A DNA stretch of 59,783 bases, the filler included, from Basidiobolus ranarum (lineage: Eukaryota), in the NCBI GenBank assembly GCA_040143965.1. It is 7 parts of 7 records of this genome, joined end to end, with 100 filler letters (N's around TTAATTAATTAA, not from the genome) between each part and the next. Parts side by side here need not be neighbours in the genome. Positions count along the whole stretch, not along the records: positions 1 to 8,478 come from JASJQH010007839.1; 6 more parts are not named here. One strand, written 5' to 3'. Positions 1 to 59,783 of this stretch are shown piece by piece; positions within the stretch are counted from its first letter, which is position 1, and every line of letters begins with the position of its first letter. Position numbers and translations under genes: made by a program. The notes beneath the pieces were generated by a model that was given only the letters and a program-made list of their open reading frames with translations, did no database searches and was not told where the DNA came from.

Positions 1-1389
1 ATAAAGCAACGAGAGTTAAATTCTATGTTTGTGCAATACTTAATGAATATGAAGCCGGGCTCCATCGAAAAACGTCGAGAATCCACATTTCGGATTTCAC
101 CAAAATCAGAAACCTCAAATATTGCGGAGAGAGCGGATGTCATGAGTATCGACTCTGGAACAGGTTTATTGACTTCCATAGAGCACAAAGCTCTTGCTCC
201 CTACAATATTAAGGAAGTAATAATCAGTAACTTGCGGTCTAGCTCACCACACATCATCATCACGACACTAAATCTTCTACACACAATGTTAGAATGTCAT
301 TGCCATCATTCTTTTGACTTATTTGAGGTTGAATTAGTTTTCGATCTCGAAACGCATGACGCAGATATTGGGATAACCAATTCAGAAGAATTGGAAAAAC
401 TACGAGGCCAAGCACAAGGACTAAAGGCGGTCGAACATATACGAGTGATGGACCTTTATTTTGCTCTAATCTCAAGAATAGATTCTACGTACGATAAAGA
501 GGAATTTGTTCAAAGTTATGAAGATTATTTTTTGGATGTTCAACATCAGATTGAGGGACATCAGGAATATCATCAAGAGTGTGCTTTGCACAAAACCTCG
601 AGCAGAAAAAGAAGGGAAGAAACTGAAGGTCACCATCGCCCACTTCTTATTTCAGAAAAACAACCAAGCTTGTACTTCACAAGGCACCGTTTAAACACCG
701 CTGATCCTATCTTGGGAATCTTATTGTCGCTATTATCACAGTTTTTCGCTCATTCTTGCGAATTCAATCTAGCTCTGACAAGAGTTCTGTCAACGCTTGC
801 TACTTGCCCATATCGCTGCATAAGTGGGTGGTTGTCCTTTGAAGAGCATACCAAATTCCCTGTGGATACTAGAAATTCACCAGCCAGTTCTATTCAAGCC
901 ATTCTATGCTCTGAAGCTGACTTGGTTGAAAACGTTGAAGTGAAGCATAAGGATCCTAGTGTATTATCTGTATTCCATACGCTAACTGAGCATGTATCTT
1001 ATTATCGATCGAAAGTCCCTAACTTGGATCAAATGCTTAACGATCGTAGAGAATATTTTCTTGACCGATCCAGCAAAGAGCAGTCCATCAAATCAAGCAT
1101 TACTCAACTTAACAAACCTCTAGATGACGAAGACGAATTCTATGAGTCTGACCTTCTCTCACCTACCAGTGCAGACGCAATACCAATAACAGGATCGTTC
1201 CTTCGTCATGTTGACACTTATAACTCCACTACAAGTAGTACCCAAAGCAAGGAAATACCACCGATTCAAGTCAACAATATTTCTTCACTAGTAGACAATA
1301 TTATTATTTTAAATGAGGCTATGAAGGAATTGACGTGCATTATTGAAGTACGAAAAAGCCTCGGATCGGATTATGTGAGTTACATTTAA
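1..1389 (+). CDS. FHIP/FAM160 (RAI16-like) family protein, 5'-truncated
   Basis: Frame is open from base 1. The segment ILGILLSLLSQFFAHSCEFNLALTRVLSTLATCPY..GWL and the terminal LVDNIIILNEAMKELTCIIEVR resemble FAM160/FHIP C-termini. Recognised by eye. Confidence 0.7.
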   Translation: MKQRELNSMFVQYLMNMKPGSIEKRRESTFRISPKSETSNIAERADVMSIDSGTGLLTSIEHKALAPYNIKEVIISNLRSSSPHIIITTLNLLHTMLECHCHHSFDLFEVELVFDLETHDADIGITNSEELEKLRGQAQGLKAVEHIRVMDLYFALISRIDSTYDKEEFVQSYEDYFLDVQHQIEGHQEYHQECALHKTSSRKRREETEGHHRPLLISEKQPSLYFTRHRLNTADPILGILLSLLSQFFAHSCEFNLALTRVLSTLATCPYRCISGWLSFEEHTKFPVDTRNSPASSIQAILCSEADLVENVEVKHKDPSVLSVFHTLTEHVSYYRSKVPNLDQMLNDRREYFLDRSSKEQSIKSSITQLNKPLDDEDEFYESDLLSPTSADAIPITGSFLRHVDTYNSTTSSTQSKEIPPIQVNNISSLVDNIIILNEAMKELTCIIEVRKSLGSDYVSYI

Positions 1390-1927
1390 ATTTTTTGACA
1401 TTTAATCTTTTACACAAATGCATTCCAGCATCGTACATTTCACTTAGAACCGTAAATAATTTGGAGTTTAATAGAATACTTTATTGCTTTAGTAAACAGA
1501 ATCTTAACAGGCTACCAAGTATTCTATCATCACACATTACTACTACATTATACTTCTACTATAGAATACATTGAATTGAAAGGCATTTGGAATCTTTATA
1601 CTTTTACATCTTAGAAAAGAAAGAATTTTGCTAATATATATCAATTTATTTATACTATGCTTGAGATTGATTTACTAAAAACCCGTACATAATAAGCCTT
1701 CTACGATGGTATATTTCAAATTTTCTAGCAGATGTTCATAATGGTGATTGCGTATCTCAAAGCCGTATATTTTAAGCGGAAGTTGGTCTTTAGATCAATT
1801 TTCTACTCCAGAACATATCGTAGTTGAACTGTTGAAGGCTGAAAGCGATGGAATGCTCTCAGGTATCAATCATTGATCGATCAATATGTGATGAAATCGA
1901 CAATGTGAATTATGGTAACTTTTATAG

Positions 1928-2734
1928 TTATCTGATCTAGAATTACAGTGAAGTGGCAATTATTGGCTGGAACCTAATGGAGGAAGTAAAATCCATATTC
2001 TATCAGGAGCCTTTGGTGAGAGGTGATGAGATACAATTAGAAAATCGTCTATGCGACTCATTTTCAATCTGATAATGATTCTTGATGATGCAATAGTTAT
2101 CAGATTGGCATTATGATCTAGAATGAAATGCTGGTATGATAGAATTCCTTTGGCTTGATCCTACGTGAGTTTACTATGGATCAACGCTTGGTGGTGAAAA
2201 GCTCACCGTATATATATATTCATCACTATTGTATTTTCGGATATACTAATCATAGTTCTATTCTTGGAAACAGATTCCGATGAATTACTATTGGGCTAGA
2301 TGAAGTGGTCGTTTATCTGATCCTTTCCAAACTTACCTACTAAATGTTACGCTAATGAATTTGTGTGGAATCAGTTACGTGTCACTACTTGACATCATTT
2401 ACAGAGAGAAATATCTGATCTACTCCAGGTCATTTTCAGTATTGGAAGGAATGCGAGTAATTTATCAGATGAGCATTATAAACCCAAATGGAGTTCAGAA
2501 TTCGGCTCGTTACTCCATTTGGAAATCGGCGCTTGAAATACACCCATTGAAACTGGACATCTAGCTTTACTCTTTTAGTACATCAATAGAAGTGTTTCAA
2601 GATGACTCATTAAGGCTGGAGATCAGTACATTATCAGATGAAAAACACCAGCATTCATTCTTTTTTTATAATCAGTGTGGAGCATAGTAATTCATACGCT
2701 TATTCATAAATACTCCAGGGGTTATTTATCAGAT
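1928..2734. promoter_or_regulatory. Cluster of extended GATA sites ATCWGATAA upstream of CreA-like gene 1
   Basis: Perfect copies (either strand) at 1928, 2067, 2097, 2313, 2462, 2631, 2726; one-mismatch copy at 2411. ATGACTCAT at 2602; TATATAAA at 2766. Confidence 0.75.
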
Positions 2735-2840
2735 CTTGAAAGGGATAGAAATTGGTCGCCAGCAGTATATAAAGTCTTCAGATATAGCCACTTTCTATCA
2801 TTAAGCATTATTCATTCACAAGGCAAATATTATATACGCC

Positions 2841-3623
2841 ATGTCCACTATCGTAGATGTTAATCCTTCTCAAAATTCTCATCCTCTTACTACAGTGAAA
2901 AGTGCCGAAATGGACGAGCTTTTAGCAGTGTTAGACCAAGCAAAGATTCCACGTCCTTACAAATGCCCTTTGTGTGAAAAAGCATTCTACAGAATTGAGC
3001 ATAGAACTAGACACATCCGTATTCATACTGGAGAAAAACCCTATAAATGTGACAGTCCTGATTGCAAAAAATCGTTTTCTAGATCTGACGAACTCGTACG
3101 ACATCAGAAAACCCACGTGAACCCTAAGAAAAGAGGGCGCAAAAGCAAGAAGCAGCTTGCTTTAGAAGCAGAAATAGCCGCCAAAAAGGTGGATGAAAAA
3201 CGCAAGGCCGAATGTATCGACGAGTGCCATTCAGGGACTCTTGATGAGGTACCTAACAAGAGATGCTGTACTTCTGATGAAGAAGCTCAACAGGTCCCCA
3301 GCTCCCCTGTATTCTCATCCTCATCCTCTACCTCAGAAAGTGAAGATGAAACGGTGGCTTCTCCTGAACTGAAGCCTGAGCACAATCTTTCTTTAGAACT
3401 TCTCTGCGAAATATCTGCAAGTATGGCTTCCGAAAGCGAGGTATCGTCCAAGAAACCAGTACAAAACGAGGATTCCGAAACCACTCAACTTCCTAGCTTC
3501 TCACAACTTCTGACGAAGATTTCTAACGATCGTATTCTGCCTCCACCAGTAATGACGAATTCACAATGGGCACGATCACAGTCAATTACTGCTAGCTACT
3601 CTATTTTTCCTGGTCTATTCTAA
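2841..3623 (+). CDS. creA: CreA/Mig1-family C2H2 zinc-finger repressor, paralog 1 (260 aa, intronless)
   Basis: [31 protein letters not shown]...[12 protein letters not shown] is the CreA/Mig1 two-finger signature. Also a basic NLS, a Ser/acidic tract and a C-terminal LPSFSQL motif. Confidence 0.9.
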
Positions 3624-3910
3624 ATTGAGATTACCTTGATTAGCATATTCCTTTTAAAATAATGTAGTTTTGTTGTTGTATATAGACTTTCATTTGTTAT
3701 GCTCCATTGTACAGACTGTCATCGTTAACACTTTTCGCATCAAATGGTCATATTTTCGTCTAAGAAATCATTCATCGATTCTTGAATCAGATATGAAATG
3801 AATTCAACCAAACATTCTTATTCCTAATAAATCATTGCCCCTAGCTGGGTATCGTTAGAACAATAATGAGAAAACTTTACTGCTTAACCAATACGCTATA
3901 CATAGACACT

Positions 3911-4360
3911 TTATCTGATCAAACTCTATAATAACCCCACTAATTATTCTTGCAAGATGGATAAATAGCGATCACCTTGAAATAAAAATGACGTCTGGAT
4001 CCTAACTCCAACGTTACCTGAGACTATATTAAAATCAGATAGCCCCAATAGAAACCCATTCAACCACTGATTGGAATGATTTCAGCCCTTATTTTGATCT
4101 AATACTAACAATACTGACTAGCTTGAAGCTCTTACACACTATAGGATTATGGTATGAGTATAATTATGCGATTGCTGCATTTGTGTTCCAAACACATCAA
4201 AACAACTTTTATCAGATCACCTCATCAAATCAAATCTATCAGATTGTACAGAAATTAAAACTCTCATCCCCCCAGCTTTGATAATTAAGTGGGGTGAATG
4301 GAGAGATCCCAGCAATTATGTAGGTACTAGTATATCAAATAGATGAAATATTTATCTGAT
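3911..4360. promoter_or_regulatory. ATCWGATAA sites between the convergent 3' ends of paralogs 1 and 2
   Basis: Perfect copies at 3911, 4209, 4352; last-base variants at 3786, 4034, 4236. Confidence 0.55.
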
Positions 4361-4674
4361 GATTCTCACCAATCAGCAACTCGTTTGCCTAGAACTCATC
4401 AACTACTCTTGGAGTTGTCCAGATTGTGTGATCAATCATTGCGGTCTCTAGCTTCCAAAGCTGGCTGACATACGTTACATTATATGCATTCCGTACTTTG
4501 CTACAGAAAAGCATAGCATAGGTTGATGATCAAGAACTAGTCTGTTTACGCTGATTTAATATGAAGTTGATCGAATTTATTTCCTTGCTCAAAGATAAAT
4601 GCGTGAACATAACCCGCTTGTCCACAGTCAAGTAATATACAAAGTTTATATACATATAATAACAGCACTAGCGA

Positions 4675-5325
4675 TCATTTTTGGACAGTACAAATGATTC
4701 GAAATGGTAGTACTCTCTCAGCGGATATCATCTTCATGAGCTCATAGAAACTTGGAAGTTGCACGTCGGATTTTCTTTCGTTTAAAGCAAATTCAGGGAC
4801 AACATTCGCCAAATTTTGGCATTTTAGAACAGGCGTAGAAATAGATTCATCTTCACTTTCTGAAGTACAAGAAGATACGGGTGAAGAAGGAGCAGGGCTC
4901 TTAGGGCTTTCGCAAACACGTAATTTCTTCAGAGGACTACTATCTTCTTCCTTAACTTTGCATTGGACGTGAGTGTCTTTATGAGTCTTTTCGGCTTGTG
5001 AATTCATTTCGGCCTCCAAGGCAAGCTGCTTCTTACTCTTTCTACCCCGTTTCTTTGGATTGATGTGTGTTTTTTGATGTCTAATTAACTCATCGGACCT
5101 AGAGAAAGACTTCGTACAATTGGCAAATTCACATTTGTATGGTTTTTCCCCGGTGTGAATTCGAATGTGCCTGGCTCTATGTTCAATACGGTAGAAGGCC
5201 TTTTTGCACAATGGGCACTCATATGGGCGTGGGATCTTGGCATTTTCCAGATTGGCCAGTATGTCACTCATACTGGAATCTTGGTACTGTGACACAGCTT
5301 CTGTCGCTTGGATCTGACAAGACAT
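4675..5325 (-). CDS. creA: CreA/Mig1-family C2H2 zinc-finger protein, paralog 2
   Basis: Same two-finger signature (RIEHRAR / RSDELIR) and LPSFYEL motif. First ATG is at 5325 (the track start 5340 is TTG). TATA-like TATATAAA at about 5402-5409 on the minus strand. Confidence 0.88.
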
Positions 5326-5843
5326 CTTAAGTGTGGTCAAGAAATTGTTTGTAGAAATGATAATACGTGTAATGAGTGAAGTTGGTGTAGGCTTGAATGT
5401 ATTTATATATACTTGTCTACCCTCAACCTGGATTCATCTAACGATGCTTGTAACATATTTTTTTCTTGGAAATCACTTCAATGCCTGGGTCAAATGCACC
5501 CAAAAGGGGAAATTCATCTAATATTGCTACAGTATCTCCGGGATCACCTAATATATCCCGGAAAAACATGGCTTTGTAATTCTGTTCCTATTTATTGGAT
5601 AAATATAGATGATTCAAAAATGGAATTTCATGCCAATAGGGGTGGAACTAGAATTCAGGTTGAATATGCGCGGGGGAATAGCGGCTCACCTACGGATTCC
5701 GCAACTGTAACCATACATGGCTCAACTAGAATATTCTATGGATCTGATATTCAAATCAACTAACTCATCCCTATTGGGTAGCGTGTCAATACTTAATGGA
5801 GAAATGATGTTCTGCCTTTACAAGAGAGATAGTGGTCCAAGAA

Positions 5844-6539
5844 TTATCTGATCTATTGTTTTAGATTGAATTCTGCATTTGGAGTTTTGCATGCAATACT
5901 GGGGGGTTGTGAGTTATCTGATTCTTGTCATCAATGTACAGTTAATATCAAATCGTTTCTTCATGGTGGTATCAGTTACACCTTTAAGTGATACGTTCAC
6001 TTGTGGGGTGAATTATCTGATTGTTCTATTTCCGAGCGAGTTTTAGAGTAGTTAGTAGGGCATTCAGTTTTCCCCCATTAGTAACTTGCTCGCATGGCGC
6101 TCCTCCGCTACTTTTAAACTGAATTAGCATCCGAAAATCACGGTCAAATACAAAAAAAGTGATTTAGACCCATTGCATTCTAGTGAGCAAGTCTACTAAT
6201 TGGTATCTCTACACGTTTTTCGGTATGATTGTCAATGATACCTGCCTTGGTATCCACTACCAACGAAGCAAATGCCGGGAAATTATGTAGAGCTTTTATA
6301 TTTGACTCAGGGTTTCAGCATTATGACAACCAAAAAGGAATCTAAGTAGTTCACCAAAAGAAAACCAATACCCTCTTATACGAAATATCCCGACCTCAAC
6401 GTATTTGGTAAAAACTTGACAGCATCAGATAACTTTTAGAGTGCTTAGTAAAATACTGATATAAAGCTTAGTAAATCAAAAGTTTAATGAATTGTTCAAA
6501 CTGATCATTGGATGACTCTTCAAAATAAAAATCTGATAA
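5844..6539. promoter_or_regulatory. ATCWGATAA sites in the divergent promoter of paralogs 2 and 3
   Basis: Perfect copies at 5844, 5914, 6013, 6424, 6531; variant at 5742. Confidence 0.72.
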
Positions 6540-6635
6540 AACTGACGAAAACCACTATTTAAACGCTTAGTCCACATTGCGCGAGGTGATATACCACATA
6601 TCTAAAACCTGGCAACTTCAACCATTACTTAAGAA

Positions 6636-7352
6636 ATGTACAATAAGGTGAGTAATTCTTCTAATAAAGTAACTACCAACATGCCGAAGTACCAAGATAA
6701 CGCAATGAAGAAACTTCTTGCTGGTTTGGAGAAGTCACAAGACCCTCGTCTTTACAAGTGTCCACTTTGTAGCAAAGGGTTTTATCGTATCGAGCATAGA
6801 ACAAGACATATCCGTATTCATACTGGAGAGAAACCATATCGATGCCAATTTGATGGTTGTCTCAAATCTTTCTCCAGGTCTGACGAACTCGCTAGGCATC
6901 ATAAAACTCATGTCAATCCCAAGAAAAGAGGTAGAAAGAGTAAGAAGCAACTTGAATTAGAAGCTGAACTAGATACCAAACGTAAAGTTGAGGAGATGAA
7001 GTATGGTAATAGCAACTCTACAGGTAGTGACATTAAAAAATCTTTGAGCCCAAAGCGAGTCAAGACCAACAAAGAGATAAGTTGCTCTCCACCATATTCT
7101 CCTGTTTTGTCTGGAACTTCAGAGAGTGATGAAGAGCAGATGACCACTCCCAATATGAAAGTTGAATATTTTTTGGTAGCAAAGCCCCATCCAGTGAACA
7201 TCAAGACCAAGAAAGAAACACAGTTACCTAGTTTTTCCGAGTTGATGAAAATTATCGCGGCTGACAGTGCTCTCTTTGTTGCACCGAGAAGTGAGGGTAT
7301 ATGTTCTGAAGTTTCCATTGGAACTTTCAAGCACAGCGCATTGCAATTATGA
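6636..7352 (+). CDS. creA: CreA/Mig1-family C2H2 zinc-finger protein, paralog 3 (238 aa)
   Basis: RIEHRTR / RSDELAR fingers, [13 protein letters not shown] basic tract, LPSFSEL motif. Confidence 0.88.
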
Positions 7353-7863
7353 ATATTGGCTCTATTCAACTTTGTAAATAATGAAATTTTGTATTCATTG
7401 TATAGAGCTTTTATACCATTCCATCGATATCATAGTAAATTTTTAGTCAAGTTGTTATTCCTACAGTGGAGGCATATTACGAGTGGTTGAATTCAATAAA
7501 AATATCCTACCAGCCTGTCAGCAACTCCAAAGCCGTGGTGTTGGAATTTAGTGGATTCATTCTATGTGAATCATTAGGAATGAAAATTCCTTATACATAT
7601 ATAGTAGACAAGAGATTGAAATAGTGAACTCAAATTGCCAGCTTGTGAATTCTTTGATAAGTGATGTGATACAACTATATCTACTTCTAATATAAGCATT
7701 ATAGAGAACTATCATCCGAAACATCAATTTCCTCCATACATTCCCCATCATCTATCACAATATACTACTCTCCCTAATAAAGGCTTAATTGGACATCGGA
7801 AAATACAAAATTTAAGAATATTCTTCATGCTTGTGTTGGATGCTAAAGAAGTGCAGTTCTGAT

Positions 7864-8195
7864 TGTTGAAATTAGCATTGCCTAAACACCTATATAGTCA
7901 TATATAGTTTAGTATTTAGTTATCTTATACTTCACTAAGATATTACCCATTATTCTCATGAGGAATTTACTTGGAATATTTTTACCTACTTAGAAGTTTG
8001 AAGATATATAGATTTTCAAACTTGTGCTAGAAGTCCCAAACTTTGCACACATGTTCCTGGGACCTTCCTTGACACATTATGCACGTTATTTTGTTTACAT
8101 CATGACAAAACTACAAATGTCAACTCAATAAGTGAGAACCACCAATTTCTCTAATTCTCCAAACCACTTCCAACAGGCTCCCAAATACTTTAACA
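7864..8195 (+). mobile_element. Solo LTR (332 bp), probably Ty1/copia
   Basis: TGTTGAAA...TTTAACA termini with a perfect 5-bp target-site duplication CTGAT (7859-7863 and 8196-8200). Homologous copies at 33.9-34.5 kb and 51.0-51.8 kb. Strand is arbitrary. Confidence 0.9.
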
Positions 8196-8478
8196 CTGAT
8201 ACCGTTTAATGCCATCCACTTGAGAGAAATGGTTATGGATCATTAAACTATGGAAGTATAATAGTCAAAACCTTGGATAATCTTGCCTGCCCTCAAGCTA
8301 TAGTGCAATATATAATAAGAAAGAGAGAGTTTAATCTCTGGTCAAAATCTAATGAACTCAGTACATCTGTCAGAGTGCTGAGGCTCAGTTATTACATAAG
8401 TAGTTTTGCTCTCTAATTACACCAAATCAAGCTTTATTTGAACATAGTGATCTAAGTGAAAAACAGATGAGTATTGCT

Positions 8479-8578
8479 NNNNNNNNNNNNNNNNNNNNNN
8501 NNNNNNNNNNNNNNNNNNNNNNTTAATTAATTAANNNNNNNNNNNNNNNNNNNNNNNNNNNNNNNNNNNNNNNNNNNN
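8479..8578. other. Artificial contig linker
   Basis: N44-TTAATTAATTAA-N44, with stops in all six frames. Confidence 0.98.
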
Positions 8579-8668
8579 GTAGCGTGGGAACTTAAGGTAT
8601 TCTCAAATGATGCAGTAAACTATGCGAAGCGATGGATCTAACTTTGTTCTTTGGAACACTTACTCCTT

Positions 8669-8813
8669 ATCTCCTGTACTCTTGACATATTAATTGTTAA
8701 CATATTCAAACTTCGTGCCTATTGCTTCAAAAGGAAATAGCAAACTAACAGTACTATCGAGTTAATGCCGGTCCCTCAAGGTTTTTCTATCACTGAAGAG
8801 AGGACTTGGGCCT
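8669..8813 (+). repeat. Diverged non-coding repeat, copy 1 (partner 13184-13323)
   Basis: Collinear shared blocks atctcctgt, tgcttcaaaa, agttaatgcc.gtcc, tctat.actg, agaggact, gcct. Confidence 0.7.
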
Positions 8814-11535
8814 AACCCTATTGATCTAGTCTCTTTGATAAATATAACAAAATAAATTCTATGGCAATCCTCTTAAATTCATACAGTTAATAGTGCAAAG
8901 TAACATGTACTTTAATCACTATTAAGAAATGTGGGTTTTTTGTAGTAATATTCTCCATATGTATGCAAATTACTTCATTAGATATTCACATCAATCTAAA
9001 TTTTATCGAAAGAATGACCAATGAGAATAAATATTCTCTATTTTTTATAACAGTAATGAGTACTATAATTATAAATCTTCACTCCTCAGCATAGTCATTT
9101 AGCAACTCATGGGCTAACATGAGTAAGCAAGTAATCACTAGTACACTATAAGAGAGGAGTTTCAATATGCCGCGATGTCGGAGATGCTGTAAAGTATAGT
9201 GTATTGTTGATGCATCATTGTTCTGATGATTTAAACTTGCTTTCATCTTTAATACTAAACCTGGCGCCTGTTCGCTGCCAGGATATCATATCGAAGTACA
9301 TTATCAGAAGGCATGCTATATATCGCTTACAGCCAATTAAGTTTAATTTGTACTGTATATTCTCTGCATGCACTTTTTACTTTTAATGATTCTAGCACAT
9401 TACTATAATTAGTTAGTGCTCGTTGCTATAACGTATTTTATATCAGCAAACTTATCATTATTTTCAAAGTGCTTCTAAGCAATTTCACAAAACAATGAAA
9501 GTTTCCACATAGAAGCATATGAATACAACATTGCTTGGTTAAAGATGCGGGTGTAACGACACTTGTGTAGATCAGCATTAACAACATCCATATTTCAAGG
9601 AAGTCCAGAGCGCTCTATGGATTGACTGCTCTTTCTGACGAGTTGTTCTGCCTGTACAAGTATATATTTGAAACTCCTCAAAGAAACATAGGCTAACCCT
9701 ATTTGCCTCATATGTATCAAAAGCAGTCATAAATTAGACAGTATGAGCCGTGCTTGACGAGTAAACATTACTGCTAGATCACAGTTGCCTATTTGCATGA
9801 TTCTGATTTTACATCAATGAGTACCTTGTCGCACGACTGAATCAACAAATTCATTTTAGGTAATTCAGCGCTCAGTAAATGGAACGACCTAGACTTACTG
9901 GTGCTATTGTCTAATCAATGGAGATAATCATTTGAAGTATCAATTGAGAATAAGTTTAGCCTATCTTGGTAACCGACAGCGATTTTCAACAGTCTTGTTT
10001 CCTTGATTATATTAGCCAGACATCCAACAGTACATTGATTGCGAATTGAGCATCAGAATCCACCATTAGCTAACGGTGTGAATAACACGAGAGAGAAGGA
10101 AAACGCAGTCATTACAGACATCCTTCCATTTAAAGATGGAGAAGAGAGAAGGCGATGAGTGATCCTTGTGGACCAAGTATTTTACAAGTCAAACTGCGGG
10201 GACTAATGGTTAGGTTCCTTGGATCCTATATTCCTTCACATTTCATTTGTTTTATGACGATTGAAAATGCTAGTGAGGTGTACGACTTATGACTGCCCAT
10301 TCATGTTAGTTTACAATTGTACAGTTTTTGTAGTGGCTCTAGAGGTCTTTCCTCATCAATCAGTATCTATGACGCCATTGCAATTTCAGGAGTTATTAAA
10401 TGAATATGTCTCAGGCTAGAAAGTAGGATGGTCCGATTATACGTTTAAAGTATCAATGTTGACTCAAATATCTGATACCGTTTGTTTGGTGGGTATTGAT
10501 AAGGTTATACATTTCGTAATAGGACCCGGGAATTCCTTTATGGCAAGTTCTGGTGAAGTATGAGATAACCCCAAGTCCCTTCGATGTACATTTTAGGCCT
10601 GATGATGCACTCAGCACTCAACCTGATCAAATGACCGCTAAATTCATTAAAATCTGACATCATCAACTTTCCAATTTTAAACCATCGCCAGTATCCCATG
10701 AATGAGATCCCACTCCTTGGTTGAAATTTCCCGTTAGTATCTGAACCAATCCTACAATATCCGTGCACAAGTATCTTATTCTTCGCTATGACTACTTTAC
10801 AATAACTGACACGTTAATTATTACAAACGATCAATATATGTAGTATCCATGTATGTGCCATTGTTGAATATATTCATAGTCCTCATACATTCTCTACCTT
10901 CATCACTTTCTCCATTCTTCCTCGAATAAGCGGTCATAACAATAAATGAAGCAACATCTAGAGAAGTAATACTACTCGGTTTATTTTCATGTTTCTGGGA
11001 ATCTCAGGGGGTCACAATATGATGCTAGAGGATAACAGGCAATCCTATCTAAAACGGTTCTGGCAAGACTATCGGGATATATCAACTGACTTCCGAAAAA
11101 GTTCGGGAAAACAATAACAAACCAGATATATGGTAATACTTCATGAAATTCACCATAATGAATACAAACAAAGTTAAATCAGAAATTCGCTTTTCCAATT
11201 AAGAATCATTCTACCCAGGTTGTGACCGGATTTATCCATGATTTTCATTCACTCTGTTTTGTCAATTAAGAATCATTCTTGTCCATGATTATCACAATCA
11301 GTGAAGATTTTTTTATTAGCAATTGTATACAAAGGATATAATTTTCTAGTAAATACTCATAAATCTACCAAGATTACTTGCAATAATATAACTTACATCA
11401 TCTTAGAATCTTCAAATTGGTTCGCGTGTACTACAATTGCATCCAAGGCGTCTTCAAAAGTAACTTGTATTAAAAATCGGAGTAATATTTGCCAATGATG
11501 AAGGATAATAGAGGTTGTCAGGGTGAAAAGAAAGA

Positions 11536-12370
11536 TCATAAATAGCCTCCAGGTTTGATGGCGTCTAAAGACGATATTTGGGATAATGATGTATCTGAGG
11601 ACCCGAGGGCCTGCATCGCCAACATACTCTCATATGTTGAATAATCCAAGATTGACAGTTTGTTTGTTATAGATGTGTAGTATTCTACCATTTTACTCAA
11701 CACGGCAACTTCTTGTCTAAGTACCTCGCAATTGGAACAGGGGTGTGTTGGTATTTCTGTGTAAGATGGTTCGTATTCGTCTTGAGATGTTGATTGCGTA
11801 CTGATAAGTGGATATGAGGATACCACTGAGGGGAACAAGAATGGAGGCGAAGGTTTCGTAACTATGGCTATCTCTGGCATTGAAAGGTCTACTATTTCTC
11901 TGTAACAGGGGTATTTCATACGTTGAATGAGATGGTAGAGATTTGGTTGATCCTGTTTGAAATATTGATGTGAATAGATTATCACCAACGAATCACTATT
12001 TTTAGTTCTTCGATCAGATTCTCGATAGAAGCCATAAATCTATTCAACGGATTAATAGCAACACATTGGAAATAACTCATCAGCTAAAACGTACGTTTAA
12101 TTGGCGTGTGAATGAAGCAAGTTTACAAGTTTCATAGTAATAGGGAAGTACTTTAGAGGCAAAGTTGACTGGGTCTTTAATGATAAACCTATTTCCTGAC
12201 CACTCCCAGGCTATTATATTAGTGTGCTTTGACTCAGAAAGTATACTAGAATAAACAAGATCTAAATTTAGTTCAATTTTTGGAAAGGAAGTTTTTCAAT
12301 ATAGTTACTTGGCAAGACTTTGTACGAAAGGAGTCGTACGAGCACAAAAGCGATTAAGTTTTCTCTCCAT
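11536..12370 (-). CDS. HSF-type DNA-binding domain protein, paralog 1 (3 exons)
   Basis: Exons 12370-12309, 12245-12095, 12039-11536 with GT-AG introns splice to PFVQSL..IL...IIAW..SG..FII....FASKVLP.YY....ASFTRQLNIYGFYR...YSHQYFKQDQP.L..LIQR. Confidence 0.88.
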
Positions 12371-13183
12371 TGTTGAGCTGTAGATATGAATGCGACAATA
12401 CCTGTCTATATACTGAAATGTGTAGGTCGGCCCAGAGCGCCCTAAGATTGAACTGTTCTTTCTGACTAGTTAATTAGGCTGTATATGCATATATCTGAAA
12501 CGTTTTCTTGTTTTTCATACGCTTAGACACTCCATGACAGAAGTGTTTGCCTAACCTATTTTGGCCTGATGATCACACCTTTATATTGCAAACCATACTT
12601 GTGTTAGATGATCTGATATTTGTTGGTGCAGTTTCTGATTTCAGACCTACCAGTTTCCCCTGTAGTATAATTGACTACACACTTACCAATTATGTCATTA
12701 CTATCTATGTTCTAAGTGATTAGGCATGGGTAAATCGAATGGAGCGGCACGGACATACAAATCATCTATCCACCAAAGCGTACTATTCACTCCTCAATGG
12801 ATCTGTGTTTATTCGGACTGAGTTCATTATAATAATATAGGAAACTTAGATGATGTAGCAAAGAGGTGGTTATTCATTATCTTAGTACATTTAAGTATCT
12901 GTTTAGTTTAATTCAATACCTAACTAATCATGTTCCATTCATTCTCACTAGATGAGCAGCTCATGTTCAATCCATAGGTTGTTCAGCGTGCATATCCCTA
13001 TATCTGAAACTCATCCATATTCTTTTATAACCTCAATAATACTGATGGCAGTCATCAGAGCTCTATTCGATATGAAATGTTTCTGTGTTGTAATCTTTTT
13101 CTGATTTAGCACACTTCAACTATCAGTATAAATTATGCATACTGTCAAATAGAAATTCTTTATTTTTTGCCAAGTATCACCAC

Positions 13184-13323
13184 ATCTCCTGTGCATTAGA
13201 TATTTTGGATGCTAGTCAAATTCAATGACAGCTGCTTCAAAAAGAATTAACGAACTAATAGCATTAGCAAGTTAATGCCAGTCCAGGGAGTATTCTCTAT
13301 TACTGGACAGAGGACTAACGCCT
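13184..13323 (+). repeat. Diverged non-coding repeat, copy 2 (partner 8669-8813)
   Basis: See copy 1. Confidence 0.7.
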
Positions 13324-14661
13324 CACATTATTCCATTATCCTAGAAATTTAAGTACTCCTTTATTTTGTGACACATATCTTTGCTCTAGGAATATACTGG
13401 CTAATCTGTCATTAGCCTGAGGTGCAATTCAATTAACCTGTAGGTTGGCCAGTGCTATACTGAATATTCAAAACCACATTGCTAACCTTCCACCTTCCAC
13501 CTGTCACTATTAACTGTGTACGGATTTTGAAAGTTAGCAAGGAATGAGCGCATAACCGATGGAGGAAATAAGTGAGTATTCTTATATCACGTATGACTAC
13601 TTCAGTAATTGAAGAATAGAGTGATGGGTGGAGTATTCCTATCTGCTTCTATGTCTTCCCAGTGAATCATTGTGTATCAATTTAGTTTTGAAATAAATAC
13701 TTCATACGATGTACACATTGAAGGCTGAGACGGTGTAACTATATTCAAACTAGTAATGACAATGCTACCTGCTCACTACTGGACATTCCAATACAACGAC
13801 TAAAAACGATCATTGCTTGTTTAGTTCAATATTATTGACATACTTGGGTGCAACGATGGCGCATCTTACCAAAAGCATGGAATATTTCAATACTAACGTG
13901 TAGCTAATATTGGATAGGAGAATAGAGATTTTTACTAATACCAAGAAGAATACTATTTACTTTATTGAATTAACTCGTCAGATGCTATTTTATGTGATTC
14001 ACATTTAACTTAATAACATACATGGAGGCTTTACTATCCAGTAGAATGATAACAAAACCGACTTATTTACCGGCAGAGACATACTATCAGTTATTAGTAA
14101 GCAAAAGAGTAATGAGGAACCAAGGCCGGAGACAACATCTCCCATTATTAAATATCTTACTAATTGGCGAAAACAAGGGGACAATAGAGGGCGCCTTCGG
14201 TGTATTATACTAGTCACTATGAATAGTTTATCCAGTTTAGACATGTTTTTTGATTTTCTTGACTTAAGCTCTAACAACCAATGACTACATATCGACTCTT
14301 GGGCGTATTTTGGTCTTATGGTGAGTTACAGGCTGAGAACCAAAAGAAGATTTGGATAATGCTGGTACGAAAGGAAGTGTACTTCAAACTTTCCTATTAT
14401 GGTCCAACAAGGCAATAGTATAGTAACTTATATATAGTAAGCTTAAATATAATACATTAAGATAGGAGATCGCATTACATTATATTATGTATATGACCAT
14501 TCAATTGAATAAATTTAATAGGAACGCATTGAGCAATGGATGTTTGGTTGTTCAAAGCGTTCATTATTCAGTGATAGCTCTCAACCAACCGAACACGTTA
14601 CCCCTAGATTATGGACGCACTGCGCAGGTTTGATGACATCATATAGCTACAGCCATGCTTG

Positions 14662-15578
14662 TTATTTATTTGAAAGTATATCTGCCACCAATGAAGGGTG
14701 TGCATGATTACAAGAAAAAAGATCCGAATAAATATTAGCACATGAATTAAATGACAATCCTTCCGTAGAAAAGGCATAGGATGGAAGGTTGAGTAATGGA
14801 TGCAAAATCTCTTGGTAGTTAAGGTGTACAATTTCAGGTCCATCTAATATACTTATATAATACTGAATCACATTAATCAAGGTTATATTCTCTTGCTCAA
14901 GTGATTTACAGCTTAAGCAGTGCTTAATTGGTTCTATCGAATCTCTTTGTTGATTTTCGCCATTGACAGATAAATATGCGGAAGATAGTAACGAAGGTGG
15001 AGCTGTAGGTATAGGATGTGACACTAGCTTGGTGACAATGGATGCCTCTGGGATTGAGTATTTGAATCTTGCTTTAGTGCATCGACCCAACGTGCGTTGA
15101 ATGAGATGAAGGGAATCTGGTTGGTCTCGCCGGAAATGTTGATGTGAATATAGAATCATGGATTTATCTTTGCTCCATTTAGTCTTTCTCCTATTAGAAA
15201 TTCGGTAGAAGCCATAAACCTATTCAGGATTTAGTAAGTCATTTTGTTGGCAACGGCTCAAGCAACTACAAGTTACATTTAATTGACGAGAGAACGAGGC
15301 AAATTTATTAGTCGCGTAGTAATGAGGCAGTACTTTGGATGCAAAATTAATCGAATCTTTGACGATAAAGCTGGTGCCTGACAATTCCCATTCTATCACA
15401 GTAGAGTACTTTGACTCGGAGAGGATTCTAGAGAACAAGAGAAGTTAGCAAAATAGTACATATCAAGTTAAAGAATCCCGAGAAATGAAGGAAAGGAAGA
15501 GCCATAAATCTACTTGTAGAGATTCCACACAAAAGGAGGTATGCGTATATGTAGCTTACTAACATGTTCCTTAAACAT
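14662..15578 (-). CDS. HSF-type DNA-binding domain protein, paralog 2 (3 exons)
   Basis: Exons 15578-15514, 15427-15277, 15219-14662 give IPPFVWNLYK-ILSE...FASFSRQLN-VYGFYR. Intron positions match paralog 1. Confidence 0.88.
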
Positions 15579-16830
15579 CGCTATATGTGGCGGCAAGTTG
15601 AGATATTTACTTTTATATGCTTGTAATCCAGTTCATTAAACCGGTCAGAAATGTGTTAACACTCTTTACCATATATAGTCTTACTCCACTATGGTTTCAT
15701 TCCAATTATTTTCATTTATATATAGCCATGATGAGGGACCATTTGATGACTCTAGCTTATCATTCAACATTTGCTCAAGAGGATGTGAAGCACTACTGTG
15801 TTACTCATATATGGTGGATTATAAAATGAACACCGGTTACAGATATATGAATACCAAGTACATGAAACAGAGAAGCCTCCCTCTGAGTACTTTTTATAAG
15901 CATGAAAATATAGCCCTTATAGGAACTCTTTTGGTTCATATGGTAGTAGATATGATGATTTTAGCCATGTTTGATAGTGTAATCTACAGCAAGTTGTAGA
16001 AACCGATCTGTCCATGTATAGACAAGATGAAAGAAATACTCTCTATAGATGAGGATGTTTTGTTAATTCTAGAATATCTATTCAATACTGCAAGAGCTTG
16101 GTTAGTCAATAATAGTGTGAATAGGTGTACATTGAGGTATCGATTTTGTACGGTCTTTCATTGGTCAGAATCGAAAGCCACGCATCTATCGGATACATTA
16201 TGCTAATACCATAACTATTACAACTGTGACTAGCAGAGAATAAGACCAAGTTAATCAGTCTTGTATGGCTGCGGAAGCACTTTTGATACAAAATTGGTTG
16301 TATTGTGACTGATAAACTGGTTTCTTGGCATCCAAAAGTATTATTTACTTCACTTGGTTGTTTGCGATTCACCAAATTTCCCCACAGCTCAATATATTAA
16401 ATCTCAGGCCGTACCTTTGCTTGGCTTACCAAATACTTTGAGTGGTATAGCCCTAATGCCGATCCACATCAAATAACAGTGTGAATATTAGAATGAGTAA
16501 GCAGAAGATCAATAATTCCACCAGTGAAGCAAAATTTATTCCAACTTTGAACCATCCCACTCATGTATGAGCGGTCATTGAAGTCGATGTATCTCTCCCT
16601 GGTTCTAATGAAATTCGGCATTATGCCGAACGGTTCGGTCACGATTGGTCACCAGCCAAAATGATCTTCAACTATATCCTAATCATTACATGATTGATGC
16701 AGTCACAACCGAACGATCCAGAACTAAAGCACATGTCGCAATGTAATGGTACCATAGAATATGATTATTTCCACCCTTTCCGTCAGTCTATATAAGGACC
16801 AGGCATATGTGATATGTAGCATTAAACAAT

Positions 16831-17043
16831 ATGTTGGAGAGATATACAGGCAAACTTAATATTCGCATACCCCCATTTGTGCTAAACCTTTACAAGTAGC
16901 TCTCTTGCCATGTTTCTTCTTTTCTATGCTGTTTGCTGGCTCATTTGCTTCTTTGTATAGGATACTTTCAGAGCAAAGCTATTATGATATGATAGCTTGG
17001 GAGCAGTCAGGGACCAAATTTGTCATTAAAGATCACATCAATT
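16831..17043 (+). CDS. HSF-type protein, paralog 3, 3'-truncated by contig end
   Basis: Exon 16831-16895 (MLERYTGKLNIRIPPFVLNLYK), intron 16896-16960, then ILSEQSYYDMIAWEQSGTKFVIKD. TATATAAG at about 16789. Confidence 0.85.
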
Positions 17044-17143
17044 NNNNNNNNNNNNNNNNNNNNNNNNNNNNNNNNNNNNNNNNNNNNTTAATTAATTAAN
17101 NNNNNNNNNNNNNNNNNNNNNNNNNNNNNNNNNNNNNNNNNNN
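17044..17143. other. Artificial contig linker
   Basis: N-TTAATTAATTAA-N, 100 nt. Confidence 0.98.
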
Positions 17144-18131
17144 GCTGTATGAGGCGGTGTGGTTGGTGGCACTGAAGGTCCAGAAGGAGTGTGTAGAACA
17201 GGTGGTGGGCCTGGTGTTGGGTGAGATGGCGGCGGCTGTGGTGGTGCTGAAGGCGCTGAACGACTGGGAAGCACAGGTGGTGAACGTGTAGATAGCCCAG
17301 GTGATAATTTCTGAGTTGAATGTGGTGGGGGTGGAGGTGGCGCCGAACGAGAAGGAAGAGTAGGTGCTCCCTGATTTTTAGCGAATGGTAAAGGTGGAGC
17401 AGGAGCAAGACGTGTTGGCAGAGCAGAGCTTTTTGTTGGGGGTGAAGGCACCCGGGCTGAGGGTAAAACGTTTGAAGGAGTATGACCTCTTGGTGGTGGT
17501 GGTGGTAAAGGTGGCTCGGGTACCTTGCTAGCACCTGGATGTGAAATATGAGCATTTTGGTTAGATGGTACAGGAGGGACAGCGGTTAATGGACGAGAAG
17601 GACGTGAGTTCCCAAAAGGAGGTTGAGGTGGATTAGGCACACTATTGGTAGGTACAGATCTTGTTGGTAAGGGGGATTGAGGTACTGAACGTCCTGGAGC
17701 TGTGGGGACTTTCGGTGGTGCAAAACCTTTGCTTGGTGCGGGGCCTATTAAAGATAAAAACAACGTTTAGAGACCACAAAGAGGAATAAAGTGAAGAATA
17801 TACTTACTTTCGTCAGTGCGACCAGTATCAATCCCTCCACGGCTTTTAAGTTTTGGCATCCCTTGAGCAAAAAGACCTCCCAAGCCAGCAGGAGGCCCGG
17901 AAGGAACATCCCTCGAGCCCTGGCTACTTTGTACTGGAGTAATACCTACAACAGGAGCCTTAGCGGCTAGGAAATTAAATCCATCAGTACTACTATTTTG
18001 CATACGTATTCAACTCTGGTTATATGTAGCTTACCTCCTCCTCCTCCAACTATAGGGGCAGATCTATCGTTCGTAACAGTCTTCTTGAGTCCTTTTCCCC
18101 TATGAATCTCATTCAATAAAGAAGAATTCAT
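17144..18131 (-). CDS. VRP1: Verprolin/WIP (WH2 actin-binding, proline-rich), 3'-truncated
   Basis: Exons 18131-18035, 17966-17808, 17744-17144. WH2 LLNEIHRGKGLKKTVTNDRSAP, second motif GLGGLFAQGMPKLK, then a poly-Pro region. Confidence 0.88.
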
Positions 18132-19974
18132 TGTTGAAGTGGGGCAAATGAATCAAACGGAAATCAAGGTAAAGTTATATCCAGGTATAGAAGACTATAC
18201 GTATAATACAGACAAGTAAAAGTAGATTTCAACAACCAGTCCAAGATACAGCTGAGGTAAAATAATCGGAATGATGTCAGAAAGAGGCCTTTTGAAAGAA
18301 TTCCAATCGATCCAAAGTTTCTTGGCACACCCGGGTGAATTTTTCCTCGGTGACTTCTTAAATTGCATCGCATCATATGTTATGATCAAATGGTTAATAA
18401 GCAAAAAATTCCATGAAGGCAATACAAGAACGACGATATGATGACGTGACGTGATTCACATGAATTCGCCGTTGCATCAAGTACGATTTGGACTTCAAAC
18501 TCAGCTGAAAAGATTGCATGTAGGTTTCCAATTAAATCATACCACGCCATGTTGAGAGGGCCGAACATATCACCCGTTGCGCCGTTACCCCGAGCCAATA
18601 AAACAATCATTATATGAAGATAGGGTTAGGTGGTTTTTATCATCAAGACACTGTTTGATATCTCGCTAGATTCACGTGATCTATAGAGGTTTCTGTCTGT
18701 GGCCAAGAAAATATAGAGCTTCAAGGCAAGTTCGATAGCTGTGGTCATTATGTATATGTACATGGTTATTGAGCATTGAGGTGTCAGGCAATATTATTTA
18801 AAAAGCGAGCGTGTAGATATAATTGTGAAGCGATTTGATGGTGTTTATTGGAAAGGAAAAAGGTGCGACCTAATCCTAATGAATGAGAAGCAAAGAGTAT
18901 GCCTAAGTTATTTCGTTGAACAATATTGTGATGTCTAAGCAAGAGGACTGATCATGCGAATAAGGGAGGGCTTAGGTGTGCTTCTGGTAAAACCTACAAG
19001 TACAAAATATAGCATTAGTTCTGCTATTATCAATGCAGGAGATTCTATACTTTAACTTTACTTACCAAGATAAATGATAAAGGGGATGAAGCCAATGTGC
19101 ACAATACGCTTAGTGATGTCGGTAGCGCGAAGGATCAATTCTTTAGTTTCGTCTCTCATGATACAAGTGGTTTGGTTACTGGAGTATAGGCTTCCAAGTA
19201 TACTGGATAAACTTTATCTCTCAAAGCTACAAATTTTTTTGTATAGGATCGTACAGCCGGGGGATTTATGCGGGGGGTAATATGAGTGACTCAAGTTATA
19301 CAACAACTTAGTTACATTCATTAAAACTATCCAACAACCAAGATCAATTATGGGAAAGGAATTATTATGGCAAAGTGTATTATAGGAAAGAATAAATTAT
19401 GGGAAAGAAGCAACTATGGCTCTGATCACATACACGAGGTATGATCAGCTCATAATATGTGGCTTCATACATATCGGAGAATAATGGAAGTTTTATACTC
19501 CATTTACAGCAATCAGCAATATATGCAACATGTAAATACGCAGAAATTGGTCGAGTTGATGGGAAGATACTCCCACCTGGTTTGAGAGATCGCGAATAAT
19601 CCTTTGGGACGTAGCATGATCAAGAAGTGCTTAAGATTGCATTGGAATGGTTTTGAAGTGATATATAAAATGTGTTTATCTTTGGAAAAAATTCCGTTCA
19701 AATTAGTTAGATTCTTCTCCTTTTCTGGCTGCACTTGCTTTCTATTTTGTGATTCTTTTCCTATCCTTACTTTGTCCTTCCCCCTAATTCAATTGTCGCT
19801 GTAGTTTAAAAGCTTGCTTCTCCTGAGTTGTCTCCTTTTCGTAACGAAGACCAGCGTTTTTCACAGTCACGAAATCGTACCACCTTTGACAAATCGGTCA
19901 CGTTAACTTGAGAACTTCTTAACGTGGTCCACAATCTACTAGTTCTATCACAAAGATCTATATGAGTTGTTAAA

Positions 19975-20628
19975 ATGAAGAGCAACAACAAAAGAGCCTT
20001 TTTTTCTCAACTTGTGATTATTTTAATATCTTGGTGCTGTGTAAATGGCGACCTAGCCATCACCACACCCGTCGAGGGTACGCGCTGGAGGACCGGCGAA
20101 CCTGCCAGTGTGCACTGGTATGAAGTGCCCAACACCAAACGTAGTAAAGGACCTATCAATATTGGTTTGACATCAGGACCGACGCATAATTTAGTGCTTG
20201 TGGCACCAATAGCGGTAGAGATTGATCCTGCTCTTGGAGTTTACACGTGGACAGTGCCGCATGATATATTGCCAGGTTCACGTTATTCCGTTCGGATAGG
20301 GGTCGCTCCAGGTTGGTCCTATAGTCATTATTTCACTATCGAAAAAGGATCACCAGCTCCAAGCACGCCCTATCAGAACTATCCAGATGCTCCGCCCATA
20401 CCACCACAGATTCCGGTCCAAACCTATCCCGAGCCAGCGCCGTACTCACCACCTATCTATGAAGCCCCTGCACCACCACCACCACCTCCACCGACTGAAC
20501 AATCGCGCGAAGAGTTTGCGGACCAAGAGGACCAACCGGAGCATTTCGTAGATCCAGGAGATCCACCAATAACACTAGATATGGAGGAAGCGTATGGAGA
20601 AGACTATGATGCTATGCTTGGAGGATAG
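19975..20628 (+). CDS. Secreted Kre9/Knh1-like N-terminal domain protein with Pro/Tyr-rich and acidic tail
   Basis: Signal peptide; IT.P..G..W..G....V.W ... G.YTWTVP..I.PG..YS.RI.......YSHYFTI pattern. Confidence 0.78.
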   Translation: MKSNNKRAFFSQLVIILISWCCVNGDLAITTPVEGTRWRTGEPASVHWYEVPNTKRSKGPINIGLTSGPTHNLVLVAPIAVEIDPALGVYTWTVPHDILPGSRYSVRIGVAPGWSYSHYFTIEKGSPAPSTPYQNYPDAPPIPPQIPVQTYPEPAPYSPPIYEAPAPPPPPPPTEQSREEFADQEDQPEHFVDPGDPPITLDMEEAYGEDYDAMLGG

Positions 20629-21120
20629 TGTAGTCACACCATAGCCATCAGCGTTAATCGATGAAATATAGATCAGTTCGGTTCAAGTTGTATATTTTTT
20701 CTTCTCCTAGTGCCCTGGACTACATATACCAACAAATATCCCCATCCCAATCCCTTGACAGTTGAGCTATCTATTTGATTCTTTATAGAGAAGATCTATC
20801 TGGTTCTTTATAGAGAATACATTAGATCTATCTGATAGATACATAAATATCGAACGAAATAAACGCCACAAAACATTGTTGAGTGACTGACATGAAGGGG
20901 TGGGTGGGGGCGTGGTTGAGGAGGGTTGGGTAGATAAATATGAAAATTACAAGCCTTGAGAATCAATGATTAATTAACATAAAATTGGTGAGGAGATTCT
21001 CCTATGTAGGCGGCTCTCTTTCGAATTCAAAAAAACCAAGAAAGTGACAAAAGTGAAATGATACATTAACAAAGAAAATCAATTGAAAGAGAAGAACCAA
21101 AAGCCGACATAAAATCTTAT

Positions 21121-23560
21121 TTATCTATTCCATAAATGGGATGGTCGATGGGTCTTGTTTTTGGCAAAGTAGAGTCCACAAGCATTGCATAGCTTAGTGT
21201 CTGGTGTCTCGCCAGCTCTCCAGCCAGGTGTATCTGAAGTACCACAGTTGGCACATTTAAGTTGTGGCTTATCTGGGTCGTGTCTCTTACTCGGTTTATT
21301 CGTTTTGGTTGGTGTAGGATTGGCACTTAATGGCTTTGGAATTCTGGGCGCAACCTTGATATTGGTCGGTGTGGTCGGGAGGCCTTGAACGGTACGTGTC
21401 ATGGTGATCGGAGAGACAACTGAGGCTCCAGGTCGCAATATAGGCCTTTGAGTTGTTATTTCGGTGGTCGGGGCACAACGTGCTAGTTGGAACAGTCTTA
21501 AACGAACCTTCTCTTGAAGCAATTCTTTAGTCTGAGACGCAGAGGTAGTATTGTTCTCGGAGACCGATACTTGTGCTAGTCCATTAGAAGTGCTATTCAT
21601 TGTAGGTGGCGTTGAGGTGATTATGGATCCTGCTGAAGGTAAAGTAGGCGATAGGGGGTTATTCGAGCTGGGGATTGCATTGACATTCACAGAGGCCTCC
21701 AAGTTGGTACTACTTGCTGAGTTCTCTGAAGGAGCAGCAGTCTCCATATTTGAGGGTGTCGCGGGTGGAGAAGCAATTAGCTCTTTGATTTCCTCTTTAT
21801 TTTTATCCAAAAGGGATTGAAGGGCAGCCTGATCTAGTCTAGTTGAGAAAACTTCGGGTTGTTTCCAATCACTCTCTTTGAACAAAGCATCCAAGTCAAT
21901 GATTTGCTTTCTCCACTGCTCGAGTTCACCTATCTCCTGTCGTAGTTTGGGCAATCTCTCCAGCCTCTTGATTTCTTCAAGCACATCAACATTACCAAGC
22001 CCAGTCTCCAATGTACCTACTACCGTTGAATCGTGGGGAGAGTCATGTCTTTTCTCGATGATTTCCTGCACCTTGTTGACAATATTATGGGCACCCTTTG
22101 TCAGATTGTTCAAGGTATCTTGACAGTAATTCTCAAGATTACCACCAGTATCTTTCATGAATTCCTGAATACTTTGTGAATAAGCAAAGCCTCTCTCATC
22201 TCCGTACGTGTTGAATAAGAAGCTCGTTCTTTCGTTCGATACTGGTGGTGGAGCTGGACCGAGAGTGGCGAATGGCCCATAGTCCAGGAATGATGCTCGC
22301 TTGAATACGTTTTCGGTGAACGGATTACTGAAGCTCGTGATCACGGTGAGATTAGGTACCTCTGGGCAAAGGGAGATTGAGGGTATGAATGAATCAAGAT
22401 CAGCGCCTAGTCGAGTTACAAAACAACGGTTTAGTAGAGACAATTTGATGTATACAACTGATTCACCTCTTACCTGGATCCAAACTTCCGTCTCCTCTGA
22501 AAGAATATTTGAACTGTCCATCAAACAATCGCTTAGGGATCGCGCTTTTAGCACTGGGCTTTCTTCCTCTTTGAGCAGGTATCTTCATTGGGGTTTGGGA
22601 CCTTGAGCTTTCAGCATTGAATCCGAGTTCCTGTTGAGAACGAGGGATTTCAGTAGATACTTCAACATTTCTTAGGCCATGGCTATCGTTTATCAGCCCT
22701 TCTACATCTACATCATCGTCCAACTTGGGGCTGAGACGCTCTATCATCACGTTGGGTCGCTCTTTCTCAATGGCACGTAGACCGTATTGCCAAATCTTAT
22801 GAGCGTTTTTGTAGTACATTGTCTCTGGGCCATTGTAAGTTTTGGCATTATTACATACCAGTTCGAAATCCGACTTGAATTCGTCCAACGAGCGATAGAA
22901 CTTCTTCTCGATTTTCTTGCCTATTGTCCCAAAATCCATAGGATTTTTAATAACATCTCTGTAATCGGTTACAACGCTTGTATCCACCGGTTCCAAAAAG
23001 AATCCATATGCATCCTTCTTGATAAACGATTCCAACAACTTATGCAAAGTAGAGTTTAATTCTTTATGCTTCACTGCCTGGCTAAGTTTGTTAGACATAG
23101 AATTTCCAAACGGTTTACTACCTGTGGATTTCAACGATATTCTTGCGTGTATACCATTCTTATCTGGACTTTGTGAAGATTTTCTTTGCTTAAATGTAGC
23201 CTCTGAAGGCTCCTCCTTTACGTCAATGAGACTATTTTTTCGACCAAGATCCATACCACCATCTAGATGAATGTTCTCTTCTTCAGAATCGCTAGAATCA
23301 CTAGAATTAGTTGCATTTCCAGAGATATCCTCTAATAGATTCAGTTTTCTCTTTTTTCCTGAGCCATAAGAGGGAATTTCAGTGTAGATCTCCTTCTCTG
23401 AACGTTCGTCTTCTTCTTCATCTGACCAAAAACTACTCACGTCTGATAAGTCGGAATTTTTGGAACTTTGTTCAGAGTGTTCAGTTGGAATGTGCTTTGC
23501 TGCTGGTACTTTCAAAGATATTTTTAACCTTTTGGGTGTTGCTTCCTCTACACAAGTCAT
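21121..23560 (-). CDS. BRD7/BRD9-like bromodomain protein with C-terminal GATA zinc finger (2 exons, about 790 aa)
   Basis: Intron 22473-22407 (GTAAGA..CTAG) joins the two track ORFs in frame. Bromodomain KKDAYGFFLEPVD..V.DY..VIKNPMDF...NAKTYN; BRD7/9-type LDYGPF..LGP and TYGDERG..YS.SIQEF; CANC-X18-CNAC finger. Confidence 0.85.
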
Positions 23561-24403
23561 AATTGGGAACCAAAAAAGAAGTAGGACGATATCGCGAGAA
23601 GATAGTAATAGAAATAGATGGGAAAAGGAAAATAAACTCAGTTAGTTTTATGTTAAAGTAGATGTGGATGGACAATACGTCCAAAGAGTCAAAATTCTAT
23701 GGAATGGCGAAAAAATACAAAAGGTAAGAAGGAAGTTTCCCTCCTAAAAAGTTACCCAAAGTCGAAGAAATTGGAGTGAATAATTCGTGGAATATACGGA
23801 AAATACGCGTCGATAAAAGCGATATGAAAGAAGAGGTGGAGAAAATAACGTGAGCGCTCGCGCTAACACGAACGTCAGGATATGTATGAGGGTTGGTGGA
23901 AAGTAAACTTTTAACTGGAACTTTCTTATATTAAGAAAACTTACTCTTTGAGCCCATATTTTAATATTTGATTGATTTTTCTTGTACTCTATTCACACCT
24001 CTATTCTGTTTTCTGAAAGAGATTTTCGATTCTCGCCTTCTCTTCAAAAAAAACCTATTCAATAAATCTCCCCTTTATTGATGGATCACGTGCATTGAAC
24101 TTTCTTATTATGTTGCCTTTTTTTCTGCTCTTTCGTCTCAAACTTCATGGAATAATATCCATAATAAATCTCAACCCTAACCCTAGTCCAGCCTCATTGA
24201 CGCAACATTGTTTATTTATCCATCCTCTTGTAACGAGATATTGAGAATACGATAATTATTATGTAGATATTATATTGTATTGTAGTGTATTGTATTGTAT
24301 TGTAAACAACATCTTTTACAAATAAGGAATCTGAATAGAGATATAAATATGTAAGATAAAGTAGTGATGGGGGAACCGAGTACAAAAGGGAAAGAAGAGC
24401 TAT

Positions 24404-25128
<725 letters not shown>

Positions 25129-25604
25129 CTATGTGAGGATAAGTTGAATATGAAGCAAGTGGAGAGATATATTATCACTAAAGAGCCGTATCAGATCTGA
25201 TAGAGATGTTGTATAACAAATTCTGGATAATATTCGGGGTCCTCTAAAGGGGGGAGGGGAGGAAGGGTAGACGTGGATAGTCCTGATACGCTAGAAACAT
25301 CATGAGCACATATAACTTGAACTGGCAATTTGGGGGGGGAGGTTAACAAAGCTATTGAGGGCATCGGAGACATATTACCAAGAACCGCGAATGCACTTGT
25401 GATGGTTGTTTATTCTAATTAGGTCAAAATACATATATCAATTATCGACATCAGGAGAATCTGATCGTTTATATTTGGTGAGCATGCCAATGAATGTATA
25501 CAAAATGGTCAAAAAGTATTAGAGACACGACAAAGCTTGTAGGATAGATATTTGCATGGTTGATCACGTCTGGCGATATTCTTCGTCGCTGGAATCATCT
25601 AGCC

Positions 25605-25704
25605 NNNNNNNNNNNNNNNNNNNNNNNNNNNNNNNNNNNNNNNNNNNNTTAATTAATTAANNNNNNNNNNNNNNNNNNNNNNNNNNNNNNNNNNNNNNNN
25701 NNNN
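25605..25704. other. Artificial contig linker
   Basis: N-TTAATTAATTAA-N, 100 nt. Confidence 0.98.
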
Positions 25705-27898
25705 CTTACATTAGTGAACTGACCACCCTCAATAGTGGGAAATTGTGAGCCATTTTGGGATGTTGTGCTCCTGATGGTTTGAAGAAGTTGAGATTGCTCT
25801 AGCGTGATCCAGGTTTGACGTGCAATTTGAGGACCATTACTACCTATAGGAGAACAGAAAGCAGCAATTGTTTCGAGGAGAGCTGCTTTGAGATCGGTTG
25901 GAACAGGACATCTTAGCAAGTTGAAGAGAGTATACATAGGCTTATACTGCTGATTCTCGTAAAGAGTGGTTCTGGCGACTGATGAATACTTGACAATCTG
26001 GCGTAACAGGCGAAGGAAGGATTTCAAAAGGATTACTTCTTCAGGTTGGATTTGAGCTGGTAAGGTCATTCCGGAGGAGACAGTTTGAGTAGGAACAAGG
26101 TTGGTACTATAAAACTCGAGGGCGCCGAAGAGAGCGTTCCATGAGCATAAACTGGTCGTGTGATTGCTACTCTGCATGAGATTGGGGTGACGGCCGCCTC
26201 CACTATTTAGAAAATCGTATGCATACTGACTAGATTTGGGGCCAGTTGCAAGTGAAGCGAACATGTAAAATGCAGCACGGACTATCTCAGATGCCTTGGA
26301 ATCAGGAGCCCACTTTAAAATATCAAACAGTCTATCATCAGGACCTTCCCAGAACTTTAACCCAGAGTCAATACGATCTTTGTAAATACTAGAAACCAAC
26401 TCAAAGAAGGTTTGGAGATCTTTTCTTGGCGCCTGATCACCAGATCCACGAGATGTATAAGCGACGTCATCCTCACGATTCTTGAGTCTTCTTAAAACAC
26501 CAGATAAAGTGGAGATAAATGTCGTAACCATCAAGTCCAGTTGATGCAAGATATACCATTGGAAATCTTCATCTATTTCAGGAGCATCAGAAGTCCCACG
26601 AGAGTTAGCAGCGTTGATTTCACTAGTAATACTGGCAAAAGTAACTCCAGTCATAGCAGAATTTTCGGTTGATACCTGAGTAGTCTTCGTCTCATCCTTG
26701 AAACAGAGAATCTTTTCTTTCAAGAAAGTAAACGCATTCAACGAAATGGCTTCCTCAGCCATGTGTTCAATCTTATCTTCAGCAAATCCAAGTTGCTGCT
26801 CTAGACTAGGAGATTTACTAAAAACGGAGGACAAATAAAGCGACCACTGCAAGAGAATCACTCCTCTTAAGGGCTGTGAAACCCAGTCGTTCTTGTTGAC
26901 GAGGGCGTTGAACTTCTTTAGGAAGTCGGTATTGTTGGAATTGGAAGTATATCGCTGCTGCTCCACACCTAGAGCCAAAACGTGCTCAGGTGCAGAATCA
27001 ATTGAAGCCAATAAAGTAGGAACAAGATAATAAGAGATTGAGTCTGATAGATTGGCTTTATGCAAATTCTCGGCGATAGCCATAATTTCCTCAGAATCCA
27101 ACTGACGCTGATACGAAATCAGAAAGAGGATATGGGCAAGTTCTTTGCGTTCGTCAGAGAATTTCTCTACTCTCTCTTTAGTACAGTCTTCGGATAGAAT
27201 AGTAGCCTGTTGAGTGGTATTACTACCACTCATAGTACCGTGCTCTTTCAAAAGAGCAATGTTGTTTTTGAGACTTTCAATAGTTTCCAAAACCTTTCGG
27301 GGATATGTGAGGTTTGAAGGGGAGTTTTGCTTTTTGACAGTTGAAAAAATAAGTGAGGTTGTATATTCCTCAAATAGAGTACGAACTTCTAAAGCGAGTC
27401 CCTCGTCATAGGCACCTTTTATAATAAGATTAAGGCAGTTTAAAAGATAGATGCGTTCAGAATGATACAGGAGAATTGCTGTTTCCGCAGCGGGTCGATC
27501 AAACCTAGAGCGGAGTTGCATTCCAAATTGCAATAGTGTGGCAGAAAAATACTCATCCACATTCAATTCATCAGAAAGAATTATGGCCTCGTTGATAAAT
27601 TGATCGTTGACATTATGTGTGACATTATTTATCAAAGGCTTTCCTGAGGGGGTGGGTACAAGACGGTTAAATCTCAAATTTTTAAAGAAATATGCGAGTA
27701 TATCAAACCTTTTTGCAAATTGCTTCTATGTTCGGTGTTTTTGGGTAAATCATCAAGAAGATTGATAAAATTTTGCTTCGAGTGATCTAAATCAACCTTA
27801 AGGTCATGAAGATTGGCTTCATTTGGTGAAGTATATATTTCACAGATGAGATTGTGAAGATTTTCAAAGGTGTCGGGCTTCCAGTATGGCGCCGCCAT
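25705..27898 (-). CDS. NUP192: Nucleoporin Nup192/Nup205, N-terminal part, 3'-truncated
   Basis: Exons 27898-27709 and 27643-25710. F.NLL...PKN..HR..L..G, NDQFI.EAI.LSDELNVDE..SA.LL, AILLYHSER.YLL.CL and L.CPVP..LKAALL motifs. Confidence 0.88.
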
Positions 27899-28344
27899 TA
27901 TAATACCTTGAATACCAAAAAGTGGAAAAAGATAAAAGTGAGCAAAGAAAGCGGCGTACGCGAAAGTTTCCTTTACCAAATTAATTCACGTAATTTTTGT
28001 CAGATTATATCTGAATCACGTGATATATATGCTCGAATCGTAAACAAAATAAAAAACGTATCCGTTTTTTTCTTTTTTTCGTCTCGTAGATTCAAAATCA
28101 TCATTAATGTAATATAAATTTAATCAACTCAAAATAAATTAGCTAAATCCATCAACGAAGTTTAATTTCATTTTATATTTTATAAATTTATGCCACAGGT
28201 GCTATATATCATGCAAAAAGAGACTGCCTATTTAACACGAGCGTTCACATCAAAAGGTATTTTTACAAGTGAGGAACTGTAAACATCCACAAATCATATG
28301 ATAGTCACTAACAGGATAATAAATCCTCAAACTAATAATAGCAA

Positions 28345-29429
28345 CTAGCGAAATTGTTTATCATTAATCCACTCATCAAACATTTGATCTGACGCAAGTA
28401 TGGCTTGTTGTTTAAATATCTCCCGGTCCCATCGTAGAAAATGTAGGCCACAAGAGCTGAGTAGAAGTCCAGTTCCGATAACATTCCACACATGCCACCA
28501 AAACTTAAACTGTTTTACTAAAGTAGTTTCGTCATTGCCAGAAATGAGAAACCAGCGAATATATGGCTTACTAATCTGAAAGATACCCGGGCGTGGAGAA
28601 TGTAAGTAGCCAAGAATAAGAACTGGTTTGTTGGCTCGAAGTATACTTTCTTGAGTCTAGATTGAGTAAGATGTCAGTTCTCAAGTTTTGCGCACTAGAA
28701 AGGAAAGCTAAAGAGGTCTACATAGGTTTCAGTAATGGTTTTTTCAAGAATATATTCTGCTCCCTTTCCAATTACAGTTACAGCAGTGCCATCTGATAAG
28801 CGACATAGCCACGGAGTTTGTGAAATCTCGTCATAGAATTCCTTGAGAATGATAGTCAATGAATAGTAAAAAAATGGTTTCATTCAAGCAAGTACCTGCT
28901 TTAGTATACTCTTACTATTCCATATTGCTCGGCTTTTGCATTTGACCATCCGGAGGTATCTGATTTTTGTGTAAACAGAATCATGTCCTGATAATCCAGC
29001 TGTAATTGGCTTTTTAGTCTCTGCAATACCTTTAATCTAAGAAACATGTTAGTATAAATGAGCAGCATAATTTTCACTCAGAGGTACGTGTCAAAACGAA
29101 GTCTTTCGTCACCAATATACTTGTTTTTAGTTTTGTAACATTTACAATTTCTATAGTATTCAGTAAATAGATGCATTTAAAATTACAAAGTAAACGATAC
29201 TCTTATATCGCATTTAAATATTAAATCCTTCAACCTTAAAGTACCCTCCCTTGAGCCAGCCATTCTGCAGAATTTCTAATGCCTCCATTAAATCCTCCTT
29301 AGAGCCGAGGAACGGTGTTTGTTGAATGCGGATAGCTTTTCTACCATATTTTAGGTACCCATATATCAAAGAGCTCAAGCCGAATAGTCCTGAAAGCACT
29401 ACAGCGAGATCAAGGTGCCTACTCTTCAT
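28345..29429 (-). CDS. Two-TM GIDE/BAM-domain protein (MUL1/SP1-like) without RING; 4 exons, about 255 aa
   Basis: Predicted exons 29429-29235, 29036-28896, 28841-28722, 28656-28345, all phase 0. N-terminal TM, TPW..RL.DG..V.V, QESIL..NKPVLILG....G.FQI.KP...FLIS..DE..LV, then a second TM. Family assignment is by eye; the last exon is absent from the ORF track. Confidence 0.62.
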
Positions 29430-29964
29430 CTGGTAAGCCTTTATGCTAGGAAGAAATCAAAATGTTAATAGTTTCCTTCATAATTGCCATTAACCTCAAT
29501 TTCATGCACGTGGATATATTCGTTTGTTGAATTACGCATCAGTACTCAAGAATCAGCAAATATTGATTATTTTTTTGCATTCACAACCTAAGCCAAAATA
29601 CTATTTTCGGACAGTAAGAGAGATCTGTCTCATCTCATTTCTGGAGCTTAAGAACAAACCCGAAACACTCTTGGGCAGGAAAGATTAGTGACACGATCAT
29701 GACTAAGGGCAATTATTTGGAAGGGATTCTGTAACAAGCTGTACTCAACTCTTGTGTGGATTTTTATGATCTTCAATTCCTTCATTCATACCGTGTGTAT
29801 TTCTATTCACCAAAGTCTGTGTCAAGACAAACAAGCAATCCTAAATTAGTCAAGATATGGACAATAGTAATGTTTCAGTATCTGCAATGGTGTTATTCAT
29901 GAATGGATATGGTTTATTGGTTGCAAAGTTGGGTGAGTGCATGAATGGTAAATGGAGATTGGGT

Positions 29965-30510
29965 TTATTTCTCTTTCTTTTCAGCGGGCTTTCTAGTACC
30001 ATACTTAGATCTGGAAGTGGTTCGGTTAGGAACACCTTGACAATCCAAAGCACCACGGATGACGTGATACTTCACACCTGGCAAATCTGGTACTGCACCA
30101 CCACGGACTAAAACCACACTATGCTCCTGTAAGTTGTGACCCTCACCAGGAATATATGCAATAACGGTCTTGCCGCTAGTAAGTCTAACACGAGCAACCT
30201 TACGTTGGGCAGAGTTAGGCTTCTTAGGTTTGGTGGTGTATACTTTGGTACATACACCCTTACGTTGCGGGGAACTGTCTAAAGCTGGAGACTTAGACAA
30301 CTTTTTCTTATGCTTACGACAACCACGAATTACTTGGTTTAAAGTAGACATGGTCGAGACTTGAATGGGTTGCAAATGAGAATTAAAAGGTTGACGATAA
30401 CCTAATCCAACTTTAGAGGCAATGTTACTATTCAACAGTGAAGCAGATGGAGTTAACGAGCGACCAGCATGAACGGAAAGCCGGGTGAAGTTTCTGACTA
30501 GATTAAACAT
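29965..30510 (-). CDS. MRPS12: Mitochondrial ribosomal protein S12 (uS12m), nuclear-encoded
   Basis: Arg/Ser/Leu-rich presequence; [33 protein letters not shown] and [13 protein letters not shown] motifs. Confidence 0.95.
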
Positions 30511-30910
30511 GGCGGAGTTGTCGTAATTAGATGTTTCTATAGAGTTCTAACTATTGTGACCTAGACTAAACCCCTTTACGTAAAAATACTTGAAGAGCCA
30601 AATAAACTAGGGTCAACCAACTATCAAGAGTAGGCAGATATTACTCGGTGAAAATTTCTCGAGAATCTCTCAACACGCCTCATGTGCGTTCAAAAATTTT
30701 ATCTTGAAGGAACTGATTGATCTGACCAATGAAGATGCTGGTATTTAAGTAGAACTTTAAGCAGGGTTAGACAATGTTGGTTTGATTTGGCAAACATGCT
30801 CTATGTTTATTAAGAATCGGCATACTCTGGAAACAATCTTCATCTCAGTTGGTAAAAGTACAGAGACATAAACATTTAAATACTACGGGAGAAGGAATCT
30901 TAGAGACTAG

Positions 30911-31069
30911 CTAGGAAGGTGCGTCCTGAGGAATCGACAAGTTATTGTCAACAGCAGGGGTTAGTCCTTTGCTTTCATTGGGTCGATTGATGGGGATGCC
31001 AATTGCCTGGACGGAGCCAAATACCGTCACAATACAGAGGGTAGCGTAGGTACAGTTCTTAAGGAGCAT
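30911..31069 (-). CDS. Possible small secreted peptide (52 aa)
   Basis: MLLKNCTYATLCIVTVFGSVQA looks like a signal peptide with a VQA cleavage site. No recognisable family. Confidence 0.35.
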   Translation of the reverse strand: MLLKNCTYATLCIVTVFGSVQAIGIPINRPNESKGLTPAVDNNLSIPQDAPS

Positions 31070-31476
31070 TGCTGATTTTAGGTTGTCCAAAAGTTTGTTA
31101 ACTTTCATGCTTATGTATTTAGCCAAGTTCAGGTTTATGCACACAGCAAGAGATGAGCTGCCAGTCATATTAGAGCGGAAATATCTCTCAGCTGAATGAT
31201 AACCAGAAAAGTACTCATTATTCCGAGCACAAAAGAAATTGGAGCGGATGTTTAACGGTCTACTGTCATAAGTCAGTTGATATGTGCCTGCTTTTTCTAT
31301 CTAATTCATTATAGGGCTATGCAATGCAGCTCATAAGGGACAAACAAACAGAAACCAGACTCAGGATTCAATAAATTGGTATCCTCCCTTTAGAGATTAA
31401 AAAAAAATCTTATCTGGCAACTGTATATAAGTTCGTTATCTTCCTAGAACAAGTGTATTATTCCCCAATACACCTC

Positions 31477-32802
31477 ATGAGTAACCCACAACAGATAGAG
31501 AAGGGAGTGGATATAACAAACTTCGAGCACAAAGACCTTGAACAAACTAAGGTAGAAATAAAGCAAGAGACAGATACACCCGAGATAGTTGACAATAGGC
31601 CCAAAAAATCCAACCGCTTGGTTTCTTTAGATGTTTGTCGTGGATTTACCATCATTTTCATGATACTTGTCAACTATCAAATAGAGCCGTTTCCAATCCT
31701 AGAGCATCCAGAATGGTTTGGCTTCACTCTGGCTGATGTGATCTTTCCTAACTTCGTTTTCATTATGGGATTGGCAATTCCTCTAGCAATGGCTGCTAAT
31801 CGAGGCCAACTTCAAGGGGTGAAATTGTGGATAAAGGTGTTCAAACGGTTTGTATTGATTTTTTTCATCGGTTTGTGGGTAAATCTCTTTCCATTCAGTT
31901 CGCCAGATTTCCCCAGAGTATTGCGGATTCCAGGTGTACTTCAAAGACTAGCATTGTGTTATTTTGTATTGACGATACTCTACATCACCTGCTACCAAGA
32001 GAAAAATCGCTTTCAATATCTTTACTTGAGATACGGCTTTCCACTAAGTGCACTGTTATTATGGTTGGGATTAACGTATGGAGTAAATGTTCCAGGAGAG
32101 GGCTGTGGTCGAGGAGTTTTAACCCCTGAATGCTCTACACAAAGTTATTTGGATACCCATATCTTTGGTCGTAATCACACATACCAAAATATGCCATATG
32201 ATCCGGAAGGTAGCTTGTCCACGGTGACTGCTTGTATCAGCTGCTGGATAGGAATGATGATTGGTATCGACGTAGTAAAGTATCGGAACGAGTTTACTGA
32301 AAAGCAATTTCGATACAAAAGGGTGTGCCATTACAGTATGATTGGACTGATTGGAGTATTACTTGGCATCTTTATCAATACCGGTATCCCCATTGGTAAG
32401 CCACTATGGACGCCTACCTTTGTGCTGCTTGCAGGTGGCGTGTCGATACTTTTATTAGTGAGCTTCATATTTTTGATAGATATCGAGGATTTGCTTCAGT
32501 CTCCGATCAAACCTGTGGCAAAGCTTTTTGAGATGTTTGTGGTGGTTGGAAAAAACCCATTGTTTCTGTATGTGTTATCGGAGAACATCGCGAGCATATT
32601 CTCCGCTATACCAGTACACTATAGTGGACGTATGAGTACAAATGGGATGTCCAACTTGTTCAACTTGATATATAGAGTTGTATTTGCCTCTTGGCTTCCA
32701 GCTCACCTTGCTAGTCTAACATGGTCTCTGTTCTGGGCTCTCCTTGTGTATGTTCCAGTTGCCTACTTGATGGACTACAAGAAATGGTATGTAAAATTAT
32801 GA
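31477..32802 (+). CDS. Heparan-alpha-glucosaminide N-acetyltransferase (HGSNAT/NagX)-like multipass membrane protein
   Basis: RLVSLDV.RG.TI..MILVN, H..W.G.T.AD.IFP.F.FIMG, RIPGVLQR, DPEG.LS and PI.K.LWT motifs. Intronless; first ATG 31477; TATATAAG at about 31424. Confidence 0.9.
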   Translation: MSNPQQIEKGVDITNFEHKDLEQTKVEIKQETDTPEIVDNRPKKSNRLVSLDVCRGFTIIFMILVNYQIEPFPILEHPEWFGFTLADVIFPNFVFIMGLAIPLAMAANRGQLQGVKLWIKVFKRFVLIFFIGLWVNLFPFSSPDFPRVLRIPGVLQRLALCYFVLTILYITCYQEKNRFQYLYLRYGFPLSALLLWLGLTYGVNVPGEGCGRGVLTPECSTQSYLDTHIFGRNHTYQNMPYDPEGSLSTVTACISCWIGMMIGIDVVKYRNEFTEKQFRYKRVCHYSMIGLIGVLLGIFINTGIPIGKPLWTPTFVLLAGGVSILLLVSFIFLIDIEDLLQSPIKPVAKLFEMFVVVGKNPLFLYVLSENIASIFSAIPVHYSGRMSTNGMSNLFNLIYRVVFASWLPAHLASLTWSLFWALLVYVPVAYLMDYKKWYVKL

Positions 32803-33610
32803 AATGCGATGCAATAGAATTTCCATTTCCTATAATGAAAAGCCACGTGCCCTGTCCCGTAGCATTATTATTTTTTGCGTCAGACCACAAATAAATACTT
32901 TTGAAATCTAAGTAATTGGCTTGATTAAGTAGACGAATAAAAAGCCGATCATTACTGCTGTTACAATACGATTAAGTCAACTTTAATACATCTACCCTTT
33001 ATTATTACTTTTGGAAGTTATCTCTATATTGTGAACTAGTGTATCAAAGAAGAGAAATGTGCTTAGAATTATGAAGTGAACATATGCCCTCTCAATGAAC
33101 GCAGGGGAAGAGCTGATCACCGGTTTGTGCTAGAAAGTACAGGTATAGTGATCTGGATCCTTGCATTATGGTGTGAAGCGGGGTCACCTGGAACCGTCGC
33201 GCTTACATGTAACCTTGTACACAAATTGAATATCATTTCCTTAATGATTTGGAAAACAGTGAAGTAATCTAATCCAATCAAATATTCAGAAAAAAACCGG
33301 AGATGGTCATAAACATCTGTGGGAAAAGTAACAGGGAAAGTCAAGTACTAGTAACTGACCTCGATATGGAAGGTAATCTAAGCGTCGTGATACGCGGTTA
33401 TCACGCTTGGAAACAGTTTCATATAATCCATTATTCTAGCCATATTTAGGTATCCTTGTTCTGCCGTTGAGAATTGGATATTCATTAAATATTATGGTTA
33501 TATCAGGATAATATATTGATAATTTAATGCCAGAAAAGTGATATTTGATATGATAGTACCGTCTGCAAATCACATACTTCATCAATATAATGAAGCTTAT
33601 GACCTTAAGC

Positions 33611-33856
33611 CTATTGTTTTTCTCCATGTTTATACATCAGTTTTGTCAAGATATAAACAAACAAACATGAAGCCCCTAAATAGACTTTCCTTGTTCGGAT
33701 GGGTTTTGAGTTGGAAATCCATTCTTCCTTATTTGCCATGTACTGAGAAACTCCTGAATCAATGTACCATGTTCCTGAGTCTTCCTTAGCTGTTACTGAG
33801 AGGGCAGACACAGGCAAATGATTCTTATCAGTGCATACTTGACTTTCTTGTTCCAT
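33611..33856 (-). pseudogene. Ty1/copia gag-pol remnant (aspartic protease region)
   Basis: TWYIDSGVSQYMANKEEWI...KPI..RKVYLG matches the copia W.lDSGas.Hm...v.lg pattern. Short, and adjacent to LTR fragments. Confidence 0.75.
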
Positions 33857-33888
33857 TTTTGGCTAAAATCCTTTTTCTGCCATCTTTG

Positions 33889-34046
33889 TGTTAAAGTATT
33901 TGGAAGCCTGTTGGAAGCGGTTTGGAGAATTAGGAAAATAGGTGGTTTTCACTTGTTGATTTATTGAGTAGAATGTTGACATTTATAGTTTTGTCGTAAT
34001 GTGAGCAAACTAACATGTAGAATGTGTTAAGGAAGGTCCCAGGAAC
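33889..34046 (-). mobile_element. LTR fragment (same family, opposite orientation), interrupted
   Basis: Reverse complement of the 3' half of the 7864 LTR, starting TGTTAAAGTATTTGG. Confidence 0.88.
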
Positions 34047-34157
34047 TGTTGAAATTAGCATTGCCTAAACACCTATATAGTCATATATAACTTAGTAATT
34101 AGTTATCTTATAACTCACTAAGATATTATCAATTATTCTCAATCGGAATTTACTTAG
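34047..34157 (+). mobile_element. LTR 5' part nested in the previous LTR, cut by contig end
   Basis: TGTTGAAATTAGCATTGCCTAAACACCTATATAGTC is identical to the start of the 7864 LTR. Confidence 0.9.
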
Positions 34158-34257
34158 NNNNNNNNNNNNNNNNNNNNNNNNNNNNNNNNNNNNNNNNNNN
34201 NTTAATTAATTAANNNNNNNNNNNNNNNNNNNNNNNNNNNNNNNNNNNNNNNNNNNN
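34158..34257. other. Artificial contig linker
   Basis: N-TTAATTAATTAA-N, 100 nt. Confidence 0.98.
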
Positions 34258-34453
34258 TATAGATTTTTCAAAGAAGCCCCAAACTTTGCACACATGTTCC
34301 TGGGACCTTCCTTAACACATTCTACACGTTAGTTTGTTTACATCTTGACAAAACTATAAATGTCAACTGAACACTCAAAAAATCAATAAGTGAAAACCGC
34401 CAATTTCTCTAATTCTCCAAACCACTTCCAACAGGCTCCCAAATACTTTAACA
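34258..34453 (+). mobile_element. LTR 3' part at contig start
   Basis: Matches about 8005-8195; ends AAATACTTTAACA. Confidence 0.9.
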
Positions 34454-35398
34454 ATAGTTAAGTTTATAAAGAGAAGGATAAGAAATATGCTGAAGGCAAT
34501 AAACTTTACAATATTTTACTCTTGTCAAACTATCACATTAACAATTATGGTGAGAATATTAAGCAATAGTGTGACAGCATATTTCCATTACCTCTGGAAA
34601 TCATCCTTAAATAGGTTTTAGCTGCATGTAATAGTACTTGGTGCAATATTCAATATCTATTGCAATCCTTTAGAACTTGAATATTCACTCTGGTTCTCCG
34701 TTTAGCACTTTAATGAGATATCACCCTTTTGATGGCATTTCCTCGCTCTAAGCACTTATTCCTCTACACCTGGTAAAGGGAAATGTAGAGCTCTGCGGCA
34801 AAGTTGAGATGTTGGAATCAAGCACCTAACTATATATATAGCATATTCTGCAAATTCAACATTTGCCTTGACAGCACTTAAGGAGTGACGATTTTCAACT
34901 CAACACCGCAGTATGTTATCTATTCTTATTGTTTTAACCATTTGAGATGATTGCGATATGCTTCGGATATTAAAGAAATTCAATGATCTTGACAGAGTAA
35001 AGTGATCTCCGAAAACTTACAATTCCTTCCCGGAAAGTAACTTGGCGCTGTTTGCACCATGTAAGTAGAGCCCCAGCAACACTCAGTCGTTGTGGGAAAC
35101 CCAAAAACATTTGTAACTGGGATCAGTGCACCCTTGAAGGATCATTATGTAAATTTATTACATACACACACCATCACTCAATACCTTCCCAGTTTGCCGC
35201 AGTTTTTCAATACCTAGTAGTAATTCATTACGGAACACCCTTGCTTCCAATAGAGTAAGATCAAAGTGCGCATAGAATCCAATGGAATCTACGCGGTATT
35301 ATCGGTTAATCCATGATGACCATTAATACCATGGCAAATCGAAGGTAGTTGCTGCTTAAACATTGCCGCCTCAGAACTCGAGACCTAAAGCCACTAAT

Positions 35399-35749
35399 AT
35401 GTTTGATCATCTTTCCATTCATGTCAAGAACCTCGCTCAGAGTAAACAGTTTTATTTACAAGTCCTTAAGCCTCTTGGTCATAAGTTGGCGATGGAATAC
35501 CCTCAAGCTGCCTGTTTTGGGATGAACTCTCAGTTTACTATAGCTCAAGGTACCCCCTCAAACACTCATATTGCTTTTACCGCCAAATCTCGTAAAGAAG
35601 TAAACAGTTTCCACGAAGCAGCACTAAAGAATGGAGGTAAAGATAACGGAGCCCCTGGTATAAGAAGTGAATATGGCGATAATTATTACGCTGCTTTTGT
35701 TTACGATTTGGACGGCAACAATCTAGAGGCTGTCTACTACGAATCCTAG
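35399..35749 (+). CDS. VOC/glyoxalase/bleomycin-resistance family protein (116 aa)
   Basis: MFDHLSIHV..L..SK.FY...L.PLG, HIAF.A.SR..V..FH.AAL..GG.DNGAPG.R..Y...YYAAFV.D.DGNNLEAV. Intronless; ATG at 35399. Confidence 0.92.
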   Translation: MFDHLSIHVKNLAQSKQFYLQVLKPLGHKLAMEYPQAACFGMNSQFTIAQGTPSNTHIAFTAKSRKEVNSFHEAALKNGGKDNGAPGIRSEYGDNYYAAFVYDLDGNNLEAVYYES

Positions 35750-37628
35750 TTCTTTTTCAAACGATGGTCGCCTATTTGCATTCACTGAATAAACCTTTTG
35801 TTTACCCATGTTCCAGATATTTAATTTCGCCTCAACCAAATTGATTTCCTCAAAAATGTGGTAGAGATTGACTCTTGGGTGCCACAAAGACTGAAATAAG
35901 TGTGTATAACGAGCTAAACTAGAATCACTTACTTGACTAGACTAAACCGATCAAAATACTGCTGATTATGCATGGCACTGATTCCAGATACTCAACTATG
36001 GATTATGTAGTACCGTGTGGTTTATACTAGTATTCCTCAACTATGTGATAGCTCATGCAGAAACTGGTCGATAATGAATACAGCGGATTTGTAGATCATT
36101 TCGTATTGTAAAGCATGAAGATAAGTCGAATATTCTTGCAGGCTTAGTAAAAATTCAAAAACCCTTGAGATATCTAGAAAATTCCACGCGGGGCGGAATA
36201 TATCGTATGATGCGATGATGTTCGTGGTAGAGGTATAGACAAGACATGCAGGTAATAGCGACTCATGACTGTAATATAAGTGACTCTACTAGTGAGGAAT
36301 TCTCACAAAGCTACTTTAAGAAAGTGAAACCTATTCAAATTTATCTCCTAAAAGCTCATTCCTTGGTGAGCTTGCAGATGCGCTTATAGTACTCAAACAA
36401 AACTCTTAATTGTTGATTGCTTACTCTCCAATATTATAACATAGAAATACTGGCAGTTTTACTTTAGTGATATTATAGAGTGGCTCATTAGAAGGGAAAT
36501 GGCAGTTCCCTAACCTTCTATGCTGAAACATCGCCCCAGATATGCTATAAAGAAACTAGCGTTAACAGTCATCTGGAGTGTTTCTTTTCCCAATTCATTG
36601 GAGTAACGTTGCCCAGTTTCTCTGTTGCATTGGAGGAAATTTCATGACCATTGTTGTTATGATTTGTGTACCTTCTATACTACAGATCGGAAGCTGGAAC
36701 AAAGACCCCTTGGGACTTCAGTAGGATATGAATAATCACTTTCGATAAATCCACCGGATTCTTCAGAAAAGTGAGACTTAATAGGGTCTATTGCACACAT
36801 TGGGTAGAGTTGTGGTATTGGGCTGATATATTGAAATACCCTTTCCAGTCCCAATGAAAGGCCAGAAACTTTGTACCTCACCGTAGACTGTCAGTTCCAT
36901 TGGCCATAGAATTGACACCCTCCTTTCTCGAATTAGCGGAATATGTAGCGTACGAATCATCAGCTTGCAATGACTCTGTCACCAATGAAGATCACTTAAA
37001 ATCTTGAATGGTATGTGGCTGTTTGTCTTGTACTGGTTCTGTACATTAAAGATAGCTTTCAGGAATATTCCGGAATAGTCGTCATGGATTTTCACTTATC
37101 ATTTTGATTTAAACTTCATCATTAGGTAATATGAATTTGTACGTGTGGCTTAGCTTTTACAAGAAGTTGGCAGGATATACTGAACCTTCTAAATGTTTAC
37201 AAATGAAGTAAGCCAATGGTTTTCTCAGATTTCTGATAGTGTGAGCGAAATGAAACCTTCGCAAATTTAGCCCATTCTGGTAGATGCGGGAGTTATAGAA
37301 CTATGAAAGGGGACGATATCTCAATGGTGACAGCATAGGTGAGAAGCACAAAGTGTTGAGGTTAAACTTGTTTGGACTTAGCGCAAAAGACCATCTGCTG
37401 AGACCCTTATTGGTCAAGGATGGTCTAGAGCAAGCATGGCACTCTAAAGTCAGTCTTAAGAGAAACAATCAGAGAAAATATGTCCATGTTTTACGGTAAT
37501 ACAGTATATTACATTTATTTAGAGATGTCCGTTGACGTAGGGAATTAACAGTGCTGATTAAATATTATATTGTATTGAGGTGAGATATGTACAAAGAATA
37601 GGTAATGCTGCTGGATATGACCAAGAAT

Positions 37629-39000
37629 TCAGGATATTCCTATTCTCTTGACTCCGGAAATAATATCATCAAGCTCATCATATCGAGAGTAATCTCTTGA
37701 AAGTTGCTGATGAACAGTTTCTTGCAGATGCTAGAAACACGAGTCAGTTCGTTAAATGTAAATCTAACACACAGTATTTATCCGTAAATAACCACTTACT
37801 TTTTCCATGCATTCAAACAAAACATTGCAGTTTTCACAGTAACCACGCTTGGCTTTCTTGACTACAGGGACTTTCTTCTTGGGCTTTATGAGCTTTAGTA
37901 GTTTGCCAGGTGCCACTTTACCGTTCTTATGTTTACGGGGTCCTTTAGTTTTCTTTTTCACCTGCGGACTATCCTCGGGTAAAAGATGGGTCCATTCCGG
38001 GTTTTCTCGGATCACATAGTCCCATACTGGGCTACGAGACCCTAGATCCGCCGGTACAATGATTTCGTCCGCCATGATTGGGCAATACACACTAGTAGTG
38101 TCCTCAACCAACAAAAAAAGATCGTTGAAATAGACAGGCTCAGCTTCAGCTTGTGGTACAGGTGCATCGGATTGAGATTTAGTGGATTGGTTCATTGATA
38201 AGGCAGTGAGTTGATCCAACACACGGTTGATTTCTAAACAATGTGTGAAGAAGCGATCAGTACAAGTGAATATCCATGAAAACGGTAAGAACACTCACTA
38301 TCTAGACTCCAAAGCTTCACTCCTTGCTTTTGCAATCTGTGTAGCAGAATCTGTGTTCCTGTTATTTCTTTTCGGAAGTTTTTGTTTAGGCCCTGAAGTA
38401 AAGACTCAGAAGAATCCGATCCATTGACGAAACTCTTGACTTCTTGAGCGGAACGTGCGGTGACGATATGAGTGACTTTATCGTTCAGTGAACTCTCGAC
38501 ATTCTGGAACCAAGAGATTACGTTAAAACCCGTAGATTCATAGTGGAAGTGAATTAAAAATATCTTACCCCAGATAAAGCCTTGATGCGTTTGGTGATAC
38601 TGGCTACGATGTCTTCTGTAACTTGATCGAAAAGGAAAGTAAAATGTGCAAAAGCATTTGAGTATTCGGCTAGCTCTTCGCTACAAATGTTCTCTTCTAA
38701 ATACAATGGCTGAGTCCACGAGGTGAATTGATTAAAAGTGGTAGAATCTTTTCTGTTGTGGGGAGGGGAAATATCAAGTCTGTAGGGGTGTGTGGACTTC
38801 TTGGTGAAATAATTTACGAAGCCAGGGTCGGGCTTAGCATGGGCAGTGGTCGAGGTTAAATCAAGAAACATCGAAGAGCTAAGTGAGCTTCCGAAGTAGT
38901 TGTAATGAAAACCTCCAGTAGGTAAACTCTGCGACATGGTCTTGGATTTGGGAAGTCGGTTGGTAAGGTTATAGGGAAAGTTTGACTCTTCAACTGCCAT
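37629..39000 (-). CDS. DBF4: Dbf4/Dfp1-like Cdc7 kinase regulatory subunit (4 exons, about 390 aa)
   Basis: Exons 39000-38569, 38503-38299, 38233-37800, 37730-37629. Motif N (VTHIVT.R, GVKLWSLDK), motif M (F....LLVED...Y.PI) and motif C zinc finger (GYCENC...E....HL....H...Y..LD.II). Confidence 0.85.
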
Positions 39001-41610
39001 CTTCAACACATATATAAGCTAGGTGCAGTAAGAAAAAAAGTACTCAAGGTCTCCGTCGTACCCATCTATATTTATAGCCACGAAAGGCAATTGTTCAACG
39101 TGAGATTTCATAGGGGTGCCGTTGATTTTGAAATACACAAATATAAAATCTACCAAATATGGCATATTTGCTGGAATTCGATTCGTTCACACGGAACGCT
39201 TTTGTCGTCGAGACAATACGATAGGTAATGTAGTAATTACTACACAGAATCCAAAATGCACTTGCATCCATATATAGACAGCATAACTCCTATCTTCTTA
39301 TCCAACCATCAACGAACAAGATTGTCCCCATAATTTGTCAGTTCAAGAAAGGGCCATCAACCTAATCGCCATGTAGCCATCTACTTCCCAGATGATGGTA
39401 AGGAAGCTGAATCGGAAGATTCCTCTGGGAAAAAGTCGGACTAGTAGTTTATTTAGATTAGTCGAATAAGCAGTATTACAACACTTGTCAATCCTGTATT
39501 ACAACTGAACCCTCGGCTAAATTGCCCCAAGTGTCATCACCAACACTCGGAGTATTTCGTGAATGGAAGCTACTAATCATTTACAAATCCATTCAAGCTG
39601 CCTTCTTTGACATATTGCTGCCGCCCCATTGGTGGTCGGGCGACTCGTGTGATGCCACCCAATTCAATCCATTTGCCAGGTTTGACACCACCACCAATAG
39701 ATATATCGATAATGTTAAGTCTGACCCACCAGTATCTAAGCGAGCGATGCAACACAATCCTGAGATTATATTGGCAGCGATTGAATCTGATGCACATTAA
39801 TTATATTTACATTGGATTTCCTATTGACAATCTCCACGTTATCTATGAATCTTCACCATGAACTTGCTTTCATCATCCACCAGTACTATTGCCAGGCCAA
39901 GCCACCAGTTACTTGATGATTAGCGTATAAGCTCAGAAAGGCGAAAATATTTTGTCATCAGCGCTTTGCTCCCCGCGCCTTCCCACAAGTCTGAGGATAT
40001 GCCGTGAAGTTGGGGGCGCGGGGTAAGCATCCGGATTTCGGAGGCAAGTGTCTTAAGCTCCTCAAACTGTAGCCTTTATGAGGGCCAGACTTCTCTCTGA
40101 TGAAAGCCAGGGTTCTGGGAAATAGGATCCACGATCAGTCCAAGCATGGAAATCCTTATTCAAATGGTCTTAGTATTACTTTCCCTAGACAACTTGCCGA
40201 ATCTCACTCTGGCCATATTCATTTCTGGGTGTTGACTAACGCATTTCTTCAGATATTGAACAAGCTCCCAAGCAGGAATTCCGCGGAAAGTAATATGTTA
40301 TGCATCGATCGAACTAAGCCTAAGTCTGAGTACTGTATGGTGTCATTGAAAAACACTCGGCTTGACCTGTCATCTTATCATTATCATAGTTGCTACAGAT
40401 ATCAGGTTTCCGACCGCAGATCAAGTTGTTCAACTGCTTCCGCTGGCCATTGGCTGCTAGTATAGATAGGATCTTGTATTGAATGTGCTTGGATGCAAGC
40501 AAAACATCCCATAGTGAGCACTTTGACAATGGATACATAACTTGAATGTCTACCAAATCTGGAAGTGGCGCAGTGATTTCACAGATAATCTAATCGTCAC
40601 CTCATCCACTCAAGAGACGAATTATTGAACGGAGATCTAGATCCTTTTCGAGTTCTCACAAGTTCCAACCTACCCCTGATTCTGACTAGTGTGTCGTTAG
40701 GATGACTCCCTGTATTTGTGTGGTGAAATGGAGTAGGGAGGTTGAAAGGGTAAATGAATCGTAGCCGAAACTACCCGAGCGAACCAAGGCTAATCTAATA
40801 AATGCGCTGTTTATTGGCAAGTTGCTTCTATTCTAATATGGGCGGAGAGATAGGCAAATGTTGAGATAAACAAAACCCTTTGGGGAGTGGAATTGAGGTT
40901 AATACACTAAAACCGTGTTATCATGCCAGATAGTTAGGGCGTTATCTATCTAGTCAACTGCATTGATTTCGCCAACCTTTGATGATAGTCCAGAGGTTCA
41001 ACAAGAATTCAAACATGAGGCCGGAATGTAACACCAAGTGACTAAATACAAACACTTTAGCGGAGTAGAAGAGTGACGTTTGAATACTTTTTAAGTAAAG
41101 AGTTGATTGTAAATTTCATTTCCATTTCCTTTGATCACACTTGCTTTTACCTGAAGCAAATAATGATTATTGGAATTAAAATCAATGCAACAGCATTACC
41201 CTAAACATCAGGGTATAATTGGCTCTATTCTACAAGCTTAATTGTGCTCTACACCAATAAGATACTTTCAATCCAAACATTTGTTCAACTTGATATCATT
41301 ATCGAAAGATGAAATGCATGACTTCAACTTTGTTTCCTCAATTAAACTACTATCATCAGGTTTCCTTAAATATCCATGTAGAAACAGTGAATCTCATTAA
41401 GGCTTTTTTGCATTTTTATCAAATGGAGGTGTGACTATGCTTAGTGTTTATTGTCGAGTGTAGGTGCGAGAGAGGATTGCAAGTATTCAAGTGATGACTA
41501 TATTTGACAAAATTATCCGTTAACAATATGAGGAGACACTAACGACTATGCTTGCTCATGAACATGTTCAGGGTGGGGAAATACAGTTAACCTTACAAGT
41601 AGATTCAATC

Positions 41611-42706
41611 TCAATACCAGAATAATTCTTGAGCTGCCTTGAATTGTTTCTTTATAATCTCAAGGTTCTCACTGGATTTTAGACGGTCGTAGAAGGTTGG
41701 ACAGTCAAATGACTGACAGAAATTTTCAGTAGAGTGTTTGAAGTTGATTGGAAAGCCTGAACATCCATTGCAAATTCTTTGTATATCTCGAACTCGAGTT
41801 TCGGCGTATTGCTTGGCTCTGGTTAAATGGAAAATGGATGTCTGAGGACTCGCCAAACAGTTATTACACAATAACTTTTCTATTCACGTATGGTTTTGTA
41901 AAGAAAAGTGAATACGTCAATTTAACCATGTAGGATCATATGAAACTTGTTACCATTCAAATTGACTTCGCCACAAACCAAGCAATGCTTACTTTTGAAG
42001 AACTGGTCAATAGTGTTTCGGCCATTGCCTCTAGAAGTTCCCATATTCTCCATAGTCTCCACATATTTCATAATAACTGCTGATTTTGGCATTTCGTCAT
42101 ACCAGCTTTGAACATCTACAATGAGAAAGAAAGGCGTACTTAGTATTAGAGATCATTGTAAGTAACGGAAAAGTTGCCTTTTCTATATTTGTGTAAGGTC
42201 AAAAGTTTACCTGCGCCTAATAAATTAAACACCCTAGATATGCTAGGAATGATCTGCTTCGTTATGTAGTAATGTCCATTTAAACGAAGTGATCTAGTAT
42301 TAAGCATGTAAGCTACTTATATAAGTAATGCCACTGAGAGTTTGCTACTTACTTGCTTTTGATAAATTCTTCTGGCGAGACAACCTGATCCATCAGTCTG
42401 GAATTAGGACCTCCGTAAACCACTAAATATGACCCGCGTTCGCCATATTGAGGATCAGCAGTCGGATCTTTGGCCATTTTCCTAGCGCTCACCAAGGCGC
42501 CTGGAGGCAAGTGAGATTCACTAAATGATCAATTGATTAGTCAAGTCTGTTTATAGGTTGGCCAGGGTAAGGATCTCTCACCTGTAAGTGCCTAGCTTCA
42601 CTTCCTTAGCAAAGAAGAAATCTTGATAGGCGACCCGTTCGGCCAGGATCTTGGCCCATTGAGTTTGCAAGTGGTCTTTGACTAGCGAAAGATCTTGAGT
42701 ACGGAA
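41611..42706 (-). CDS. REV3: DNA polymerase zeta catalytic subunit, 3' exons (5'-truncated)
   Basis: FRTQDLSLVK..L..QW.KI, DF.FAKEVKLGTY, DP...PQYGER, YYITKQIIP...RVFNLLGADV.SWY.EMP and two C-terminal Cys clusters. Four GT-AG introns. Confidence 0.93.
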
Positions 42707-42806
42707 NNNNNNNNNNNNNNNNNNNNNNNNNNNNNNNNNNNNNNNNNNNNTTAATTAATTAANNNNNNNNNNNNNNNNNNNNNNNNNNNNNNNNNNNNNN
42801 NNNNNN
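42707..42806. other. Artificial contig linker
   Basis: N-TTAATTAATTAA-N, 100 nt. Confidence 0.98.
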
Positions 42807-45405
42807 GAAAATGATGAAAGAGCTGAAGGCACAGCAGCGTACCTTACAGAGACCCAAGTTGATCACGCCAGGGTCTCATCCAATTCCTGCTGGGAATATA
42901 AGGCCTCGGTTGGATCGATATGAAAGTGGTACAAGTATCTCTCAACACTCACGTGAGTCGAATGTTACATCCATTAAGGTTGACGGTCCAAGCAAACTAT
43001 CCGCTGATGCGGGGAATCTTTCGAAATCTGCCCCTCATCACACCTCTCGTCTATTAAATCCGACTAAATCCACCTTTGCAAAATTAAATGGCCCTGGCTG
43101 GATGGAGAAATCTCGCCCCAAAGGTATTAAAGGAGAGGAGTTGAAAGACAAACGAGCCAATTTAGATAAACTCAATACTCCTAGATTGCACCCTCGCGTT
43201 GTCTCCACTGGGTTTGACAGGCGAAGAATTGTTGATAGATTCTTCAGTAAAGTGGAGCCACTTACTAGAAGCTCAAGCATCAAGAGGGTTGGCAAGCCGG
43301 TCATTGAGGTTTATTCGAACGCTAAAGATGCAGTTACTGAGGATTCAGATGACGAGTACGAAATCAGCTCAAGTGGAAGGAGAAAAGGAGGACTTAGCGA
43401 TGGTGCACATCCGTTTTCATTGACTCGTCCTGATGCTTTTGATGCCTCCTTAGGAGACGAGGATTATTATCCCCATTCTGGCAGGTCTTCCCCAGAAGAC
43501 TTTATTTATGATGGGGCTTTAACCTTCTTAGGAAAGGATGGTGATTTCCCACCGCCATCTCCACCCCGTTCACCTCATCCTTTAGATGATCGCTCTGACG
43601 GAACGCACAGCCCCTCGCTCAGCGGTATTCAAGGAAGTTCTCTTTCCAGCTTGCCTCCGGGCCATTTACAAATCGATAATGAATTACCTGGTACTGCCGA
43701 GAGATTATCGTTAATGAAAACAATTACGAATTTTTGGGGTGTAGGAAACTCCGCCAATTTTCAACCATTGGAGTATCCTTTGTAAGTAGACTTCATTGTT
43801 AAACCTTTGGAAAACCAAAATCAATTTTACTGACTAGTCCATTGTAAACAGACTTCCTACCGAGCACATATTCCCCGATTCTTTAATCATGGTTCGTGAG
43901 GATGAACCTAGTTCCATCATTGCATTCACTTTGAGGTACCTAACGATTATCCATAGTGCCAGTAACATCACAATCTAACAATACGGCGTACTTTTTTTAG
44001 TTCCAAGGATTACACAGAGAAACTAGAATCGATGCTAAGAAATCAGAACCTGCGGGATTCTTATGCAGACCAAGGTGACTCTGAAAGCGATGAGGTATTT
44101 GAACTAAATGAAGCCAACGAAATGGATGGAGAATACAGTTCCATCCCAGACATCGAGGAAACTTTATTGAGGCCTACTGGAACCCATATCAAATATCGTA
44201 AGTTGAAAAGAGTCAATAACAATAATAACAGTACATTTTCTCTAACTAAATTGAACTGTTTATTGTGGATGCGTAGAATTTTCCGAAGGCTCTACTACTC
44301 TGTTCTGTAAAATCTTTTACGCCGAACAGTTTGACGCTCTCAGAAGACAATGCGGATGTGAGGAGACGTATTTGGAGTCTTTGGCACGTTGTGTTAAATG
44401 GTCAGCTACCGGTGGAAAATCCGGGTCAGCCTTCCTTAAAACCAGAGATGATCGATTGATCATGAAGCAGATGTCTCGTTCTGAAATGGACGCTTTCTTA
44501 AAGTTTGCCCCTTACTATTTTGAATATCTATCGAAAGCATTCTTTCACGAGGTATGTTTTCCCCACTTAAGTATCCATCTAAAACAAATGCTAACAACAT
44601 CCTTTCTATATAGCTACCTACTCTTCTTGCTAAAGTGTATGGCTTTTACCGTATCGGCTACAAGAATTTAGCTACCGGGCGTTCCATGAAAATTGACGTG
44701 TTAATTATGGAGAATTTGTTTTACCAACGCAAGATTTCTAGGGTACTGTAAACTTATATGCATGGCATGCAGCTTTGGGTAATTTCTTAACGATCTTCTG
44801 TTCATTAGATTTTTGATCTGAAGGGATCTACTAGAAATCGTCATGTTCAATCCACTGGCAACGAGAATGAAGTGCTATTAGACGAGAACCTGATGGAATG
44901 TAAGCATTATCTATTAGCGTATACTTTGCTGTTGTTACTTCCAACTAACTACATTTGAAGTTACCTTCCAATCACCGCTGTTTATCCGAGAACACTCGAA
45001 GAACCTGCTGCGTACCTCGGTTTGGAATGATACTCTGTTTTTGTTCAAGAGAAACGTCATGGACTATTCACTTCTAGTAGGCATTGATGAAGAGAAGCAC
45101 GAGCTGGTGATCGGCATCGTCGGTAAGTACAGACTATTTTTGCAAATACCCCCAAACTACCACGCAATATTAACAGTATAAACCAAGATTTCATTCGAAC
45201 TTTCACCTGGGATAAAAAATTGGAATCGTGGGGTAATGAATCAGGGATTCTAGGCGGGGGAGGGAAAGAGCCCACAATTGTTTCCCCGCGGCAATACAAA
45301 GTTCGATTCCGAGAAGCTATGGAGAGATACTTCTTGATGGTTCCAGATAAATTCTGCGATCTCAATTCTATTCGCAAGGGCACCCGAGCTGCACCCATAC
45401 TTTAA
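42807..45405 (+). CDS. FAB1: Phosphatidylinositol-3-phosphate 5-kinase Fab1/PIKfyve, 3' exons (5'-truncated)
   Basis: [53 protein letters not shown] and EPTIVSP.QYK.RFREAM..YF motifs. Several short introns. Confidence 0.95.
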
Positions 45406-47001
45406 ACACTTCTGAAGATACATCCACTCCATTCACCCGCTTGGCACCAGCATGGTCGTGCTCTGATGCTCACCTGTTGAGCCAATATTTCTATTACATA
45501 CATGTATATTTAAATTCCTACGCTACCTCTGCACAAGCACAAGAAGCATCCACTATCATTTGCCCATATATTCCAATCCCTTTGAGACTGCTCCATCCAA
45601 AACCCCCACCCACGTGATTACCCTTTGTATAACACCAAATTCATGATATGTGATTTGTCCCATTCGCAGACCAACTTTATTGAACTAATAAGAGAGGCAG
45701 TCAAATTGGGCACGTGAACATCAACAATACACTTTCCCTGATGTCCAAGAATACTGGTAAAGGCCAGGACAAACCTGGAATGTTACCTATCGACGTCGCA
45801 TCAATGTCACTACCTAAGACAGTACGTGAAACAAAGCCAGGCCCACAAAATAGATTATCAATGGCTTACCAACATGCACCTTCCCAAGCCCCAATAGGAG
45901 GATGGTTCGTGTGAAACATGGGCTATGATAAGCATCAGAAAGACCTGGTTGAAAGTACAGCCTGCGAGCATTCATCCATCACAAGGTTACCCAGTCACAA
46001 GAGCAGTACTACTGATTGCAAGCTGCAATCACTGTTGGGCCTACAGATCAAGGGCCCCTTTTGCCTACCCATCCATAGTCCTACTTCGCATCTATATTCT
46101 TCACATGGACAAATCCCAGGGAATGTCCCAACGATCATTTGTTTGTAGCCTTGAATGCCAACAAATCTTGATTTTGTGGTGTAAAGTTGTATTGAGCCTG
46201 GTGGCGGCTAACACCTCCACCCAAACTGTCCCGATTTAGTCCGACATCTCATTCAACACCTTTCCGCAAACCCGGCTTCATCTCGATGAATATGGCTAGT
46301 CTTGTTGTAGAACTTAGTGCTAATCTCTTGCGTGAGATTCATTCACTTGATCGGAGACTTTGCTAGGGCGTTTGACATGGTCCTTGTCTACACAATATAG
46401 CCAAGATGCGTGATGTAAATATATGATCAATAGAAATGCTGTAATGATCTCAGGCTCAATACATGATGCAGCCTAATGTTCGTTCGAGATTGTATTATCT
46501 CCGGCATGTGAATCCGATCGGGTATATTTGAATAAAACCCTAATTGATAATTGCATTCAAACAGAACTCAATTCTTTGCTTCTTAATACAACCTTAGTAA
46601 CCCTGAAAGTAACGTGTACTATCGTCTCGTTCATGTGCAGCTTCCGCATCCAATTGTTGTCCTAGGATCCTGAGGCTGTTTCTGATTCTTGTGATCATTC
46701 TGGTCATCTATTTTTTCCCAACATTAGAGCTGATGAATGCTACTACTTTTAATATCTACCCTCTTACCCTCTTCACATTGCTCAACCATTTTTCCTTTCT
46801 CAACTCTAAGGTTACTGTCTAGTGTTCACCACGTTAACGCCTCCACAATCCTCCACTCTTTATATTGTTCAGTCGTCCATTAACTAGATGCAACTGGCGT
46901 ATCTAAATAAGGTTACGAAAATAAGCTGCTGAACAACAATACATTCACCACCGTAAACTTTCTATTGGAGACTTCAATAAAGGCTTCCAAAACTTCAAAT
47001 A

Positions 47002-48744
47002 ATGCTGGTTCTAAAGAGGAACCATTTGACTTCTGAAGATTTAATCAAGGCTGAACATGTAAGTAAACAACGCTCGGATATGGGTATTTGTCTTGTAACT
47101 TCTCGAGAAACGCTCTTTTTGAAATTTTTGTAACCCCGAACAATAGCTGAAGTGACTTCCTTACTAGAAACACTAGAAGCTAAAAAGTCTTTTAATTTCC
47201 CAACTGGGAATCCCTTTTCAATAGGTTATTCGCAAGGTTTCTCTTGGTAAACTCAGTGGTCTCGGTATCGACTTCGACGTATGGAGTTGGACTCGAGCGG
47301 AGCTCTACGGAATAGTGGTTGGAGTGTTCTCACGACTAGATCTGTTAGAAGTACTGAAAATTTCACAATCGCAACTCTTGGACTTCATTGTCGATATCGA
47401 TCGAGGCTATATTAGTACACCGTATCATTCGTTTCTTCATGCAGCCGACGTATTCATTATGACTTTCAACTTGGTCAGCTACTCTCATGTTCAAGGCTAC
47501 CTTATTGATTTGGACTTGGTCGCATTATTGATTGGCGCTCTATGCCATGATATTGGACATGTAAGTGACTTCTTTTTACATGGATTTTCTTCATGCCACT
47601 TACCTCGATTCAACGATCTCAGCCAGGATTGAACAATCTCTACCAAGTGAATTCTAAAAATGAACTCGCACAGCGGTATAACAATGAATCTGTGCTGGAG
47701 AAATTCTCCTGTGATGAGACATTGAAATTGTTGCGAAAACACAGCCTTCTTAAATATGTTCAAACTAAAAGCAACCTTGAAATCCAAGACCATTCACAAG
47801 GTGCTTACGTTCAAAATGCCATCGTCAAATGTATAATGTCTACCGATATGTCGGTACATTTCGGTCTCATTGAACAATTCACCACTGTGGTAGATATTCT
47901 TACCGTATCACCGATAAACGAAGAGTTTCATGAGGCTGAATACCTAAAAGAGCATTCCTCCGGAAGCTATCCGCTCCCCCAAACGGGACATCGACAAATT
48001 ATTTGTAATGTTTTACTACATGCTGCAGATATTAGCAATACAGTGCGCCCGTGGGAATTGTGTAAGCGATGGTCTGATGTCATCTTGGATGAGTTTTTCT
48101 TTCAAGGAGATATGGAAAAACTGAACAACTTGCCCATATCTCCAAATATGGATCGAGAACACTCCAACCAAACCGACATAAGTCTTAAATTCGGGGATTT
48201 CGTAGTGAAACCATTTTTTGAAGTATTGGCAGATTTTTGCCCAGAGGTGCAGCCCTTACTAACTAACTTATGCGAGAACCGTACACGCTGGCTAAGCTTA
48301 GATAATACAGAGCCGCCTCGTAGATTACTGACGGGCAATAACAACCCTAGTAGACTAAGTGTTCCTGCAGGTACTTTGGATATTCCAGACCTTCCTCCAC
48401 TCCCGTCTGTTTTAAGAAGGCATTCCACCGACATCGAAAGGAAAACTCGTAGACATCACCTTGTTAACATCGCTGAATTGACCGACGTTGAATTGTCCGA
48501 ACCTCCTGGTGAATACTCCAAATCTGGCTTAGTCAACATACCGCCCTCTATATCGGAGGTAGAAGAGGAAGGTGAAGAAGCGTTATGTTATCTACAAGCG
48601 GAAGACATTTCACGTAGAGCCAATCGGAGATCATTCTCCCTCGATCATACTCTTCTTCTGGCAAAGAAGAAGCGTTTTGAGGAAGCGGTCAAGTCACTAT
48701 CGACTCTACATGAAGTAAGTTCTGAACTTGACAACTACAGTTAA
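47002..48744 (+). CDS. Class I 3',5'-cyclic nucleotide phosphodiesterase (3 exons)
   Basis: Exons 47002-47058, 47225-47560, 47623-48744. PYHSFLHAADV, CHDIGHPGLNN, STDM..HF, LLHAADISN, EFFFQGD.EK and PISP.MDR motifs. Confidence 0.92.
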
Positions 48745-51004
48745 ATTCGATATACTACATACCATTACCTACAATGCCACCTTATTACCAACATTTTTCT
48801 TATTGAATAAGTAAAATTTGATGAGATATATTCACACTATATCACATCTGGTTTATTTCTATTTACTCACTTCAATCAAAATGTGGTACTTTATGCTTTT
48901 ATTAACCATGTGCTCTCCAATTTCCACCGAACTTCACGCGTCCATAGGTTTTGATATTTCCTATTGGTTTCAGCATTATCTCTGCCCTCGTTACTTTAAA
49001 TTCATGATATTCCACACTCTCAATCAATTCAGTGAATATGATTACTCCTTTAAAGATGATTTTCAAATGTTACATACAAACCTTGGATGTAGGCCCATCC
49101 ACCTATAGTACTCGAATACCACCTAGAAAGCGATGCATGATTTTTACTTACGCAACATCCCTCTTGGCCTATCTACAACTAGAAATTGAGTTGGTTGACC
49201 TTACTTGCGCTTGTCTGGTATCGCCAAGCTTCTGTTGCAAGGTATTGAACCACGTGAAGGCAACAATAGCCATGCCGCAACTTCTAACACTTCCTATTCT
49301 ATTTAGTAATCAAGTAAATTGTGAAAAAAGTCACTAACCTATCTTGCACTACTTACTTCTAACCTATTATTCTCATCCATCTATTTTGGAACCATCCTAC
49401 ACTGTTCTCTCTCACCAACTCCAACCTACCTCTGACGCGTATCGTATCATTAATATTGAGTAAGAGTCAGCTAGTAAAGTTAAACAATTTGTTACAATAG
49501 GGATGTTTCCTATGCTCCATCAAAAGAAACTACACCAAGGCTAGATCAGAGTGAGAGTGAAATGGGTCGACTTTTCTTGAAATTAGTTGAATATGACGTC
49601 TATCTAATGTCCGGGTGTTTCTGTTGACATGAACAAGATACAGATATGTGTAGTTACATAAGTTTTCAGGTGACAACATCAATCAACCTCTTGGAGTTCT
49701 TCAATAAGAATGGAAGAAATGCAAGTTCTATTCTGCTCAGTTTAGTGATGATATCCAAACAAATCGACTTCATGAGAATATATGGGAGAATTTCCCACTT
49801 TATCAGTATTCACATAATAACCTCTGCTATGCAAGTTCTGTTAATCTAATGCTGTATTGTTCATCTAGATGGCGCTTGAATTTATGGAAATCATTTATTG
49901 CCCATTGATGATATACAGAGTGGCTTAGAATTTGGACCCATCAACCCTAAAAATGACCGAGTTAATCTACCAATGTGATGATGATAGTGTAGTGCAGCTC
50001 TCTCTGGGAAAAAGATGGGTATACGTCCCAACCTTCACTACGCTAAGGAAACTGCATAGATAATGTTTTTGGCAGTAATTTGAAGATGAAAATGGGTTAT
50101 TCGTTCCGTACTTTTTCCAATAAACTTTTGAATTCATCACACCATATCATCTCGATGCTAATTCAAGGATGCTCACTCATAATCGTCAATTCCGTCTTGA
50201 AAATAAGCCGAAGGAGGTAACATTATATATGTAAGACACCGTAGGACCCGTTCTTATACAACACTCACTAACCATGTTATCTTGCTTCTCCAAAGGTTTA
50301 AGTTTTGTTGAAACCCCTTGATCACTACTTTAAATCTATAAAAGGCTCTCATTCGATTAGGCCAATGATTTCGATCGGACAAGCATATGGTTACATCAAT
50401 GACATCAACTTCGATCTCCACAAAAAAAGTTCAAACAATTAGCAAGTGATACATAGATGAGTTTCTTGTAAATGGTCTGACCAGGCTGGCCAATTCGGTT
50501 ACTTGATATCAAGATTAAACAAGAACTCTTACTCGTATATATACCGGTGGTGTACAAGCTTAGTGGTAGATCTAGTCTGTCCTAGAAGGGAAAGTAATGA
50601 GATTGATAATATATGAACATCCCTTTATCTATGTCTCGGTAATTTGCATAGATATGCCAAGCTACTTAATCAGGTGTTAGTATAGGGATCCATATATTCA
50701 TTGAAACCTACACTACCACGGTGTCGCTTGCCTAAATGATACATTTGCTATCATGGATTTTTGAAATAGCAGAGCTAGGCACCTAGCTATTCATATGCAA
50801 TGCTTCTATACTGAATATTGAAGTCAAAATTGTAACATTTGGTCACAACAAATAATATTTCGTTAAAACGTCATGACTTTCAAAGTAGCCCAAAACTTTC
50901 CATACTATTTCAGGCACTTTCTTGCATCCAATTCAATATAACATCAGTTTTGTGTGGCTTCAGTACCAAGTATTGATCCTTGGGTTATAAATCAATGATT
51001 CAAC

Positions 51005-51137
51005 TGTTGAAGTATTTTGGGAGTTGTTGGAAATGATTTGGAGAACTAAAAGAATTGATGGTTTTCACTTATTGATTCATTAAGTGTAAGTTGGCATTTA
51101 TACTTTTAGCAAGAAGTAGGCAAACTAACGTGTAGAA
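51005..51137 (-). mobile_element. Diverged LTR fragment, interrupted by a second copy
   Basis: Degenerate reverse complement of the LTR 3' half (tgttgaagtattttgg...caaactaacgtgtagaa). Confidence 0.8.
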
Positions 51138-51247
51138 TGTTAAAGTATTTGGGAGCCCGTTGGAAGTGGTTTGGAGAATTAGAGAAATTGGTGGTTTTCA
51201 CTTGTTGATTTATTGAGTATTCAGTTGACATTTATAGTTTTGTCAAG
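51138..51247 (-). mobile_element. Younger LTR nested in the previous one, cut by contig end
   Basis: TGTTAAAGTATTTGGGAGCCCGTTGGAAGTGGTTTGGAGAATTAG. Confidence 0.88.
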
Positions 51248-51347
51248 NNNNNNNNNNNNNNNNNNNNNNNNNNNNNNNNNNNNNNNNNNNNTTAATTAAT
51301 TAANNNNNNNNNNNNNNNNNNNNNNNNNNNNNNNNNNNNNNNNNNNN
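51248..51347. other. Artificial contig linker
   Basis: N-TTAATTAATTAA-N, 100 nt. Confidence 0.98.
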
Positions 51348-51503
51348 TCTGAACTTGATTACATTGGTCATCAGGTTAAGTATGGATATGATCTAGTATT
51401 GTCACAATATCTTAAAAGATTGATATCTTGATTGTCACTTTGTTTAGATTAGTATTTAAGCTAAATAAAGTCCACACCATCTGGTGCTTTTCATCCCCCC
51501 CCT

Positions 51504-51830
51504 ACACCTATATAGTCATGTATAGCTTAGTACTGAGTTATCTAATAATTCACTAAGATATTATCCATTATTCTCAATTGAAATTTAATTGAAATATTTT
51601 AACCAACTTAGAAGTCCTCAGATATATTGATTTTTCAAACTTGTGCTAGTAGCCCCAAACTTTGCACACATGTTCCTGGGATCTTTCTTGATACACTCTA
51701 CATGTTAGTTTGTTTACATCTTGACAATAATATAAATTTCAACTTTCTACTTAATAAATAAAAAAGTGAAAAATCACCAATTTCTTTAATTCTCCAAATT
51801 ACTTCCAACAGGCTTTGAAATACTTTAACA
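51504..51830 (+). mobile_element. Near-complete LTR lacking about 20 bp at the 5' end
   Basis: acacctatatagtc...aaatactttaaca, collinear with 7864-8195. Confidence 0.88.
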
Positions 51831-53930
51831 AGGGGGAGGAAGCAATAACAAGTGTTGGATTAAGCAATAAATTGCTAGTCTGCATGCCATTCAAGATATC
51901 TATCAACATGGTTCTTGTAAATGAATGAAACCAACTGTCTATATAGCCTTTTAGCTTGGTAATTCTCTACCTTGCCTCAGTTAGGGATCCCTATTGCTGC
52001 TGAATTTGTCTACATGTGTTAAGAAGCATTTTATGATGTATTCACTCTTGATACTCAGTCAATGCTTTCTTGGCATGCATGTAGGCTCCTGCCAAACAAT
52101 CATTTGTTACAGTGGTAATTGTAATATGTTTTGAAGCTAGCAGACTTTCTGGAATACTTTGGAAACATGTTTGCCGGTATCTTTTGCCTCTCCTTTGACA
52201 GCCCCTTCCCCTTTAACCTCTGCTTCCACCTCTTCTTTAGTTTTCTGGCTGTGTTGATTGAAGGCTGGAAGTAGATGATTCAGTGGATGTTTGCACTACT
52301 ATAGGAGTTGATTGCCTATCAGTCATATAAGGTGGATAGCCATTTCTTCTGACTGCTATCAGCCATATTTATATGCAACTATGAGAGCCAATATTTGGGT
52401 TTAAACTTGAAGCTTATTTCCACACATGTCTCACAGATTGTCAACAATTTGTTTGTTTTTACTATTACATTATAACTCATGGTTGTTTGATAGGGACTGA
52501 TGCAAGTCATTCAAAGAATAAAACTCATGTATTCCATTCATTAACATGCAGACTTGAGCAGGCATTAAAGGTTCTCTTTCTGGCACTAATGCTAGCCTTT
52601 GCTCCAATTCTCAGAGTGCTATACATATAGCTTGGTATTGGGGAATGCTTGTACTGAGATGCACAAGCTAACAAATTGCATTAGTTGCCTTTGCTCTATT
52701 TCTATTTAGAATAGTAGAATTTTGGGCTTTTTGGTGCTTATTTGCAGCCAGTTATTCTACAGTGCCCAATGCATGGGTAGTTTGGTTCCTACTAGGCATC
52801 ACTGAGTTTTGGGACTGTAGATTGGCTATTGTCCCACTTTTAACAATGCCTTTGCCTCCTCTAGTATATAGATGAAGGTAGCAATCTTGATATTTTGTGG
52901 CAAGATCTTGCTTAAACCTGTAAATAAATCATCTTTGATAAGATTTACACATTGTTATATAGCAAAGGTAGAAATGAAGCATGCTTCATCATATCAACTA
53001 TCACACCTAGCCACAATCTATACTCTCATCTTTCATTAATAATATACTTTGTAAATGTTGACATGTCAGCTATTATGATTAAGTATAGCCATTGTATTTC
53101 TCTGGAGCAATTGAAATGTGCAGTGGCTTGTCTGTAATCACTGTGATAATAGTTAGTAGTAACTTATGCCACCCTACTATAGTGAATATGGAAATTAAGT
53201 AATTTCAAACATTTTCAGGTTTGAGAATGTCACATGAAGAGCTAGATTATGGTCATTGTATTACACATACCAACAAAATAAAGGTTTTAGAAATTTGTTC
53301 ATGCTTGTAGTGCACATTTAATGATTGAAGATCTTCCTACCTCCTATATAATCAGTAAAACTTGGGCAAGCCCAATCCTTCCTATATACTAGTTATTTGA
53401 GTAAATTGTGACAGAAGGGTGTACATGGGCATTGCTTCCCCTATATCTCCTGCTTTCTTTTTATACTGGGAGGACTGCATCCCTCAGACCCCTTGTTTTC
53501 ATCCTTACCCTTGCCAGAACATCTATACCCTATACTTGAAAAAAGTATTGTCTCAGAATTCTCTGAGGAAGTACATGATAGGCTTGATTGGGAGCCAATT
53601 ACTCATTGCTTCCAAGAAAATGATGGTATACCGCTTTATGTTCCCGTTTCTTTAAAGGACACTCTGCTTAAAAGATTTACTTCACATCTAAAAAATTCAC
53701 TCTCTCCATTTATCACAAAATTTATGAAAGACTTCTACATTTCCCAAGCTAAGGTGCTTCATCCCAACACTTTTATTTTATATAATGAGATTTGGGTAGC
53801 TGCCCTAAACAGGTCTTAGTTAGCTTGACCTTTGACTTTTACTTTCATCTTGGCTTCTTTATTTATTTGTGTTGTATGACTTGAGATAAATAGAGATTAC
53901 ACCTTCTGGTGCTTTTCATCCCCTCTAAGC
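51831..53930. mobile_element. Decayed transposable-element relics, class uncertain
   Basis: Nearly devoid of CpG, with stop-riddled frames. Weak LINE-ORF2-like tail (LYNEIW..) at 53493-53819. Abuts an LTR. Confidence 0.5.
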
Positions 53931-54793
53931 ATGCGAGTACACCTAATCCCCTGAATTTGGATTCTCCCGCAACTAATTGGGAATATACAGTCACTGTCAC
54001 CAGTGCTGGAAAAGTAACAGTAGTTGTAACCATGATGGATACCCAGCCCACGAGATTTACAAGCGAGTGCCACACCAGTACAAATTTACACTTATGATCC
54101 ATGTAAAACTGACGATACCATTTTATCCATATTTCCCCCCATGGAATGCTCAGTAAATAAGACAGCTTAAGACGAGATTGACGACTGGTGTATCTGTAAA
54201 ACTGTTCAAGATGAAATTAAAGCTAGTTTATCTTCTAATCAATCATTTTATCCTCATTGCCTTCAACTATGAACAATCAGAGACCATCGATTCTATTTAG
54301 GCTTCACTGTTAAAATGAACGAAAATATGAATAGTAGGCAAAAATAGCCGAGGAAAACCAATCAGCCATATAATTGGTTGATGAGCAACAAATAGAAACA
54401 TTGATTTTCGAATTCTACAGTTAAAAAATTCACGTTCAGGGCACCAATCTCTTTGGATGAAAAAAAATCGCCTACTCCATTAGCTTGAAGAATTCTGTAG
54501 GTACATCATTTCAAATCAAGAACAATGACATATACATCCTGTATTCACATTAGATTTGATGCCTCCACATCAAAACTACAGGCACCAAGTGTAAACCAAT
54601 TCCAAAAATAGAGCTTAATTTGGTTACATTCATGTCACTTCTGACTTATTATGGTTGATAGGTACAGCCTACAAGCAAGAGTTCTCTAGATACCATTGAT
54701 CGAAAGAACATATTCAACCGAAATAAGAAAGTGACGGCTTTCACTTTATAATAGCTATCGATGAATCCCATAGTCAGAAGTATCTCTACAGTA

Positions 54794-54889
54794 GTCATAG
54801 GTTAGTGCTATTCTATATAGCAACGGTCATAGATTAGTGCTATTTTTTATAGCAACGGTCATAGGTTAGTGCTATTCTTTATAGCAACG
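54794..54889. repeat. 3 x 32-bp tandem repeat in a promoter
   Basis: Unit GTCATAGRTTAGTGCTATTYTWTATAGCAACG at 54794, 54826, 54858; TATATAAG at 54908. Confidence 0.92.
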
Positions 54890-54963
54890 AACGCCATAGA
54901 CAACTCGTATATAAGAAGATTTGTGATGCCCAGGTTGAACAGAAACTATACAACGATTACACT

Positions 54964-55483
54964 ATGAAATACTTGATCCCGACCATCCTTCTAGCTGCTG
55001 TTCTCATTACTAACAATGAAGCTGTGAAGAGCCTGGAATGCATGTAATGACGATCAGGTCTGCCTTATGAAATGTGATCAGCAAGTGATCGGTATTGGAC
55101 AATGCAAGTCCCAGTGTGACTTCACTAATCCAATCAAAGGAAGAGAATGTATTAGATCATGTATCGAAGAACATGTCTTCAACACTGTCGACTTGAGTAA
55201 AGGCCTCACCCGCTCTGCAAGTATGACTCCAACCACTACTCAAGTATTGCCAGAGGTGGCCGAGATAACATCGTCAACCCCAATTCCTACCGCGATAGCT
55301 AAGTTGACTCCGAATGACCATCAAAGAAATTGCTTTCAAAACTGTGCAGACAACAAAGAGTGTCTCTCCCACTGTGGTCAAGAGTTTGGATGGTGTAAAG
55401 CAGGATGTGACTTCTCGAATGTGGCCTTAGGTATCCAATGTATTAAAAAATGTCGCAATAAATATATATTTGGGGCCAATTGA
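54964..55483 (+). pseudogene. Secreted cysteine-rich protein with two 8-Cys modules; frameshifted (pseudogene or assembly error)
   Basis: The signal-peptide frame from ATG 54964 stops at about 55047. The Cys-rich frame is offset by +1 near 55033. No room for an intron. Confidence 0.75.
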
Positions 55484-56277
55484 AGGTTCTAAGATATGAT
55501 TTTGAAGCGTACACAAGTTGATAGATAAGTCTTAGTAGCGTTTGGACCATTTCGTAAAAGCTGTATCCAAGTGTTGTATACAATATAAATAAAGCAAAAA
55601 TCAAGAACTGGAATCAGATTTCGTAACATTTTATCACTCAAACCTGGAACGATCACAAACTATGGCTTGTTAGTATATTTGTGTTAATTTATTATTCTAA
55701 TGCTATATATATATGAATTACTGTTTACTTGAAAACAAAGCAAACGCTAACAAGAGTTACTAATAGAATTCAGTAAATAAAGCAAGCTATTTTTATCAGA
55801 AATCTCGATTATTAGCACTCCAATAGCTCATACATTATATTTATGAGAGCGATTTTTTCCCAGGTGCTCAAGTATGGGAGTGTGTATTGTTATGCTGGGT
55901 ATTGCTATGCTCTGACTCTAGATACGTACTTTAGTTACAAATTTCCAGTCTAACTAAATATCATCGCAGCTTTTTATTAACAATTCGTACTACTATACAA
56001 TCTCTACAATCAGTGAAGCGAGGTAAGCGTAGCCTAACCCTAAGCTGATTGACGAATAAGTGGCCACATATCTAATCTTCATATACGCAATTGAAGTCCG
56101 AACCAGCTAAACATAGACACAAATACGCCAATCAACAGACTTCAGGTGACTTGATGTTGATAAGAACTATCTGACCAGTAGCAATTGTCGACCCAATTGA
56201 AATAACTATATATACTTCAACAGAGGACATTAAAGCGAACAAATGCCTTATCTCAACCGTTCACTTTTCTGCTGATA

Positions 56278-57531
56278 ATGCAACTCATGATAAAGCCTAC
56301 AATTAGTTGTTGGAAGGAGCGCCTTGAAAACAAACTCTTCCCGATCCAATGGAGCTCACTTGAAAGTCAAGACAAGCAATTGGTAGAAAGCCGACGATAT
56401 CCTCGTCTGAAACCCAAGGTTTTCTTCTGTTGTTTTTTAGGAATCCTAGTTTGTATCTTAGGGTGGTTTTACTTCAGTAGAACCCCTGAAAACCCCGAAT
56501 ATCAAGTACAAAAATCTTGGTTCACTTCCGAAGAGGTTCAACAATTTAGGAAGTCCTATCCACCACTAGAATACTCACTTGAAACCCGTTCCTTAACCTA
56601 TATGCTCCATGGGTGTGTCTCTGGGTTTGGGAGTTTTGTTAATAATGCATTCAATTTATTCTTAATCGCTCTCGACAATAAGATGTCGTTCCATCTTCAG
56701 TCGCTTGACTGGTGTTATATATCCTGGTCAACCTTTTTTGAAGACTGGACAAGTAATTCTGCTACACCCATTAATTTGGACAGATATAACGTTACTGCAC
56801 AACGGTGGCATCCCGCAGAGGGGACATTCGCAGCCATCAATTCTACAAGCTTCAAGGGTCACTTATTTGTAGAGCATTGGGGAGAAAACTTCAATGAGTT
56901 TTATTACCATCAAGTAGAGAAGATTGAAGGCCCAGTTTTTGAAAGAAAGCAGTTGGTCGCGCAGGCATTATGGGAGCCCAAACCTCTAATTACCGACCTC
57001 ACTAAAGGCGTGCGGAGACACTATGTTGAAGAAGCAAACAAGGTGATGATTTCGATGCATATTCGTCGTGGAGATAAACTTGCAAATGAGATGCAAGATC
57101 TCTCTGTTTCCTTATATTCCGACAAAGTGATAGATTTATCCACTAACAAATACCCTGGGAGAAACATTGCCTTGTTTGTCTTCTCAGATGACGATAAATC
57201 CGTGACTGAACTAAGAGGCCTACTAGCGGACTACTTCAACATTGAAATATTCCTTCTTTCTGATGCGATTAGTCACACTCCATCTCTTGCAAAAAACTGG
57301 AAACCACTTACACAGCGTCAGGGCTATGATCAGGGTGATTTTAGTCGGGCCAATGAAGAGTATCGGTTTCGTCAAACAGCTGAACTGATAACTGACATTA
57401 CTTTAGCGGCTACAGCTGATGAGTTTATCTGTACCTACAGCTCTAATATTGGGCGATTGGTGACTCTACTTCGGACGAAGCCTCTTACTACTGTACATAG
57501 TTTGGACATAGAGGAATGGAGAAACAATTAA
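56278..57531 (+). CDS. Type II membrane GT23-like alpha-1,6-fucosyltransferase (FUT8/NodZ-related)
   Basis: N-terminal TM; GFGS, MHIRRGDK (motif I), LFVFSDD (motif II) and D...A.ADEFICTYSSNIGRL (motif III). Intronless. Confidence 0.82.
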   Translation: MQLMIKPTISCWKERLENKLFPIQWSSLESQDKQLVESRRYPRLKPKVFFCCFLGILVCILGWFYFSRTPENPEYQVQKSWFTSEEVQQFRKSYPPLEYSLETRSLTYMLHGCVSGFGSFVNNAFNLFLIALDNKMSFHLQSLDWCYISWSTFFEDWTSNSATPINLDRYNVTAQRWHPAEGTFAAINSTSFKGHLFVEHWGENFNEFYYHQVEKIEGPVFERKQLVAQALWEPKPLITDLTKGVRRHYVEEANKVMISMHIRRGDKLANEMQDLSVSLYSDKVIDLSTNKYPGRNIALFVFSDDDKSVTELRGLLADYFNIEIFLLSDAISHTPSLAKNWKPLTQRQGYDQGDFSRANEEYRFRQTAELITDITLAATADEFICTYSSNIGRLVTLLRTKPLTTVHSLDIEEWRNN

Positions 57532-57679
57532 TCATTCAAATTTCAATAAATTTCCATTTCGAGATTAATGAAAGATATATTTATCACCCTAACCTTAAGT
57601 ATACAGTCGTGGAGATATTGAGTGAAGAAAAAAGGAAGTTACCATTCATTGATAAATTAAAATTGCCATATATATACTG

Positions 57680-57720
57680 GGCAATAATCGAAATAGGCAA
57701 TAATCGAAATAGGCAATAAT
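57680..57720. repeat. 16-bp tandem repeat x2.5
   Basis: GGCAATAATCGAAATA GGCAATAATCGAAATA GGCAATAAT. Confidence 0.85.
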
Positions 57721-59465
57721 GCCACTATCTTTTGAAGTCGCGATGCTTAATCAGAATTGACTCCACACAAGCATCTCATCACCAACTGGAATATCACTTT
57801 TCACAAGTAGCATTTGCAATTCGCTCGCAACTCCTGTAGTACTCGTGTACCTGGTGCACCACGCAGGGTTACATGAATACGCTCAGTCAAGACTTGGCAG
57901 ATAATAATACTCCCGGATTCCGTAGTACACGACTGACAGTATCCGGAATCATCCTATAAAGATTCTTGACGAAGGCAACCCAAACCAGTTCCTGGAACCA
58001 ATACTTGCGATCTATTCTATAATTAGAACGAGGGGAGAAGCAGTCATGATAGATGCTTGGTATATTCAGGCAGTAGCTGAATTTATAAGTATTCGAGTAT
58101 GATACCAATTGCTACTCAACGGAATAATGGCTCTTTGGTAGATGGGGGTCTATATCATTCATATTCAAGTGAAGAAGATATAGTCAAGGTGATTGAAGGT
58201 TCTTGCTGTCTCAATATACAGTCTCCTATTTCTCATTAATTAATCACTTATTACCTTGCCATTTTGGAGTTACCCATCCACTCTGTATCACTTTAATGCT
58301 GTAATGATTTGTTTTAACAGGTGTTGGAATCACCAAGCAACAGGTTCTACATGGCATCCCTCATGTTTGCTGATATTTTTGGCTCCGTTCCAGGATATAT
58401 GGAAGTATTTTTCATGGCTTTTTTTCTGAATAGCTACTGAAAGTAGTGATGATGGGACTTTAGTGTTGCTAATTATGATTTACCGATGCAGGGAGGTTTT
58501 AGGTCATATTTCTTCACTGTCCAAATACATTACTAACAGGTTTGTTTTGAGTATCTTGATTGAGTCGAGCCTCAGAACTTCCTCGATATTTACCTACCTC
58601 GTGGTGGATTGGATCAGCCCACTTCGTTTGGTTATTTGACTGATTAGTGAACGAATTTGGAAACATGTAAATGTGTCATGTCATGGCAAAGAGGCATTTC
58701 TAAACCAATTGATAAATTCTATCCAGTGAAAAGCTAAATAATGTGAATACTGAAGTCAACAACACCAACATTATTTGACCACATCAGGATAGATGAAATC
58801 ACCATCGAAACATCCATTTAACTCATTGAATTTTCCGTTTATATAATCCTCGTCCATTAAGCATCACGTTTGACAGTCAAGGGAAACAAATCGATAATTG
58901 ATTTCCAAGGGCATAATTCACCTCAGTAGTAAAGTCCATAGAATTCGTTGCAAGGAAAAAACATTTTGTAACGTGTAGTATAGTTAACAATTTTAGAAGT
59001 AAATTCACTGCATGCAGCTAGGCCCAATTATCCTGCCTTGCTTGTATAATTGTTTATCCATGCTCTCGGATGGATTTTCATTGTATGAATATGCGCAGAT
59101 GATAAGGTCACTGTTCCTAATTCTGCGAATGGTTCATGCGAATGCTTCTATTTCACCATCGAATCAGGCAATCTGGAGATTCTCACTATGTGGAGAATAA
59201 TGTCGACAATGTAGCAATTCTGATGCATACATTCATCGATTTAAAACTCCAGGCGTACGTTATCAGGAGAGGGAATAGTTTGTAGGGGTATGATTTAGGA
59301 GTCTAAGGGGTAGAGGGGGAAGTCCAATTTCAACCACTTTTCCAATGAGTATATAAGTAACGAGTCACCCTCTATTCAAATTCACCCATCTATTATTGGA
59401 TTAATCTTTTCTAATCTAGATACCCAAGTTATCTTTTACTTTCTTTACATTAATACTTTATTATC

Positions 59466-59783
59466 ATGAAATTTTCCGCACCAAAGCTCCTTTGCATCCT
59501 TTCTGGTGTCGCTGCCATTAACTCTGCTACTATCGATCGTCGTTTCTGGGCAAGAAGTAACGGCGCTTATGATGTAACTGATGTCTTCAATGGAGGTGAC
59601 TCTGGTGGTGCTGGAAACGGTGGTGCTCCAGACTACTCCGGTAATGGTGGTGGTAATGGCGGTAATGGCGGAGGAAATGGTGGTTATGGCCCTGGAACCT
59701 GCGGGCGAACCGGCGGAGAAAATGGCGGAAATGGTGGGGGAAATGGCGGAGGCGCCGACGATACCGGAAAAGGTGGCAAGGGT
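59466..59783 (+). CDS. Secreted Gly/Asn-rich protein, 3'-truncated (absent from ORF track)
   Basis: MKFSAPKLLCILSGVAAINSATIDRR-FWARSNG...(GGN/GNG)n, open to the window end. TATATAAG at about 59350. Confidence 0.8.
   Translation, partial: MKFSAPKLLCILSGVAAINSATIDRRFWARSNGAYDVTDVFNGGDSGGAGNGGAPDYSGNGGGNGGNGGGNGGYGPGTCGRTGGENGGNGGGNGGGADDTGKGGKG

Follow-up and report, generated by a model that had tools for sequence, protein, structure and literature searches.

In Aspergillus (SreA and HapX) and Schizosaccharomyces pombe (Fep1 and Php4), an iron-sensing GATA repressor acts through sites of the ATCWGATAA type. Besides uptake genes, these repressors silence a second, starvation-induced regulator that represses iron-consuming pathways (PMC2610380, PMC6652802, PMC3272694). 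Iron GATA repressors have two fingers and a Cys-rich region, and Fep1 and Php4 are described as controlling each other (PMC6652802). The ATCWGATAA motif is over-represented in the SreA regulon of A. fumigatus, agrees with the sites that the Ustilago and S. pombe orthologues use in vivo, and was likened by the authors to palindromic sites in GATA-1 genes of vertebrates; the first-pass annotation of the present locus thus named the extended iron-GATA consensus correctly (PMC2610380). In silico, the same motif has also been recognized in the promoter of Mucor rfs. From Rhizopus, GATA Znf4 and Znf8 are reported as SreA homologues (PMC12638772).

Two further systems are closely related to the case considered here. 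In Candida albicans, the iron GATA repressor Sfu1 represses SEF1, that is, it gates a recruited regulator of a different family (PMC6652802). In Cryptococcus neoformans, HapX has a negative effect on MIG1 transcripts and Mig1, in low iron, a positive one on those of HAPX, and Mig1 also affects mitochondrial and iron-use genes; as presented in that study, the link between Mig1 and iron goes via HapX, not via GATA sites at MIG1 (PMC4863601). Cryptococcus has a single full-length Mig1, whereas the Basidiobolus ranarum locus described below encodes a triad of proteins of 216-260 aa.

The analyzed window, a stretch of 59,783 bases, joins seven contigs, unlinked and each about 8.45 kb long, through N44-TTAATTAATTAA-N44 linkers. 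One contig carries three genes, A, B, and C, encoding short CreA/Mig1-type proteins (mini-CreA), surrounded by an array of 20 sites. Fifteen of these match the iron-GATA consensus (PMC2610380) exactly, and five differ at the last base. The features are as follows; genes A, B, and C rest on ORF, Pfam, and database matches, and the function of the TATA-like boxes is proposed from their sequence.

1..1389, plus strand: 3' part of the upstream gene, ORF open at the 5' end, DUF5917 (Pfam PF19314, E 5e-13)
1928..1936, minus strand: exact site ATCAGATAA
2067..2075, plus strand: exact site ATCTGATAA, forming an inverted pair with 2097 (inverted repeat I14)
2097..2105, minus strand: exact site ATCTGATAA, paired with 2067
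2313..2321, minus strand: exact site ATCAGATAA
2411..2419 (core 2413), minus strand: variant site ATCAGATAT
2462..2470, minus strand: exact site ATCTGATAA
2631..2639, minus strand: exact site ATCTGATAA
2726..2734, minus strand: exact site ATCTGATAA, 32 bp 5' of the gene A TATA-like box
2766..2774, plus strand: putative TATA-like box TATATAAAG, 75 bp 5' of the gene A ATG
2841..3623, plus strand: gene A, 260-aa mini-CreA/Mig1-type protein with two C2H2 fingers
3786..3794 (core 3786), plus strand: variant site ATCAGATAT
3911..3919, minus strand: exact site ATCAGATAA, in the convergent A/B spacer
4034..4042 (core 4034), plus strand: variant site ATCAGATAG
4209..4217, minus strand: exact site ATCTGATAA
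4236..4244 (core 4238), minus strand: variant site ATCTGATAG
4352..4360, minus strand: exact site ATCAGATAA
4675..5325, minus strand: gene B, 216-aa mini-CreA/Mig1-type protein
5402..5411, minus strand: putative TATA-like box TATATATAAA (minus strand), about 80 bp 5' of the gene B ATG
5742..5750 (core 5742), plus strand: variant site ATCTGATAT
5844..5852, minus strand: exact site ATCAGATAA
5914..5922, minus strand: exact site ATCAGATAA
6013..6021, minus strand: exact site ATCAGATAA
6424..6432, plus strand: exact site ATCAGATAA
6531..6539, plus strand: exact site ATCTGATAA, 17 bp 5' of the gene C TATA-like box
6556..6563, plus strand: putative TATA-like box TATTTAAA before gene C
6636..7352, plus strand: gene C, mini-CreA/Mig1-type protein, ORF of 238 aa from 6636

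The database copy of gene C from the same contig (P0009) has 223 aa and starts at 6681. The DUF5917 gene contains no motifs and lies outside the module, forming its left border.

The array is real and striking. All fifteen exact sites lie where the first-pass annotation had placed them, and the five last-base variants that it mentioned were also recovered. The entire window contains 16 exact ATCWGATAA sites, 15 of them within 4.6 kb and one at 28791. In 100 dinucleotide shuffles of the whole window the mean was 2.42 sites (maximum 6), or approximately one per 25 kb, close to the earlier estimate of one per 20 kb. About 0.19 sites are expected in 4.6 kb against the 15 observed (Poisson P(>=15) = 8.5e-24). 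The enrichment is separate in every one of the three intergenic intervals, each compared with 2000 shuffles: 7 exact sites vs 0.15 expected upstream of gene A (1390-2840), 3 vs 0.09 in the convergent A/B spacer (3624-4674), and 5 vs 0.06 in the divergent B/C spacer (5326-6680). All 20 sites, variants (ATCWGATAN) included, fall within these intervals. No exact site was found inside the four coding regions of the locus, as delimited by ORF-based gene models and consecutive locus tags in B. ranarum, in agreement with the non-coding status claimed for the sites, and none occurs in the 1.1 kb 3' of gene C.

Since the joined contigs are unlinked, what had been called the rest of the window is not the flanks of the locus; it is 50.8 kb from six other contigs of the same assembly, and we used it as a small in-assembly background. 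It contains one exact site and nine ATCWGATA. The single exact copy, at 28791, is indeed the only other one in the window, but its assignment to a coding exon is unsupported, the longest stop-free frame there being 62 aa. An additional background was provided by 79 of 80 eukaryote-like metagenome loci, where 377 kb contain six exact sites (locus L080, considered below, was left out). Thus, the motif is strongly enriched relative to shuffled sequence, to the six other contigs, and to unrelated loci.

The enrichment concerns the extended motif. Each of the 20 ATCWGAT cores within the three intergenic intervals reads on to GATA, and 15 of them to GATAA, whereas plain WGATAA is not enriched: it occurs 20 times in the locus (15 of these being the extended sites) vs 114 times in the other 50.8 kb. 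The extension therefore matters. No other words are over-represented in the three spacers except fragments of ATCWGATA, and the locus shows no enrichment of CCAAT. Mig1-type SYGGGG sites number 6 vs 2.3 expected (P 0.03), which is too weak for autoregulation to be claimed.

A trivial origin of such a pile-up is conceivable, and one example was found. In metagenome locus L080, 11 sites fall within 1.1 kb, but they recur exactly every 84 bp, since the motif is spelled by a tandem repeat of zinc-finger coding sequence, and this locus was dismissed. The B. ranarum array is not a dispersed or tandem repeat, which answers a concern raised at first pass. Sequences flanking individual sites are unrelated and spacings are irregular; a repeat search returned only the motif itself and the paralogous zinc-finger coding portions, and TRF found no relevant tandem repeat at the locus. 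The A/B spacer has no stop-free frame longer than 82 aa that could indicate a hidden gene, and Rfam gave no match in positions 1-8478. Given these observations, the location of the sites outside ORFs, and the P-value of ~9e-24, an explanation by chance, repeat, or assembly artefact is close to refuted. The non-coding flanks of A, B, and C have the motif alone in common, which argues for selection on the sites.

The three genes are of the CreA/Mig1 type, as initially proposed. Their products, 216-260 aa long, have fingers of the Mig1/CreA type, a stretch of basic residues, and an acidic patch rich in Ser, and they carry the motif QLPSF at the C-terminal side. Pfam identifies two adjacent zf-C2H2 domains, and the recognition-helix columns are invariant in alignments; both helices characteristic of CreA/Mig1, RxEHxTRH and RSDELxRH, are present. 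Identity to a protein named CreA is 54% over 99 aa with an identical recognition-helix pattern, and the closest matches include an Atlas cluster that bears the name 'Carbon catabolite repressor'. Similarity to the C-terminal region of CreA is weak: a Ser/Pro-rich patch (BLAST segment E 0.38) and QLPxxxxL are collinear, and by eye QLPSFSELM of the mini-CreA proteins can be set against LQLPGLRHLSL of CreA, the expected form being a Ser/Pro patch followed by QLPxLxxLxL. The full-length CreA architecture is absent. The two proteins named CreA that were compared have 373 and 450 aa (the class spans ~370-450), whereas the mini-CreA proteins, with 216, 223/238, and 260 aa, are about half as long and have no long linker.

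This CreA-like family is expanded in the genus Basidiobolus, and the gene triad is old and conserved within it. The A-B-C triad is present twice in B. ranarum: among the matches listed there are eight proteins of 175-260 aa from this species, six of them in the two triads, and the gene A product has a full-length match in B. ranarum with 85% identity. A, B, and C form old orthogroups together with B. ranarum genes, and those of B and C also include B. meristosporus. The orthologous triads bear the locus tags K7432_006303-05, K7432_006927-29, and K493DRAFT_310550/295948. Mucorales likewise have Mig1-like genes of ~220 aa. A metagenome scan with a Basidiobolus-only alignment yielded 80 loci whose matches are confined to the finger region (the best has 68% over residues 37-95), with no close relative among them.

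The dense iron-GATA-type motif around A, B, and C makes these genes good candidates for iron-controlled regulators. We consider it an even proposition that a GATA factor with two fingers, one of the SreA/Fep1/Sfu1 class, binds the homotypic array of about 20 sites, 15 of them ATCWGATAA, and subjects the mini-CreA genes to iron gating. The enrichment of the extended motif only, together with GATC in only 8 of 20 sites, favours such a factor. Two properties of the array count against this reading: the strand of the sites relative to the genes varies, and six of the 20 are located in the spacer where genes A and B converge 3' to 3', which is no classical promoter position. The window itself encodes a single GATA finger (contig 3, 21121-22584, minus strand), of the form CX2CX18CX2C, on a bromodomain protein. 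It was rejected as a probe for SreA homologues, since a single X18 finger would not rank SreA-type proteins.

Because a GATA site is at the core of the motif, the array might instead belong to another GATA factor, be it nitrogen-related (AreA/AreB-like), light-related (WC-2-like), developmental, or lineage-specific, with the genes responding to one of these cues. Several early-diverging fungal phyla have expanded GATA families, and in DAP-seq the Rhizopus GATA factors all bound similar regions, so another member could own the sites; WC-2C is reported to bind GATC, which is present in eight of the 20 sites (PMC12638772). For CreA-like genes, a connection of carbon with nitrogen regulators would also be natural. 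Against this, GATC, the white-collar core, is missing from 12 of 20 sites, a single-finger reader of HGATAR does not explain why ATCWGATA is enriched without plain WGATAA, and it is to the iron class that the exact 9-mer has been linked (PMC2610380). Such an alternative owner of the array is a serious but less likely possibility.

It is rather improbable that the resemblance to the iron motif is coincidental and that ATCWGAT, a perfect palindrome, is read by a protein outside the GATA family or has a chromatin role, for instance as a boundary element. A promoter element would be unexpected in the 3'-3' spacer, and the absence of T at position -1 in all 20 sites hints at a footprint longer than 9 bp. 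However, a symmetric reader would not need the asymmetric extension to GATA or GATAA described above. The mini-CreA proteins themselves are poor candidates for this role, as Mig1/CreA-type helices are expected to read G-rich sites, not ATCWGATA.

If an SreA-class factor does bind the array, the regulation could proceed as follows. Under iron sufficiency, the GATA factor would occupy the sites, some of them 17-32 bp from the putative TATA-like boxes of genes A and C, and all three mini-CreA genes would be off. When iron becomes scarce, it would leave, and A, B, and C would be induced together. Their products, carrying Mig1/CreA-type fingers and the CreA-like C-terminal motif, may then bind SYGGGG-type sites and repress their targets, replacing HapX/Php4 or working beside it as the starvation-induced arm. 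With so many sites, the locus could stay silent down to very low levels of active repressor, giving a late, threshold-like response. Inferences in this scheme are which factor binds, that iron is the signal, the direction in which regulation runs, and the targets of the mini-CreA proteins. The complete scenario, in which the iron-sparing, starvation-induced arm of Basidiobolus is run or shared by an SreA-gated mini-CreA triad, carbon catabolite repression is wired directly to iron, and the large array sets a high release threshold, is speculative and, taken as a whole, unlikely.

The proposed circuit is a plausible new variant of a known wiring, from an iron GATA repressor to the gene of a downstream regulator. 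Compared with SreA/HapX and Fep1/Php4, the regulated genes encode C2H2 proteins of the CreA/Mig1 type rather than a partner of the CCAAT complex, and three genes in one cluster share about 20 sites. Pfam shows only C2H2 families in A, B, and C, which places them outside the HapX/Php4 family; any likeness to HapX or Php4 would be one of circuit position, not of family. Judged by family, the mini-CreA proteins would be repressors, unlike Sef1, which is an activator of iron uptake and comes from another family. The first-pass annotation had regarded such a circuit as undescribed. In the literature listings we found no paper describing direct gating of CreA/Mig1 genes by an iron GATA factor, and no study of SreA or of iron regulators for Basidiobolus or for Zoopagomycota, to which it belongs; gating of regulator genes as such is known from Fep1/Php4 and Sfu1/SEF1 (PMC6652802).

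With 20 high-quality sites in 4.6 kb, the locus is a good natural case for relating site number to response threshold. Should another GATA factor own the sites, it would still be a strong handle on the regulon of that factor. To our knowledge, how fungi regulate iron has been elucidated in Ascomycota and Basidiomycota but hardly at all in Zoopagomycota. If the iron-GATA reading is true, the locus would serve as a clean and compact reporter of an SreA-type factor from an early-diverging fungal lineage, a conserved upstream sensor would be seen gating a different family of downstream regulators, and carbon and iron control would be directly linked.

The array of ATCWGATA(A) sites and the three small C2H2 genes around which it is arranged (A, B, and C, here called mini-CreA genes) lie entirely within the first piece of the window, 1-8478; for two of these genes, the protein database gives a source contig of exactly 8,478 bases. 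All seven pieces are of similar size (8,436-8,478 bases), are ordered by falling length, and are separated by N44-TTAATTAATTAA-N44 linkers (8479-8578, 17044-17143, 25605-25704, 34158-34257, 42707-42806, and 51248-51347). Since the window was joined from separate contigs, positions in different pieces are not genomic neighbours, and the rest of the window used for comparison (50.8 kb) samples six further contigs of this assembly and not the flanks of the locus. Genes A and B are convergent, and B and C are divergent.

Features of the locus, with exact sites (ATCWGATAA, either strand) observed and expected from 2000 shuffles of each interval
1390-2840: upstream of gene A; 7 exact sites, 0.15 expected
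75-86 bp before the ATGs of genes A and B: TATA-like boxes, read from sequence
2841-3623, plus strand: gene A, intron-less ORF, 260 aa
3624-4674: A/B spacer (3'-3'); 3 exact sites, 0.09 expected
3935, 4270, 4289, 5670, 5899, 6003: SYGGGG sites
4675-5325, minus strand: gene B, intron-less ORF, 216 aa
5326-6680: B/C spacer (divergent); 5 exact sites, 0.06 expected
6556-6563: TATA-like box before gene C, read from sequence
6636-7352, plus strand: gene C, intron-less ORF, 238 aa (database copy 223 aa, start 6681)

The window contains 16 exact sites, compared with 2.42 expected and a maximum of 6 in 100 dinucleotide shuffles. Fifteen are in the first contig, at precisely the coordinates given by the first-pass annotation, and the one further copy it reported, at 28791, is the only other match in the window; its placement in a coding exon was not confirmed, the longest stop-free frame across it being 62 aa. 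At the window-wide shuffle rate, the Poisson probability of at least 15 exact sites in 4.6 kb is 8.5e-24. The six other contigs (50,765 bases) contain one exact site and nine ATCWGATA, and a metagenome background of about 377 kb (79/80 eukaryote-like loci) contains six exact sites. Twenty of the 21 ATCWGAT cores in the first contig fall within the three intergenic intervals; all 20 can be read as ATCWGATA on one strand, and 15 as ATCWGATAA. The remaining core lies within the upstream coding region (545) and cannot be read as GATA. No exact site occurs in the 1.1 kb downstream of gene C or in the four coding regions of this contig.

Plain WGATAA is not enriched, with 20 copies in 1390-7400 (15 of them the extended sites) versus 114 in the other contigs, and thus it is the extended, partly palindromic form that is enriched. 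The base preceding ATC in the 20 sites is A in 8, G in 8, and C in 4; given that T never occurs there, the actual footprint may be VATCWGATAA. At 2067-2105, two exact sites are arranged as an inverted pair (CAATCTGATAATGATT / AATAGTTATCAGATTG, arms 11 bases apart) that could act as a cooperative double site. Symmetric or overlapping ATCWGATA variants were also seen on other contigs (25190-25201, 20829-20837, and 10469-10477), namely ATCAGATCTGATA at 25190 and TATCTGATA at 20830 and 10470, readable on both strands. They adjoin a piece of an Arf-family gene and a Kre9/KNH-like gene, with no evident link to iron.

The closest exact site is 32 bp upstream of the TATA-like box for gene A and 17 bp for gene C; for gene B the distance is about 430 bp. 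The minus strand carries 12 of the 15 exact sites. In the B/C spacer, the GATAA end faces the nearer gene in 5/5 cases, whereas upstream of gene A 6/7 sites face away, so orientation is not uniform. The 3'-3' A/B spacer, where neither a stop-free frame above 82 aa nor an Rfam family was found, holds 6 of the 20 sites. The two spacers also contain six SYGGGG (Mig1/CreA-type) sites, where 2.3 would be expected (P 0.03). The AT-rich 5' flank that characterizes Mig1 sites is seen at several of them, and GTGGGGTGAAT is found twice. This weak signal may mean that the three proteins regulate their own or each other's genes.

The top matches of A, B, and C come from Basidiobolus. Gene A matches B. ranarum K7432_006305 along its whole length with 85% identity, and the counterparts of B and C (K7432_006304 and K7432_006303) are on the same 18.5-kb contig. 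A second B. ranarum triad, K7432_006927/28/29, occupies a separate contig, and in B. meristosporus one B-type and one C-type gene share a contig. In the maximum-likelihood tree, each of the three genes groups with its B. ranarum counterparts (support: A pair 87/86, B pair 95/93, C clade 99/99), the B and C groups also taking in B. meristosporus. Hence, the triplication predates these species. Each protein has two C2H2 fingers, and the group shares finger motifs including FSRSDELxRH, an invariant stretch, an acidic patch (TSESEDE), and, C-terminally, the motif QLPSFxELM. Over 99 aa, the finger region matches a protein named CreA at 54% identity and shows the same helix pattern. Alignment of the Ser/Pro patch is collinear but weak (E 0.38), and CreA sequences have LQLPxLRHLSL at the place corresponding to the C-terminal motif. 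A 'Carbon catabolite repressor' cluster is among the nearest ESM Atlas matches (score 0.95, 183 shared features). The initial description of these genes as CreA/Mig1 paralogs therefore holds for the fingers and plausibly for the C-terminal motif, but not for the full-length architecture, and we call them mini-CreA/Mig1-type. Besides its two triads, B. ranarum carries at least two more small relatives, of 175 and 209 aa, and Mucorales relatives of about 215-250 aa have a similar C-terminal motif; from these sequences, small CreA-like proteins seem to form a family in early-diverging fungi.

Chance or a repeat as the source of the array is close to excluded. A trivial route to a cluster of this motif is provided by metagenome locus L080 (1-1117), where a tandem C2H2 zinc-finger coding repeat produces 11 ATCTGATAA in 1,117 bases with an exact 84-bp period. 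Nothing similar exists at the A-C locus. A dispersed repeat, named in the first-pass annotation as grounds for abandoning the module, is not what we observe: the sites have unrelated 15-base flanks, and the repeat search yields nothing but the motif, lengthened by chance by a few bases, and paralogous zinc-finger coding parts (repeats D1 and I1, 71-73% identity). The TRF tandem-repeat search gave nothing relevant.

Among candidate readers, an SreA-class repressor that co-regulates the three genes by iron is preferred, at about even confidence, because the motif matches the published one, the gating wiring is known, and SreA homologues are reported in an early-diverging fungus. Schrettl and colleagues found ATCWGATAA 5.4-fold over-represented in the SreA regulon; they noted its agreement with sites used in vivo by the Ustilago and S. 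pombe orthologues and likened it to palindromic sites in vertebrate GATA-1 genes (PMC2610380). Such repressors have two GATA fingers flanking a Cys-rich region, bind at sufficient iron and leave when it is scarce, and gate other regulators, as in the mutual control of Fep1 and Php4 and the repression of SEF1 by Sfu1 (PMC6652802). SreA homologues are reported in Rhizopus (PMC12638772), ATCWGATAA was found in silico in the promoter of a Mucor siderophore gene, and an analysis whose sampling included B. meristosporus, its own result unnamed, describes good conservation of siderophore-type GATA factors across fungi (PMC5311114). The main rival, possible though rather doubtful, is use of the sites by a different GATA factor, be it for nitrogen, light, or a lineage-specific role. 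Early-diverging fungi have expanded GATA families with overlapping DAP-seq regions (PMC12638772), but a single-finger HGATAR reader does not account for an enrichment restricted to the extended form, and the WC-2 core GATC is contained in only 8 of the 20 sites. Recognition of the palindrome by a non-GATA protein, or a chromatin role, is quite improbable; the asymmetric GATA(A) extension on 20/20 sites would be left unexplained. Separately, a split gene on contig 3 (21121-23641, minus strand) combines a bromodomain, DUF3512, and, C-terminally, one GATA-type finger whose Cys pairs are separated by 18 residues; this chromatin-reader and GATA combination is unusual and unrelated to the SreA type.

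The upstream half of the SreA-class scheme (a GATA repressor, ATCWGATAA, and gating of a regulator gene) follows a known design. The downstream half differs from known iron GATA circuits in that the gated genes are C2H2 CreA-type and not a CCAAT-complex partner, form a conserved three-gene cluster, and are accompanied by about 20 sites. The literature search, which covered Basidiobolus with SreA and with iron terms and Zoopagomycota with SreA, returned no study of iron regulation in this lineage. Among the papers listed for SreA with CreA and for Sfu1 with Mig1, none pointed to direct GATA gating of CreA/Mig1 genes. The earlier statement that no such circuit was known to have been described needs qualification in view of Cryptococcus, where HapX decreases MIG1 transcript levels and, in low iron, Mig1 increases those of HAPX; Mig1 there also influences genes of iron use (PMC4863601). 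Everything concerning iron here we infer from the motif. An SreA-class repressor would occupy the array and co-regulate the three mini-CreA genes by iron; their products would then serve as an iron-sparing repressor arm, a role that we consider unlikely and less probable than the SreA-class reading of the array itself.
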